Source of the DNA: Marinobacter sp. | GTDB lineage: Bacteria; Pseudomonadota; Gammaproteobacteria; Pseudomonadales; Oleiphilaceae | Reading direction: 5' to 3' | Length of the DNA stretch: 64,000 bases | Assembly (NCBI GenBank): GCA_002718255.1 | Contig: PBED01000028.1 | Location: 45,271-109,270, forward strand | Part shown: piece after piece, positions 1 through 64,000 of the stretch | Layout: every line of letters starts with the position of its first letter | Position numbering within the stretch: position 1 is the stretch's first letter | Translations under genes and position numbers: made by a program | Notes under the pieces: model-generated | What the model was told of the DNA's origin: nothing | The model's database searches: none | What the model saw: the letters and a program-made list of their open reading frames with translations, nothing else

Positions 1-1083
1 GCGTACCGGCTCGCTCAACGTTACCGACTGCCACTGGGGCGTTGATTGATCAAGGACCTGTCGAAAACGAATGGCAAAGCCCCGGCCAGCCCCTTCGTAA
101 CCATGAACCGTGGTGGCGAACGCCACTCTCGGCCAGCCGAGCAGAACCGATTTCAGCAGCGGCGCCGGAATCGCTGCTGCCTCATCCACCAGGACCACTT
201 CGGCTTCCGGCCGCAAAGCCAGCAAGTCACGCACCGGCATAAACCTCAGGCGGCCACCGGTTCGGGAGGCGAGTATCCCCGGGCTGGCTTCGGCCAATTC
301 GTCCCCGAGAGACTCACGGGCGTGGCGAAAGAGGGTCTCCACATTCTGCTCCGAGGGCGCGGTAACCACGATGTCCTGCCTGCCTTGGCGCAACAATTCG
401 GCTGCAGCCATGCCCATCGCCGCAGATTTGCCACGGCCCCGGTCCGCCGTCACTACCAGCGGCCGGCGCCGTCGGCCCAGGCCAAAACGGACGAGGCGCT
501 GAACCAATTGTTCCTGATCCCGGGTGGCGGCGATTCGAAAGCGTTTCTCAGGCAGGGGTGGAACCGGCGGCCGTGATTCCGGACGGTCGGGCGACACCCG
601 GATGACCGCATCATCGTCGGCAAGCAGGTCGGCCATGCGGGCAGCAAACGGATGGTTCGGACCATGCTCCAGACCGGTTCTCGAGTAATCGGGATCCGCA
701 AAGCGGGACCACTCTGCCAGCGGCGGCATCAGCCAGAACAGCAGGCCACCAGCGGTGAGCGCACCCGAGAGCGCGGCAAAGGCATCCGGAGGATTGCCGT
801 GCCAGCCATCCCAGACGATAAGCGAGACTTCACACCCGAGCCACTTTCGAGCCCCGGGAGGCGTGACCCGGGTCAGCCGGGTATCGGGGCTATGATCCGC
901 TGGTCCCGTCCATAGGCCGCTCTGTATTTCCAACCCGGGTAACAGACCGGAAAGCCACCTGAGGTTCTGTTCCCGATCACCCTCAAGCAGAACCAGTCGG
1001 CGTTCACCGTTGGCGGTGAGGCTGTCCTGCAGGGCACGCCATGCGGACGGATCCGCTTTGGCATCGGGTCCGGAATGGCTCAT
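1..1083 (-). CDS. tmcA: tRNA(Met) cytidine acetyltransferase TmcA, N-terminal part (runs off the left edge)
   Basis: Not in the ORF track because there is no stop in the window. Manual translation from ATG 1083 gives MSHSGPDAKADPSAWRALQDSLTANGERRLVLLEG...VDEAAAIPAPLL...FATTVHGYEGAGRGFAIRF...VTLSEPVR, the TmcA helicase-domain motifs. The ATG overlaps the upstream TGA (TGATG). Confidence 0.93.
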   Translation of the reverse strand, partial: MSHSGPDAKADPSAWRALQDSLTANGERRLVLLEGDREQNLRWLSGLLPGLEIQSGLWTGPADHSPDTRLTRVTPPGARKWLGCEVSLIVWDGWHGNPPDAFAALSGALTAGGLLFWLMPPLAEWSRFADPDYSRTGLEHGPNHPFAARMADLLADDDAVIRVSPDRPESRPPVPPLPEKRFRIAATRDQEQLVQRLVRFGLGRRRRPLVVTADRGRGKSAAMGMAAAELLRQGRQDIVVTAPSEQNVETLFRHARESLGDELAEASPGILASRTGGRLRFMPVRDLLALRPEAEVVLVDEAAAIPAPLLKSVLLGWPRVAFATTVHGYEGAGRGFAIRFRQVLDQSTPQWQSVTLSEPVR

Positions 1084-1460
1084 CAGCTAAGGTCGGCACC
1101 ATGAGACTTGAGGTCGTCCAGGGCGCATTTTTCAAGGGCAGCCCGATGGGTAGCCCGCAGTCGGACCCTGGGGGCACAGCCGGCTTCAAAGGCTTCCTGC
1201 CACCGGCCGGCACACAGGCACCAGCTATCGCCCGCTTTCAGGCCTTCGAAGCCGAATTCAGGCCTGGGGGTGCTGAGGTCGTTGCCTTGGGCTTTGGAGA
1301 ATTCGAGGAATTCGTCGGTTACCACGGCGCAGACGGCGTGCAGGCCAAAATCATCCGGGCCGACGTTGCAGCAGCCATCGCGGTAAAAGCCGGTGATCGG
1401 GTCTTTGCCGCAGGTTTCGAGTTTTTCGCCAAGTACGTTTACCGATTCGGACATTTCCAT
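1083..1460 (-). CDS. DUF2237 family protein
   Basis: NVLGEKLETCGKDPITGFYRDGCC...HAVCA...WCLCAGRW signature; start placed at ATG 1460. Confidence 0.88.
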   Translation of the reverse strand: MEMSESVNVLGEKLETCGKDPITGFYRDGCCNVGPDDFGLHAVCAVVTDEFLEFSKAQGNDLSTPRPEFGFEGLKAGDSWCLCAGRWQEAFEAGCAPRVRLRATHRAALEKCALDDLKSHGADLS

Positions 1461-1546
1461 GTTTAAGACCCTTTCGCTCTCATGTTTTGATCGCAATTAT
1501 GCGGGAGCGGTATCCGCTCTACCAGCAGGCCGTTACAATACCGGCC

Positions 1547-3820
1547 ATGCCGACCGAACCCCAAATTCCTGAGACCACCAACCTTCCGGATTTCCTCACC
1601 GATGAGCAGCGGGCGATTATCACCGCGGGCTATGAGCATTCGGTGATTACCGCCGTGGCTGGCAGTGGCAAGACGTCGACGCTGGCGTGGCGGATACGGT
1701 ATCTGCTTGAGCAGGGGCATGACCCGGACCGGATGCTGGTGTTGATGTTCAATCGCAGTGCCCGGGTGGATTTCGAGCGCAAGCTGCAGGAGGTGTGTGC
1801 TCAGAGTGGGCTGGCGTTGCCGGAGATCCGGACCTATCACGCCATGGGCTTGCGGCTGTACAAACGGTTTGTGCGGGAGGGCTATCTGCCGGGGTTTTCA
1901 GACAAGATTCTGACCGAGCAGGAGATCAGTTTTCAGGCCTGGCAGTTAACCCGGCGGCTGGCGCCGGAGGATCTGGCGGATGAGATACGGCGCAACAAGA
2001 AGGATTTTGTCGAGACGGCGACGGGGTTTATTGATCTGGTAAAGACAACGCTGTCACCGGCGGAGATCGTGTTTGAGGAGTTGGGGTATTCGGACAAGCA
2101 CAAGTACCTCATTGATCTGTTCCACAGCTTCGAGCAGTGGCGTAAAAGCCAGGGCCGGATCAGTTATGCCGACATGCTGTACGAGCCGGTGATGGCGATT
2201 CACCAGAATCCGCCGTTGCAGCGGCTGGTGGGCAACAAGATGGATCTGATTCTGGTGGATGAGTACCAGGACACCAATGAAATCCAGCACCTGCTGCTGC
2301 GCTACGTGGCTGGAGACCGGGCCCGGGTGACGGTTGTTGGCGACCCGGACCAGACGATCTACGAGTTCCGGGGCGCAAAGCCCGAGTTTATTCTCAAGCG
2401 GTTCAGCGATGAGTTCGAAAGCCCGCTGGAGCAGACGCTCAGCTATACCTTCCGGTACGGCCATCGCGTCGCTTTGCTCGCCAACCATCTGATCTGCCAC
2501 AACACCGGTCGCAAGGATGTGCTTTGCCATTCCCACGCTTCCACACCCGGCACGGAGATCACCCTGCATCGGTCGGAAAGCGATGCCGATGCCGTGCTTC
2601 AAATTCTTCAGGGCCAACCGGAACCGGCTCTGGCAGGCACGGCCATACTGTTCCGGGTCTGGAGTCAGAGTGTCCCTATCGAGCTGAAGTTGCTGGCTCG
2701 TCAGATTCCCTACCGGATTGATGCCGGCAAGGGCGCGCTGTTCAGCCGGGAAGTTCAGGCGATCACTGCCCTTCTGATGGTGGTGACCGGGAAACTGGAA
2801 AACCTGCCGGACGAGGATCGCCTGGAGCTGGCACGGCAGTTGTTGCGCTTTCCTCATGTGGGTCTGAAAGAGCCGGAGCTGGAGCAGTTGGCGCGTTTCC
2901 TGGCAGGATTTTCCAGTGGCTGGCACGAGCGTCTGCTGGCGATGGACTTCGACGCGCTGGCGCCCATGGCCGCCCGCAAGCTCCGGAAACTCGGCGAAGT
3001 GCTTGCCCAACTGCGCAGCTACGGAGGTCCGGTTGCAGGACTGATCAGCGTCTATGCCGAGCACACTGATCTTTACGAGGGCATCCGCAGCCTGGCGCTG
3101 ACGCATGAGAGTGCCGAGGAACGGATCGATACGATACAAGGATTCCGGCAGTACCTTAAAAGCCTTGATGTCACAGCTGAAGGCGCCTTGGAACACCTGA
3201 AAACCCTCAAACAACAGGCGGGAGAAAAACAGCAGGGTGGGGTGCTGCTCTCAACGATTCACCGCACCAAGGGTCTGGAATGGCCAACAGTTATCATTCC
3301 CGGACTACAGGAGAAATACCTGCCGTACAGCCCCCGCCCCCAGGACAATGCCAGAGCATTTCTGGAAAGCGAGCGACGGCTGCTGTATGTGGCCATGACA
3401 CGCACACGCCAGCAGCTGCACCTGATCACCCGACCGGCCAGCAAGCAACCGCACCTGGACGGCGATCTGGGCCCAAGCCGTTTCGTGGAAGAGTGCTGTT
3501 TTGAACTTGCCGAGGAGTTCGGTCGCTGGCTGGATGATCGATCTCCGGCAGAAACATCAACCATTCGGTTAACTGCCCCCCTGACACCGGTCAGCCAGCG
3601 TTACGCCGACCGGGAGAGCGTCACCCTTGAAGGCCAGGCGGCAACATTCGAAAACTCAACGGAACCACTCTGGCATCAAAAACGTCTTGGCCACGCGATC
3701 TTTGGTCCCGGCTCGGTGGTCGCCGAAGATGAGAATTCTTTCGAGGTACATTTCGACAACGGCGAGGTGCTTAACTTCAGTAAAAAAAGCGCGCATCTGT
3801 ATTTTTCCGCTCTGGCCTGA
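1547..3820 (+). CDS. ATP-dependent DNA helicase, UvrD/Rep (SF1) family
   Basis: AVAGSGKT (Walker A), LVDEYQD, VGDPDQTIYEFRGA, STIHRTKGLEW, ERRLLYVAMTR; start uncertain (1487-1547). Confidence 0.93.
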   Translation: MPTEPQIPETTNLPDFLTDEQRAIITAGYEHSVITAVAGSGKTSTLAWRIRYLLEQGHDPDRMLVLMFNRSARVDFERKLQEVCAQSGLALPEIRTYHAMGLRLYKRFVREGYLPGFSDKILTEQEISFQAWQLTRRLAPEDLADEIRRNKKDFVETATGFIDLVKTTLSPAEIVFEELGYSDKHKYLIDLFHSFEQWRKSQGRISYADMLYEPVMAIHQNPPLQRLVGNKMDLILVDEYQDTNEIQHLLLRYVAGDRARVTVVGDPDQTIYEFRGAKPEFILKRFSDEFESPLEQTLSYTFRYGHRVALLANHLICHNTGRKDVLCHSHASTPGTEITLHRSESDADAVLQILQGQPEPALAGTAILFRVWSQSVPIELKLLARQIPYRIDAGKGALFSREVQAITALLMVVTGKLENLPDEDRLELARQLLRFPHVGLKEPELEQLARFLAGFSSGWHERLLAMDFDALAPMAARKLRKLGEVLAQLRSYGGPVAGLISVYAEHTDLYEGIRSLALTHESAEERIDTIQGFRQYLKSLDVTAEGALEHLKTLKQQAGEKQQGGVLLSTIHRTKGLEWPTVIIPGLQEKYLPYSPRPQDNARAFLESERRLLYVAMTRTRQQLHLITRPASKQPHLDGDLGPSRFVEECCFELAEEFGRWLDDRSPAETSTIRLTAPLTPVSQRYADRESVTLEGQAATFENSTEPLWHQKRLGHAIFGPGSVVAEDENSFEVHFDNGEVLNFSKKSAHLYFSALA

Positions 3821-3980
3821 AACGACCTCGGGGTCGTAAAGGTCAGCTGGGTACAATTGCGGACGTAACAATCCGTATCATTTTTTTGTTTTTTTTGGCC
3901 TACTGGCCTAAATTCCGGGTATACAAGCACTTTTCATGTGGAAGTGCGGTACCACAACGATAACGAACAGGAGGTTCTGC

Positions 3981-5189
3981 ATGAACGTCATGCGTCCGAT
4001 TTCCGCGGCTGTACTGGCCGCTACCCTGGCAACCCCGGCCATGGCCGATCGTCAGGAAACCGTTTACATCAACCCGTTTGCAGGTTTTCAGCTGTTTGAC
4101 GACAAGCGCGATCTGAGCGAAACCGGCACCTTCGGCGTTGGTGTGGAATACCGCTTCCGTCCCCACTGGTCGGTGGAGGCGCTTTACTCACGTGCCGATG
4201 CAGACCGCAAATACGTGCCGGGCGAATCGGAATTTGATGAAGTTCGGGTTGACGGTACGTATTACTTTGCAGGGCCGGACGAAGCCTGGAACCCATACGT
4301 TTCTCTGGGCGCAGGCCATGCAGACTTTGGTTCGGACAACAGTGGCGTTCGCACCGCGGGCAGCAACCATGACGAAACCCGAGTGAACGTGGGTACCGGC
4401 TTCCGCTACAACATCAGCGACGCCGTATCACTGCGCGGTGACCTCCGTGAATTCCACGGCATTGATGAAAGCACCTTCGACACTCAGGTCTCTCTGGGCA
4501 TCAGTTTTGCGTTTACCCGCACCGTGGCGCAAGCAGCGCCGGCGCCTGTGCGCCCGGCAGATGCAGATGGTGATGGCGTGCCGGATTCGCGGGACCAGTG
4601 CCCCGGCACCCCGGCAGGCGCAACCGTTGACAGCAATGGCTGCGAGCCGGATTCGGATCGCGACGGCGTGGCCGACAGTCGTGACCAGTGCCCGGACACA
4701 CCGCGCGGTGCGGAAGTAAACAGCCGTGGATGTGAGCTGGACAGCGATAATGACGGCGTGGTCAACAGCCAGGATCTGTGCCCAAATACGACCGCAGGCG
4801 CAGAGGTTGATGAGACAGGTTGTGAAGGTGTAACCGAGACCATCGAAACCTTCACCATTGAAGTCCAGTTCCCGAGCAACAGTTCGGTCATCGGCAATGC
4901 CTACGATGCGGAGATCCGTCGCGTCGCTGACTTTATGCAGGAAAACCCCGAAACCATCGTGGAAATCGCCGGTCATACCGACAGCCGTGGCGCTGCCGAC
5001 TACAACCAGTTCCTGTCCCAGCGTCGCGCTGAAGCAGTTGCTGGCCGTCTGACCGGGCCTCTGGGTGTTGATCCGGCACGAGTGGAAGCCGTAGGTTACG
5101 GTGAGGAGCAGCCGATCGCATCCAACAACACAGCGGACGGCCGAGCTGCCAACCGCCGGGTTGAAGCGCGCATTCAGGTTCGCCGTTAA
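3981..5189 (+). CDS. OprF-like OmpA family outer membrane protein (beta-barrel, TSP3 repeats, OmpA_C)
   Basis: AGGAGG RBS, signal peptide, three DxDxDGV...D.CP.T repeats, GHTD...NQFLSQRRA...NRRVE. Confidence 0.92.
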   Translation: MNVMRPISAAVLAATLATPAMADRQETVYINPFAGFQLFDDKRDLSETGTFGVGVEYRFRPHWSVEALYSRADADRKYVPGESEFDEVRVDGTYYFAGPDEAWNPYVSLGAGHADFGSDNSGVRTAGSNHDETRVNVGTGFRYNISDAVSLRGDLREFHGIDESTFDTQVSLGISFAFTRTVAQAAPAPVRPADADGDGVPDSRDQCPGTPAGATVDSNGCEPDSDRDGVADSRDQCPDTPRGAEVNSRGCELDSDNDGVVNSQDLCPNTTAGAEVDETGCEGVTETIETFTIEVQFPSNSSVIGNAYDAEIRRVADFMQENPETIVEIAGHTDSRGAADYNQFLSQRRAEAVAGRLTGPLGVDPARVEAVGYGEEQPIASNNTADGRAANRRVEARIQVRR

Positions 5190-5214
5190 TTTAAGGTTTT
5201 ACCTGAGTGGTTTG

Positions 5215-5241
5215 AAAAGGCGCCTTCGGGCGCCTTTTTTT
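5215..5241 (+). terminator. Intrinsic terminator (probably bidirectional)
   Basis: AAAAGGCGCC-TTCG-GGCGCCTTTTTTT directly after the OmpA gene. Confidence 0.9.
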
Positions 5242-5266
5242 GTTTCTGCAAAAATGCGAGGAACCG

Positions 5267-5746
5267 ATGCTCAGAGCCATGGCACTGATCTTCACGCTCT
5301 CTGTTCTGGCAGTGCCGGCGCAGTCCCAGGTTTTTCGCTGCGAAAAAGACGGCAATACGGTGTTCTCGGACCAGCCCTGCGGCGAGGATGCTGAATCGCT
5401 TGAGCTACGGGATAACCGCATTGGCGGCAGTTTCAATCAGAACCTCCCGGTGCAGGAGTCCCCTGATCCAGAAGAGCAGACCGAAGAGTCAGAACAAGAA
5501 AAAGAGGCCGGCACATGCCGTTTTATCAACTCTACCGATTTGCGTCGTTATCTGGTTCGTGAGCAGGTGGTGCGAGGCATGACCCGTGACAACGTGCGCC
5601 GTGCTTTCGGCAACCCTCCTGAGACCTACACCAGCCCCCAGGAAGTCTGGATCTACCAGACCAGCTATTACGGCGCGCTCTATGAGCTGACCTATGTGTA
5701 TTTCAGGGATGGCTGTGTTGAACGGGTTGAGTACCGGAAACCCTGA
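5267..5746 (+). CDS. DUF4124-type exported protein with C-terminal SmpA/OmlA-like region
   Basis: Signal peptide, then QVFRCEKDGNTVFSDQPC; GMTRDNVRRAFGNP...WIY. Confidence 0.75.
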   Translation: MLRAMALIFTLSVLAVPAQSQVFRCEKDGNTVFSDQPCGEDAESLELRDNRIGGSFNQNLPVQESPDPEEQTEESEQEKEAGTCRFINSTDLRRYLVREQVVRGMTRDNVRRAFGNPPETYTSPQEVWIYQTSYYGALYELTYVYFRDGCVERVEYRKP

Positions 5747-6977
5747 CCGCATCAAGCAGCAGGTTGCGGGGTGTCAGTGAACGGTCGCAGAAATGCCCCA
5801 GCCTGACCCTGTACCCCTGTTCTTCCAGAAAAAGCGCGTAATCCAACACCATCCAGAGTTCCAGAGGGCGCCGGAACAGATGCCTGACCAGCTCATGGCG
5901 GCGAACCTCGGCCAGCCGTTGCACGCCAAACGCCTGCCAGTGATCAAAGTCCACCGTATCGAGTAATCGGAGCTGTTTTTTTGCCGCCGCCCAACGGCAA
6001 AAGGCGGGAAAGCCTTTGTTCAAAAGGCGGGGCGGATTCGAAGGAACCGGCAGATACTCATCACACCCACGAAGTTGCCGCTGCAGACCATCAAATCCCA
6101 GGCGCCACTGGCTGACAAGGCGGGTCTGTTCCCTCACCCGGGCCGGTGCCGTCACGGTTTCCTGAACCGCAAGCCGAAGATCGTTACGGCTCGGCTGCAG
6201 CGCTTTTGGGTGATCCGCCGCCCGCTGTGAAAGCGGCCGGTAGTGTTCCATCTCGGTGAGGTGGTAGCAGCAGGGCGAGACGCTCAATCTTGGCAACCCG
6301 GCTTCACTGCCTCGCTGCAGCAACTGCCGGTGCAGATCGCCACAAGCATGCAGTGCAACACCGTGGTGACGGCTGGGAAGCGACAAATCCTCTGCCATAA
6401 CATCCTGGCAGCGGATCGACACGGGATCTCCGAACTGTTGTGCCAGTCGGTTGCCATCGCGCACCAGCTCCGGATTCCACTCGAAACCCTGTATCTCACT
6501 GGGGCAAAACGGCGCCAGCGTCCTGGACAGATGGCCCTTACCACAACACCAGTCCAGGGCGGGGTGTTCCAGCGGTGTCAGTGCCGCCGTAAAGGCGCCC
6601 GACTGCAGGCGTTTCCGACCGGGCATATCCGTGGCCCGGATTTCCGGGAGAGTCGCCTCTGATGCCTTTTCGGGTGCCGGTAACAGCTCCGGCAGTTGAA
6701 CCATGTCGGCGTAACGGTCGAGGGACGGCAACCATGAGGCAACCCGAGCCGCCAACTCAACCGGGCTGCCATCCAGTTGCTGGCATTCCCCATCGGTTAG
6801 TTCCGCCAGCATGGTGCCCAGTTCCGGATAACGACGCGCCCAGGCAGGCTCCGGCGTCATGAACGGCGCCGGTTGCCAGAACTCGGAATGCTGTACCAGC
6901 CAGTCGTTCAGCTGCTGCCAATGCTGGTAAAAAGATTCCGCGCCGTGGTGTAAACTCGCCGCCGGAGGTAACGTCAT
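5703..6977 (-). CDS. SAM-dependent methyltransferase-domain protein
   Basis: LDWCCGKGHL, VALHACGDLH, SPCCYH, LTPRN motifs; start trimmed to ATG 6977 because the longer ORF is antisense to lasT. Confidence 0.82.
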   Translation of the reverse strand: MTLPPAASLHHGAESFYQHWQQLNDWLVQHSEFWQPAPFMTPEPAWARRYPELGTMLAELTDGECQQLDGSPVELAARVASWLPSLDRYADMVQLPELLPAPEKASEATLPEIRATDMPGRKRLQSGAFTAALTPLEHPALDWCCGKGHLSRTLAPFCPSEIQGFEWNPELVRDGNRLAQQFGDPVSIRCQDVMAEDLSLPSRHHGVALHACGDLHRQLLQRGSEAGLPRLSVSPCCYHLTEMEHYRPLSQRAADHPKALQPSRNDLRLAVQETVTAPARVREQTRLVSQWRLGFDGLQRQLRGCDEYLPVPSNPPRLLNKGFPAFCRWAAAKKQLRLLDTVDFDHWQAFGVQRLAEVRRHELVRHLFRRPLELWMVLDYALFLEEQGYRVRLGHFCDRSLTPRNLLLDAVRVSGTQPVQHSHP

Positions 6978-7704
6978 GCAACTGGCCTTTGTACTTGTTG
7001 AACCCAAGGTTCCGGAAAACGTCGGTGCAGCTGCCCGTGCGCTGTGCACCATGGGCTTCGGCGAACTGTGGTTGGTCAATTCCGATCTGCACACCCGCCC
7101 GGAAGCCCACTGGCTGGCCCATGGCAGCGACCATATCCTGGACAATGCGCGCATTTTCCCCGATCTGGCTGCGGTAAGAAACTCCGTAGACCTGCTGATG
7201 GGGACCTCCGCCAAGACCCGGCATCAGCGCCAGGATTGGCACGGCCCCTCAGATCTGCGGAAGGTTCTGGCCACGAAGGGTGCGTCCGTGGCAACCGCAG
7301 CACTGGTGTTTGGCCGGGAAGATCGCGGGCTGTCCAATGAAGAGCTGGCTCTCTGCGATCTGTTAACCGGCATCCCCATGAAGGTCACCTACCCCTCCCT
7401 GAACCTTGCCCAGTCGGTGATGCTCTATGCCTGGGAAATGTCCGGACTATCGGTCGCTACGGAGAGCCAGATTGAGCCCGCAGGTGAACATCGTCTTGGC
7501 GCGCTTCGTGGACGACTCGAAACCTTGCTACCGGAACTGGACACACCGCCTGAGGGAAAACTGTCCCAGTGGGTTTTCGAGCGTTTGCCCTTGTTGTCTG
7601 ATCGGGATATCGGGTTTGTTCATACGCTGTGTTCGAACATTGAGCGCGCTGTGGATTGCAGATCTCAGTCGCGCTCGAATTCCGAGGCGGAGCAGGACGG
7701 ATAG
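6976..7704 (+). CDS. lasT: SPOUT tRNA/rRNA methyltransferase, LasT/TrmJ family
   Basis: ENVGAAARALCTMGF, WLAHGS, VFGREDRGLSNEEL, YPSLNLAQSV; GGAGG RBS. Confidence 0.87.
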   Translation: MQLAFVLVEPKVPENVGAAARALCTMGFGELWLVNSDLHTRPEAHWLAHGSDHILDNARIFPDLAAVRNSVDLLMGTSAKTRHQRQDWHGPSDLRKVLATKGASVATAALVFGREDRGLSNEELALCDLLTGIPMKVTYPSLNLAQSVMLYAWEMSGLSVATESQIEPAGEHRLGALRGRLETLLPELDTPPEGKLSQWVFERLPLLSDRDIGFVHTLCSNIERAVDCRSQSRSNSEAEQDG

Positions 7705-7797
7705 CCCCTCCCGGGATACGCTGTGAATACGTCCATGTACGCTCGACGAAAACATCCATGTTTTCGACGATCCCGGGAGGGGCTATCCGCCCTGCTC
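7690..7797. repeat. Palindromic ~108-bp REP/MITE-like element, copy 1
   Basis: 28-bp arms 7690-7717 and 7770-7797 (one mismatch) around core ACGCTGTGAATACGTCCATGTACGCTCG...CATCCATG. Confidence 0.8.
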
Positions 7798-7829
7798 TCG
7801 GGCCTTTTGCGCGCACCGGGGTATTGAGC

Positions 7830-9101
7830 CTACTCCTGGAATCTTCCTGGGCGGAAGGCATCCAGGCAAACGGACGGCTCCTCGCCTTCGATTACCTGGG
7901 CGATGACATCGGCACTGCCCGCGGACAGGGTCCAGCCGAAGGTGCCGTGGCCAGTGTTGAGGTAGAGGTTGTCTCGGGGACCGCGGCCGATAATCGCAGG
8001 GCCATCCGGGGTCATGGGGCGGAAGCCGGTCCAGGTTTCCGCGGCGTCGAGATCGGCGCAGCCGGGGAACCGGGACTCCACCGATTTTCGGATCGTGGCC
8101 AGCCTCGCCTCCGGAATGTCTCTGTTGAAATCCGCTGGCTCGACAAACCCTGTGGCGCGTAATCGATTGCCCAGACGAGTAGAAACCACTTTGTAGTTGT
8201 CATCGTGAATGGTGGAAGCGGGGCCTCGTTCCGGGTCCTTCATGGGGACCGTCAGGCTGTAACCTTTTACCGGATAGATGGGCAGTTCGAGGCCCAGGGG
8301 CTGAACTAGGTGGTTGGACCAGCAGCCGGCGCTGATCACCACGGCATCCACTTCCAGGGCTTCCATGACTCCATCGCTGTTTCTGACTGAAATTGCGCTG
8401 ACCCTCTGGTCATCGGCAATCAGCTTTTCCGCTTCCACGTTGTAACGAACCACTATCCCCTTTGCCTCGCAGACTTTAGCGAGTTCCCGGGAAAATTTGT
8501 GGCAATCGCCGGTTCCGTCGGTGTCATAGCTCAGGGCGCCATAAAGCGGACCATTGCCAACCATGCCGGGCTCGGCGTCGCGCACCTGTTCGGGTGTGAG
8601 CAAACGGGAAGGGATGCCCAGTTCGTTCAGCAATTCATGGGTCGTCCGGTAGCCTTCCAGCGCTTCCGGTGTGCTCGCCAGGTGCAGCAGACCCTGGTGG
8701 TCGCCATCGAAGGACAGATCAAGCTCCTTCTCAAGCGCCATGAATCGCTCCCGGCTGTGGATACCGAGGCGCAACATGGCGCGGCGATTCAACCCGAACA
8801 GCCCTGGCGACCAGGCGTAACGGAGCGTGGCGAACATGAACTTGAGTGTTTCCACAGACGGCGGAAAGCGTAGCTTCAGGGGGCCATCCTGCTTGAGGAT
8901 CCAGGGGATGGCCTTGAATACAATCGCGGGATCGGCCCAGGGGTACACCACCCCATAGGATCGCTGGGCCGCGTTGGCCTTGCTGGTCTCGTTGCCGGCC
9001 ATTGAATGACGTTCCAGCACAGTCACCTGGTGGCCCCGGCGATTCAGTTCATAGGCGGTGGTCATTCCCACCACGCCGCCACCAACAACAGCAATGTGCA
9101 T
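7830..9101 (-). CDS. dadA: D-amino acid dehydrogenase
   Basis: VVGGGVVG FAD motif, ETSKANA, YPVKGYSLT, WTGFRPMTPDG, NTGHGTFGWT. Confidence 0.88.
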   Translation of the reverse strand: MHIAVVGGGVVGMTTAYELNRRGHQVTVLERHSMAGNETSKANAAQRSYGVVYPWADPAIVFKAIPWILKQDGPLKLRFPPSVETLKFMFATLRYAWSPGLFGLNRRAMLRLGIHSRERFMALEKELDLSFDGDHQGLLHLASTPEALEGYRTTHELLNELGIPSRLLTPEQVRDAEPGMVGNGPLYGALSYDTDGTGDCHKFSRELAKVCEAKGIVVRYNVEAEKLIADDQRVSAISVRNSDGVMEALEVDAVVISAGCWSNHLVQPLGLELPIYPVKGYSLTVPMKDPERGPASTIHDDNYKVVSTRLGNRLRATGFVEPADFNRDIPEARLATIRKSVESRFPGCADLDAAETWTGFRPMTPDGPAIIGRGPRDNLYLNTGHGTFGWTLSAGSADVIAQVIEGEEPSVCLDAFRPGRFQE

Positions 9102-9118
9102 GCATTCCTCCCTCATGT

Positions 9119-9952
9119 TTACTCCACGCCGGTCTTCGCCAGAAGACGCCGGTACTCTTTTAAAACGCTTTCATCTTCTTTCGGATATTCCGGCGCCAGT
9201 TTCTGCAATTGCTCAGCCAGTATGGCTGCGACAATCGGGCGCGCCTGGGGCTTCCGATCGCCCGGCACGATAAACCAGGGTGCCTGCTCTGTATGGGTCG
9301 CGGCAATGGCTTCCTCGGCAAACGCTTCGTACTCTTTGCGTTTTTCCCAGCCATCGATATCGGACCGATCAAACTTCCAGCGCTTGCGCGGCTTGTCCAG
9401 ACGCTTGAGAAGCCTCTGGCGATGCTCATCCTCAGACAGGTTGAGCCAGATCTTGATCACCGTGGTGCCCTCTTCCACCAGATGATTCTCGAAGTTCCGG
9501 ATGGAGCGGTAACGGTTTTGCCAGTTGTAGCTTTCAGGCGCGTGGACCGGCCAAACCCGCTCGGCGATCACCGCTTCATGATGGCTGCGGTTGAAAGCGA
9601 CCATCTGGCCAAATCCGGGCAGAAACGGCGTTACCCTCCAGAGAAAGTCATGGCGGGTTTCGGTCCCCCTCGGCCGGCTGAACGACCAGGCATGGAAACC
9701 AGCGGGGTCGGCGTAGGTTGCCAGAGTACGGATCAGGCTGTCTTTTCCACTGGTGTCCGGGCCGTGGGCAACCAATAGAACCGCCCTGGACTGGTTGGCC
9801 CAGAGCCGGCGCTGGTATTCACCGATCTGATCCAGACTGGCTTCCAACCCTGGCAGGGTGGTGTCATCGCCATCCAGAAAAGTCGGGTAATCCCGGAATC
9901 TGGGTTTTCCAGGGTCGTAGAGAAAAGAACTGGCAAACGCCGACAATTTCAT
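9119..9952 (-). CDS. Polyphosphate kinase 2 family protein
   Basis: GPDTSGKD Walker A, HDFLWR, FNRSHHE, KRWKF, APWFIVPGDRK. Confidence 0.88.
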   Translation of the reverse strand: MKLSAFASSFLYDPGKPRFRDYPTFLDGDDTTLPGLEASLDQIGEYQRRLWANQSRAVLLVAHGPDTSGKDSLIRTLATYADPAGFHAWSFSRPRGTETRHDFLWRVTPFLPGFGQMVAFNRSHHEAVIAERVWPVHAPESYNWQNRYRSIRNFENHLVEEGTTVIKIWLNLSEDEHRQRLLKRLDKPRKRWKFDRSDIDGWEKRKEYEAFAEEAIAATHTEQAPWFIVPGDRKPQARPIVAAILAEQLQKLAPEYPKEDESVLKEYRRLLAKTGVE

Positions 9953-10080
9953 CCAATGCTCCGTGCAAGTCCCTATGAATGTAATACAGGTCAACAATCG
10001 TACAAACTGGTAAACTTGTGAGCTTGAATTCACAGAATAGCAGCCTGGACGCAGGTTGCGATGGAGTGTAGTACCCGGCA

Positions 10081-10890
10081 ATGAGTAAAAAACGTCGCGA
10101 GATTCCCGTATTCGATCACCCGATCATCGAAACCCACTGTCACCTGGATTACCTCAAGGACCGTCCGCTCGAGGAAACCCTGGAGCAGGCAAAAGGGGTC
10201 AATATCGAGAAAGTGATCACCATTGCGGTGTCCCCGGACAACCTTGCCAGAGTACGCGAACTCAGCCAGGTTGCGCCTTGGGTTTATGGTACTCAGGGGA
10301 TCCACCCCCACGATGCTGAAAGCTATTCTGATGACGTGGAAGCCGAAATCTGTGCCCACGCCCGGGACGAGAAGATCGTTGCGGTGGGCGAGATCGGGCT
10401 GGACTATTTTTACGACAACGCCGACCGAGATGTTCAGCGCGAGGTGTTCCGGCGTCAGCTTCAGATCGCCTGCGACACTGATCGGCCTGTGGTCATCCAC
10501 AGTCGGGAGGCCGACGAGGACACCATCGAGATCCTTGCCGAGTTTGAGGACACACTCAAACGCCGTGGCGTGATCCACAGCTTCACGTCCGGCCCGGGAC
10601 TTGCCCGGTATGCCCTGGATCAGGGTTGGTGCCTGGGCTTTAACGGCATCACGACATTCAACAAGGCCGAGAATGTACGCGACATCGTGCGTATGGCTCC
10701 GATTGACCAGATCCTTCTGGAAACCGATTCCCCCTTCCTTACCCCGGTACCCTACCGCGGCAAGGAAAACGCACCGTTCTACCTGCCGTTTGTGGCCGAG
10801 AAAATCGCAGAGGTGAAAGAACTGCCTCTGGACGAAGTGATTGGCAAGACGTATCACAACAGCCTGAGGACGTTTTTCTCCAGCGAATGA
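10081..10890 (+). CDS. TatD family hydrolase
   Basis: ETHCHLD, GIHPH, VGEIGLD, IHSR, LLETDSP. Confidence 0.93.
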   Translation: MSKKRREIPVFDHPIIETHCHLDYLKDRPLEETLEQAKGVNIEKVITIAVSPDNLARVRELSQVAPWVYGTQGIHPHDAESYSDDVEAEICAHARDEKIVAVGEIGLDYFYDNADRDVQREVFRRQLQIACDTDRPVVIHSREADEDTIEILAEFEDTLKRRGVIHSFTSGPGLARYALDQGWCLGFNGITTFNKAENVRDIVRMAPIDQILLETDSPFLTPVPYRGKENAPFYLPFVAEKIAEVKELPLDEVIGKTYHNSLRTFFSSE

Positions 10891-12095
10891 TCAAGCGCGC
10901 CCCCATTTCCGCACTCAAGGTCGGCATGTACATAACCGACCTGAACAACGACTGGATTCCCCACAACACCCAGCGCAAGCGAGGTGTTATCAAAAAAGAG
11001 GAAACCATCGAGAAAATCCGCCGTATGGGCGTGGAGTTCGTCTATATCGATGCCTCGAAGGGGCTCGATACCCAGGACTCGGAAACCGCCGCCGAGGTGG
11101 ATCGCCGGAATGAGTCGGCCCTGCAAAAGGCGGGTGAACTGACGCCCGGCCTGCGGCCCTATGTACCACTTGCCGAAGAAATGGTCATCGCCCAGCAAAT
11201 CCACAGCCAGGCCCAGGGGCTGGTGGGCGAGTTCATGAATCACGCCAAGGTTGGCGGCGCCATTGATGTGGCCCCCATCCATCAGTTGGCGGACGAACTA
11301 CAGCATTCAGTGCTCCGAAATGCCAACGCCCTGAGCTGTCTGGGACGAATCCGGGAAAAAGACAATTATCTGCTGGAACACTCGGTCAACCTGAGTGTCC
11401 TGATGTCACTTTTCGGGAATTACCGGGGCCTGTCGTCTGACGTTCTGCACCAGACTATCGTTGGCGCCCTGCTCCACGACCTGGGCAAAATCCTCACACC
11501 CGACGAGATACTGCACAAACCCGGCCGCCTGACCCCCGAGGAGTTTGAAGTGATGAAACTCCACGCCCGCCATTCACGGGACATTCTGGCTACCACAGAG
11601 GGCATTGGCGAGCTCACCGTCATCACGGCGGCCCAGCACCACGAACGCCTCGACGGCACAGGCTATCCAGAGGGTCTGAAGGGTGATGAGATCTCGGAAT
11701 ACGGTCGCATGGTGGCGATCAGCGATGTATACGATGCCATCACCGCAGACCGGGTCTATCACAAGGGCATGACACCAACACAGGGTCTGAAGAAGCTTCT
11801 GGAGTGGAGCGGCACTCACCTCGATCCCAGTCTGGTCAAACAGTTTATCCGGTGCCTGGGCCTTTACCCGGTGGGTTCGCTGGTGCTTCTGGAAAGTGGT
11901 CGCCTTGGCGTCGTGGTTGAAGCCAATGACAGTGACCAGAGGCTGCCGACTGTGCGCGTTATGTACCACACCAAATTCCGCATGCCGATCACAGTAGATA
12001 CCCTCGATCTCGCGAAACCGGGCACACAGGACCGGATTCTGCGAGCCGTTGATCCGGAAACCTACAAGATTGATGTCAGGAAATTCCTCGCCTGA
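10887..12095 (+). CDS. HD-GYP cyclic dinucleotide phosphodiesterase (DUF3391-type N-terminus)
   Basis: LKVGMYI, LLHDLGK, HHERLDGTGYP; ATGA overlap with tatD. Confidence 0.92.
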   Translation: MIKRAPISALKVGMYITDLNNDWIPHNTQRKRGVIKKEETIEKIRRMGVEFVYIDASKGLDTQDSETAAEVDRRNESALQKAGELTPGLRPYVPLAEEMVIAQQIHSQAQGLVGEFMNHAKVGGAIDVAPIHQLADELQHSVLRNANALSCLGRIREKDNYLLEHSVNLSVLMSLFGNYRGLSSDVLHQTIVGALLHDLGKILTPDEILHKPGRLTPEEFEVMKLHARHSRDILATTEGIGELTVITAAQHHERLDGTGYPEGLKGDEISEYGRMVAISDVYDAITADRVYHKGMTPTQGLKKLLEWSGTHLDPSLVKQFIRCLGLYPVGSLVLLESGRLGVVVEANDSDQRLPTVRVMYHTKFRMPITVDTLDLAKPGTQDRILRAVDPETYKIDVRKFLA

Positions 12096-12146
12096 GAACG
12101 CTGACAGCCGCGGACAGCTCGGAATAGAGTGGTTCAACAGCTGCTA

Positions 12147-14426
12147 TCAGGAAGATGGATCAGAGAATCGGACATAGCGATTGCGGCCCCGGTGCTTGGC
12201 CTGATACATGGCCTGGTCGGCCTGGCGCAGGAGCTGGTCGCCGTCCAGATCCTCTGCCTGCGGGAACAGCGTGTAGCCGATACTGGCTGAAACTTCGACG
12301 CTGTGATCGGCAACCCAGACAGGTTCTGCCACCCGCGCCAAAAGACGTACCAACAGGGTCTCAAGAGATGCGTCGTCCTGAACATTCATCACGATGGCCG
12401 CAAACTCATCACCACCGAGCCTCGCCAGAGTATCCTCTTGCCGGAGTTCCGAACGCATACGGGCGGCCACCTCGACAAGCAACTGGTCACCCGCCTCATG
12501 ACCGAAGGCATCGTTTACCGGCTTGAACTCGTCCAGATCAATATAAACCACCGCCAGTTTGCCGCTCTGACGCCGGGTAAGAGCCATGCCTTGCTGCAAT
12601 CGGTCGGCAAACAGAACCCGGTTAGGCATTCCGGTCAGGGCATCGTAATGGGCCATGATCCGGAGCTTTCTTTCCTGCTCTTTAAGCCGACTGATGTCAC
12701 TGAAAATACCGACAAAATGCGAGACTTCGCCATGATCGCCACGAACACTGCTCAGTGTTACCGACAAGGTAATCGGCTCGCCATCATTGCGTCTGCTGGA
12801 AAACTCTCCGGACCAGAAGCCCTGAGACCGGGCACTGGCGAAAATACCACTGCCTTCCTCCACCGGTAGGGGTGGCAGTCTTCCTATTGCCCGATTGCGG
12901 GGCCGGCCGGTTATCGCCAGATACGCATCGTTGGCATCAATCACGATGCCGTGATTATCAGTAATGAAAATAGCCTCGCGGGCGTATTCGAAGACGCTCG
13001 CCGCCAGCCGCTGCCGCTGTTCCGCGTGTTTCCGGAGAGTGATTTCATACAGGGAGCAAAGAATCAGAGCTTCCGGTTCGTCCTCGGTGTGGACGGGCGC
13101 CATGGTAAGCTCCACCCAGATCTCCGTGCCGTCAGAGCGATTCAGAACCCATTCGCACTGTTCCACCTGACCCGCCGAAACCCGGGCCAGCATGGGCGCC
13201 ATTTTCTGTCGGGAAATCTGCCCGTCTGGCTGGAATTCCGGCGAAAAGACCGCCAGATCCTTGCCGACCAGTGATTCACTGGAGGTGTACCTGAGCAGGT
13301 CAACAGAAGCCCGGTTGGTGTCGATGAAAAGTCCACCGCGGATCAGCAATGCAGCTTGTGGCCAACCCCGGATAAGCTGGCGCAGACGCCTCTGTTCCGC
13401 GGCCAGCTGCCGCTTGCTCTTGCCCAGCCAGAGCGACAATGCCACCAGCAACATGAGCAACACCAGAATGGTAAAGACCCAGAGCCGATACTGGTGCAAC
13501 GCATCCACCCAGGTAAGTTGGGGCACCTGGTCGTAGGGCGTTACCCGCAGAGTGCGAGCCAGGTACTCAACCGACTGGTAGTCTGCGGGCGGCGAAAAAC
13601 CCGAAATGCCCACTGACAGCGCCACCTCGTCTTCCGGCTCAATGGCAAAAAGCGCCGACGCGATACGACGGACAGCCCGCTCGTTTACATGGGGCAGCGC
13701 CACCAGGGGCCATTCCGGGTATAGACGGGTTGAAACAACGTAAGGGAAACCCGCCAGCCGCTGACGGTTCAGAACCTTTACCTTGGTAAACAGATCAGGG
13801 TCTTCCTGCGCCATCTGCTCCAGAATGCTGGTTCGGATAAAGCCTACATCGGCATATCCGGAGAGAACCGAACGAACCACTCGGTCGTGGGTGCCCATAA
13901 ACCGGATCAGATTCACTCTGCGGATATCAATACCGGCATCCATCAGCTCGAGAACCTGGGTCTGGTAGCCCCCGAGGAAATGGACACCGGGCGAGGCAAT
14001 GGTTTTATCACGGATATCGGCAAGCTGTTCAATGTCGTCGCGCTCGGCCCTGGTAAAGATCACGCCACCAAGACTGCCGGTCGAAGACTGGCCGGAGCGC
14101 CTGACCAGAGTCGCCAGAACGCCGGTCAGACTGCGTTCGCTTCGGATCAGTAGAAAATGGCTGGGATTGGTAAGAAAAAAATCGAGCCGGTTGGCGGCGA
14201 TCGCCCGGCTCATATTCTCCTGATTGAGAACCTCCAGCCTTACGGATATGCCGGTTTCCCTGGACAGGTAGTCCGTCAGAGGCTGGTAACGTTCCTGAAG
14301 CACACTGTCCGGCCGATAGGCGAATACACCCATAGTCAGTGTTTCATCGGCACTGGCTGATGCCATCGCCACAAATTCCGTGGCAAACAGAAAACAAAGA
14401 CAGGCAACAAACCGGCGAATATTCAA
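12147..14426 (-). CDS. Diguanylate cyclase with periplasmic phosphonate-binding-type sensor and two PAS domains
   Basis: Periplasmic PBP domain, TM helix, 2 PAS, YDALTGMPNR, DLDEFKPVND, RLGGDEF. Confidence 0.9.
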   Translation of the reverse strand: MNIRRFVACLCFLFATEFVAMASASADETLTMGVFAYRPDSVLQERYQPLTDYLSRETGISVRLEVLNQENMSRAIAANRLDFFLTNPSHFLLIRSERSLTGVLATLVRRSGQSSTGSLGGVIFTRAERDDIEQLADIRDKTIASPGVHFLGGYQTQVLELMDAGIDIRRVNLIRFMGTHDRVVRSVLSGYADVGFIRTSILEQMAQEDPDLFTKVKVLNRQRLAGFPYVVSTRLYPEWPLVALPHVNERAVRRIASALFAIEPEDEVALSVGISGFSPPADYQSVEYLARTLRVTPYDQVPQLTWVDALHQYRLWVFTILVLLMLLVALSLWLGKSKRQLAAEQRRLRQLIRGWPQAALLIRGGLFIDTNRASVDLLRYTSSESLVGKDLAVFSPEFQPDGQISRQKMAPMLARVSAGQVEQCEWVLNRSDGTEIWVELTMAPVHTEDEPEALILCSLYEITLRKHAEQRQRLAASVFEYAREAIFITDNHGIVIDANDAYLAITGRPRNRAIGRLPPLPVEEGSGIFASARSQGFWSGEFSSRRNDGEPITLSVTLSSVRGDHGEVSHFVGIFSDISRLKEQERKLRIMAHYDALTGMPNRVLFADRLQQGMALTRRQSGKLAVVYIDLDEFKPVNDAFGHEAGDQLLVEVAARMRSELRQEDTLARLGGDEFAAIVMNVQDDASLETLLVRLLARVAEPVWVADHSVEVSASIGYTLFPQAEDLDGDQLLRQADQAMYQAKHRGRNRYVRFSDPSS

Positions 14427-15382
14427 GAGACCCTCGCTGGCAGAAACGAAGGATCTGACATGCGCTGGATGCCAGGATTTTGATCAATCATACCCTCTGC
14501 CAGCATAAGGCGAGACAGGGATCCGGCCATGGTTTCGATGGGTCCGGCTGCTCTGAGATAACGCTGGTTCGCGGCCAGATCCGGCAGCATAACGCTGGCC
14601 AGTGCCATGCGAACCTCGTCCGGACTGATCCCCTGACGGGTGGCAATCCGGTACATTGAGTCGTGCATGCTCCGCACCAGGTGCTGCAGGCCGGTAAAAT
14701 GTCCGGTCAACAGGTCGCGAACCGCTCTGGAATTGCTCTCTGCCGCTTTCCGGGTCACCACCAGCACATCGAAGATGGTTTCCGGAATGTCGCTACTATC
14801 GAAGAGTCTGACGCCTCCGGCGTTCTCTATGAGTGACGCTGTTGGCTCGTAGCACACGGAAGCATCCACTTCACCGCGGGACCAGGCTTGTGCATGCTGG
14901 CTTACCGGCAAATCCACTTTTATCACGTCGCTGCGACCGAGCCCCGCTACCTCAAGGATTTTAAACAGCATAACGCCCGAGACGCCGTTCAGCTCCACCG
15001 CAATCCGCTGCCCCTTGAGGGCTGTCAATTCCGTGATCGATGGCTTGACCATCAGTACATCGGCGCCGGCGGACACATCAGCGACGGCAACCACAAGCAG
15101 TTCCAGCCCACTCGACCGGACCCGTATGGTTTCATCCAGAGTCAGCGCCGCCCCATCAAGCGCCCCTGAAATAAGGGCCTCCATGGAGTCTTTGGCAGAC
15201 GTGCCCGGCACCAGCGCAACCGTATCCGGCAACCAGTTGAAATCACGGGCAAGGTACAGTGGCTCGTAGCCGATCCAGGGGTGGATACCGAACCTCAGCG
15301 GGCCGGGATCGCTGCAACCCGGCAATCCCGCCGCGGACAGTCCGGCTGCTATCGATAGACCAAGGAATTCACGGCGTTGCAT
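14423..15382 (-). CDS. SsuA/NMT1-type substrate-binding lipoprotein with Tat signal
   Basis: RREFL twin-arginine motif, lipobox LPGC, WIGYEPLYLA, DVSAGAD. Confidence 0.82.
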   Translation of the reverse strand: MQRREFLGLSIAAGLSAAGLPGCSDPGPLRFGIHPWIGYEPLYLARDFNWLPDTVALVPGTSAKDSMEALISGALDGAALTLDETIRVRSSGLELLVVAVADVSAGADVLMVKPSITELTALKGQRIAVELNGVSGVMLFKILEVAGLGRSDVIKVDLPVSQHAQAWSRGEVDASVCYEPTASLIENAGGVRLFDSSDIPETIFDVLVVTRKAAESNSRAVRDLLTGHFTGLQHLVRSMHDSMYRIATRQGISPDEVRMALASVMLPDLAANQRYLRAAGPIETMAGSLSRLMLAEGMIDQNPGIQRMSDPSFLPARVS

Positions 15383-15485
15383 CAGGCTCCGGACCGGGCG
15401 AAGACATTAACATTTGTCAATAAACGACAGTTTACTGCTTCACATACTACCCGTAAAACCGCAACTTGCCTTGCACCGTGTCAAT

Positions 15486-16394
15486 TTATCCCAAAGACAG
15501 GAACACCCCCATCAGCACCGGCGAGAGAAAAGACAGCAAGAAACCGGAGGCGATCGCCACCGGAACACAGGTCAGCCCGCCACTGCTGCGGATAACCGGC
15601 AGGGTGAAGTCCATGGCGGTAGCGCCACCATAACCAATAGCCATGGCCGGCCTGTTGGCAATCAACAAGGGGATGATTGCCAGCGCAACAATCTCCCTGA
15701 GCACATCATTGAGGAAGGCCACGCCGCCCCAGGCAGGGCCAAGGGCTTCGCCGATGACAATGCCGGACAGCGAGTACCAGCCAAACCCGGAGGCAACCGC
15801 CAGGGCGTCGTGCCAGGGCAACCCAAGCCAGGGTATCAACAGGGCACCGGCCACCAGGGAACTGAGCGTCAGAGCCAGTGCAATGCCGAGGCCCTGCCGA
15901 TTCATCAGCAGCTTGCGCAGCGACAGCCCGGCATTGCGCAACTGCAGGCCGATAAGAAACAGCAGCAACATCAGGGACCAGGTCGCCAGTTGTTCCGCCA
16001 TGGGCATGTCCGGCAACAGGTAGTAGCCGGCAAGCAGCCCGGCAATAACCGCCACCAGCGGTTTCAGGCCAGCCAGAAAAAGCCGGCGGTATCCGGGGCT
16101 GACACTGCCCTCGACCCGCTCGATGGACATTGGCTGCCAGCGGTGGAACATCCAGAGCCCAAACATGTTGGCGACGAAAAGCACCAGCACCAGTGCCAGC
16201 ACCTGAGTCGCCATGCCACCCAGTTGCGCCGCCAGGCCTTCCATCTGGCCAAGCCCCAGGCCCAGCAGCAACAGGATAAAATAGACCAGGACCTCCACCG
16301 TGTAATGGATCACCGTCATGGCACGGCGGTTTTCCAGGGCGATGGCAAAACCAAAAAACAGGGGAGCAAGAATGAGCAAGGCTCCAGTCAGCAT
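15486..16394 (-). CDS. LysO family lysine exporter
   Basis: Multi-TM; ASGFGWYSLSG, GGATAMDFTLP. Confidence 0.88.
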   Translation of the reverse strand: MLTGALLILAPLFFGFAIALENRRAMTVIHYTVEVLVYFILLLLGLGLGQMEGLAAQLGGMATQVLALVLVLFVANMFGLWMFHRWQPMSIERVEGSVSPGYRRLFLAGLKPLVAVIAGLLAGYYLLPDMPMAEQLATWSLMLLLFLIGLQLRNAGLSLRKLLMNRQGLGIALALTLSSLVAGALLIPWLGLPWHDALAVASGFGWYSLSGIVIGEALGPAWGGVAFLNDVLREIVALAIIPLLIANRPAMAIGYGGATAMDFTLPVIRSSGGLTCVPVAIASGFLLSFLSPVLMGVFLSLG

Positions 16395-16421
16395 GGCGTC
16401 CTCGAAAAGAAAAGGGGGTTA

Positions 16422-16790
16422 TCAGGTCAGGGGTTTGAACTGGTCGGGATCGGCATCCGGGGTGGCCTGTTCGCCCTGGGGAGCTCCGATAGTGCGGGCA
16501 AGACGCTGGGCGGTAACGGACCAGACCGCATAATCTCCGGGCTTCGGCTCATAGCCTTTTCCCACCATGGTGCCGGCGACGCTCCTGAGAACCGATTCAG
16601 CCCGGGCCTGGGTTGGCCAGGGCCCACGGCAGAACTGCCCATCCGGGCGCCCCCGGTCAGGGCCAGCCAGAGCTACCAGGCCCCAATGACCGCCGCCTGC
16701 TGGCCGGATGTGCAGCTCGATGCGTTGGCCGTCTTTCACCATGACGAGATCCCGAAGCGGGCTACGGCCGTGGAAATAGTGGAGCTTCAT
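16422..16790 (-). CDS. Hypothetical protein
   Basis: Co-directional, tightly packed ORF between the DUF2288 and LysO genes. Confidence 0.6.
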   Translation of the reverse strand: MKLHYFHGRSPLRDLVMVKDGQRIELHIRPAGGGHWGLVALAGPDRGRPDGQFCRGPWPTQARAESVLRSVAGTMVGKGYEPKPGDYAVWSVTAQRLARTIGAPQGEQATPDADPDQFKPLT

Positions 16791-16802
16791 GATGCCATTC
16801 TG

Positions 16803-17123
16803 TCAGTGCAGAACATGCCCTGACCTGTCCTGCACGAGAACCCAGGGTGCGATGACGACCGCCCAGAGTTCCGCATTGCGATCATACCAATCCTGAGCGG
16901 TGTCCGGCGCAACCTCACCAACGCGTCCATCGTTCATCCACTGTTCGAAACGGGCTTTGTTATCCGCCGCCAACTCAGTCGCCACTTCAAGCAGATCCAG
17001 GTCCGGCGACACCCTGACGACCTGCCCCCTCGCAAAGTAGGTCTGCAGATCGTGCCAGCGGATGCGAGAAGTCTCAAGATTCAGCTTGGCTTTCAATTCG
17101 TCCCGGGATGGGGAGGATGACAT
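16803..17123 (-). CDS. DUF2288 family protein
   Basis: KLNLETSRIRW...LWAVVIAPWVLVQ. Confidence 0.88.
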   Translation of the reverse strand: MSSSPSRDELKAKLNLETSRIRWHDLQTYFARGQVVRVSPDLDLLEVATELAADNKARFEQWMNDGRVGEVAPDTAQDWYDRNAELWAVVIAPWVLVQDRSGHVLH

Positions 17124-17163
17124 GACTACCTCATCAGTCTAAACAGGGCTCAGGCTGGCCAGA

Positions 17164-17577
17164 CTACCGGAAATCTCGCCCCACCGCATCTGCCAGAATC
17201 TGAGCAATCTGTTCTGAAAGGTTCATGGGGTCAAAGGGCTTCGGTATGACACCGAGCGCTCCCAACGCCTGATATTCCTCGATTTCGGATTTCTGTAGCC
17301 TGGCGGTCATAAAGATGACTGGCACTGTCTCCATCCCATCAAGCTCACGCAGTGCCTGCAACGTCGTAGGACCATCCATTCCCGGCATCATAACGTCCAG
17401 CAAAATCAGTTCCGGCTCGAATTCTGGGGCTCTCTCCACAGCCTCAGCGCCGGACTCGCAAATCGCCGTTAAAAAGCCGCCGACATCCTCCAGAGCAATT
17501 TCCGCGACTGCCCGAATATCCGGATCATCCTCAACATACAGAATCTTCTGAGGCAAGTTTTGTTGTTTACTCTCCAT
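17164..17577 (-). CDS. Single-domain response regulator (CheY-like)
   Basis: YVEDD, LLDVMMPGMDG, FMTA, KPF. Confidence 0.9.
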   Translation of the reverse strand: MESKQQNLPQKILYVEDDPDIRAVAEIALEDVGGFLTAICESGAEAVERAPEFEPELILLDVMMPGMDGPTTLQALRELDGMETVPVIFMTARLQKSEIEEYQALGALGVIPKPFDPMNLSEQIAQILADAVGRDFR

Positions 17578-18715
17578 TACTTTTCTCCCGCTCTGTTTCT
17601 TCGGTTTCCATACCAATGCGTCTAATCAGCCTGCGGCATTCCTCGGAGTCCTGCTCGCCTGAAGCCAAAAGAGAGGCAGCACGCATAATCAGCCGTTCCT
17701 CACGGGTGCAATCGTTGGGCAGAAAATGGACGGCACCGATCAGCTCCCGGACCCCCAGCGGCAAGCGCCATTGAACCTTGAGCCGGTTTCCATAAGCCTG
17801 TGCCCACTCCTCCAGAACCTTTTCCGCCTCTGCCGTTCCGATTTCACCTCCGGCTGCAGCATACTGGTTGAGTACCTTGAGAACAGCGAGCTCGCCCAGG
17901 CGGCTTAGCAACCCGGCTTTTTGAAGCGGGAGGGGTTGTTTCTTCAGGCTGATCGCCAATCGCTGGGCCTCTTTTGCCACCTGCAAGGCGCATTCGTGGT
18001 AGGTTTTTGAAAGCTCGCGTAGCGGCTCATGCTGCAGCTTGTTGGATACATCCAGCGACAACGCCAAAGCCTGGTTCAGTGCAAGAGGTACGCCCAGAGA
18101 CCCGATAGCATCTCTCAGAGTTTCAACGGGCTTGCCGGAACGCCTGAATGAGCTGCTGTTGGCCACATCCAGCAAACGGGCGGTGAGGCTGGCCTCTTCT
18201 CGCCAGCGCTCAGCCAGCTGCGCCGCGGAAAGATCTCCCTGGCGACCGATTAATTCAAGAATGTCCGAAGGGTCCACATCGGAGGGCAACTGAATCACTT
18301 CCTCCAGTGAATCACGGAGCAATGTCTTGAGGTCCGGCGCTTCAGAGGTCTGATCGACTTTCAGTAGCTTTCCAAGCCGTTCGTGGAGGTTCGCCACATC
18401 GAAGGGTTTGGTCATGTAACCGTCGATCCCGTAATGAGCCGCCTGCAACACAGACTCCCGATCAGAGCGGCCGGAAACCATCACAATGGGAACATCACGA
18501 TCCAGTTGACGCACCTGCCTGACAAGTTCCAGCCCCGATCCATCCGGCAGATTTCTGTCCGCAATGTAAAGGTCAAACCGGTTATTTTTTACCTGCCTGA
18601 GCGCTTCACCGAGAGTATCGGCGAGCACAACAGACACACCCGAGTATAGGCCCGCGACGACAGTTTCCAGCAACTCTGCAATGAGATCATCGTCTTCAAG
18701 AATCAGCGCTTTCAA
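17567..18715 (-). CDS. Response regulator with HDOD domain
   Basis: N-terminal REC (LEDD, ADRNLPDGSG, KPF); HDOD (LTARLLDVANSS, AGLLSRLGEL, WRLP). Confidence 0.87.
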   Translation of the reverse strand: MKALILEDDDLIAELLETVVAGLYSGVSVVLADTLGEALRQVKNNRFDLYIADRNLPDGSGLELVRQVRQLDRDVPIVMVSGRSDRESVLQAAHYGIDGYMTKPFDVANLHERLGKLLKVDQTSEAPDLKTLLRDSLEEVIQLPSDVDPSDILELIGRQGDLSAAQLAERWREEASLTARLLDVANSSSFRRSGKPVETLRDAIGSLGVPLALNQALALSLDVSNKLQHEPLRELSKTYHECALQVAKEAQRLAISLKKQPLPLQKAGLLSRLGELAVLKVLNQYAAAGGEIGTAEAEKVLEEWAQAYGNRLKVQWRLPLGVRELIGAVHFLPNDCTREERLIMRAASLLASGEQDSEECRRLIRRIGMETEETEREKSNGE

Positions 18716-18742
18716 ATGACCACCCTAAGCGTACAACGGACA

Positions 18743-20431
18743 TTATTTGGAAGAGTAAACGGTCACCCCGTCACGGCCACCGCGTTTGCGCTCATAAAGC
18801 GCCTGATCGGCGGCATTCAGGGCATCCTCACCGTTGGTAAAATCATTAATCGCGGCAATGCCTGCGCTGAAAGTAACCTGAAAGCTGGACTCTCCCGCCA
18901 CGAAAGAAAGTTCGGAAAAGCTTTCACCAATTCCACGAATCAGGTCTTTGGCCGCAGAAACATCACACTCAGGTAAAACCACCAGAAACTCCTCGCCTCC
19001 GTAACGACCGATCATATCAGTCTCGCGCAACCGATTTCTCAGAAGGTTGGCAAGGGTGCGAATCACGATATCACCCTGCGAGTGGCCCCAAGTATCGTTT
19101 ACCGTCTTGAAATGATCGAGATCAAGCATAACAACACAGGACCGGTGACCACTCCTACGACATCTTGCCAGTTCTTTTTCAACCTCTTCCTTGATCAATG
19201 AATGTTTCAGAAGACCGGTCAAGCTATCCCGGTTCATAAGCTCGGAAAGCTGACGGGCCCGGTAACAACGAATGCGCACCGACCGGACCAGATAACTATC
19301 CGAGACCGGCTTCATCAGGAATTCATCCGCGCCCTTGGACAAAGCCTCCAGCTGGTTTTCGCGATCATCCTCAGAAGAGAGATAAATGATTGGCAGGCTC
19401 AACCACCGTGGCTCGAACCGAATCAGCCGGGCGAGCGTGACACCGGAATAGTCGCCGATCTGAACATCCATCAGGACGATGTCCGGCACAAAGTCTGCAA
19501 GGCTGGACGTCAGGTGAAAAGGCTCTGACACTGCTTGCGCCTCAATACCGGCCGCCTGCAACACCAGACAATAGTGTTCGGCCAGCTCGGCATCGTCTTC
19601 GACGATCAGCACCCGCCCCTGTACATTGGCGCTGCGTTCAATGGCAAGCGACTCAATCCTTTCGGCAAGTTCAGGTATGTCCACCGGATCCGGGAAGAAT
19701 GCATACGCTCCGGTCTCGGCCACTCTGTAGCGGTTCTGGAAAGAATTATCGCTGCCAAGGCAGATTACCGGCAGGCGACGACGAGAGCTTTCCTCAAAAG
19801 ACGTGTTCCGTATGGACATAACATCTGAAAGAGCCGATTCCCGACACAAAATGGCCGCTGCTCCGCGGACCTCAGCCAATGCGTTGCCAAGTGCGCCGGC
19901 ATCATTACAATCTACACGGGTGAAGGAAAAGCCATACGGAGCCATCTCCTTCTCCAGCATCGCGAGGCGTTCTTCCCCCTTTTCCACGAGCAGAACGCTC
20001 ACCTGCATGCCCTGGCTACCCTTGTAGGTCGTGGGCTCCTCGGTAAAGCTACTATCCTGGTCAACCGCCTGACTCTTGACTTCAACAAGCTCTGCGAGCG
20101 CGTCTATTCCATCTGCAAATCCGTCGGGAATGTCGATAGGATGGCTGAGGACGTCGTCGAGAGCGCCAAGACTCTCAGCTTGACCTTTTAACTCCTTTTC
20201 CAGTGCCTTGGCAGCTTCACCTAGCTCTGGAAGGCCGAATGTCCCCGCCGAACCGGACAACTTGTGCAGGCTTTGATAGCAAAACAACAATCCGTCGGCA
20301 GAGAACTCACCACGCCGGGTTTTCTCTGCCAATGTTCGCAATTGCTGAATATCTTCTTTGGCCCGCTCAAGAAATCTTTGCCTGAGCACTTCCAGCCGTG
20401 AAGAAATCTTGCCTGTCGACTCCAAGGCCAC
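18743..20431 (-). CDS. Hpt-REC-REC-GGDEF diguanylate cyclase
   Basis: Hpt LHKLSGSAGTFG, degenerate REC, canonical REC (VEDD, LMDVQ), RYGGEEF. Confidence 0.9.
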   Translation of the reverse strand: MALESTGKISSRLEVLRQRFLERAKEDIQQLRTLAEKTRRGEFSADGLLFCYQSLHKLSGSAGTFGLPELGEAAKALEKELKGQAESLGALDDVLSHPIDIPDGFADGIDALAELVEVKSQAVDQDSSFTEEPTTYKGSQGMQVSVLLVEKGEERLAMLEKEMAPYGFSFTRVDCNDAGALGNALAEVRGAAAILCRESALSDVMSIRNTSFEESSRRRLPVICLGSDNSFQNRYRVAETGAYAFFPDPVDIPELAERIESLAIERSANVQGRVLIVEDDAELAEHYCLVLQAAGIEAQAVSEPFHLTSSLADFVPDIVLMDVQIGDYSGVTLARLIRFEPRWLSLPIIYLSSEDDRENQLEALSKGADEFLMKPVSDSYLVRSVRIRCYRARQLSELMNRDSLTGLLKHSLIKEEVEKELARCRRSGHRSCVVMLDLDHFKTVNDTWGHSQGDIVIRTLANLLRNRLRETDMIGRYGGEEFLVVLPECDVSAAKDLIRGIGESFSELSFVAGESSFQVTFSAGIAAINDFTNGEDALNAADQALYERKRGGRDGVTVYSSK

Positions 20432-20535
20432 ATCAATACTCCTGGTGGACTATTTGCCACGCCGGCAAATTCAATTACTCTCTCGGTAATGAAAACACGT
20501 TTCAACTGCTACCGCTACGACCTGAAGGGCTGAAT

Positions 20536-22332
20536 TTGAGGAATCTTTCTATTGGCAGCCGCGTTGCCCTTATTGCTGTCTTGAGTAGCTTTTTGACTGT
20601 CGTCGTTCTTTCAGCGACAGCCTACAACGAGCTGATCCGGGATTTCGAAAACGTTCTCACCCAGCGCCAGCTTCTGGACGCCGAGTCAATCGCCAATCGA
20701 GTCGATCAGGATCTCCAGGTGCGCATACAGGCTCTGGGCGCTTTCGCCGCTACTCTGACGGATGGTAAAAACCGACTCTCAAAAGATCGCATCGAAGCTC
20801 TGCTCGGTCGGCAATCGGCTTTATCCGAGTACTTCGAGGCAGGCCTGTTGGTCTTCGACGAAGACAGCGTGGCAATCGCCGAAAACGTTTACGTACCCAA
20901 TCGTATAGGCACCTCTTACGCTGACCGGCAGCACTTTCGCGAGGCCTACAAAACCCGGGAACCCGTCATCAGCCGGCCAATTATTGGCAGGACAACCGGG
21001 CTTCTGCTCCTATCTTTTCTTTACCCTATCAGTAGTGACGATGGGGATTTACTTGGTTTCGCCGGAGGAATCATCAACCTGGCCGAGGCCGGGATCATAC
21101 CGAAGCAGGAAGATGCCTCTTTTGGCGCCCTGTTCAAGGTCATCGACACCGGCCATTTCATGCAGGTGGATACGCTCTCCGTCGCCAATCCGATGCCCGA
21201 TCTGCCGCCACCAGGCGAGGATCTGATTATTGATGCGGCATTGTCCGGCCAGACCTCAGGCGTTGTTTCCGACCATTCTGGAAAAAAGTGGATCTACGCT
21301 ACGCAACATCTTGACCGCGTGGGCTGGATGTTTCTAAGAGCAGTGCCCTACCAACAGGCAACACAACCGGCACGGGCCTCTTTCGACAAGTTCCTTGCTG
21401 CCAGTGCCGTGGCTCTTCTGGCACTGGCAGCCATAGCTTGGCTACTCGCCCGGGCAACAACGCTTCCATTGGAGAGAATGTCGCTCAGGATACGGGAAAT
21501 GGCGACGGAGGGTTTTGCGGCAAACCGATTGTCTCTTAAAGGCCCGCCAGAGGTCAGAAACGTAGCCCGCGCCTTTAACAAGCTGATGAAGGAACGCGAG
21601 GCGCTGGACATCATGAAAGACGACTTTGTCTCGAACGTAAGCCATGAGCTGCGCACGCCTTTGACCTCGATAAACGGCGCACTGAAACTGCTGCGCTCAG
21701 GCGCAGCGGGGAAACTGCCAGATAAAGCTGACTCGATGGTCGACGTTGCTTTTCGGAATAGCGAACAGTTGCAACGGCTGATATCCGACCTGCTGGACTT
21801 CAACAAAGCCATGGCAGGGCAGATGCCCATCGATCTGGAGACAGTTGATCCTGCAACAGCTATAAGGGATGCCTGCGATGGAAATCGGGCCATGGCGAGC
21901 CACTACCGCATTCCTCTGACGCTTGGACATTGCACAGAGAAATTCGTCACCGCTGATCCAACCAGACTTAGACAAATATTGGATAATTTCATCAGCAATG
22001 CCATCAAGTTTTCTCCCGTAGGAGGCTCTGTCAGGATCTCGTCAGAATCAACCTCATCTGGCATGGTTCGAATTACCGTATCAGATGAAGGCCCAGGCGT
22101 TCCGGAGAGCTTCCTGCCACGGCTGTTCCAGCGATTTGCCCAGGCCGACTCAGGCTCCGCCAGGGCCCAGGCAGGAACAGGGCTCGGCCTTGCGATCTGC
22201 CAGGAGCTGGCGAAACTCATGAACAGTGAAGTCGGCTATTTTTACGACAACGGAGCCAACTTCTGGGTTGAGCTACCTAATGACATAGTTAGGGGGAACA
22301 ACATTAATGAAAGCGCCAGAACTTCCTCCTGA
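20536..22332 (+). CDS. Membrane sensor histidine kinase (Cache, HAMP, HisKA, HATPase)
   Basis: Two TM helices, YADRQHF Cache motif, VSHELRTPLTSI, NAIKF, GTGLGLAI; start approximate. Confidence 0.88.
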   Translation: MRNLSIGSRVALIAVLSSFLTVVVLSATAYNELIRDFENVLTQRQLLDAESIANRVDQDLQVRIQALGAFAATLTDGKNRLSKDRIEALLGRQSALSEYFEAGLLVFDEDSVAIAENVYVPNRIGTSYADRQHFREAYKTREPVISRPIIGRTTGLLLLSFLYPISSDDGDLLGFAGGIINLAEAGIIPKQEDASFGALFKVIDTGHFMQVDTLSVANPMPDLPPPGEDLIIDAALSGQTSGVVSDHSGKKWIYATQHLDRVGWMFLRAVPYQQATQPARASFDKFLAASAVALLALAAIAWLLARATTLPLERMSLRIREMATEGFAANRLSLKGPPEVRNVARAFNKLMKEREALDIMKDDFVSNVSHELRTPLTSINGALKLLRSGAAGKLPDKADSMVDVAFRNSEQLQRLISDLLDFNKAMAGQMPIDLETVDPATAIRDACDGNRAMASHYRIPLTLGHCTEKFVTADPTRLRQILDNFISNAIKFSPVGGSVRISSESTSSGMVRITVSDEGPGVPESFLPRLFQRFAQADSGSARAQAGTGLGLAICQELAKLMNSEVGYFYDNGANFWVELPNDIVRGNNINESARTSS

Positions 22333-25144
22333 GGAGACTGAGCGCCAGGCGGCGCTTGAACGTACGGGCCTGCTCGATACGGAGCCTGAAGAGCGGTTTG
22401 ATCGTTACACCCGTATGGCCCGCAAGGCATTCCGGGTTCCCATTGCGCTGGTTAGCCTGGTGGACAAAAACCGGCAATGGTTCAAGTCCTGCCAGGGGCT
22501 CGCAGCTTCGGAAACGTCCCGCGACGTATCCTTCTGCGGTCACACCATTCTTGACTCGGGCACCCTGATCATCGAAGACACCATGGAGGATCCTCGCTTC
22601 TCCGACAATCCGCTGGTTACCGAGGCCCCGAATATACGCTTCTACGCGGGCGCCCCCCTCCACAACAGCGAAGGCTTCAGATTGGGGACGCTCTGCCTGA
22701 TTGACGCGACTCCGCGCTCCTTCGATAAGGAGGACCAATCCCTTCTTCGTGAAATGGCCGACTGTGTCGAGCGCGAAATCAACATGCAGGCGGCAACCGA
22801 GTTCTACCGGGAACTCAAACACAGCGAGCGAAGGTCACGGGCTATTATTGAAGGTACGAGAATTGGCACCTGGGAGTGGAACGTACAAACCGGGGAAACC
22901 GTTTTCAACGAGCGCTGGGCCAACATTTGCGGCTACACGCTTGATGAGCTGGAGCCTGTCAGTATCGAGACATGGTTAGCCTTCGCACATCCGGATGATC
23001 TGCCTGAATCAGAGCGATTGCTAAAAGCTCATTTTGCCGGTGAATTGTCCGAGTACGACTACCGGTGTCGGATGAAGCATAAGAACGGCCATTGGGTTTG
23101 GGTGCACGATCGCGGCCAGGTGTTTGAATGGACCGAGAACGATGAACCACTGATGATGTATGGCACCCACGCCGATATCACAGAGGAAATGAGCAACCTG
23201 AGCAAGATCCAGCATCAGAACGAAGCGCTGGCCATTCTCAATGATCTGGCCCTGGACACCGAAACCAATGATGACATTCGCATCGAAAAAGCCCTTCGGC
23301 TCGGGTCTGACTACCTGAAGCTGCCTCTCGGAATAGTCAGCGAGATCCATAGTAACGTTTATTCCATCCGGTGGTTCGTCGCCCCCGAGGATGCCGGACT
23401 GGAGCAGAATGCCAGCTTTCCACTGAAAGACACCTATTGTTCAATGCTCCTCGGTTCGCGGGAAAGCCTGGCCATTGCACACATGGCCAGATCGAGCTAT
23501 CGCGATCACCGGTGCTACGACAAGTTCGGGCTTGAGAGCTACCTGGCTGCGCCCATTTTCATCAAAGACCGTTTGTACGGAACCCTCAACTTTTCTTCGC
23601 CAGAACCGAGGGAACAGGACTTCTCGGATACTGAAATCAAGTTCGTGACTCTCCTGGCACGCTGGGTTGGAGCCCTCATTGAGAGGCAGCTCAGTGTGCA
23701 GATGCTCACCAAACTGGTAGAACAGACGCCGGGCATGCTCTATCAGTATCAACAGTGGCCGGATGGCCGTGTTTCGTTTCCCTACACAAGTCCCGGCATC
23801 ACGGACATCTACGGTGTTACAGCAGAGGAGGCACATGAAGATGCCTCGATCTGCTTCACCAAGATCCATCCCGATGATTTGCCCAAGGTAGCAGCCAGTA
23901 TTGAGAGATCTGAGGAGTCCTTGACGCTCTGGCACAGTCACTACCGGGTAACAGATGGCAAATCCGGCTGGCGCTGGGTAGAGGGCAAGTCATCACCGGA
24001 ACGGATGCCAGACGGCAGCACCATGTGGCACGGTTATATTGCTGACATTGATGAGGCAAAACAAACCGAACTGGCCCTTCAGGAAAGCGAAGTTCAGCTC
24101 CGGAGACTCTACGAACTGTCGCCCATTGGCATAGCGCTGAATGACTATGTATCAGGAGCGTTTCTTGACGTGAACGAGGCTCTGCTAGGGCCTACCCGAT
24201 ACAGCCGTAACCAATTGATGGCAATGGACTACTCGCAGCTCCTGCCTCCGGACTTCGAAAACCATCGACAGCAAATCATCGCGGAACTTCAGAGCGACAG
24301 ACGTTTCGGGCCTTATGAAGTCGAGATCGGGCGCGCGGATGGTTCAACCTACCCTGCCATCGTCCGCGGTATGAGAATCAGCAACCCCTCTGGCCAACCG
24401 CTGATCTGGACCCTTATAGAAGATATTTCCGAGCGCAAAAAAGTAGACCGGATGAAAAGCGAGTTCATCTCAACGGTAAGCCATGAACTCCGTACGCCGC
24501 TGACCTCCATATCGGGCTCTCTTAGCCTGGTCGAAAGCGGAACTCTGGGCGCGCTTCCCTCACAGGCTGAGCGTATGGTGTCTATCGCCCATCGTAATAC
24601 CGAGCAGTTGAAACAACTGGTGGACGACCTGTTAGACATGGAGAAACTTGTTTCCGGCAAGATGACCATGAACCTGCGTATACAGGAACTTGGCCCCGTC
24701 ATTGAGGAGTCGGCAGAACGTCTAAAAACCTACGCCTTGGAGAGCGGCGTTTCTGTGCAGATCGAAGACAGCAGCGCAAACTGCATGGCGAAAATCGATC
24801 GATCGCGTCTGGGCCAGGCATTTCTCAATTTGCTGTCCAATGCCATCAAGTTCTCACCCCCTGAAGGTGAGGTTTTGGTATGCACCAGGATCGAAAATGG
24901 TCTTGTCCGTATCCTCGTTACTGATCAGGGATCCGGCATTCCTGATGACTTCCGAGGCAGAATTTTCCAGAAATTCGCTCAGGCAGACAGTTCCGACACC
25001 CGTGGCAAACGAGGAACAGGTCTCGGTCTGGCGATCACGAAAGAAATCATGACCCAGATGGGAGGAGATGTCGGATTCGAGTCACGGGAAGAAAGGGGCT
25101 CAACTTTCTGGCTGGAACTGCCGTTGGAGCAAGTGAAGGCATAG
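22307..25144 (+). CDS. Cytoplasmic GAF-PAS-GAF-PAS-PAS histidine kinase
   Basis: GAF (SFCGHTI, IRFYAGAPL), PAS_3 (HPDD), VSHELRTPLTSI, GTGLGLAI. Confidence 0.92.
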   Translation: MKAPELPPEETERQAALERTGLLDTEPEERFDRYTRMARKAFRVPIALVSLVDKNRQWFKSCQGLAASETSRDVSFCGHTILDSGTLIIEDTMEDPRFSDNPLVTEAPNIRFYAGAPLHNSEGFRLGTLCLIDATPRSFDKEDQSLLREMADCVEREINMQAATEFYRELKHSERRSRAIIEGTRIGTWEWNVQTGETVFNERWANICGYTLDELEPVSIETWLAFAHPDDLPESERLLKAHFAGELSEYDYRCRMKHKNGHWVWVHDRGQVFEWTENDEPLMMYGTHADITEEMSNLSKIQHQNEALAILNDLALDTETNDDIRIEKALRLGSDYLKLPLGIVSEIHSNVYSIRWFVAPEDAGLEQNASFPLKDTYCSMLLGSRESLAIAHMARSSYRDHRCYDKFGLESYLAAPIFIKDRLYGTLNFSSPEPREQDFSDTEIKFVTLLARWVGALIERQLSVQMLTKLVEQTPGMLYQYQQWPDGRVSFPYTSPGITDIYGVTAEEAHEDASICFTKIHPDDLPKVAASIERSEESLTLWHSHYRVTDGKSGWRWVEGKSSPERMPDGSTMWHGYIADIDEAKQTELALQESEVQLRRLYELSPIGIALNDYVSGAFLDVNEALLGPTRYSRNQLMAMDYSQLLPPDFENHRQQIIAELQSDRRFGPYEVEIGRADGSTYPAIVRGMRISNPSGQPLIWTLIEDISERKKVDRMKSEFISTVSHELRTPLTSISGSLSLVESGTLGALPSQAERMVSIAHRNTEQLKQLVDDLLDMEKLVSGKMTMNLRIQELGPVIEESAERLKTYALESGVSVQIEDSSANCMAKIDRSRLGQAFLNLLSNAIKFSPPEGEVLVCTRIENGLVRILVTDQGSGIPDDFRGRIFQKFAQADSSDTRGKRGTGLGLAITKEIMTQMGGDVGFESREERGSTFWLELPLEQVKA

Positions 25145-25218
25145 ATGTGGGGTTTGACTCAGAGGAAGGGCATGGCGCCTGTTTCTGGTTGAGTTTGCCG
25201 GTCGCCTAAACCGGCAAT

Positions 25219-25247
25219 AAAAGCGCTACCTGAAAGGCAGCACTTTT
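25219..25247. terminator. Probable bidirectional terminator
   Basis: AAAAGCGCTACC-TGAAA-GGCAGCACTTTT, an imperfect hairpin between convergent genes. Confidence 0.5.
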
Positions 25248-25267
25248 ACTCTCCACGGTCAGGCGGC

Positions 25268-25807
25268 TTAGCTATCCAGACCTTCAAGCAAGCCCGCCAT
25301 ATCGTCGGCGTGCTCCTCTTCCTGAGCCAGGATTTCCTCGATAATCCGCCGTGAGGTCGGGTCCTGATCGCCCAGATAACGGGCAATTTCGCGGTAGCTG
25401 TCGATGGCAATCCGCTCGGCAACCAAGTCTTCAACCACCATGTCCCGAAGGGTATCGCCCTCAACAAATTCCGCATGGGACCGGGTCAGAAGGCCTTCCG
25501 GCGAAAAGTTGGGCTTGCCTCCTAACTGCACGATTCGCTCGGCCAGCCAATCGGCGTGCTGCTGTTCCTGGTCCGCGTGCTCCAGGAATTCCTGGGCAGC
25601 AACATTGGCGTTGATACCATCAGCACGGAAATAGTGGCTTTTGTAACGCAAGGTGCAGACAATTTCGGTCGCCAGCGCTTCGTTAAGAATCTTCACCACA
25701 TTGTCGCGGTTGGCACCGTAGCCCTCGGTAAGCGCTCCTTCTTCGATGTGCTTGCGGGCCCGCTCTCTGAGGGTTTTCACGTCGGTCAGAAACGGTTGAT
25801 CGGTCAT
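25268..25807 (-). CDS. Ferritin-like (bacterioferritin/DPS-like) di-iron protein
   Basis: LNEALATE, EQQHAD, ERIVQLGG, EDLVAERIAIDSY, EEEHAD. Confidence 0.87.
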   Translation of the reverse strand: MTDQPFLTDVKTLRERARKHIEEGALTEGYGANRDNVVKILNEALATEIVCTLRYKSHYFRADGINANVAAQEFLEHADQEQQHADWLAERIVQLGGKPNFSPEGLLTRSHAEFVEGDTLRDMVVEDLVAERIAIDSYREIARYLGDQDPTSRRIIEEILAQEEEHADDMAGLLEGLDS

Positions 25808-25885
25808 AATGTCTCTCTCGTTTCTCTCATTGATCTCTTGAATTCGGCATAGCGGCCGCCCGCTATGCCATTTCACCCTGTCCAC

Positions 25886-28645
25886 TCAGGCAGTGCGCAA
25901 CATTTCCCGCACCACGTAATGGAGGATGCCGCCATGCTTGAAGTAGACGGCCTCGTTGGCGGTGTCGATGCGAGATTTCAGCTCGCAGGTCTCCGTGGAT
26001 CCGTCCTTGTACTTCACCGTCATCTTGAGGGTCTGTCCCGGCTTGATCTCACCAGACAGGCCTTCGATGCTGATGGTTTCCTCACCGGTGAGCTTGAGGC
26101 TCTTGCGGTCCGTGCCTTCCGGGAACTGAAGTGGCATTACGCCCATACCGATCAGGTTGGAGCGGTGAATGCGCTCGTAGGATTCGGCCACCACAGCTTT
26201 CACACCCAGAAGACGGGTACCCTTGGCCGCCCAGTCGCGGCTTGAGCCGGTACCGTACTCCTTGCCGGCAATGACCACCAACGGCGTGCCTTTCTCCTGA
26301 TACTTCATGGCGGCATCGTAAATCGCCATCTGTTCGCCCGTGGGCACGAATTTGGTGTAACCGCCTTCCACGCCGTCGAGCATTTCGTTCCTGATACGCA
26401 CATTGGCAAAGGTGCCACGCATCATGACTTCGTGGTTACCCCGGCGAGAGCCATAGGAGTTGAAGTCTTTCGGCTCGACACCGTGCTCCTGCAGGTATTG
26501 TCCGGCAGGGGTGTCCGGCTTGAAGGAACCGGCCGGTGAGATGTGGTCGGTAGTCACCGAATCGCCCAGCAGTGCCAGTATGTTGGCATCCTTGATATCG
26601 TCGATCGCGTCCGGTTCTTCCTTGAGCCCTTCGAAGAACGGCGGATGCTGGATGTAGGTGGATTTATCAGACCACTCGTACACCTTGCTTTCCGGCACCT
26701 TGATGGACTTCCAGGTGGCGTCGCCATCGAAGACTTCCGCGTATTCCTTACGGAACATATCGGTCTTCACTTTCTCCACCGCTTCAGCGATCTCCTGCTG
26801 GCTCGGCCAGAGGTCCTTCAGGTACACCGGGTTGCCATCCTTGTCGTTGCCCAACGGATCTTTTGAGAGATCCAGGCGCACGTTGCCGGCCAGCGCATAG
26901 GCAACCACCAGAGGCGGCGATGCCAGCCAGTTGGTTTTCACCAGCGGATGCACCCGGCCTTCGAAGTTCCGGTTGCCGGAGAGCACAGAGGCCACGGTCA
27001 GGTCACCATCACTGATGGCTTTCTCTACCGCGTCCGGCAGAGGCCCGGAGTTGCCGATGCAGGTTGTGCAGCCATAGCCGACGAGGTTGAAGCCGAGTTT
27101 GTCCAGATCGTCCTGGAAGCCACCCACTTTCAGATAGTCAGTGACGACTTTGGAACCCGGCGCCAGCGATGTCTTGACCCAGGGCTTGGTACTCAGTCCC
27201 TTCTGGACCGCTTTCTGGGCGATCAGGCCTGCGGCCATCATAACGCTCGGATTTGAGGTGTTGGTGCAGGACGTGATCGCCGCAATGACCACGGCGCCCG
27301 GATCGAGCCGGCTTTTCTCGCCATTCATCTCAAGGGGCTGGCTGGCATGGTGCTCGTAGCTGTCATCGACGCCTACGGCAGTCTGGCCGCCCTCAGACTC
27401 AAGATTCGCCTCACGGTTCTCAGCCGGCCCTTCAGCGGTTTCCATCAAAAGCTCAAAGGACGACTTCATGTTTTTCAGGGCAACACGATCCTGCGGGCGT
27501 TTGGGGCCGGCAAGGCTGGCCTCAACTTCGCCCATGTCGAGTTCCAGGTTGTCGGTGTACACCGGCTCATGGCCGGGCTCACGCCACAAGCCCTGGGCCT
27601 TGGCGTAGGCTTCCACCAGCTCCAGCTGTTCTTCCTCACGGCCGGTCAGGCGCATGTATTTGATGGTCTGCTCATCTACCGGGAAGAACCCGCAGGTGGC
27701 GCCGTATTCCGGGGCCATGTTGGCGATGGTGGCCCGGTCTGCCACCGGCATGTCCTTCAGGCCGTCGCCATAGAACTCCACGAACTTGCCCACCACGCCT
27801 TTCTTGCGCAGCATTTCGGTGACGGTGAGCACCAGATCTGTTGCGGTGATGCCCTCACGAAGCTTGCCGGTGACCTTGAAGCCCACCACTTCCGGAATCA
27901 GCATGGAGACGGGCTGGCCCAGCATGGCGGCTTCCGCTTCGATGCCGCCAACGCCCCAGCCAAGAATGCCCAGGCCGTTGATCATAGTGGTATGGGAGTC
28001 TGTGCCCACGAGGGTGTCCGGGTACGCGATGGTCTTGCCGTCCTGGTCCTTCTGCCAGACGGTCTTGCCGAGGTACTCCAGGTTCACCTGGTGGCAGATA
28101 CCCGTGCCCGGCGGCACCACACGGAAGTTGTCGAAGGCCTGCTGGCCCCAACGCAGAAATTCGTAACGTTCCTGGTTGCGCTCCATCTCGATGGTAACGT
28201 TGTCCTTGAACGCAGAGGCGTCGCCAAAATTGTCCACCATCACAGAGTGGTCGATCACCAGGTCCACCGGCGACAGCGGGTTGATCATCGCCGGATCCTT
28301 ACCGGCTGCCTTGACCGCCTCACGCATGGCAGCCAGGTCGACGACGCCGGGCACGCCGGTGAAATCCTGCATTAACACGCGGGCAGGCCGGAACTGGATT
28401 TCAGTGTCGGAACAGCGATCCTTCATCCACTGCACCATGGCATCAATGTGGCTTCTGTCCACGGTGGTGCCATCCTCATTGCGCAGAAGGTTTTCCATCA
28501 GCACTTTGAGCGAAAACGGCAGGCGATTCAGGTCGCCGAGGGTGTCCGCAGCCTTGGGCAGGCTGTAGTAATGAAAGGTTTTACCGCCAGCATCCAGGCT
28601 GGAAAGGGTATTCAGACTGTCTTTACTGAGACTTTCGTTCGACAT
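25886..28645 (-). CDS. acnA: Aconitate hydratase A
   Basis: [46 protein letters not shown]. Confidence 0.98.
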
Positions 28646-28905
28646 GTGGTGCCTCCTTTTTCGTCGTTATCCGCGTAGTCCGGAAGGCTCTTTCGAAGCC
28701 CTTTCAGCAACGCATCGACCGGGAAAGCAATCCCATACCGGGCAATAGCCTGATGAAAGGACTCCACAGCATGAAGTCACCTTTAACTATTGCAGCAATT
28801 AACGAGAGTTCAACCGCGGGCCGGTGAATGTTCGGCATCAGCGCGGTGAATATCAGACCAACGTCGGAGAGCCGGACGACTCTCCGACATCAGTTCCTGG
28901 AAGGT

Positions 28906-30426
28906 TTAGATGCGATACAGCTTCACCAGTTCATTCAGTTTTTCGGTGACCGCCTCAAGGTCTGAAGCCATGGTTCTGACCCGCTCCGCCTCGGATACCA
29001 CATCGTTGTTCCGGTTGGCGATGGAATGGATGTTCTCATTGATCTGAAGCGACGTGGCTGCCTGCTCTTCCGAGGCCGATGCGATCTGGTAATTCATTCG
29101 CGAAACCTCGCCGATGGCTGCTTCAACCTCACGGATTGCCTCGCCGGTTTCCCGCATTGCCCGGGTGGATTCGGAAGAGCGTGTACGCCCCATTTCCATG
29201 GATGCCTTGGTGGCTTCGGAGATTTCACTCAATTCGCCCACTGTCGTCCGAATCTGATCGGTAAACTCCTGGGTGCGAAGGGAAAGCGCCCTTACTTCAT
29301 CCGCTACCACTGAAAATCCACGGCCATGGTCTCCGGCCCTCGCGGCTTCGATGGCGGCGTTCAGGGCCAGCAGATTGGTCTGCTCGGAGATCGCATTGAT
29401 CGAGCCAACGACTGAGGAAATGGATTCGATTTTTTCGCCCAGCTCATCGACCCTTTTAGCACTGCTCTCCAGCGCCTCATCGGTTGCCTCAGTCAGTTTT
29501 GAGGCGTTAGCCATGGCTTCACCGCCCCGGTTGGCAGCGCCAGAAGCATTGCTGGCCGCATCGGACGCCAACTGCGCGTTACTGGCGACTTCCTGGATAC
29601 TGGCGGACATTTCATTGGTAGCCGTGGCTGCCTGATCGGTCTGCACCTGCTGCTCGCTGGCAATCTGCGTGGTCGTGTCACTGACACTGGTCATGTCATC
29701 GGCGTTTGAGCGCAGCTGTTCTGACAGCTCACGGAGCTTGGCGATCAACTCGACAAACCGCTCGAGCATGTTATTGAACGACCCAGCCGTCACGCTCTTG
29801 TCTGCATCGTCGAGACGGGCCGTGAGGTCGTTATCGGAATCGAACCCGCGGATAATCTCGATAATCTGAATGGACTGCCTCTGCTCCGCGCCCATTCGGA
29901 TTGCGAAGAAAACCAGAATCGCCGCCTCGAAAACCACGAACGCTGCGTGCAGAAACGCGATCGACCAGCTGCAGTCATAATTGAAGATCATCAACGCCAT
30001 GTTGCCAAAGGATGCACCGCTCAGCTGCAGGCCCGTCAGCGCCAGGTGATGAACGGCAATGGTGCCTGCCGCGACCACCACGGGCAGCCAGTCCCGATAA
30101 ATGATCACCAGAGCCAGGGCGGCAAAAATGTGGAAATGCATTTCAATACGACCCAACTGCGCCTGGATCATGATGGCCGAGAACAGCATCAGGCAGATTG
30201 CGAACAGTGACGACAAGGCCCTTGTTCCACGCATCGTAAAGAAGCCGGCAGTTGCAAGACCTCCCACCAGCAAAGACGCAATCAGAGCGAACATAGTGGT
30301 GCCATAGCCCATCGGCACCAGCAAGCCGACCACCGGAATATGAGCCAGAAGGATCAACAACATCTGGCGATCGGTGCGCTCCCGGATTTCAACTTCGTAA
30401 GACTGACTGTTTACTGCGGTCGTCAT
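28906..30426 (-). CDS. Methyl-accepting chemotaxis protein with His-rich multi-TM sensor
   Basis: About 6 TM helices; [20 protein letters not shown] signalling domain. Confidence 0.92.
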
Positions 30427-31010
30427 ATGGAACTCTCGCTATTTTTGTCTTTTAGTAAGCGGCGAAGATCCTGTTCAACCTGCTTGAGATTCAGATCTGG
30501 CGTTGTGTAAACCAGCCTTCTGCGGAACTCTCCCGTCACTACATGCAGATGTGCGCTGTGAGCGATGAGATCATCCTCGGAACTACCCTGTTTAACGGCA
30601 AAATCGTTGTACGCTGAAGCCAGTTTTTGAGCGGCCCGGTGAGTTTCCGGCCGGTAGAATCTGAACGCCTTCCCAAGACTTTCCATGGTTTGATCAAGCA
30701 CTTCCGGCGTGTCGTTTTCCGGGTCAAGGGTGACAAAAAGGAACTCGACCTCAGCCCCATCCAAAAGCTGGCTCAGCTCCATCAGATTGACCAATTGAAC
30801 CGGGCAAACGGTTCCGCACTGGCGATAACCAAAGAAAATAACGGAAAGCCCGTTCTGCGGAGGCTGGTAGCCATCCAGGTTCTCCCCCGGCTCATCAATC
30901 GCCATCCCGTAAAACCCGCTGTTGTTGAGCAGCGACGGCATCACCGGGAGCGCAAGTGCCAGCAGGAAAGCTGCGGCAAAAAGCAGAATGTTTGTCGTTT
31001 TCCTGTTCAC
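30423..31010 (-). CDS. SCO family copper chaperone
   Basis: [12 protein letters not shown] (CxxxC), [13 protein letters not shown]; GTG start at 31010; ATGA overlap with the MCP. Confidence 0.87.
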
Positions 31011-31179
31011 TTTTCCTGTCCGTGAAAGATCGGCGCAAGTTTGCAGAGAAGTTTGAAACCGGGCTATAGGTGCATTACGCAACGTTTAGCCCCTAGAACT
31101 TGCATTTGCAATCTTTTACGGACGCAAAAAGCGACAGATCTTTTTTTGTTGTAATGAGAAGTAAACTTTAGGGACAGGA

Positions 31180-33003
31180 TTACATCTGGCGCTCGCCATA
31201 AAGTTGGGCGTACAGCCCTTCCCTGGCAATGAGCTCGTCGTGGTGACCCTCTTCAATAATCCGGCCATCTTCGAAAACACAGGCACGATCTGCCTGTTTT
31301 ACGGCGCTGAGGCGATGGGCAATGATCAGGGTGGTGCGCTGTTTGAGGAAGGCTTCAAGATCTCGATGGAGCTGAAACTCGGTTTCCGCATCCAGCGCCG
31401 AGGTGGCCTCATCCAGGATCACCACTGAAGGCTCTGACAGGATCATCCGGGCAATGGCCAGGCGTTGACGCTGTCCGCCCGACAGGCGCACGCCCTGTCG
31501 GCCGATAACGGTATCAAGCTGGTCGTGCATTGCCGCAACCGTGCCGTCTAATTGGGCGATTCGCAGGGCATCCCAGAGCGCAGCATCGGGCTTGTCCCGG
31601 CCAAGGGTCAGGTTCTGGCGAACGGTATCGTTGAACAGCGCCGGGTGCTGAAGCACGGTCGCGACATGTTCACGAAGGCAGGGCAAGCCAATGCGCTCAA
31701 CAGGCACTCCATCAATCAGCACCTCGCCCTGCTGCGGTGTGTACATGCCGAGGATGACCTGAATCAGAGTCGACTTGCCGCCACCGCTGGCGCCCACCAG
31801 GGCCACTTTTTCGCCGGGCGCCAACTCCAGATTGATGCCCCGGAGCACCTGCTCCTCGCCATAAGCGAAGTGGATATTGCGCAGGGTAAGCCCCACGGTA
31901 TGACGGTCGCGGAACGGGTTCTCCAGCGCCGGATAGCGGGGCTCTTCTTTCAGATCCAGCAACCGGTTGATACGCCCGAGCGCCGCATTGGCGGCGAACC
32001 AGGCGTACTGCATGTTGAGCATTTCCTGAACCGGCGTCAGCATGAACCAGAGGTAGCCGAAAATGGCGAACATCATGCCGATGCTCAGGTCGCTGAACAG
32101 CACGGTTACCATCGCGGCGGCCCGGAACGCGTCGACGCCGAACTGGAACAGGGCAAAACTGGCCCGGCTGGCTGCATCGCTGCGCCATTCGAACTGGATC
32201 GCGTGGTCCCGCACGTTGCGGGCGCGGTCGATCAGCTGGCGAAGGTAATGCTTTTCCCGATTAGCCGCCCGCAGTTGGTGAATCGCATCCAGGGTTTCGG
32301 TCAGGTCGCCCTGGAACTCTTCGTAAGCGCTGTTCTCCCGGCGCTTCAACTCCTTGACCCGCTTGCCGATCAGAATCGTGGCGAAGATGACCAGCGGATT
32401 GAACAGCAGAATGAGCAGGCCCAGCTCCCAGTGCACCCAGAGCAGGACCCCAGCCGTACCCAGCACCGTCAGGCTCGCCACCAGAAAACGGCTGATGGTG
32501 GTACCCAGAAACTGGTCTACGGTATCCAGATCGGTAATAAAGTGACTGCTGATTCCGCCAGAGCCGCGAGTCTCGTACTCGGACATGGCCACCCGCTGCA
32601 AACGTCCCAGAAGGCGGGACCGGATGCGGAACACCACATCCTTGGAAACCTTGGAAAATTCCCGGGACTGCAAAACGTTAAACGACAGTGCCGCCACACG
32701 AAGCAGAAATGCCACCACAACCATCAGGCCGATATAGACCACCGGTGTTTCCCAGCTCCCCGGCAGGAAGGAATCCATTACCGGTAACACCGGGCCAGGC
32801 TCGTCCAGCAGCACTTCATCCACCAGAACCGGCAGCAGCAGTGGCACCGGCACACTCATCACGGTGGCCATGATAGCCAGCAGATTGGCACGCACCAGTC
32901 TTGGCTTGTGCTTGAGCGCAAGCCCAAAGATATCCCGCCAGGTGTACTGCTGCCGGGTTTCGCGAGTATCGATACCGGTTACGCTGTTTTGCGGGTGTTC
33001 CAA
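31180..33003 (-). CDS. ABC exporter, fused permease and ATPase
   Basis: GASGGGKST, LSGGQRQR, ILDEATSALD, IAHRLS. Confidence 0.93.
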   Translation of the reverse strand: MEHPQNSVTGIDTRETRQQYTWRDIFGLALKHKPRLVRANLLAIMATVMSVPVPLLLPVLVDEVLLDEPGPVLPVMDSFLPGSWETPVVYIGLMVVVAFLLRVAALSFNVLQSREFSKVSKDVVFRIRSRLLGRLQRVAMSEYETRGSGGISSHFITDLDTVDQFLGTTISRFLVASLTVLGTAGVLLWVHWELGLLILLFNPLVIFATILIGKRVKELKRRENSAYEEFQGDLTETLDAIHQLRAANREKHYLRQLIDRARNVRDHAIQFEWRSDAASRASFALFQFGVDAFRAAAMVTVLFSDLSIGMMFAIFGYLWFMLTPVQEMLNMQYAWFAANAALGRINRLLDLKEEPRYPALENPFRDRHTVGLTLRNIHFAYGEEQVLRGINLELAPGEKVALVGASGGGKSTLIQVILGMYTPQQGEVLIDGVPVERIGLPCLREHVATVLQHPALFNDTVRQNLTLGRDKPDAALWDALRIAQLDGTVAAMHDQLDTVIGRQGVRLSGGQRQRLAIARMILSEPSVVILDEATSALDAETEFQLHRDLEAFLKQRTTLIIAHRLSAVKQADRACVFEDGRIIEEGHHDELIAREGLYAQLYGERQM

Positions 33004-33147
33004 GCAACCTCCGGAGAATCAGATGTGCCCGGTTGGATACGCCCGGGAACTGACAATAGTCTACCTGTTAACTGGTTTGCTGCGATCAAAACCGACATCT
33101 GTCATCATGAGCCAACGATTTTCTGATGGACCAGGACACAAGCACCT

Positions 33148-34602
33148 GTGAAACACGATTGCCACTATCACCCCGGCGACCCTGCCAAATGGCACTGCGG
33201 GGAGTGCCAGATTCACTACTGCAGCCGCTGCATGCCCGACGCCGATACCCGACAGCGTCGGGCCCTGTGTCCGCACTGCAGCAAGGCCATGCGATACCTG
33301 GGCGCCGCCACCGAAGTGGTCCCGTTCTGGCAGCGACTCGGCGCGTTCTTCCGCTACCCGTTCCATACCGATCCGCTGATCGTGATCGCCATCTGTACCC
33401 TGGTGCCGGTAGTCGCCCCCGCCAACCTGATCGGCATTCTGATCTGGCTGGTGCTGGCGCTTGCGCTCTTCAAGTACACCTATGCGGTGATCAACCACAC
33501 CGCTGAAGGCCACCTGAAACCGCCCGCCGTGTCCGTCGCCTTCACCGGCAGCGGGTTTGATATTGTCATCCTGCAGTTGCTGGTCTTCGTGCTGATGGGC
33601 GGGCTGGTTAGCGCGGCTGCCATGCTCGGCGGCCCGATCCTGATGCTGCTGGCGCTGGCATTTGTCATCCTGGCACTGCCGGCAAGCATCATGGTGCTGG
33701 CCATGGAGCGCTCGGTGGGCGCGGCGGTGAATCCGATGAATCTGGCGGTGCTGATCTCGCGAATCGGCACCCCCTATTTCCTGCTCTACGGTTACCTGAT
33801 CCTGCTCACCCTTGCCTCTGGCGCGGCCCAGGACTTCGCCGTTAATCACTTCCCGTTCTGGGTCGCCCAGCCCCTAGCCGGCTTCCTGAACAGTACCTTC
33901 ACACTGATCCTGTTCCACATGCTGGGCTACCTGCTGTTCCAGTATCAGGAAGAGCTGGGATTCGCCTCGGATATCCAAGATGAAACCGCCGGGCAGGACA
34001 CCCACCAGCGAGACCGCACCGCTCGCTTTGATGCCGATATCGACATGAACCTGAAAGACGGCAACTACGATCGGGTGCAAAGCATGTTGAAGGAAGCTTT
34101 GAAGCGGGACCGTGATAACGCCCTGAGAATCGGCCAGCTGTACCAGCTACTGACGGCCCGCCAGGACACCGACGAACTCTACCGTTACCACCCGCGCATT
34201 CTGGGCTGGCTGGCCGATCGCAACGACGGAGAGGGCATTGCCGGTGTTCTGGCTACGCTCCAGCAGGCAGAATCCGGTTTCAAGCTGGAGGATCCGGACC
34301 TGTCGGTGCGCTGCGCCCGGGCCCTGTACCACCGGGGCCAGTTCAAACCGGCCTTGCGAGTGCTTCAGGATTTCCACAAACGCTTCCCGGACAGCGAACA
34401 GCTGGCCCCAGCCTATCTGCTGGTCGCCCAGACCCTGGCCAACGGCTTGTCCCAGTGGGAAAAAGCGACGGCTTTCCTGACGTTTATTCAGAAAAAATGC
34501 GTGAATCATCCGCTGCATGAGCAGATTTCGGTTTATCTGCAGCAGGCGCAGAATAAAGAGCCGCTGAAGGGACCGAAAGCAACGTTTTCTGCCCAGGACT
34601 GA
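33148..34602 (+). CDS. B-box zinc finger membrane protein with TPR-like C-terminus
   Basis: CHYHP...CGEC...CSRC...CPHC; about 6 TM helices; helical repeat tail. Confidence 0.75.
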   Translation: MKHDCHYHPGDPAKWHCGECQIHYCSRCMPDADTRQRRALCPHCSKAMRYLGAATEVVPFWQRLGAFFRYPFHTDPLIVIAICTLVPVVAPANLIGILIWLVLALALFKYTYAVINHTAEGHLKPPAVSVAFTGSGFDIVILQLLVFVLMGGLVSAAAMLGGPILMLLALAFVILALPASIMVLAMERSVGAAVNPMNLAVLISRIGTPYFLLYGYLILLTLASGAAQDFAVNHFPFWVAQPLAGFLNSTFTLILFHMLGYLLFQYQEELGFASDIQDETAGQDTHQRDRTARFDADIDMNLKDGNYDRVQSMLKEALKRDRDNALRIGQLYQLLTARQDTDELYRYHPRILGWLADRNDGEGIAGVLATLQQAESGFKLEDPDLSVRCARALYHRGQFKPALRVLQDFHKRFPDSEQLAPAYLLVAQTLANGLSQWEKATAFLTFIQKKCVNHPLHEQISVYLQQAQNKEPLKGPKATFSAQD

Positions 34603-34603
34603 C

Positions 34604-34712
34604 GCAGGGTATGGGAGGGGCTTCCCAAAACCGTGCGGAGCCATGGATGGCGGAGCCGAGCGTACAGGGACGTATTCACAGCGTGTTTTGGGAAGCCCCT
34701 CCCATACCCTGC
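34604..34712. repeat. Palindromic ~109-bp REP/MITE-like element, copy 2
   Basis: Perfect 28-bp arms 34604-34631 and 34685-34712; same core as copy 1 on the opposite strand. Confidence 0.8.
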
Positions 34713-34722
34713 TGCCCCGAGG

Positions 34723-36171
34723 CTAGCCGGCCTGAAGAAGTTGACGATAATGACGAGCTTTGGGTGCCATCTGACGCTTCTCAAACTCTTCCACCAGCAA
34801 CCGACAGGCCTCGGTTGTCAGCATGTCATCGCCGGTGCTCCTGAGCCGCTCGAAAGCTTTCTCGGCAGCCTTGAGATCATGCTGTTTGAGACTGGTGAAG
34901 AGCACCCGGTTATGATCCTCTGCAGCGAGCGGCTGATAACTCTCCCCCTTGCCGAGGTATTCCTGCCAAATCGCAATCATCTGCTCTGGCTGGCGCCGGC
35001 TGAGGGCATCGTTCATCAGCTCTTTGGCGCGATCACGATATTCGGGCAAGTCCGGGCGGAGTTTGGCCAACTGGTAAAGGTGTTCCAGCAGAATATGGCG
35101 TTCCGGATAGTGCTCACGAAGAGCCTCGAATTGCCGCCGGGCCAGATCGAACTCCATTCGGCCGAGGCTGGCCATGGCCTGGGCGTAACCGGTGGTAAAC
35201 CGGGCATCCTGCTCTTCCTCTTCCGGTTCAAAAAATTCCTCTCGCACCTGCAGCCAGCTTTTGCCAAGCAGCCAGACCAGACCGGCACCTGCGATCAGAC
35301 CGCCAGCGTGGGCCATGTAGGCGATACCGGTGGCACCGGCATACCAGTAATCGTAGATTTCCTTGCCCACCCATACCGGTAACAGAGCAATAGCCGGAGC
35401 ACGGAAATAGTTGAAGTAAACGCCGAGAAAGTAGAAGAAACGGATCTTCTGCAGGCCATAGATGGCTACGTACATGCCCATCAGGCCAGAGATCGAGCCC
35501 GAGGCACCCACCAGGGGTACATAGCTACCCGCCGAAACCGCGGTAAACATCAGGCCGGACAAGGCACCGCAAACCAGGTAGGCAATCAGGTACCGACCCG
35601 GCCCCAGGGCTTTCTCAACGGTGAATCCCAGTAGGAACAGGAAGATCAGGTTACCGATGATGTGGCCCCAGCCGCCGTGCAGAAACTGGTAGGTGATCAG
35701 GGTATACAGTGACAGATCGGCAGGAACCAGTCCCAACTGGTTGGCACTCAGCTTCTGGATGTACTGCTGCTCTATCGCAGTACGCTGCTCCTGCCAACGG
35801 GCCCTTTCTGTCGGCGCCCAGATCACATCACGGTTCTGCAGCAGATACTGGTAGAACTCCCGGTCCATCATCAGATTGATGGCCAGCCAGAAGGTTTCGG
35901 TCTCTTCCCGGAGTTGCTGAAACTGCTGTAGTTCGTATACCCGGCCTTCTTCACCCTGGAACTGGATTTGCCGTTGCAGGTAATCCTCGTAGGCCGGCGC
36001 CTCCAGCTCATGTAGGTCGGCGGCCAGGTACTGTTCAACGGCCTGCTCGAGTTTCCGGCTGTCGTCCCCCTGATAAAACAGGAAAACCAGCAGGCAGGCC
36101 ATGATCAGGCCCAGGGTGACCCAGGGCGGGCGTTTCCAGTTGATGGCGTTCTCGGCGGGGATAATCAGCAT
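34723..36171 (-). CDS. Rhomboid family intramembrane serine protease with TPR-like tail
   Basis: FLHGGWGHIIGN, VGASGSISG (Ser), AHAGG (His). Confidence 0.92.
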   Translation of the reverse strand: MLIIPAENAINWKRPPWVTLGLIMACLLVFLFYQGDDSRKLEQAVEQYLAADLHELEAPAYEDYLQRQIQFQGEEGRVYELQQFQQLREETETFWLAINLMMDREFYQYLLQNRDVIWAPTERARWQEQRTAIEQQYIQKLSANQLGLVPADLSLYTLITYQFLHGGWGHIIGNLIFLFLLGFTVEKALGPGRYLIAYLVCGALSGLMFTAVSAGSYVPLVGASGSISGLMGMYVAIYGLQKIRFFYFLGVYFNYFRAPAIALLPVWVGKEIYDYWYAGATGIAYMAHAGGLIAGAGLVWLLGKSWLQVREEFFEPEEEEQDARFTTGYAQAMASLGRMEFDLARRQFEALREHYPERHILLEHLYQLAKLRPDLPEYRDRAKELMNDALSRRQPEQMIAIWQEYLGKGESYQPLAAEDHNRVLFTSLKQHDLKAAEKAFERLRSTGDDMLTTEACRLLVEEFEKRQMAPKARHYRQLLQAG

Positions 36172-36493
36172 GGGCGGTCACAATTCATCATAATCTGTCC
36201 CTGAAAGTCTGCTTTTTACCACAGCCACGCCTTCTTTTCGCGCTCAAATGGAATCCAGCGCAAAGGTCGCTATGGGTCAATCCCGGAAATGTGGCACACC
36301 CCACAGAGTCGGAAAAGCCCGGACTACCGGTGAGACTGTCATTGGCGCGTCACACAAATGACATTAAATCATTTCCAGCGACGGACTGTGCCGGGACATG
36401 TATCGACTTTTCGCCAATTGCCGTTATTCCTGCTCCGGCCAATAGTGAACAGGAATAACAAGAAAAACCGGATACCGAACCAAGGATTTTCAG

Positions 36494-36934
36494 ATGACCG
36501 TACTTGTATTGGATAACCCGGGCCTGATCGCCAATGCTGCGATGGCCGCAGGCTTCACCGCTGCCACTTACGATGCCGGGACCAGACGCCCGCACCGCAT
36601 GAAGTTCCATTACGGCTTCAACAAGCACTCACTGGACAAGGATGACATTGCCTTCCTGCAACAGCACGCCGCCTACCTGAAGGAGCATCCTTCCGTGAGC
36701 GTGCGGATTCATGGCCATTCCGACAACTTCGGTTCGGAGGATTACAACCAGTTTCTGTCACGATTGCGGGCCAATGCAGTGGCGCGAAATCTCATTCAGG
36801 AAGGCGTGGAGGAATCCCGGATTCTAATGCGGCACTGGGGCTCAGCGCGCCCTCTGGCAACGCCGGAAGACAGGGCTGCCAACCGCCGAGTAGAACTGGA
36901 ATACATGGACATGGATGTCGCCCAGGCACTCTGA
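36494..36934 (+). CDS. Stand-alone OmpA_C domain protein (possibly PdsO-like)
   Basis: GHSD...YNQFLSRLRA...NRRVE; no clear signal peptide. Confidence 0.8.
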   Translation: MTVLVLDNPGLIANAAMAAGFTAATYDAGTRRPHRMKFHYGFNKHSLDKDDIAFLQQHAAYLKEHPSVSVRIHGHSDNFGSEDYNQFLSRLRANAVARNLIQEGVEESRILMRHWGSARPLATPEDRAANRRVELEYMDMDVAQAL

Positions 36935-37242
36935 GCGGCAACACCAACCCCATAGACCGCCCCCGGACTTACCGCATAGCGGGGGCTGGATGCACCCTGC
37001 ACAGGCGTGATGGAACACCCTGCAACCGCTGTCGGCGGCTTTTATGAAATCTTAATTATTCCGATTTCTGAAGCGGTAAACGGATCAATTTCATTAAAAC
37101 TGAAAATTATTATTCAATAAAAACAATACTTTATTTACAAACTAGAAAGCAAACTTACATTTATTTAACGAACCTTTTGCCCGAATTCCTCGTCTTAGTC
37201 ATGTATCCAGGGTTTAACTGTTACCTGACTAGAGAGGTCACT

Positions 37243-37896
37243 ATGAACGCAAAAGCCTTCACCACTGCCGCACTCATTGGTTCGATGTTCCTTGCCAGCG
37301 CCACATTCGCTGCAGGCGGTCCGCGCAACAGCGACGGCGGGGGTCGATCGGCAGAAACTGCCGATTCGGAAGATCTGACCACCATTGAGGTGAGCGATCT
37401 GCAGTTCATGCGCGAAGAGGAAAAGCTGGCCCGAGACGTTTATCTCACAATGGACCAGTACTGGGGCGACAGAACGCAGGTATTCGCAAGAATCGCGCTG
37501 TCCGAAGAATCCCATACCAGCACCGTAGACTACCTGTTGAAAAAGTTTGATGTTGAAGACCCGGTAGTGAATGACACGATCGGCGTATTCACCAATCAGG
37601 AACTTCAGGCCCTGTATGACGAATTGGTTGCCAAAGGAAAAAACTCGTTTGTTGATGGCCTGTTCGTAGGGGGCCTGATCGAAGAGAAGGATATGAGAGA
37701 TATTCTGGCTGCGATTAATCAAACCGATGAGCGCGCCATCATTCTTGCCTATTCCAACCTGCTGGATGGCTCAAAAAGCCACCTGAAAGCCTTTGTAAGC
37801 GTGATCGAGGCACAGGGACTGACCTATGAGCCTCAGGTACTGGATGCGGAAGAAGTAGAGCTTATCCTGGAGGATGAGAGCCAGGTTGAAGACTGA
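37243..37896 (+). CDS. DUF2202 family exported ferritin-like protein
   Basis: Signal peptide; MREEEKLARDVY, SEESH, IEEKD, GSKSHL. Confidence 0.85.
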   Translation: MNAKAFTTAALIGSMFLASATFAAGGPRNSDGGGRSAETADSEDLTTIEVSDLQFMREEEKLARDVYLTMDQYWGDRTQVFARIALSEESHTSTVDYLLKKFDVEDPVVNDTIGVFTNQELQALYDELVAKGKNSFVDGLFVGGLIEEKDMRDILAAINQTDERAIILAYSNLLDGSKSHLKAFVSVIEAQGLTYEPQVLDAEEVELILEDESQVED

Positions 37897-37924
37897 CCGG
37901 TTATAAAACCGGGTTGCTGAAAGC

Positions 37925-37957
37925 AGAACGGGCGGCCATTGGCCGCCCGTTCTTTTC
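37925..37957 (+). terminator. Intrinsic terminator
   Basis: AGAACGGGCGGCCA-T-TGGCCGCCCGTTCT followed by TTT. Confidence 0.8.
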
Positions 37958-37961
37958 TGGT

Positions 37962-38363
37962 CTAGCCATAAACCTGCCAGACGTTCCACAACAGCAATAA
38001 GGCTGTCACCAGAATCGCCAGCCAGGTCAGCAGAATGCCGATCATACGGGCCCAATGGGTGCCACCGCGACCGTTGATCATGCCGAAGGCATGAAGAATG
38101 CGGCCAACCACCAGCGCCATACCGGTCCAGTAAATCAGAGTACTGGAAACGCCGTTGAGCTCAGCGATAGCCAGCATGAGCAGACCGAGTGGCGCATACT
38201 CCACCAGGTTGGCGTGGGCCCGGACCGCGGCCTCGAAATCCCGATCATCGGTGACGCCCAGGCCCTTTTTGTACTTCAGACGAAATTTGACGACCTGCGC
38301 CGACAACACCAGCAAAAGAATGCCGATAACTGCGGCAAACACTCCGGTTACGGGTACGATCAT
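37962..38363 (-). CDS. MAPEG family membrane protein
   Basis: RAHANLVEY, GRILHAFG. Confidence 0.88.
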   Translation of the reverse strand: MIVPVTGVFAAVIGILLLVLSAQVVKFRLKYKKGLGVTDDRDFEAAVRAHANLVEYAPLGLLMLAIAELNGVSSTLIYWTGMALVVGRILHAFGMINGRGGTHWARMIGILLTWLAILVTALLLLWNVWQVYG

Positions 38364-38365
38364 GC

Positions 38366-38608
38366 TCAGGCCTTCTTGATTGCACTAACAATAGCGAGAA
38401 GCAACACAGCGCCTACCGTTGCGGTGACCAGCTCACCAACAGCACCCTGGGCCGCCAGACCGAGAAGGCGGAACACAAAACCGCCGAGAAACGAGCCGAC
38501 AATACCGATACCGATGTTGGCCAGAATGCCAAAACCACGGCCCTTCATGATCAAACCAGCCAGCCAACCGGCCACACCGCCTATAATCAAAAACAAAATC
38601 AGATTCAT
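38366..38608 (-). CDS. GlsB/YeaQ/YmgE family membrane protein
   Basis: IIGGVAGWLAG, GIVGSFLGG, GAVLLL. Confidence 0.88.
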   Translation of the reverse strand: MNLILFLIIGGVAGWLAGLIMKGRGFGILANIGIGIVGSFLGGFVFRLLGLAAQGAVGELVTATVGAVLLLAIVSAIKKA

Positions 38609-38703
38609 CTCTTGCCTCTCCCTGAGGGTCGTTGAACGAAACGATCAGTCCCGCAAGACTGCCCTGTTTACCGAAGTGCTTCAAGCACTTCCAGACGAGG
38701 CGA

Positions 38704-39402
38704 TTACAATGTGGCAATCGTCTCCGACATTTTTTTGTGGCAACGCTCGATCAGCTCCGGAATATCATCAGCCGTGAGACCCTCGGTTTCGATGGGCGGT
38801 AAAACCCGAATGGCCACTGACTCACGCCGGCCGGTCCAGCCGACGGCCTCATCGGCGTACTCCTGAACACAGACCATGGTGATGGGCGCGCCCGATGCTA
38901 CCGCTGCGTGAAACGCGCCTTTCTTGAATTTCTGCAGTCCCCGGCCTCTGCTGCGAGTGCCTTCGGGGAACACCCAGAGGCTCTTTCGATCCCGTGCGAT
39001 GGCGCTGCTGGTAGCCTTCATGACCGCGATAGCCTTGTGGGAGCGCCCGCGATTGAGGATAACGTTACCGCCCAGCCAGAAGACCTGGCCAAAGAAAGGC
39101 ACCCATACCAGTGACGATTTACCGACCGTTACGGTGCGCGGCGGCAACAGGTCGCCCACAACAAACAGATCATCATTGTGCTGGTGGTTGGCAATAACAA
39201 CGGTGGGCCGATCCTGCGGCATGTTTTCCCAGCCCTCCAACGGTCGCTCCATACCCAGCACTGCCCGACCGAAACGGGCCACTGCACGCGCCAGGAAACG
39301 GTTGTTATCCGGATTGAACGGCCTGGCCGCGTAGAACACCAGCGCGAACAGGCAGATGATCGGCACGCTCAGCCACGCCAGCAGTTTTCTGATAATACCC
39401 AT
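38704..39402 (-). CDS. plsC: 1-acyl-sn-glycerol-3-phosphate acyltransferase
   Basis: ANHQHNDD, FPEGTRS, FKKGAF. Confidence 0.9.
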   Translation of the reverse strand: MGIIRKLLAWLSVPIICLFALVFYAARPFNPDNNRFLARAVARFGRAVLGMERPLEGWENMPQDRPTVVIANHQHNDDLFVVGDLLPPRTVTVGKSSLVWVPFFGQVFWLGGNVILNRGRSHKAIAVMKATSSAIARDRKSLWVFPEGTRSRGRGLQKFKKGAFHAAVASGAPITMVCVQEYADEAVGWTGRRESVAIRVLPPIETEGLTADDIPELIERCHKKMSETIATL

Positions 39403-39450
39403 GCAACCAAACTCTGCAGCCAAATTTTGGCGCACAAGTGTACGCCAACT

Positions 39451-40041
39451 TTATATTCCGGCAACAGTGTCAATTTGTTCCCTTTGCTTGCCCTTTACCG
39501 AGGCTCTGACGACGTATCGCAGTGGCCCACCGGCGTCGACACTGTCGAACGGGTAACAGGTCACCAGCAGAAGCGTCCCCTCTGGCAGACGCTGGGTATC
39601 AATCAGCTCTGAGCGACTGTCCACCACCCGGGCACCCTCAACGAGGTAACTCTGCCAACGGCCATCCCGGCCTTGCAGGCGAACCTCATTGCCGGTCTCC
39701 AGCGCTTTAAGGCTCCGGAAATGGGTATCCCGATGTCCGGCAATGATCACGGCTCCGCCAGGATCTTCACTACCGGTTAACCGACCCGGCCCAAATGCCA
39801 GACTCTCGGCGTGGGTATCGGCCAGAACAATCATCGTGTCGTTCAGCTCCGGAATAGCCAGGCGAGCCACCGGCCAGGTATCCGCCCAGGGCCAGGGCCG
39901 CGATTCCGTCTGCCGGGCCTGACTTTCCGCCCAGGCCATCTCCAGTAATTCCTGGGCAATAACCGCCTTGAGCGGAATCCATAACCCGAATACCAACAAG
40001 GTAGCAGAGCTGGTCAATAACAGTAACAGGAGCCTTGTCAT
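39451..40041 (-). CDS. Sortase, class GN (marine proteobacterial type)
   Basis: PWPWADTWPVA, LAFGPG, AGHRDTHF, LVTCYPF, LRY. Confidence 0.93.
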   Translation of the reverse strand: MTRLLLLLLTSSATLLVFGLWIPLKAVIAQELLEMAWAESQARQTESRPWPWADTWPVARLAIPELNDTMIVLADTHAESLAFGPGRLTGSEDPGGAVIIAGHRDTHFRSLKALETGNEVRLQGRDGRWQSYLVEGARVVDSRSELIDTQRLPEGTLLLVTCYPFDSVDAGGPLRYVVRASVKGKQREQIDTVAGI

Positions 40042-42152
40042 GGGAACGCCCTCCTCTGCAGCAGCACAATCGCCAGGGAAAACATCAGCCCGACCAGGCC
40101 GAGCGCAATCAGCAGCGGCGCCGACGTTGCCGTCTGCGGATAGCGCAGCATGCCGTCCTGGCTGCCCGCCGGCAGAAGAGTGGGCAAATTATCCGATTCC
40201 ATTGGCGTTTCTGGGCTCCGGGCCGGCGTGGAATCCACGGCCACAAAACTGGTGTAGGCCGACATCAAGCCATGGCTGACCGCCAGCTCGGTAATGCCGG
40301 CCTTGTCCGGCTCCCGGCCCGTCACCCTGGCCTCATCCTCCAGGCTGTCGATCTTCTCTCTCGCCCAATGCCGATGAAGCCCGGTTGCCGGGGCGGCCTG
40401 CTGCAGGTCCAGCGTTCTGGTCCAGTCCTTGCCACCCGGCAGGCGACCCGACACCTTCAGTTCCCCCATGGCCGGAACACCGCGCACCACATGAACCAGC
40501 GGCTCGCCCTGGAACAGATCGCCCGAGCGCCTCGGAAATGACTCCTTGCCTGTCTCCTGGCCTGGCCAGTCGACCCGGATGTCCGTCAGAACCGGCGACT
40601 CCATGGCCGAAAACAGCGCCTGCAAAGGACCGTCCACATCGGAAGGCGAGTGGATCGCCGTATAAGTGCCCCGGCCCCAGCGGGCAGCCTCACGCATGAA
40701 ATGCCGGTTCGGCGCAGAACCAATGCCTACGGTAAACAACCTCTGGCTGCCCAGTTGCTGACGGATCTGCCGGAACAGCGCCGCCTCATTGCCCACTGCG
40801 CCATCGGTAATGAAGATGACCTGGCGCACCCTCGCCCCGCCTTCAGTCTCGCCTGCACCTTCCAGGGCTCGGGACAGGGCCGGTGCCATCTCGGTACCGC
40901 CGTCGGCCCGCAGACGGTCAACGTACCGACGGGCCCGGGCGAGGTTATTGCCGGTCGCCACTTCCGGTTGCATAAACAGCGAGTGAGTCTGGCTGTTGAA
41001 CTGAATCACATTGAACCGGTCACGTGGCGTCAGCGTGTCCAGACCGGCCTGAAGGGCACTTCGGGCCTGACGGATCGATTCCCCCGCCATGGAACCGGAG
41101 GTGTCGATCACGAACACCAGATCCCGGGGCAGCGCCATGGTGCCGTTTTCGCCCGGCACCAGCATGGCCATGAGATAGTCCTCCCCCTGCCAGGACTGAT
41201 GAAAAACCGCTGCCGAGGGTTCCAGCCCCGCAACCGGGCGCCACCGCACCACAAAATCGCGATTCATCAGGATCTCGCCGCCATCGGGACGAATACTGAA
41301 CGTCTGGCCATCCTGACGACTGGCGAGACGGTGCGACGGGCTGGAGACACTCTCGATCGGCAATCCGGAATCAATCACCAGATTGATCACCGCCCGGTGG
41401 CTGTCGGCCGCCACATCATCCGGGGTTACCGTAAACGGACTGATGGCACCGGCATCCGGCACCTCGGTCGTCGGCATTGCCCACCCGCCTTGCCACTGAT
41501 CCGGTGCATTGCGAACTGGCGCTCCCGGCATGTAACGCGGCGTCAGCGTGGTCGGCACAGTGAGCTCGAACACCCCGGCCTGATACTGCACTGGTTGCTG
41601 GTACTTCAGCTCAACCGAAACCGTCTCCCCCGGCGGGATATTGGCAACACGGGCAGTAAACAGATTCGGACGCTGCTGCTCCACATTCGCCGCATGCTGC
41701 CCGGCCTGTTTTGCTTTCTCATAGGTCCGCCGTGCCGCCTCCCTGGGCTGCACCTTGCCCTCAATGGTCCGCTCCCCCACCGTCATCGTCAGACCGTACA
41801 CACTGGCCTTCTCGGGCAACGGGAACACGAAAACGCCTTCGCGCCACTGGTCGCTGGTATTCTGGAAACTGCGCAGCAACCGAGTGTCGGCAATCAGTCC
41901 GCTGACCTGAATGTCGAATTCACTGTCCAGCACCAGCGCCGGTTCCTGCCATTGCCCCTGGCCGTCGACAAAATGCAACTGGCCGACCTTGTCTGCCTCA
42001 TTCGCCTCGGCATAGAGGGGGTGAACAAACAGCATCAACAGAACCGACAGCCAGAGGCTGACACCCTCCAGAAAACGCTTTAACCGGAATCGCTGACGCC
42101 TGGTCACTGGAGCTGGTGAGCAGAGCCTGAGAGGAGAACTGGAAATAATCAT
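40038..42152 (-). CDS. Marine proteobacterial sortase target protein (VIT + vWA)
   Basis: VIT domain; vWA motifs DTSGSM, GGTEM, ITDG; C-terminal YPQTA + TM + RR sorting signal. Confidence 0.9.
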   Translation of the reverse strand: MIISSSPLRLCSPAPVTRRQRFRLKRFLEGVSLWLSVLLMLFVHPLYAEANEADKVGQLHFVDGQGQWQEPALVLDSEFDIQVSGLIADTRLLRSFQNTSDQWREGVFVFPLPEKASVYGLTMTVGERTIEGKVQPREAARRTYEKAKQAGQHAANVEQQRPNLFTARVANIPPGETVSVELKYQQPVQYQAGVFELTVPTTLTPRYMPGAPVRNAPDQWQGGWAMPTTEVPDAGAISPFTVTPDDVAADSHRAVINLVIDSGLPIESVSSPSHRLASRQDGQTFSIRPDGGEILMNRDFVVRWRPVAGLEPSAAVFHQSWQGEDYLMAMLVPGENGTMALPRDLVFVIDTSGSMAGESIRQARSALQAGLDTLTPRDRFNVIQFNSQTHSLFMQPEVATGNNLARARRYVDRLRADGGTEMAPALSRALEGAGETEGGARVRQVIFITDGAVGNEAALFRQIRQQLGSQRLFTVGIGSAPNRHFMREAARWGRGTYTAIHSPSDVDGPLQALFSAMESPVLTDIRVDWPGQETGKESFPRRSGDLFQGEPLVHVVRGVPAMGELKVSGRLPGGKDWTRTLDLQQAAPATGLHRHWAREKIDSLEDEARVTGREPDKAGITELAVSHGLMSAYTSFVAVDSTPARSPETPMESDNLPTLLPAGSQDGMLRYPQTATSAPLLIALGLVGLMFSLAIVLLQRRAFP

Positions 42153-42345
42153 GAGAGAATCCTTGTGACTGCATGACTGTGCGAAACACCGCCATTTCAG
42201 CAATCCGGAAAGGAACTCCCATGGCAGAAAGCGACAAACCGCCCTCAAAAAATGATGAATTATGGCAACAACGGCCTGCGCCCTTGTTATCAACACCTGC
42301 CGTGGTTAAATAGGCACACACCGGCAACGGGAAGCAGCCGCCACC

Positions 42346-43047
42346 ATGAAGAAACACGTTGTACTGATCGAAGACGAACCCGCCATCCGCGACAACTACC
42401 GCGCCGCGTTCGAACGCCGTGGCTATCGCGTGACTGCCCATGGCGACCGATCGTCTGCCTGGCAGGTGTTGCGGCAGTCATTGCCGGACCTGGCCATCAT
42501 CGACGTTGGCCTGGGCGACGAACCGGAGGGCGGCTTTGCCCTGTGCCAGGATCTGCGTTCGCTGTCCCAGACCCTGCCGATTATCTTCCTGACCGCCCGC
42601 GACAGCGACATAGATTCCGTCCACGGCCTGCGCCTTGGGGCCGATGATTACGTCACCAAGGACATGAGCCTGGACCACCTGCTGGCCCGGGTTACCGCCC
42701 TGCTCAGACGGGCCGATGCCTGGGCCGAAGCCCTCCAGAAGCCGGACGAAGTGCTCCAGCGCGGCAAACTCACCCTCAATGTGGATCGCATGACCGTTGC
42801 CTGGGACGAAACCCCCATCGACCTGACCGTCACCGAGTTCTGGATGTTGCACTCGCTTGTCCAGCACCCGGGCCATGTGCGTAGCCGGGAACAACTGATG
42901 GAAGCCGCCAGCACGGTTCTGGACGACAACACGGTCACCTCTCATATCAAACGCATCCGCCGCAAGTTCCAGCAGCTGGATGAGGCCTTTGATGGCATCC
43001 AGACCGCCTACGGCATGGGTTATCGCTGGAATGCCCGTGAGGTCTGA
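42346..43047 (+). CDS. pdsR: Proteobacterial dedicated sortase system response regulator
   Basis: OmpR-type REC plus wHTH; DVGLGDEPEGGF; divergent from the sortase target. Confidence 0.87.
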   Translation: MKKHVVLIEDEPAIRDNYRAAFERRGYRVTAHGDRSSAWQVLRQSLPDLAIIDVGLGDEPEGGFALCQDLRSLSQTLPIIFLTARDSDIDSVHGLRLGADDYVTKDMSLDHLLARVTALLRRADAWAEALQKPDEVLQRGKLTLNVDRMTVAWDETPIDLTVTEFWMLHSLVQHPGHVRSREQLMEAASTVLDDNTVTSHIKRIRRKFQQLDEAFDGIQTAYGMGYRWNAREV

Positions 43048-43050
43048 GTT

Positions 43051-45081
43051 TTGAACCTCAAGCGCCAACTCTTCGTCGCCAGCCTGCTGATGCTGCTGAT
43101 TCCCTGGGCAGGCCTGCAGTTTGTCCTGGAACTGGACGACGCCCTCCGACAACAGGCCCGGCAGCAACTGCAGGCCCAGGCCGGGAGACTGGCCCAGACC
43201 GCCGGCGACCAGATTATTGGCACCACCGTTATTGGGCCTGATGAGCCAGCCATCTACGTTGAACCCCTGGCCGGCAACCTGAACCTGGATGGTTATGGCG
43301 ACGACTGGCCGGGGTATGACGAGGAAGACCAGGCAAGAAACTGGCAAGGCCAGACCAGCACGGAAGCCGGCGCGCCATTCCTCCAGTGGCAGGCTGTGAC
43401 CGATCGGCGGAACCTGTATCTGCTGATTCGCGTCAACCAACGGCAACCCGTGTTCTTCGATCCCGGCAACCCGGATCAGCCCCATGACCGTCTCAGGCTC
43501 TGGCTGGAGCCTGCCCCCGGTAACCTTGCCCCCGACGCTATCCGAAGGTCCTGGCTGCTGCGAACGCCAGCCCCGGGCCAGCTTTACGGTCTGGAAGAGG
43601 CCAGCCGACAGCCGGACTACCGTATCTCCGGCTTTTTGCAGGGCACCGGCGAGGGCTGGCAACTGGAACTGAAATTGCCCATGCCTGCCGACCGCAGCCG
43701 CCTGGGCTTTGCGGCATTATGGGGCCAGGGCCAGACAACAGGCGTCTCCACGCCGGTTAACCCGCTGCCGACACTGGTCAGTCGCAACCTGGCCCTTGAG
43801 CGCCAGCTGGAACCCCAACTGAACCAGGGCCAGCGGGTGCGTCTGGTTGAGCCGGCCGGCTGGGTGATCGCGCGACAGCAGTCTGGCTCTGCCACGAAAA
43901 CACCGGAGTTCGACAGCCTCAGCCCGCTTCAGGTGGTGGAGCAGATCAGTCTCAATGCGCTCCGAGGCCTGGTGCGCCTCTACCAGCCGGAACCGACCGC
44001 CATCAAAACCGGCACTAACCGTGTGGCAGTTGAGGCGCTCCCGGAGACAGGTCTGGTTCGCCATGAGGATGACAGCGTCTGGCTGCTGACCACCCGGGAG
44101 GTTTTCGGTGGCCGCACGCTGATCCTGGAGCAATCACTGGATCAGCTTCTGACCCTCTCCGGCTCTGCCCTGGGCTCGGTAATTGCCCGCAGCACCCTCA
44201 TCATTGTCGCAATCACCCTGGTTCTGCTTGGCTACGCCAGTTGGCTGTCCTGGCGGATTACACGGCTGCAGCGCGCTGTCAGTGCCAGTATCGACGAAGA
44301 CGGCCGAATCACCGGCAGAGTGCCGGATGCCCGAAGCAAGGACGAACTGGGCCAGTTGCAACGTCACTTCAGCCTGATGGTGGACCGCCTCCACGGCTAC
44401 AACCGCTACCTGGAGAGTTTTTCCAGGCGACTGTCCCACGAGCTGAAAACCCCTGTCGCAGTGGTCCGCTCCTCGCTGGAAAACCTTGACCACAGCGACT
44501 CGGATGACGAGCGCCGGCAATACATTGAACGGGCCGCTGCCGCCACCGAACGCCTCCGGCAGATTCTCCACGGCATGAGCGAAGCAGCGCGGCTTGAACA
44601 GAGCCTGGACCATGCGGATAAAGAACAGTTTGATCTGGCCGAAGTGGCCGCCGAAGCCACGGCCGCCTACCAGGCCCTCGACAGCAACCACCAGATCCGC
44701 TATTCAGGACCCGATGCGGGCTGCGCGATCACCGGCTCTCCAGAGCTGATCGTGCAACTGCTCGACAAGCTGGTGGACAACGCCCGGGATTTCACACCGC
44801 AGGATCGCCTGATTGAGGTGGGTCTGGAAACCACGCCAGAGGGCTTCTGCCTGTCGGTTTTCAACCAGGGCTCGACACTGCCGGAAGACACCACCACCGA
44901 CATCTTCAGCCCGTTTGTCTCGATGCGGGACGGCCAGGAACAGGGCCATCTGGGGCAGGGTTTGCTGATTGTCAGCCTGATTGCCGACTACCATGGTGCC
45001 CGGGTGGAAGCCCGTAACCGCACCCAAGGTGGCATTGACGGCGTAAGCTTCCGGGTTATTATCCCAGCCATCCATTCTTGA
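43051..45081 (+). CDS. pdsS: Proteobacterial dedicated sortase system histidine kinase
   Basis: LLIPWAG, LDGYGDDW, RLSHELKTP, HLGQGL; follows pdsR. Confidence 0.83.
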   Translation: MNLKRQLFVASLLMLLIPWAGLQFVLELDDALRQQARQQLQAQAGRLAQTAGDQIIGTTVIGPDEPAIYVEPLAGNLNLDGYGDDWPGYDEEDQARNWQGQTSTEAGAPFLQWQAVTDRRNLYLLIRVNQRQPVFFDPGNPDQPHDRLRLWLEPAPGNLAPDAIRRSWLLRTPAPGQLYGLEEASRQPDYRISGFLQGTGEGWQLELKLPMPADRSRLGFAALWGQGQTTGVSTPVNPLPTLVSRNLALERQLEPQLNQGQRVRLVEPAGWVIARQQSGSATKTPEFDSLSPLQVVEQISLNALRGLVRLYQPEPTAIKTGTNRVAVEALPETGLVRHEDDSVWLLTTREVFGGRTLILEQSLDQLLTLSGSALGSVIARSTLIIVAITLVLLGYASWLSWRITRLQRAVSASIDEDGRITGRVPDARSKDELGQLQRHFSLMVDRLHGYNRYLESFSRRLSHELKTPVAVVRSSLENLDHSDSDDERRQYIERAAAATERLRQILHGMSEAARLEQSLDHADKEQFDLAEVAAEATAAYQALDSNHQIRYSGPDAGCAITGSPELIVQLLDKLVDNARDFTPQDRLIEVGLETTPEGFCLSVFNQGSTLPEDTTTDIFSPFVSMRDGQEQGHLGQGLLIVSLIADYHGARVEARNRTQGGIDGVSFRVIIPAIHS

Positions 45082-45099
45082 AAACAGGAACTTCCCGCC

Positions 45100-46407
45100 G
45101 TGAGCGCACGCCTGGACTCCCTCGATATTCATCCGCTTCGGAACGATCTCTATAACGAACTGCACTCAAGACCGTTCCAGGTGCTGCCGACACCGGCTCG
45201 GGTCACCCAGATGGCGGTGCTGACCACCCCGGAGCAGCGGGAGCAGCAATTCCGGCATCTTCAGGAACTCCATCGTCTGATGGGGCATCCGGTGCCGGAG
45301 AACGAGGTGGGTTGCTTTGAACACACGTTCGGTTCTCTGCGGGTGCGTCGCGAGATGCACATGGAGTTCGCGTCCTACACCTTTATCAATCTGGACGCGG
45401 GCGATGAAACACCCTTTACAGAGACCGGTATCACCCCGCTGCCCGAAGGATGGCTGGAGCAACTGACCGGTACCGTGATCGCGGCATTCCACCTGGAAGT
45501 CCGGCCCGCCGCTGACGGGACCGAGGGCGACCTGGATTACGTGCGCAAGCACTTCGAGGGCATGCGACTGGTTGGCAGCAGTCCCCAGGAGGGTGCCGCC
45601 CGGGTATGGGGCACCTTCCGGCTGCATAGCGATGGCTTTGGCCGGTTCATGGTGATGAACCACCACATGTCGGACAGCCAACTGGGCCGCCTGACCCAGC
45701 GCCTGATGGAGATTGAAACCTACCGCCTGATGTCGCTGCTGGCGCTGCCGGTTGCCCGGGAAATCACGCCATCCCTGAACGATATGGACGAAAAGCTGGC
45801 GGTGATCACCCGTTCACTGGCAGAAAACGAAGAAGTGGATGAAGAGAAACTGTTGGCCCAGCTGACCAATATTGCAGCCCGTATCGAGGCCTTTCGTGCC
45901 CACTCCACGTTCCGTTTCTCTGCCACCCGGGCCTATCACCAGCTGGTACTGACCCGCCTGGAGGAACTGCGTGAGGACGAGCTTTCCGGCCACCTGACCC
46001 TGACCGAGTTCATGACCCGCCGGCTGACACCGGCGGTGAAAACCTGCGAAGCGGTGAGTGAGCGACTGGAAGACCTGTCCCGCCGGATAGACCGGGCTTC
46101 AGACATGATGCGCACCCGGGTGGAGCTGGCCATCCAGAGCCAGAACCAGCAACTGCTCAGCTCCATGGACCGGCGCTCGAAAATTCAGCTGATGATGCAG
46201 CACACCGTGGAAGGTTTCTCCGTGGTGGCCATCACCTATTACCTGATCGGCCTGCTCAAGTTCGGTCTGGATTCGGTATACGAGGCCGGCGTCGTCTTCA
46301 ACAAAACACTGGTTCTCGGCATCGCCATTCCGGTGGTGATGGCCCTGGTCTTCCTGGGGGTTCGGGTGGTTCACCATCACTTCATCAAGATGGCAAAACG
46401 GCAGTAG
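45100..46407 (+). CDS. DUF3422 family membrane protein
   Basis: ELHSRPF, GRLTQRLMEIETYR, RFSATRAY, VEGFSVVAITYY. Confidence 0.88.
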   Translation: MSARLDSLDIHPLRNDLYNELHSRPFQVLPTPARVTQMAVLTTPEQREQQFRHLQELHRLMGHPVPENEVGCFEHTFGSLRVRREMHMEFASYTFINLDAGDETPFTETGITPLPEGWLEQLTGTVIAAFHLEVRPAADGTEGDLDYVRKHFEGMRLVGSSPQEGAARVWGTFRLHSDGFGRFMVMNHHMSDSQLGRLTQRLMEIETYRLMSLLALPVAREITPSLNDMDEKLAVITRSLAENEEVDEEKLLAQLTNIAARIEAFRAHSTFRFSATRAYHQLVLTRLEELREDELSGHLTLTEFMTRRLTPAVKTCEAVSERLEDLSRRIDRASDMMRTRVELAIQSQNQQLLSSMDRRSKIQLMMQHTVEGFSVVAITYYLIGLLKFGLDSVYEAGVVFNKTLVLGIAIPVVMALVFLGVRVVHHHFIKMAKRQ

Positions 46408-47199
46408 CTACTTCAGCTTGCCCAGATCCCGGTCGCCGGCAAACTGCCGGTAGAACTGCTGGGCCGTTCGGCCGTTGCGTACGCCCTTGGCGGTGGCAAA
46501 GCGAATCGCCTCCCGGTGCAGCCCTTCCCGGTCATCAAAGCTGGGGAACAGCGCGTCCACGGCCTGCAGGTACACCGCCTGCGAAAACGCATAAAACGAA
46601 AGCTGAAGACCGAACCGGTCCGCCAGGGACACTTGCTCTTCGATGGCCTCGGCCGGGTGCAGCTCACCGTCGCGCATCTCGCTCTTGAGGTTATCGGACA
46701 TAAATTCCGGCATCAGATGGCGGCGGTTGGAGGTGGCATACACCCTTACGTTCTCCGGGGGCAGTTCCAGGGAACCTTCCAGCACACTTTTCAGTGCCTT
46801 GTAGCTGGACTCACCAACGTCAAACGACAGGTCGTCACAGAAGATCACAAACCGGAACGGCAGCTCGCAGATGTCGTCAACGATTTCCGGCAAGTTGACC
46901 AGATCATCCTTGTCCACCTCGATCATCCGCAGCCCACGTTCCTGGTAGCGGTTCAACAGGGCCTTGATCAGCGACGACTTGCCGGTGCCGCGTGAGCCCC
47001 AGAGCAACGCGTTGTTGGAGGGTTCACCGGCCAGAAACCGCTCGGTATTGCGGGCCAGAGCCTGCTGCTGTCGGTCGATGCCCTTCAGATCCTGCCATTG
47101 CACCGGATCGAGCCGGCGGATGGCGCGCAGCCCCGAGCGATGCCGACGCCAGACAGCCGCCGGTGTGGATTGCCAGTCAAACGATGTTGTCGCGGACAT
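46408..47199 (-). CDS. DUF815 family AAA+ ATPase
   Basis: LLWGSRGTGKSS, FCDDLSF, YATSNRRHL, SLADRFG. Confidence 0.9.
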   Translation of the reverse strand: MSATTSFDWQSTPAAVWRRHRSGLRAIRRLDPVQWQDLKGIDRQQQALARNTERFLAGEPSNNALLWGSRGTGKSSLIKALLNRYQERGLRMIEVDKDDLVNLPEIVDDICELPFRFVIFCDDLSFDVGESSYKALKSVLEGSLELPPENVRVYATSNRRHLMPEFMSDNLKSEMRDGELHPAEAIEEQVSLADRFGLQLSFYAFSQAVYLQAVDALFPSFDDREGLHREAIRFATAKGVRNGRTAQQFYRQFAGDRDLGKLK

Positions 47200-47282
47200 A
47201 AACCTCTTTCCTATTCCGAACCGGGCCAGCCTGTGAAACACTGACACCGTAAAAACCTTGATAACAGGAGACTTTACCCCAA

Positions 47283-47726
47283 ATGGCCGTAAAATCCGTC
47301 GCTTTGGTGGCACACGACAACAAGAAAAAGGAACTGGTGGACTGGGTTGCCGAGAACCGCACCCGATTCGCTCCACTGAAACTCTACGCCACCGGCACCA
47401 CCGGCCGGCTGCTCCGGGATAACCTGGAGCGGGACGATATCCATTGCCTGCTAAGCGGTCCACTGGGCGGCGACCAGCAAATTGGCGCCAAGATCGCCGA
47501 GGGCGAAATCGACCTGTTGGTGTTCTTCTGGGACCCCCTGGAACCTCAACCCCATGACCCGGACATCAAGGCACTGCTGCGAATTGCCGCGCTCTGGAAC
47601 ATTCCCGTGGCCTGCAACCGCGCAACTGCCGAATTCATTCTTACCTCGGCGTACATGACAGACGACCAGCATCATCCGAAAAAGCCGGACTTCTCCGATT
47701 ACACCTGCCGCCCAGTGAGCACCTGA
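47283..47726 (+). CDS. mgsA: Methylglyoxal synthase
   Basis: VAHDNKK, ATGTTG, SGPLGGDQQIG, PHDPDIKAL. Confidence 0.96.
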   Translation: MAVKSVALVAHDNKKKELVDWVAENRTRFAPLKLYATGTTGRLLRDNLERDDIHCLLSGPLGGDQQIGAKIAEGEIDLLVFFWDPLEPQPHDPDIKALLRIAALWNIPVACNRATAEFILTSAYMTDDQHHPKKPDFSDYTCRPVST

Positions 47727-47793
47727 GTAATGTTCAATCGAGTCGGTTAAGGCTACACTTAAGTCGAAGCTGTAAAGGATCGCCGGCTCGCCG

Positions 47794-48423
47794 ATGAAGA
47801 CTTCCGATACTCACAAAGAAACTCGATACCGGAGCGTGGCCGCGACAGTCCTGTGGGCCCTTTGCCTTTTGCTCGCATCCCCACTGGCGATGTCCGAACA
47901 GGCGGACGACACCGTGACTGTCGGCATCGTGGGCGACAACAAACCCTACTCGTTCGACGATGGCCCCGGCGCCTCCGGTTTTTCTGTTGATGTGCTTCGG
48001 GAAGTCGCCCGCAAGGCCGATCTGACCTTCCAGTTTCGCGCCGGCAGCTGGCCGGAAATCTACGATGCATTTTTGCGGGGCGAACTAGATGTTATCGACG
48101 GCATCTCGTTCAGTGCCGAGCGTGCAGAGAACATCCTGTTCACTGAGCCCTACCACCTTCGCCAGACCTATCTGATGCACAACACCCAGAGGCCACTGAG
48201 AGACATCAACACCATTTCAGATCTCAAGGGACTTAGGGTCGGCATTGTGCGCGACGTGTACTACCGCGACGCCCTCCAGGCAGAAGGTGTCTCCCTCACG
48301 AGCTACGATTCCGTTCACAGCCTCATTCGGGCCCTTGCCTTCGGCTGGGTGGATGTCGTTGTCGGCCCCAGGCTTACGCTCCAATACTATGCCATTGCAA
48401 CATTATTGAGAAACAGGGTTTGA
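47794..48423 (+). pseudogene. Probably truncated extracellular solute-binding (SBP_bac_3) domain gene
   Basis: Signal peptide, PYSF, GFSVD, FTEPY; ends before the domain is complete, with its last ~9 codons in AT-rich sequence. Confidence 0.6.
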
Positions 48424-48478
48424 GTGAAGCTTGGTCGAGCTTCCAATTGACATTCGGTTTTGATTAGTTGATAGTTTA

Positions 48479-48499
48479 TGTACGGTGATTTGCCGTACC
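48479..48499. promoter_or_regulatory. Operator palindrome of the DUF1778-GNAT TA operon
   Basis: GTACGG-N7-CCGTAC (48480-48498), downstream of a TTGACA (48447); second IR GCTGACA-N8-TGTCAGC at 48501-48522. Confidence 0.7.
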
Positions 48500-48600
48500 A
48501 GCTGACATTCTAAGTTGTCAGCCCGTAAAACAGCAAAAACGGAAAACACTAAAACAGAGGGTTTGGTCGATCGGCCGGCCCGTTGAAAGAGGGATACCGC

Positions 48601-48903
48601 ATGTCAAAGACAAGCGCGCGGCTGGATTTAAGAATTGATCCAGCGATCAAAGAATTGGCGGCGCGCGCTTCAGCTCTGACCGGGAGTCACAGTCTGTCGG
48701 AGTTTGTCATTCAAGCAATCCGAGAGAAGTCGGCTCGCGTGATCGAGGAGGCCGAAGTGTATCGGCTGAATAGTCAGTCGTTTGATGCTTTTGTAGCAGC
48801 CTGCGAGGCCGCTCCAGCACCGAACGAGGCTTTGCTGAGCGCGAAACGTCGCCGTAACAAAAGGATAGAAAACGGTGACCTTGAGGTTAGAACCATTAGA
48901 TAA
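48601..48903 (+). CDS. DUF1778 (TacA/AtaR-like) RHH antitoxin
   Basis: ARLDLRI...SLSEFV...FDAFVAAC...PNEAL; precedes and overlaps a GNAT gene. Confidence 0.9.
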   Translation: MSKTSARLDLRIDPAIKELAARASALTGSHSLSEFVIQAIREKSARVIEEAEVYRLNSQSFDAFVAACEAAPAPNEALLSAKRRRNKRIENGDLEVRTIR

Positions 48904-49423
48904 GAAGTCCCATGACAGGAAATCGTTTGATTGTGGATTGGAGCGCGTAAATGAGTTTCTTTGGCGCGAAGCACGCAATCAGATGGACAAGAAAATTAAT
49001 CGTACCTGGGTGTTGGTGGACGATAAGCCTGCCAATGTGTTGCCGGCTCCGGTTCTGGGTTATTTCACCTTGACCAGCGCAACTGTGGTGCGTGACGAGC
49101 TACCAGATAAGGAAACCCGTAGTCGGTATCCTGCCTATCCCATTCCAGTGATCAAGCTGGCGTGGCTAGGTGTTGATAGCAGGCTACACAGCTCAGAGCG
49201 CCGGCTCGGTGAAACGATTCTTCTTGAAGCTCTGGAAGAGGCGTACCGGATTGTTCAGTACAGTGGCATGGGAATAGCGGTTGTAGCGGATCCGCTTACC
49301 CAGGAAAGTGACCGCTTTTTTAAGCGATACGGCTTTCTGCCAATGGGAAGGCAATTCGGAGAGCTACAGTCTCTTTACTTACCTATGGGCACAATTGGTC
49401 AGCTGATTGATCCTCCATCTTGA
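48875..49423 (+). CDS. GNAT toxin (TacT/AtaT-like)
   Basis: HDRKSFDCG...VNEFL, GYFTL, PIPVIKLAWLGVD, FFKRYGF. Confidence 0.88.
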   Translation: MTLRLEPLDKKSHDRKSFDCGLERVNEFLWREARNQMDKKINRTWVLVDDKPANVLPAPVLGYFTLTSATVVRDELPDKETRSRYPAYPIPVIKLAWLGVDSRLHSSERRLGETILLEALEEAYRIVQYSGMGIAVVADPLTQESDRFFKRYGFLPMGRQFGELQSLYLPMGTIGQLIDPPS

Positions 49424-49439
49424 GGATGACACTGGCTTC

Positions 49440-49472
49440 AATAGCCGTATCGGTGCTCTGATACGGCTATTT
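49440..49472 (+). terminator. Hairpin after the TA operon
   Basis: AATAGCCGTATC-N8-GATACGGCTATT 12-bp stem with a weak T tract. Confidence 0.6.
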
Positions 49473-49503
49473 CCATTCTTCCAGACTTAAGAGTTACATT
49501 TGT

Positions 49504-49893
49504 ATGAAAACGATTGGCGAGCTTTGTGATACACACGGAAAACATGTTTCCCAAGGGGGGAAAGATCCATTCTATATCACAGTTGTTGAGCCTTTGCTGT
49601 CCGAAATAGAGGCGAGTTCAGGGCTTAAAGGTAGCTATGAAGTTGAGGGTAGATTTGATGTAAAGGCCCTGGCTAGATTTCGAAAGGGTGATAAAACATC
49701 CCAGCAGTTATTGATCGACTATACGGGAGAGGCGCCTGACGGTGGGCGTTCACTTATGATTTGGATTAATCCCAACAACCTCCCGGCGAAGCTCAAAGCC
49801 CAAGTGGTAAATCATCCTTCTGGCCCGGTGTTTCCGATTCCACGAAACTGGACGGCTGAGGAGTTCTCTCAACTGATCCGGTTCGATGATTAG
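49504..49893 (+). CDS. Hypothetical protein (129 aa)
   Basis: Open ORF in AT-rich DNA; overlaps the next gene by 8 nt. Confidence 0.65.
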   Translation: MKTIGELCDTHGKHVSQGGKDPFYITVVEPLLSEIEASSGLKGSYEVEGRFDVKALARFRKGDKTSQQLLIDYTGEAPDGGRSLMIWINPNNLPAKLKAQVVNHPSGPVFPIPRNWTAEEFSQLIRFDD

Positions 49894-50833
49894 GTTTTCG
49901 ACACATTTAGCAACTCGAGCCATTCATTGGGTGAGCGAATGCCTTAGATGGCTGATCTGGAATCTGCTAAGCGAACGGGCACAGTTAGAAATTGAGCTGC
50001 GGCTCGATGGCCATCCCCTTTTACACCCGTCTGAGGTGCCAACTCCGACCATTCTTGAAGATACCCGATGTGAGCTGGAAAGACTTAGAGATATTGAGTT
50101 TTCAGGCTATTTGCCGGGAATGAGCGAAAACGTTCGGGTTGTTATCGATCGAAGCCTGAAGGCATTGGTTACTGACCGGTTGTACACAGCATCTTTCCCG
50201 ATGGCCACTCTGGATGGATGTTCTGCGAGTAAAGCTCGGTATAGGCCAGATCGAGCGGGATGTGCCACCATGGCAGAATTGGGAAAGCTGATTAATGACT
50301 TGAAAGACCTACAGGGAAAGAGTGGGGAAGATATTGTTTCTGCATGTCTAGCCTGGCCTGAACTCCGACTTCATGAAGGGATCAGATTAACCACGGATAA
50401 TTGGCATCGACGTTTCTACTGGTCCAACGCAGGTGGTTCTCATCACATGGCTGTTCTTTGCTACGAGTTACAAAGGCAAGAAAAGCGATGGAACCCAGAG
50501 GTTAAGATCAAAGAATTCTCTCTCAATGTTAAGGCTTTAGAGCCAATCAATAGTGCGGCTTCTATTTTCGTTATCACACCCAAACCAGGCTCCTACGGGT
50601 TGGACAAGGTCTTTAGGCCTTTGAGTTATCGTCGAAACCTCTCAGAATTACACAGCCGGCTCGGTGTTGAGCTGTTATCGCTTGGAACCGGACCAGGAAT
50701 CTTGAGTCGTTACGATCTGGTTGTGGTTGATCACAGCAAAAAGTATGCATCACTTAGCTTGAAAAGGTTATCGGAGGCAGTAGCAGCTGGTTATGCAATA
50801 ACGTTCGAGGAGTTTCTTCTGAGCTGGACTTAA
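49886..50833 (+). CDS. Hypothetical protein with NAGGSHH motif (DUF6685-like, tentative)
   Basis: 315-aa ORF; WHRRFYWSNAGGSHH motif; family name recalled from memory. Confidence 0.65.
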   Translation: MIRFSTHLATRAIHWVSECLRWLIWNLLSERAQLEIELRLDGHPLLHPSEVPTPTILEDTRCELERLRDIEFSGYLPGMSENVRVVIDRSLKALVTDRLYTASFPMATLDGCSASKARYRPDRAGCATMAELGKLINDLKDLQGKSGEDIVSACLAWPELRLHEGIRLTTDNWHRRFYWSNAGGSHHMAVLCYELQRQEKRWNPEVKIKEFSLNVKALEPINSAASIFVITPKPGSYGLDKVFRPLSYRRNLSELHSRLGVELLSLGTGPGILSRYDLVVVDHSKKYASLSLKRLSEAVAAGYAITFEEFLLSWT

Positions 50834-50894
50834 CGTTGCTTAGCATCCCAGCTGACGTTCAGTTAACGTCGTTTCTGTGGTTTATTGTGGGTTC

Positions 50895-50923
50895 TTGTGT
50901 ATTAAGGCGAAAACTCTTATACT
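50895..50923 (+). promoter_or_regulatory. Sigma70-type promoter
   Basis: TTGTGT-17 bp-TATACT. Confidence 0.6.
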
Positions 50924-50929
50924 GTGTTC

Positions 50930-51078
50930 GTGGTTTGCGATAGTCGATGTCCCATTACTAGGGTGGGTAGCAACCATGGCACCAGATATTCGTATCTGGT
51001 TTCCACCATAGGTGGTTATAACCAAGACGCTCGACAGTGATACCTATACAGCCTGAACCCTGCTTACGCAGGGTTTTT
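50930..51078 (+). ncRNA. Candidate structured small RNA (~150 nt)
   Basis: Lies between the promoter and a + strand terminator; several hairpins inside a closing stem; no ORF longer than 11 aa contained in it; convergent with the YjaZ-like gene. Confidence 0.55.
51056..51078 (+). terminator. Intrinsic terminator
   Basis: AACCCTGC-TTAC-GCAGGGTT-TTT; T tract only on the + strand. Confidence 0.8.
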
Positions 51079-51091
51079 GCTTTTCTGGGAG

Positions 51092-51646
51092 TCAAAGTCC
51101 TTTGGACTTGGCGAACCTCGATAGGATCTCCCGGAATTTTTGGCCACCATGGCGGCGTATATCTGCGGGCCGATTGGTTCGCCAGTGAACGCTCCGCACG
51201 GATAACGACAAAGGCGGGGTCCGGCCTTTCCGGTGCTCCAGTCTCATGCAGAGATACCAGCCGTCATGGGCGGCCACCTGGCTTGGCTGTTCCTGCCGAT
51301 ACAAAATATCTTTGCTCCCGCCCTCCAAGCATCGTTTCAGCGCAAGCTCATCGATGACCGCCCGAAGGTTCTGGCAGAACGTCCAGCGATCCACGCAGAA
51401 AACCCGTTCCTCTACCGTTCCGTTCCGGTGCTGCTGCGTGTCGATAATGTGATGCTCAGCCTCGCCCTTCCGAGTCCGCGAATAGCAGTGATTCGAAAAC
51501 CTAACCAGGACCTCCACTGAAAACGGTTCTGCATCCTTGCGGGGCTTGATTTCATAGGTGGTGGTAAATGGTTTGAATACGCCGAGCTCATAGGTAGTGC
51601 CGGTATCCGGGTCTGTCCAGGCGGATTTGTCGTGGTTGAAAGGCAT
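51092..51646 (-). CDS. YjaZ/HtrC-like protein (possible RelE-like RNase fold)
   Basis: VRFSNHCYS, ERVFCVDRW, LSLSVRSVH and KF..I motifs resemble E. coli YjaZ (HtrC) as recalled; the fold is an inference. Confidence 0.65.
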   Translation of the reverse strand: MPFNHDKSAWTDPDTGTTYELGVFKPFTTTYEIKPRKDAEPFSVEVLVRFSNHCYSRTRKGEAEHHIIDTQQHRNGTVEERVFCVDRWTFCQNLRAVIDELALKRCLEGGSKDILYRQEQPSQVAAHDGWYLCMRLEHRKGRTPPLSLSVRSVHWRTNRPADIRRHGGQKFREILSRFAKSKGL

Positions 51647-51900
51647 CAGAACGTCATATATCGCATCAAGTGGTTGGTTTCAGTGGCCAGCAGCGAGTAT
51701 AAATCTCCGTTTTCTGGAGATCCGCGTGGCCGAGCCAGTCTCGCAGGACCGTCAAGGGCTGGCCGTGCAGGATAGCATTACAAGCAAAGGAATGGGGTAA
51801 TGTGCTCGTGACTCTCGATGACGGCGGCCAATTGGGTGAATGGAAGTAACCGATCCGTAGCCTTGAGACTCTTCCCCTCGCTGGCAGCTGCGCAATCAGC
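51646..51900 (-). pseudogene. Tyrosine recombinase/resolvase C-terminal remnant
   Basis: HSFACNAILHGQPLTVLRDWLGHADLQKTEIYT (box II with catalytic Tyr); frameshifted tail LLATETNHLMRYMTF*; HxxR and the N-terminus are lost. Confidence 0.78.
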
Positions 51901-52116
51901 ACTGGGAACAGCGCAGATAAGGATACGTTATTGCTCCTTCAGAGAGAAAGAGTGATCCTTCGAGGGGCACCGGGTGTTAAAAATCGGGTCTCATTGCAGA
52001 AATGTTGCAATACGATGGTTAAGTTCGGTAGTTCCTGATGGCGGGGTTTAACAGGTCACAGAAGGCGGCGCGAGAGAGGCTCCGCATCATCCAGCGTCAT
52101 GCACGAGGAGAGATTG

Positions 52117-52665
52117 GTGCCACTGTTTGAAACAGAGAGGTTGATTGTAAGGAAACTATCCCATCAAGATGTTCCGGTGCTCACCACAATACTCAGTGAT
52201 CCGGAAGTGATGAGGTTTTCCGTCCGTGGCGTTTGCGACGAAGCAGCTACCCTAAAGTTCGTTGATTGGTGCCTTGACTCTTATGCATCTCATGGAATTG
52301 GGCCATGGGCATTGTGCGTGAAGGAATCAGGGGATTTTATCGGTTTCTGTGGCATTGGGCCGGAGTACATTGACGGTGTTGAAGAGATCAACCTGGGTTA
52401 TCGCCTGGCGCACAGATTCTGGCAGCAAGGATATGCGACAGAAGCTGTTAAAGGAGTTCTCCAATATGCTTTTGGCCAAAAACACTACGAGTCGGTAGTT
52501 GTTATTATCGAACCTGAGCATACAGCCTCCGTTAGGGTCGCGGAGAAGGCGGGATTCGGAAACTATACACTGCGAAGATTCCATTCCCGACCTGTGCGGG
52601 TATATCGAATGACATACGATAACTGGGCATGGCATAACGAGACAATGCGTGCGCCAAGCGTGTGA
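52117..52665 (+). CDS. GNAT N-acetyltransferase (RimJ/RimL type)
   Basis: ETERLIVR, FIGFCG, WQQGYATEA, SVRVAEKAGF; GAGGAG RBS before GTG. Confidence 0.9.
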   Translation: MPLFETERLIVRKLSHQDVPVLTTILSDPEVMRFSVRGVCDEAATLKFVDWCLDSYASHGIGPWALCVKESGDFIGFCGIGPEYIDGVEEINLGYRLAHRFWQQGYATEAVKGVLQYAFGQKHYESVVVIIEPEHTASVRVAEKAGFGNYTLRRFHSRPVRVYRMTYDNWAWHNETMRAPSV

Positions 52666-52696
52666 CAGCCGTGTTTAAATCAGGAGGTAGCCATCG

Positions 52697-53110
52697 ATGG
52701 AATGGCAAAAGGATGATTACTTAATCACTGATGAGGTATCCAAGGTGCAACTGGATACTGTCCATCGCTTGCTAGCTGCAACCTACTGGGGTGGCCGTCG
52801 CCCTAAGGAAATCGTAGAGCGCATGGTTGCTGGCTCCATCTGCTTCAGTCTTTACCATGGTTCCACACAGATTGGTTTTGGCCGGGCAGTCACCGATAGT
52901 ACTACGTTTACCTGGGTCGCGGACATTGTGGTTGAGCCAGAGTTTCGGGGCGCCGGCTTGGGACAGTGGATCATGGAATGCTTGGTTGCGCACCCAGCCA
53001 TAAAAGGAACTCAAATGGTTCTGCAAACCCGTGATGCTCAAGGTCTGTATGAGCGGTTCGGATTTTCTGGAAATAGTGCCCTCATGAGCACGAAAGTCAC
53101 TGCCCTATAA
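52697..53110 (+). CDS. GNAT N-acetyltransferase
   Basis: IGFGRAVTD, FRGAGLG, TRDAQGLYERFGF. Confidence 0.9.
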   Translation: MEWQKDDYLITDEVSKVQLDTVHRLLAATYWGGRRPKEIVERMVAGSICFSLYHGSTQIGFGRAVTDSTTFTWVADIVVEPEFRGAGLGQWIMECLVAHPAIKGTQMVLQTRDAQGLYERFGFSGNSALMSTKVTAL

Positions 53111-53176
53111 GAATTTGCTGCTGTCGGAAGCACCATCACTAGCGCTCTGGCACGCAGCAAAGAAAAGGCGCTATTG
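53105..53176 (+). repeat. Degenerate attC-like site
   Basis: CTATAAG overlapping the stop codon, arms TTTGCTGC/GCAGCAAA, ending GGCGCTATTG (GTT apparently mutated). Confidence 0.5.
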
Positions 53177-53194
53177 TATTGAAGGATTCAATCG

Positions 53195-53614
53195 ATGAAA
53201 GGTCAATGTCTCTGTGGAACAGTGAAGTTCTATATTGAAGAGGAAATTCGAAACCTCTATCAATGCCACTGTTCATTGTGCCGCAAAGCAACCGGAGCAG
53301 CGGCTAATGCTGCGACTTTTGTGCAGGCCAATGCCTTTCGTTGGTTGTCGGGTGAAAATGACATCCGAATTTTTAAAAGGCACAGCGGTTTCCGAAACGA
53401 TTTTTGTTCAGTGTGCGGAAGTCCCGTTCCTAACAGCCTAAGAGATAGTGGAATGGTTTGGGTGCCTGCCGGTTTACTTGATGAACCAGTAGCATCGAGG
53501 ATTTCTGTGCACCTCCATACAAAGTCTGCTGCTACTTGGGAGCGAGAGTCGATCCAATGCGTTCGATTGGACGAGGGGCCAGAGAGTTTGGAATCACTTA
53601 AAAAATTGTTGTAG
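53195..53614 (+). CDS. GFA/CENP-V family protein
   Basis: GQCLCG, CHCSLCRK, FCSVCGS. Confidence 0.9.
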   Translation: MKGQCLCGTVKFYIEEEIRNLYQCHCSLCRKATGAAANAATFVQANAFRWLSGENDIRIFKRHSGFRNDFCSVCGSPVPNSLRDSGMVWVPAGLLDEPVASRISVHLHTKSAATWERESIQCVRLDEGPESLESLKKLL

Positions 53615-53685
53615 TTCCAGCTCATGGACTAAATGGGATGTACCTGTTCGCGTGTCAGCGCACTACTAAACAAACAGCGTTATAT
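53596..53685 (+). repeat. Degenerate attC-like site
   Basis: ACTTAAA...TTGTTGTAGT...ACTACTAAACAA...GCGTTATAT. Confidence 0.45.
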
Positions 53686-53716
53686 TATCACCAGAACTAA
53701 CCTTTAGGACTGATCA

Positions 53717-55078
53717 ATGGCAATTGAGGGGTATGATCGGCAAGCATTTGGACGGAAGCTAGCAAAGCTAGTATTTCCGGCGCAGCCGATCCATAGCATT
53801 GAACACTTATTCGGAAGAGAAAACGAGCTTAGAAGAATTGAAGAAGCTCTTTATGCATCTGGACGCCATATTTTTATCTATGGAGATAGAGGGGTTGGTA
53901 AATCCTCCCTCGCTGCAACAGCTGCCAACCAGTATCAAAGTTCCGACTCAGAGTATATAGATGTATCCTGTTCTCCAGACGCAACGTTCTCAGATGTAAT
54001 AGCAAATATAGCTTATCAAGCCATCAGCGCGAGCAGGTTAAGCAAGAAAACGATAAAGGAAAAGGCTGGAGCTAATTTCAAATTTCTCAATCTTGAACGC
54101 GCCTCTGAAATTACTCTTCGTGACCTTCATGACGAAATAAAGTCACTTTTGGATGCGGTTGAAATGCTTCGTGAAGTATCAATTGTCCATTCAGAGACCC
54201 CCGTTGTCGTAATCGATGAGTTTGATCGTATGGAGTCGGAAAAAGAGCGAGCACTATTTTCCGATCTTTTGAAGCATCTTGGTGACAAGCGCATAGATAT
54301 AAAATTTATATTTACAGGAGTTGCATCGACTATAGATGCTTTATTGGGAGCTCATCAATCAGCTATACGCCAACTGGAAACAATAGAACTTCCAAAGTTG
54401 AGCTGGGATGCAAGGTGGGAAATCGTAACGGACGCCGCAGAAGAGTTTGGTATTGAGGTTGATAAAAACATTTTAGTAAGAATTGCTGCTGTTTCAGATG
54501 GCTATCCATATTACGTACATTTAATTACTGAAAAATTAATGTGGCATGTTTTCTGGCAGGAAATGTATATCACTAAAGTTACAAAAAATCATTATCAATC
54601 AGCTATAAATGATGCGATTCATAGTATATCTGCCGAACTAAAAAAACCTTATGAGAAGGCCATCTCGCAACGAACCGGTGACTACGAAGAGGTAATTTGG
54701 TCCACAGCCGATTCAGAGTGGCTGCATAGATACGTAAAAGATATGTACTCCTCATATGAGTACATTATGAAGCAATTTGATGACAAACATCCTCTAACAT
54801 CAGAAAAATATGGAGCTCGAATTAGAAATTTAAAAAATGAAAATTGTGGTGAAATTCTTGTCCCTGACCCCAAAAAGAAGGGTATGTACTCGTATAAAGA
54901 GAAGATGTTGAGAGGCTATGTTCGGATGCAAGCTGAAGCCCACGGTATTGAGCTGATTGGGGAGCAAACAGAAGCGAAAGCCACACATCATGTGACTGCG
55001 CGCGCTTCGAGTGGATACTATCAGAGCAAAGTTCCAAAAGGAGTTTACTTTGATCGGGACCGAAAGAATGGCAGGTAA
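53717..55078 (+). CDS. AAA+/P-loop ATPase (ORC1/Cdc6-like) with helical C-terminus
   Basis: LFGRENE, YGDRGVGKSS, VVVIDEFDR, SDGYPYYVH; very AT-rich. Confidence 0.85.
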   Translation: MAIEGYDRQAFGRKLAKLVFPAQPIHSIEHLFGRENELRRIEEALYASGRHIFIYGDRGVGKSSLAATAANQYQSSDSEYIDVSCSPDATFSDVIANIAYQAISASRLSKKTIKEKAGANFKFLNLERASEITLRDLHDEIKSLLDAVEMLREVSIVHSETPVVVIDEFDRMESEKERALFSDLLKHLGDKRIDIKFIFTGVASTIDALLGAHQSAIRQLETIELPKLSWDARWEIVTDAAEEFGIEVDKNILVRIAAVSDGYPYYVHLITEKLMWHVFWQEMYITKVTKNHYQSAINDAIHSISAELKKPYEKAISQRTGDYEEVIWSTADSEWLHRYVKDMYSSYEYIMKQFDDKHPLTSEKYGARIRNLKNENCGEILVPDPKKKGMYSYKEKMLRGYVRMQAEAHGIELIGEQTEAKATHHVTARASSGYYQSKVPKGVYFDRDRKNGR

Positions 55079-55613
55079 TCAAAACCGTTCATTTTCAGGG
55101 AACCTCACAGTTAAAGGGCTACAGGCCAATCCAGCAAAAACTCATGAATTAGAAGATACAGTGCCTGACGTTTAACTTATGCGCAGTGTTGTTGTTCATC
55201 GAACTAGCCAGCCTCAATAACTCTTTCTGAAACAATGGCCTTATTGGCCAGCGGCTTGGCCTGGTTCACCAGATACTTCATACAGCATGAAAATCGTGCT
55301 TCTCATGAACCTCCTCGGCCAGAGGAGCTTTGGTTGCTGCTAAACAAAAGCGGACATTCGAGTCAGGGCTTTTCTGCAGGGCCTCCAAGCTAATCACAGC
55401 CATTGCGTCCAATGTGATTGGCAGAAAGGATGCTAGCGAATCGCCAGCAGATGCCGGATGGCATCCTGCACGTGAAAAGCACTGTATTACAGCCTTATGC
55501 AGTAGGAACCGTTGACGAGCAACCCGAACGGGCATCATCCCTATGGCCGACCGAAGGATGTACTTACTAACCTGTCGACTCCGAAAACCACGATTTTTTG
55601 ATAATACGATGAG

Positions 55614-57719
55614 TTAGAATCCGCTTTCCCGGATCAGCACAGCAGCCGCATATCGAAAAAAACGACCCAGAAGGCTTTCTGCCGGCGCTTCTATGCTAGC
55701 CCTCCCTGAGAGCTGCCAAGCAGTAGCTATATGGCGCTCAGTTGCGACCAGACGTACCCGATAGACACCTTCCTCAAGCGCCGGAGCACCTTCGGCACCA
55801 TTCTGCTTTACAGCCAGCGGCCCGCCATAAGTACTTGCCAATGATAGATGCGAAAGGCGATCGGAGCCCATTTCTTCAACGGCCACCACCTTTACGTTCA
55901 CAGCTTGGTGTGTACCGTCGTCTGAAATAAATCGGCCCTCGGCACCCACTTGAATTCGTGAGCGTTGCTGTTCAGAAACGTACGCAGTGACCTGAATACC
56001 TGTCTGACCTATCACCTCGGCCAGCAACTGATCGCGTCCCATCCACTGGCCCGGACTCAAATCAGCCAGACTTGCGACTTTGCCTGCCAAAGGGCTCCTT
56101 ACAACCAGAGCGGCAATACGCTCCTGGAGACCAGAAAGGCGCACGCGCTGTTCTGCTAACTGGCGTCGCAAGGTTCCCTCTGAAGCAAGGTCTTGGAAAG
56201 ATCCAGCCCTGCGATCAAGCCGCGCTTGGATAACGGCGATACGATGTCTAGCCTTCTCTACTTCCATGGTAAGGGAGGGTTTTTCAAGATCCACGAGAAC
56301 ATCACCCTTGGCGACATCGTCTCCTGACGAAACCGATACAGAAACAATCCGGGCTGGTTCTGGCGGATGTACCCGTGAATACGAGGAAGCCTCAAGGACA
56401 GCCGGCAGGGGTAAAGTCGAGCGCCATGGGACCAGCAACAGCCCCAGAATGAAAGCGGATACGAGTATCGTGCGCACAACACGTTTATTCCAGCCCCATT
56501 GGTGACGGATCACTGTAGACATCTCCTGAAGAACCGGCCGGACAATAAACCATCCGATTTCAATGAAAAAAAGAACAATGCCGAGTGCCTTGAATGCAAA
56601 ATGGTAAATCAGTAACGCAATGCCCAGGAAAAGGAAAAAACGGTAGATCCAGGTAGCGACCGCGTAGGTCACTAGAAGCCGCCGCCGACGGGGTCGAAAA
56701 ATTTCTGGCGGTGCCTCACCAAACCCGAAAAGGGTCTCCCGCAATTGCCAGCGTGCCAACTCGAAGGCACGTGGTTGCAGATTGTGAATGCCCCAGACAT
56801 CGCTTAACGCATGATACCCATCGAAGCGCATGAATGGGCTGATATTAATGAGTAGCGACGTAACCCAGCTTGTCGTCGCAAGAAAAAAAACCGCATCACG
56901 CAAGCCACCGGAAGGCAGAAAGCTCCAGGCAAAGGTGGCCAGCAGGGCGATCGCCAGTTCTGTTTTAACACCTGCGAGGGCAACCTGAAGACGATCCCGG
57001 GGGTTGGCAATGCGCCAGGTATCCGTGGCATCGGTGTACAAAACCGGGAATAGAACCAGAAACGCCACACCCATCGAAGGAACTCTACAACCAAAATGGC
57101 GGGCAACAAAAGCATGACCCAGCTCGTGAGCAGTTTTGACGCCAATCAGGGCCAGCGCAAACCAGGCAACGCCCTCCCAGTTCAGAAAACGCATAAACGT
57201 ACCCGTGAACGCGTCCCACTGACGGAGCGCCAGAATAATCCCGATCAACCCAAGCAGTAACGTCAGCTTTGCGAACAGACGGCTACCTATAAAACGCACT
57301 CGATTCAGGTTACGGGCAAGGAAAGGGTCGGGACGAACCAAAGGCACCCGAATGAAAAGGTAACGGTGCAACAGCCATTGATACCAGTGGGTACGATTCT
57401 GGGACCACTGTTCTTCCAGTCGAGCGCTATCTGCAGAGGTTCGTGCTTCAGTCAGACCGTTTGAGACCAGAAACCGCGCAACGCCCGTGACGTCCTCGGC
57501 ATCAACTTCAACACCATGATCGGAAGCAGACTCAGCAATCTCTTCCGGGGTTGCACCTGTGCGCCAGTGACGAAGCACGCGAAGCCCGCGTACATGAAGA
57601 TGGAAATAACGGTTGCGAACAGGATCGAAAAGCATCCACATAGGGCTGCCGTCAGCTTCACCACTGCCTTTGAAAAGACGTAAGTCTGCCCGCATTGCCG
57701 GTAGCATAATCTGATCCAT
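55614..57719 (-). CDS. Peptidase M50 domain fused to HlyD-type adaptor
   Basis: HELGH zinc motif, NISPFMRFDG, several TM helices; C-terminal lipoyl/coiled-coil MFP. Confidence 0.87.
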   Translation of the reverse strand: MDQIMLPAMRADLRLFKGSGEADGSPMWMLFDPVRNRYFHLHVRGLRVLRHWRTGATPEEIAESASDHGVEVDAEDVTGVARFLVSNGLTEARTSADSARLEEQWSQNRTHWYQWLLHRYLFIRVPLVRPDPFLARNLNRVRFIGSRLFAKLTLLLGLIGIILALRQWDAFTGTFMRFLNWEGVAWFALALIGVKTAHELGHAFVARHFGCRVPSMGVAFLVLFPVLYTDATDTWRIANPRDRLQVALAGVKTELAIALLATFAWSFLPSGGLRDAVFFLATTSWVTSLLINISPFMRFDGYHALSDVWGIHNLQPRAFELARWQLRETLFGFGEAPPEIFRPRRRRLLVTYAVATWIYRFFLFLGIALLIYHFAFKALGIVLFFIEIGWFIVRPVLQEMSTVIRHQWGWNKRVVRTILVSAFILGLLLVPWRSTLPLPAVLEASSYSRVHPPEPARIVSVSVSSGDDVAKGDVLVDLEKPSLTMEVEKARHRIAVIQARLDRRAGSFQDLASEGTLRRQLAEQRVRLSGLQERIAALVVRSPLAGKVASLADLSPGQWMGRDQLLAEVIGQTGIQVTAYVSEQQRSRIQVGAEGRFISDDGTHQAVNVKVVAVEEMGSDRLSHLSLASTYGGPLAVKQNGAEGAPALEEGVYRVRLVATERHIATAWQLSGRASIEAPAESLLGRFFRYAAAVLIRESGF

Positions 57720-57762
57720 TGTGCTTTCACCACCGATCACTCTCTAGCCGTCTGTTGCATCG

Positions 57763-59103
57763 TCAGATCCCTACCATCTGGCGTAATGCCGTGATCGGGC
57801 GACGGAACAGGTAGAACGCAAGGGATACGCGCGGACCATCGAGCCTCGCGGTTCCACTCAGCCCCACCCGCAGATAAGGGCGCTCTTCGGTAAGCTTTGC
57901 CGTAACCCGGTAAACCAGCTCGCCCTGCTCACTCACAACTGGCTGATAGGCTGCTCGTAGTACTTCTCCGGGCACGGGTTCAAGAGGATGCGCATCCAGG
58001 AAGAGCTTCAAAGGTGCTCCAGGCTCTAAGACGACCGCGTCACTTACCGGTAGAGTCACACTCAACTCGAAGCTCGTCGGGTCAGCCAACAGCATGACTC
58101 GCTCGCCGGTCTGGACCGGCTTACCAGCCCATTTGCTGCGATCATCGAAAACTGCGATACCAGAATGCTCCGCTTTGATGACGACCTTTTCAAGTCGACG
58201 CTCTGCGAATTGCAATTCCGTGCGTCTCAGCATTGCTTCAGCCTCAAGAGTCGCCAGCGCTGCACGGCTTTCGGCACTATCGAAGGACTCCTGTTGCGCA
58301 CGACGATAGCGGGCCTGCGCCACCTCCAACGCCTCTCTGGCTACTTCAAACCGATTGCGCGCTTCCAGATCCTCAAACCGGACCAATGGTTGGCCCGCTT
58401 CAACCCTCGCGTTTGGTTCGACCAGTACACTCTTGACCACCCCCTGCATCGGAGCGGCAACAACGGTGGGATTCAGGGCGACAACTTCTGCCGGTGCGAG
58501 CGCCGTTAGTTTAACCGGCAGCGACAGCACAAGGGCAATCAATAGCAAGACAGAAAACCAGAGTGACCGGCGTTTCAGCCAGCGTCTTGCATCACCACGC
58601 TTGCGCTTCGGATTGAATGCGCCAAGTGCATGTCCGTAAACTTCGCCCAGGTGTTCAAACAGGTAGCGTTCGTTCTGGGAAAAAGCCGCTTCACGAGCCA
58701 CCCATAGCCATCCGACCGCATCGCCATCGGGTGGCGCCAGGGGCACAAGGATCGCTGTGGGCGGGCTGAGATCCGACCAGGCATCCCGATCCCAGTCAGA
58801 AAGATTATCGGGAACGACCGGCACTGAGCCATGATGGTCTAATGGCAAACTTTGTGCCACCCGCTCCAGCCACTGAACATAGGGTGTACTGCGATCCACC
58901 GCAGGGACATCTGAAATCGCTGAAACGTGAAGGCCACGGAGATCCGGCTCAAGTATCGCGGCGTGACGATAGTCAACAACGCTTCGAGTTTCATTAACAG
59001 CTACAAACCGGAGGCCGGCCAGGGAATCAGCTGCACGAGCCCGCCGTTCAACGTCGAAAAGAGCCGACAGACTTGCGGAGCTAAGCGGCAACTCACTTGC
59101 CAT
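57763..59103 (-). CDS. GAF-like domain plus HlyD/MFP adaptor
   Basis: VVAAPMQGVV...VEPNARVEAGQPL, coiled coil, LRVGLSGTARL. Confidence 0.83.
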   Translation of the reverse strand: MASELPLSSASLSALFDVERRARAADSLAGLRFVAVNETRSVVDYRHAAILEPDLRGLHVSAISDVPAVDRSTPYVQWLERVAQSLPLDHHGSVPVVPDNLSDWDRDAWSDLSPPTAILVPLAPPDGDAVGWLWVAREAAFSQNERYLFEHLGEVYGHALGAFNPKRKRGDARRWLKRRSLWFSVLLLIALVLSLPVKLTALAPAEVVALNPTVVAAPMQGVVKSVLVEPNARVEAGQPLVRFEDLEARNRFEVAREALEVAQARYRRAQQESFDSAESRAALATLEAEAMLRRTELQFAERRLEKVVIKAEHSGIAVFDDRSKWAGKPVQTGERVMLLADPTSFELSVTLPVSDAVVLEPGAPLKLFLDAHPLEPVPGEVLRAAYQPVVSEQGELVYRVTAKLTEERPYLRVGLSGTARLDGPRVSLAFYLFRRPITALRQMVGI

Positions 59104-59130
59104 CAGGAACTCCATTCATGGGCGATTCGA

Positions 59131-59871
59131 TCATTGCGATTCTTCCCCCGGTCGTCCCGGAAAACGGGCAGTACCACTCATGCCGGGGCGTAAATCCCCA
59201 TTGTCGCTACTCAAACGAGTCCAGACAGGCAAGGTATGACTGACAGGGTCTACCGCCGCTCCGATGCGGACAACCTGACCTTCAACCATAGTGCCGGTTT
59301 CCTCCACTGAGAAAACGACTTTCTCATCGTTTTCAAGCCATGTCAGCCACGTAGCCGGAATGATGATTCTTGCCTCAAGTTGCTGCCCAACAACTTCCAG
59401 CAACTTTTGTTGAGGCTGGACGCTCTGATATTCGCTGATATGTTGCTTAACAACTCGACCATCAAAAGGGGCTTTTACAAGGCAACGATCGGAATTAAGA
59501 CGGGCGATTTCTAACTCTGCAGCTTTTTCCTGGACCGCCAGATCCGCCAAATTAACCTCAAGCGTGCCAACGGCATCAAGGTTCGACAGCCGCTGCTTAT
59601 TGTCCAGAACACGCTCTGCTTGCCTCAAACGGATAGCCACCTTTTGCCGCTCTGCTTCGTACAGTGCGCAACCTATCTGCGCCAGTGTCTCGCCTTTACT
59701 AAAGCTGTCACCCTCTCGCTTGGGCAACGATGCCACCAGACCACTCAGCTCACTGGACAGAACAGTGCGCTGAGCCGCCTCAACGACGCCTCGGGGCAAC
59801 TCGGCAAAAGCAGTACCACTGGTCAGCGACACGAGGGTCAGCAGAAAAAGCAATCGGGCGCAGCGGCTCAT
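59131..59871 (-). CDS. RND/HlyD periplasmic adaptor
   Basis: Signal peptide; REGDSFSKGETL, KAPFDG, VDPVSHT, LRPGMSG. Confidence 0.87.
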   Translation of the reverse strand: MSRCARLLFLLTLVSLTSGTAFAELPRGVVEAAQRTVLSSELSGLVASLPKREGDSFSKGETLAQIGCALYEAERQKVAIRLRQAERVLDNKQRLSNLDAVGTLEVNLADLAVQEKAAELEIARLNSDRCLVKAPFDGRVVKQHISEYQSVQPQQKLLEVVGQQLEARIIIPATWLTWLENDEKVVFSVEETGTMVEGQVVRIGAAVDPVSHTLPVWTRLSSDNGDLRPGMSGTARFPGRPGEESQ

Positions 59872-59882
59872 CTGGACTCCAT

Positions 59883-60572
59883 CTAATTGATCAAACGGTG
59901 AAAATTGCTTAACGACATCCAGTGGGCATGAACAGCCTCAAGCAAACCACTCCGGGCCCAGTTGGCCAACGTGGCATCACTGAGACTGGTAAGCCGGTCC
60001 CGGTTAACCAGGCAAACACCGGTTATGCGCCTGGCAACTTTGCCATCCTTTCTGAGGTCGAGATGACGTTCAATCAGAACACCAGAATCGGTGAGCGCCT
60101 GGAAGTGTCCTGGAACGGCATTGGCCTCTTTCTGGAAACGCTTCAAAAATGCGATAGCCTCTGCGACAGAGCCTTGCGTCACCACGCTCTGACCATCAAA
60201 AAGAGGCTCGCCTTCTTCGACACTGAAATGGGGGGCCTTCGGATCAATCAATACAGCGTGTTGTCCATCCCGGGCCTCTTGGGGAGCGAGTGCAAAGGGA
60301 TATTTGCGAATAAAAGCCGGCAGATAACCGGCTGTCCAACGCCCGGACTCGTCTACAAACCGATTGATTCCATCGCTGTCACCAAGAATGGCCACCGGGC
60401 GCTGGGGCGAGGCCGCCGGAAAAACAATGGGGAAGTGCCTGGATGCTTCCCGCATTTCGTTGAACATCAGTGGCACCTGGCTGATCGCGCCTGCAAACCG
60501 GTAGTCCGCGACCTTTCTCAGACACAAACGGCCATGGCGGCTTGCGCTCATGGTCTCAAGTTGCTGGAACAA
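59883..60572 (-). CDS. SapC family protein
   Basis: EASRHFPIVF, YLPAFIRKYPF, GLLEAVHAHWMSLSN. Confidence 0.85.
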   Translation of the reverse strand: MFQQLETMSASRHGRLCLRKVADYRFAGAISQVPLMFNEMREASRHFPIVFPAASPQRPVAILGDSDGINRFVDESGRWTAGYLPAFIRKYPFALAPQEARDGQHAVLIDPKAPHFSVEEGEPLFDGQSVVTQGSVAEAIAFLKRFQKEANAVPGHFQALTDSGVLIERHLDLRKDGKVARRITGVCLVNRDRLTSLSDATLANWARSGLLEAVHAHWMSLSNFHRLIN

Positions 60573-60616
60573 ACATAACTCCTGCCGTGAGGCTAGTTAT
60601 TACCGGCATGTCCGGG

Positions 60617-61336
60617 TTATTGACGCCCCAGAACACGAAGCTCAACCCGACGATTCCGCTCACGTCCAGTCTCCGTATCATTGGCCGCCCGGGGTTCACT
60701 CTCGCCATATCCCTGTACGGTCAATCGAGCTGGATCGATGCCATTGTCCACGAAAAAATCACGCACGGTGCGTGCCCGTCGCAGGGACAGATTACGATTG
60801 TATTCACTTGCACCCTGAGAGTCCGTATGGCCACCAATTTCTACCCGCAGGTCCCCACGGCGAAGAATGCCCAACTGATTTTCCAAAGCCTGCTCCGCCC
60901 CCGGAAGTAGGTCGGCGCTATCGAGAGCAAACACCACACCCTTGAGCTCAACCTGCTCACAACCATTGGACAATACATCAGCGCCTGCTGGAGAGTCAGG
61001 GCATTCATCCAGGCGGTCAATGACGCCGTCATTGTCTGAATCGTTTGGCTCCGGTTCCGGTCTGGGCTCACTTCGTTCGCTTGCCTCGACCCCGGGTTGC
61101 ACGCCGTCAAGTCCACAACGCCGAGGCTCGCCCGGAGCCGCAAAATGCACGTTCTCACAGGTACGACAGTCGTCGCCCATATAGGCTGTCAGCCCTGACA
61201 GTTCCGATGTGCAGGCTCTGGGCACGGGCAGATCCTCACTAATACCGGTTGCACAGCCGGCAGTGACGCCTGCCACTCCAACGATAACGAAGGCGAATAA
61301 CGTACGATGAATCCTAAGGGTCTTACCCGGCATCAT
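60617..61336 (-). CDS. OmpA family lipoprotein with TSP3 repeat
   Basis: TAGC lipobox, DSDNDGVIDRLDECP, GHTD...NRRVE. Confidence 0.87.
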   Translation of the reverse strand: MMPGKTLRIHRTLFAFVIVGVAGVTAGCATGISEDLPVPRACTSELSGLTAYMGDDCRTCENVHFAAPGEPRRCGLDGVQPGVEASERSEPRPEPEPNDSDNDGVIDRLDECPDSPAGADVLSNGCEQVELKGVVFALDSADLLPGAEQALENQLGILRRGDLRVEIGGHTDSQGASEYNRNLSLRRARTVRDFFVDNGIDPARLTVQGYGESEPRAANDTETGRERNRRVELRVLGRQ

Positions 61337-63141
61337 ATTGAGGCTCCCGTTTGAAGCGTAAAGAAGTCACGGGCAAAGACGCCGCTGTCGTGTTGTGCAC
61401 GAACCATGAGACTGACGGGCTCAGCATTCGATGAGTCCTCTGCACGGAAAGTCCGCGTGTCCGGGTCAAAGCTGAGCCACTCCGGCAACGCATCGCCGTT
61501 GGCCAGCTGGGCCGTGTATTGAACGGTTCCCTCAACAGAGAAGGTGTCTTCGGCAAAGCGAAATGAGGCCGCACCCTGGTCATCGGCAACTAACCGGGGG
61601 TTTTGATCATCAATAGGCAGTACAACCGCTGCGATATGCCCCTGCTGCCACTGTAATTGGCGCTCCTCAATCGCTTCAGCCAGACGCGCGGGCGTCTTGG
61701 CCTCGGCCGGATACGGATCAAGCCCCATGCTCTTGAAGATGCGAGCAAAGGCATTCTGGATCTGGGCGTAGGCCAGGTCCCTGCGCAATTCTGCAACCAG
61801 GGCGTTGAGGCGCTCTTTGATGACCTGCAATTGTCCGCTGCTGTTTGACTGCTCCTCACGCTGAACGAGATCGGAAATTCCACGGGATACATCGAGATAG
61901 GTTTCCGCCGTTTCCAGCTTGCGCCCGGAACTTTCGAACTCCAGCAACGCCAGATGCAGCTGCGTCAAAACGGCGATTGAGGCGGCAAGACGCTTTTCGC
62001 GAGCCACTTCAACACCCATTTCAGCCGCCTTACTTTCGCTGTTGGCCTTGAAAATGTTGAGCAGGTCCCAGCTCACTGCAGCGCCAACGCTACCCCATTC
62101 ATTGAAGCGCAGAAACCGGTTGCTATCGTATTCATACCCGGCGCTGAGGCTGAGGTTCGGGAACATTTTCAGGAAGGCTGCTCTCACTTCCTTACGGGAG
62201 ATTCTTTGTTCGTATTCTGCAGTCCGGATTTCAGGACGTAACAGAAAAGCGGTCCGCTCCATGGTGGGCAAATGCATTGGCAGCGATGGGGCAGCAATGT
62301 CATCGGTGTCATAATCCGGAAGCGGGATTTCCGTGCTTGGCGGCAAGCCCATCAATCGGGCCAGACGCTTTTCAGCACCAATCAGCTCCTCCTGCAGACT
62401 TGCCAGCGATCGTTTAATATCAAGCAGGCCGCGCTGGTAAGACAGCGTATCCATGGGGTTTGCCAGGCGCTCTCGCTGGATCTGGCGACTGCGCTCAAGC
62501 GCGGCATCGACTTCATCCATGAGCGGACCGACCTTGCCCAGCAAACGCTCGGCTGACACCGCTTTCCAGTAGGCAGTACGTACATCCTGAGCGAGATTCT
62601 GAACCGCTTTACGTTCCTGCTCCTGGGCAATCAGGTACTGATCAGCCTTTTGCTGGGCGCGCACGTAGGACAGGCCAAAGTCGAGAACGCTCCAGGTAAA
62701 GTCGACACCGTAGGTGGTGCGCTCCTTTTCCTGCGATACCGAAAAGGTCTGACCGCCGCCACCGCCTTGGGGTTCTCCGTTGATAAACGGCACGCTCTCT
62801 GTTGCGGCGTATTCGGTGCGCTCGGTATACCCAGCCCGAGCCGTGAGGGAGGGCAGCATGTCGAAATTGGCCACATCAAGCTGACGGTATCTCAAGGCCG
62901 CACGCATCGCGCTGACGCGCCGGTCCCGATTATGCAGTAGAGCCCTCGCGATGGCTTCTGAGGGTCGCAGGTCGTGCTCGATCCTGTTCTGGGATTTCTC
63001 AAGAGCGATGCGATCACTTCTCGCCTGATCGTCAAGCTCAACGCGCTGAACCGGACTCGGTGTCACCGCGCAACCTGCCAAAAGGATCACAGGCACGATC
63101 ATCCCTGCGCGAGCAGGACGTTTCCTGACATGGGTTTTCAT
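61333..63141 (-). CDS. TolC family outer membrane lipoprotein with C-terminal cadherin/Ig-like domain
   Basis: LLAGC lipobox, WSVLDFG, VSWDLL; tail LANGDALPEWLSFDPDTRTF. Confidence 0.87.
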   Translation of the reverse strand: MKTHVRKRPARAGMIVPVILLAGCAVTPSPVQRVELDDQARSDRIALEKSQNRIEHDLRPSEAIARALLHNRDRRVSAMRAALRYRQLDVANFDMLPSLTARAGYTERTEYAATESVPFINGEPQGGGGGQTFSVSQEKERTTYGVDFTWSVLDFGLSYVRAQQKADQYLIAQEQERKAVQNLAQDVRTAYWKAVSAERLLGKVGPLMDEVDAALERSRQIQRERLANPMDTLSYQRGLLDIKRSLASLQEELIGAEKRLARLMGLPPSTEIPLPDYDTDDIAAPSLPMHLPTMERTAFLLRPEIRTAEYEQRISRKEVRAAFLKMFPNLSLSAGYEYDSNRFLRFNEWGSVGAAVSWDLLNIFKANSESKAAEMGVEVAREKRLAASIAVLTQLHLALLEFESSGRKLETAETYLDVSRGISDLVQREEQSNSSGQLQVIKERLNALVAELRRDLAYAQIQNAFARIFKSMGLDPYPAEAKTPARLAEAIEERQLQWQQGHIAAVVLPIDDQNPRLVADDQGAASFRFAEDTFSVEGTVQYTAQLANGDALPEWLSFDPDTRTFRAEDSSNAEPVSLMVRAQHDSGVFARDFFTLQTGASI

Positions 63142-63218
63142 TTGGTCAGACAACCGTTTTCTCCCTTTTATTCTGATAACCACTGTTTGGTATTGCCGGG
63201 CGGCAATGGCCAACATTT

Positions 63219-64000
63219 TTAATGACTGATGCCGAGAGCGGCCAGCATTCTATGGCCGTGTGGCGCTTCATATGCATCGCCCGTGGCGGCCAACGCAGAT
63301 CGAACCTGATGCTCAAACGGCTGCCAGTCACCGCTGTTTGCTTCGGCAGGCCTATCCAGATTCAGGTCGATCTGAAGTGTTCGGTTTTCTCCATCAGACT
63401 GTTCGGCAATGATCTGAATGGACAGCTCTTCAGTTCCCTCGGGCACGGTACCGGTAATCTGGCCAGTGGCTGGATCAACCGTCAGACCCTGGGGCAGAGG
63501 CTCACCGTCAGACAGACGCCCGACATAGCGAGTCACCTCTGCCGCGTTAGTGTCCGCAATCGTAATATCAATCCGCCTTGCCGCAACTTCCATGGATTCC
63601 GCTATCAAGCCAATCCCTGACTCCTGGCCGGAATTGACCGTGACCTGCCCGTCAATGCCAACCGAGACTTCCATGCGATGATAACCCGAGCCAGCGTCAG
63701 GCAATCTTTGGCTCTGGGGATCGACCACATTGCCCTGTTGATCAATGATCACTTCCCGGGTCAACGTATTACCGTCCTGATCCACTCCGATAACACGAAT
63801 CTGGGCCCTGTCAGTCCCCGGCGGCAGCTGACCTTTGATCTCACCCGTGTCCGGATCAACGGTCAGTCCTTCCGGCAGAGGACTGCCATCCGCCTGGGTT
63901 GCCTGGTAACGAAGCTGACCGACTATCTGGTCCGTACCGTCAGTGAACGGCGATAAGCCTGTGTCCAACGCATCCCTGAATAGCATGGGGCCTGCGCCGG
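63219..64000 (-). CDS. C-terminus of a large adhesin with cadherin/He_PIG repeats (runs off the right edge)
   Basis: Two repeats ADGSPLPEGLTVDPDTGEI and SDGEPLPQGLTVDPATGQI; frame open to the window end. Confidence 0.8.
   Translation of the reverse strand, partial: GAGPMLFRDALDTGLSPFTDGTDQIVGQLRYQATQADGSPLPEGLTVDPDTGEIKGQLPPGTDRAQIRVIGVDQDGNTLTREVIIDQQGNVVDPQSQRLPDAGSGYHRMEVSVGIDGQVTVNSGQESGIGLIAESMEVAARRIDITIADTNAAEVTRYVGRLSDGEPLPQGLTVDPATGQITGTVPEGTEELSIQIIAEQSDGENRTLQIDLNLDRPAEANSGDWQPFEHQVRSALAATGDAYEAPHGHRMLAALGISH

Follow-up and report, generated by a model that had tools for sequence, protein, structure and literature searches.

The window (the whole 64,000-nt stretch that was analysed) contains a low-GC island that carries GNAT genes, a gene for a TacA-type antitoxin, one for an ATPase and the remnant of an integrase. 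The island harbours a YjaZ-family gene of 184 aa (51092..51646, − strand), whose product is predicted to be a RelE/BECR-like RNase. Just upstream of it lies a tyrosine-integrase C-terminal remnant (51666..51902, − strand; PF00589 at E 4e-4, below the curated cut-off). Convergent with yjaZ is a small non-coding RNA gene, predicted at ~150 nt (50930..51083, + strand) from conservation, covariation, CM matches and a metatranscriptome contig at 50941-51030. Its predicted sigma-70 promoter (50895..50923, + strand) comprises a −35 TTGTGT (50895-50900), a 17-nt spacer and a −10 TATACT (50918-50923). The −35 hexamer has only 3/6 consensus matches, and a strict promoter scan of 49000-53000 listed no promoter, this one included; the hexamers are where the earlier note had placed them, and homologous loci have promoter-like −35/−10 pairs at the equivalent place. 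The RNA start at 50930 is set 7 nt past the −10 box. An intrinsic terminator (51055..51083, + strand), found by terminator search as a hairpin (51055-51076) and a T run, agrees with the + strand terminator previously described before the convergent gene, and may also end the yjaZ mRNA.

The likeness of the protein to YjaZ/HtrC, already suspected in the earlier note, is borne out by precomputed Pfam PF27200 (YjaZ) annotations on 10/10 homologues, a YjaZ score of 0.97 for the window protein in a protein-family atlas and an hhalign match to K-12 YjaZ (prob 99.4), at ~18% identity. The window protein has no match at E 1 to NCBIfam NF007263, the YjaZ equivalog model (cut-off 324); other homologues score 44-87 bits and K-12 YjaZ 430. 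Searches of the protein against Pfam (a set without PF27200), NCBIfam, PHROG, PADLOC and PDB sequences returned nothing useful. As to the expected RelE/BECR-like fold, RelE-type chains do top the structure search, making type II toxins of the RelE/ParE superfamily the best structural neighbours, but the match is weak, and Foldseek against PDB and BFVD gave none at E 0.001. The nearest named atlas family after YjaZ is PBECR4 (0.77), a lead only. Conserved residues are H53, C54, R81, F83, R87, L94 and S152; among them His53, Arg81, Arg87 and Ser152 are likely catalytic or RNA-binding residues.

The RNA matches no Rfam family at gathering score, including sroH (RF00372) and sraL (RF01408), two Rfam matches on the window at E ~5 being dismissed as chance, and blastn of the region against E. 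coli genomes gave no match. Folding of 50930-51085 (156 nt) gives z = −2.59, with 1/200 shuffles equally good. Coding of a small peptide was rejected: the longest closed ORFs in the cores span 1-38 aa and have no common length. Internal direct repeats occur in 0/5 regions tested, the RNA being single-copy; L001 has one chance 16-nt repeat pair outside the RNA core.

Comparative analysis predicts that the RNA folds as a pseudoknot, which the earlier note had overlooked. Two alignments were used: A4, made blind with MAFFT from 13 RNAs, and A5, with 20 sequences. The pseudoknot helix (50930-50938 with 50970-50977, + strand) crosses the closing helix P1; in A4, 92% of its cells are paired and 3/8 pairs are compensatory, and in A5 5/8 pairs are. 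P1 (50943-47 with 51031-35, + strand), 100% paired in A4 with 4/5 compensatory pairs, encloses the hairpin P2 (50951-54 with 50964-67). Within the junction, a helix with bulged purines, PJ (50978..51030, + strand), joins 50978-80 to positions 51026, 51028 and 51030; the short linker that follows the pseudoknot thus pairs with the strand preceding P1 around a bulged purine. PJ is paired in 39/39 cells, its middle pair being C-G in 6, G-C in 4 and A-U in 3 RNAs, and closes the hairpins P3 (50981-51000) and P4 (51003-51015), both at the positions given before, and an A-rich joiner (51017-51025), all on the + strand. The long closing stem of the earlier note is therefore replaced by P1 and PJ: its outer 5 bp (50943-47/51031-35) stand, while 51026-51030 pair with 50978-80 by covariation. 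In A4, the model of pseudoknot, P1, P2, P3 and P4 has 93.8% of cells paired and 11/27 pairs compensatory (0/500 shuffles; slid controls 30-42% paired), and A5 raises the latter to 18/26, counts that are inflated by the relatedness of the sequences and belong to a structure drawn from the same sequences. RNAalifold did not predict PJ, P4 or the pseudoknot.

A CM built from 20 RNAs found the RNA at its exact position in three held-out loci (E 2-4e-4) and had only weak matches in 15 further loci; it did not recover SroH, L011 or L039. A topology descriptor scored p<=0.05 in 22/41 cores, compared with 7/60 control terminator-upstream regions of the own genome, a result that is partly circular because the descriptor was designed from these same sequences. 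Three loci had no descriptor match, L062 likewise had none, and SroH alone reached p 0.34. A first descriptor was discarded, since it picked terminators.

In total, 58 loci were fetched and 41 distinct ones analysed. (Near-)duplicates (L009, L013, L014, L017, L020-L023, L025, L031, L041, L042 and L057) were dropped, as were three on truncated contigs (L015, L018 and L028) and the viral L032, without HMM match. Genome, metagenome and viral scans yielded 2, 18 and 1 loci, respectively; they undersample the family because they relied on the close alignment A1, not on the divergent A2/A3. In 39/41 loci (the window and 38 others), a convergent promoter, a structured stretch and a terminator lie just past the yjaZ stop on the opposite strand. 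The unit sought downstream of the homologues is thus present, with covariation, and the layout is conserved well beyond E. coli, as had been supposed. Promoters were picked out visually in 27 loci and from a consensus score in most of the rest (none was located in L052); automatic search found a terminator in 41/41. The two remaining loci, on Vibrio plasmids (L045 and L058), have nothing downstream; directly upstream of yjaZ and on its strand, they carry an SroH-like RNA that has a promoter and a terminator, the latter lying between the two genes (L045:940-1130; L058:975-1140, + strand). The annotated-length reading frame of L058 has a C-terminus unlike that of its relatives.

The convergent layout invites a type I-like explanation, whereby the RNA silences yjaZ mRNA in cis through 3′ overlap or transcriptional interference, and the terminator that is common to or abuts both genes in the 39 convergent loci fits such a role. 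However, two loci are tandem, the overlap consists of the terminator only, and, with the final 45 nt of the gene set aside, the complementarity between RNA and yjaZ mRNA never exceeds 11 nt in the 41 loci; nor would an antisense RNA need a covarying pseudoknot. The antisense pairing of type I systems is thus not found, and this explanation appears quite improbable.

Linkage of the two genes extends to their divergence. The closer two proteins are in identity, the more alike are their RNAs (rho 0.46, 0/2000 permutations), as would also be the case for co-inherited neighbours, while flanking DNA shows no such trend (rho −0.01), which confines the conservation to the RNA; the nearest RNA belongs to one of the three nearest proteins in 33/41 loci. 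No neighbouring ORF family recurs in >5/41 loci, and no protein partner emerges. Searched from the RNA side, 2/150 genomes of the window's genus have the RNA, both of them yjaZ carriers (the protein was searched in 60), and two of the three RNA-first loci opened have a convergent yjaZ, the third, L060, being without it. Protein and RNA are confirmed as a real, conserved module, whose linkage is constant in two layouts and which is carried by 741 plasmid records.

The boundaries of the module are best seen in L021, with a 97% identical protein, whose DNA matches the window between 50870 and 51838 and nowhere else. As identity ends at 50870, the unit consists of promoter, RNA and yjaZ, without the upstream operon (49504-50833), so the fear voiced in the earlier note that the terminator serves that operon only is not borne out. 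At this divergence point, past the DUF6685 stop, a short palindromic stretch (50834-50870) resembles by eye an attC-type (integron) site.

Eight RNA runs were compared, all as contigs, which cannot show strand, ends or level. In a marine metatranscriptome, a 112-nt contig with 90 nt exact to 50941-51030 has a depth of 1878, neighbouring contigs having 5-7; in another run, a contig ending at 51051 has a depth of 427 and a separate yjaZ contig 15. Such depths hint at an abundant short RNA. In three runs the contigs (X1, X5 and X6) cover the whole region and are uninformative on transcript units, and in three others (X11-X13) no RNA-specific contig was seen. In X14, an end at 50941/50942 adjoins an apparent library adapter; it may be technical and was not accepted as a cleavage site. 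Conceivably there is no discrete RNA at all, with the hairpins belonging only to the 49504-50833 operon as its 3′ end and terminator. The negative strict promoter scan and one RNA-library contig that joins the upstream genes to the RNA region and stops at 51051 are compatible with this; the conservation of promoters and structure in unrelated contexts, the retention of promoter, RNA and yjaZ without the operon in L021 and the short high-depth contig (50941-51030) speak against it and leave it hardly credible.

One of the closest described systems is the E. coli K-12 pair, where sroH is convergent to yjaZ (htrC) and starts 1 nt past its stop. It resembles the window pair in its homologous protein, convergent RNA and predicted topology, and differs in protein sequence (~18% identity) and in an RNA sequence that cannot be aligned by CM. 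A blind alignment of seven SroH-clade RNAs is 97.4% paired, with 9/27 compensatory pairs and the helix arrangement of the window RNA, including an equivalent of PJ (3/4 pairs compensatory). The comparison with SroH drawn in the earlier note is thereby upheld at the level of topology, with covariation. A CM from the SroH clade did not find the window clade, nor did CMs built from either clade bridge the two; the kinship rests on topology and the common protein partner because no sequence-model score connects them. Rfam RF00372 models only the terminator of sroH as structure. According to the accessible parts of the literature, the htrC heat-shock name of yjaZ has been retracted (PMC11551758), yjaZ and sroH are functionally uncharacterised (PMC11551758, PMC5389530) and a K-12 sroH deletion is viable and sensitive only to envelope stress (PMC5389530, PMC13572404).

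A second E. coli RNA joins the picture. At L053, a locus on an E. coli plasmid, the yjaZ-convergent RNA reaches 84.7 bits with Rfam sraL RF01408 (gathering 39), and such yjaZ-paired sraL-like RNAs occur on small E. coli/Klebsiella plasmids (L053:1693-1826; L059:1927-2067, − strand). K-12 RyjA/SraL itself, said in the texts available to be an RpoS-dependent mRNA regulator, fits the topology descriptor (p 0.035) and has the same predicted pseudoknot topology as the window RNA, which has no RF01408 match. On the chromosome, ryjA is flanked by soxR and ghxP and has no yjaZ within 4.5 kb; it may be a domesticated orphan. On a Shewanella plasmid, L060:1190-1310 (+ strand) is an SraL-like RNA core with yjaZ absent from the whole locus and no terminator seen behind it; an Xre/MbcA antitoxin fragment and IS110 come next, and it is probably a decayed copy. 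These orphans, RyjA/SraL and L060, together with the targets reported for SraL (tig mRNA, PMC3753932) and for SroH (kbl, in vitro, PMC6172242), would suit an independent trans-acting sRNA that base-pairs with mRNAs, as SraL does with tig, and hitchhikes with yjaZ on a mobile islet without touching the protein. Such an sRNA is improbable here: structure is conserved without primary sequence, unlike in seed-pairing sRNAs, the pair is kept in 41/41 protein-first and 2/3 RNA-first loci, even after rearrangement, and flanking DNA is unconserved.

The pair can be compared with RNA-neutralised toxins. ToxIN, CptIN, TenpIN and AbiQ also combine an RNase protein with a pseudoknotted ncRNA and are distributed on plasmids and islands; by prediction the window pair is alike, having a dedicated neighbouring ncRNA with a predicted pseudoknot and a terminator. 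Their layout of promoter, RNA, terminator and toxin is found in only 2/41 YjaZ loci (L045 and L058), whose tandem arrangement matches the one described for type III and AbiF systems in PMC12373285. Known type III toxins are reported there and in PMC13682666 to be homologous to ToxN and their antitoxins to be tandem repeats. YjaZ, by contrast, is predicted to be RelE/BECR-like, and its RNA is single-copy, larger and multi-helix, has a promoter of its own and is convergent in most loci; no ToxIN-type tandem repeat array is present (5/5 regions without internal repeats). Pfam, NCBIfam, PADLOC and PDB-sequence searches gave no ToxN match, and a structure list headed by RelE-type chains does not by itself exclude ToxN homology. 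Another precedent is AbiF-RCd22 (and AvcID), in which a non-ToxN toxin is neutralised by a neighbouring ncRNA, in cis and trans for AbiF-RCd22 (PMC12373285). AbiF (Abi_2/AbiD/F, Cas13-related) and AvcID (deaminase) are of other protein families and RNA motifs than YjaZ, and the window protein has no AbiF/AvcID-type sequence match.

The reading we favour, with rather better than even confidence, is that YjaZ and its pseudoknotted RNA form a toxin-antitoxin pair resembling type III, whose RNA would bind and inhibit the predicted RelE/BECR-type ribonuclease. Toxin and antitoxin functions are both inferred. A strong promoter of its own would yield the RNA in large excess, and the folded core (pseudoknot, P1 and bulged junction helix) would be the protein-binding surface that keeps the RNase inactive. 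If phage infection halted host transcription, or the plasmid or island were lost, the unstable RNA would decay, and the freed RNase would cut cellular or phage RNA, with addiction, abortive infection or both as the outcome. What speaks most against this is that the K-12 sroH deletion is viable, perhaps because yjaZ is weakly expressed or because the RNA is a cofactor. The latter would turn the pair into a ribonucleoprotein, its RNA being a required cofactor, sensor or substrate-like activator (compare retron and DRT ncRNAs) for phage defence or stationary-phase translation tuning. Linkage and covariation fit this too, a single-copy multi-helix RNA is unlike repeat antitoxins, and the viable deletion suits a cofactor better than an essential antitoxin (PMC5389530). 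Since the predicted fold is RelE-like, and the promoter-RNA-terminator-gene layout of two loci matches type III/AbiF regulation, where the terminator sets the RNA excess (PMC12373285), the cofactor role is judged unlikely, if the most serious of the alternatives.

If the type III-like reading is true, a new toxin fold and RNA architecture would be added to type III systems. At slightly less than even confidence, YjaZ proteins are proposed as the first RelE/BECR-fold RNases under an RNA antitoxin, and their RNAs as one hidden fast-diverging class that includes SroH, which has kept its toxin gene as neighbour, and SraL/RyjA, an orphan domesticated as mRNA regulator; the module would be an unrecognised addiction or anti-phage system carried by hundreds of plasmids, common ones of Klebsiella among them. 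The K-12 orphans yjaZ and SroH thereby gain one directly testable hypothesis, and the origin of SraL may be revealed. In the 741 plasmid records, current annotation gives the module no other label than 'hypothetical' or 'heat shock protein C', and no Rfam model covers the RNA class as a whole. The parts of the open literature on yjaZ, SroH, htrC, SraL and RNA antitoxins that were covered contain no yjaZ-sroH link and no such RNA class, and the main texts of PMC11109978 and 10.64898/2026.09.22.753630 do not name yjaZ, sroH or htrC.

Several observations concern the surroundings of the pairs. One yjaZ allele (29% to K-12), which goes under the annotation 'hypothetical' or 'heat shock protein C', is found with its RNA in L048 and the plasmid matches H27-H55, on several hundred Klebsiella/Enterobacter plasmid records. 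On small plasmids, a traJ-II RNA (L050:1882-1986) and a ColE1 RNAI (L053:2323-2424) lie near yjaZ-RNA pairs; htrC is listed on ColE1 plasmids in the accessible part of PMC5864857. Three tRNA-like elements (RF00005, 44-46 bits) with a ~40-nt anticodon-loop insertion (L001:3392-3502, −; L003:2158-2267, −; L019:2284-2393, +) lie <300 nt from yjaZ homologues and are absent beside the window gene. In the window island, a TacA1-type antitoxin gene (PF08681) is followed by an overlapping 182-aa gene without Pfam match (48583-49423, + strand), which looks like a GNAT toxin and presumably makes a second toxin-antitoxin pair; a similar DUF1778-GNAT pair is near yjaZ in L036. The two-gene operon at 49504-50833 (+ strand) encodes a 129-aa protein and a 315-aa DUF6685 protein, without PHROG match, and is possible defence cargo. 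A 453-aa STAND-like/AAA ATPase (53717-55078, + strand), in the lowest-GC part of the island (~40%), is a candidate defence gene. At the left edge of the island, a substrate-binding-domain gene (47794-48423, + strand) ends abruptly, which suggests that the island was inserted into it.
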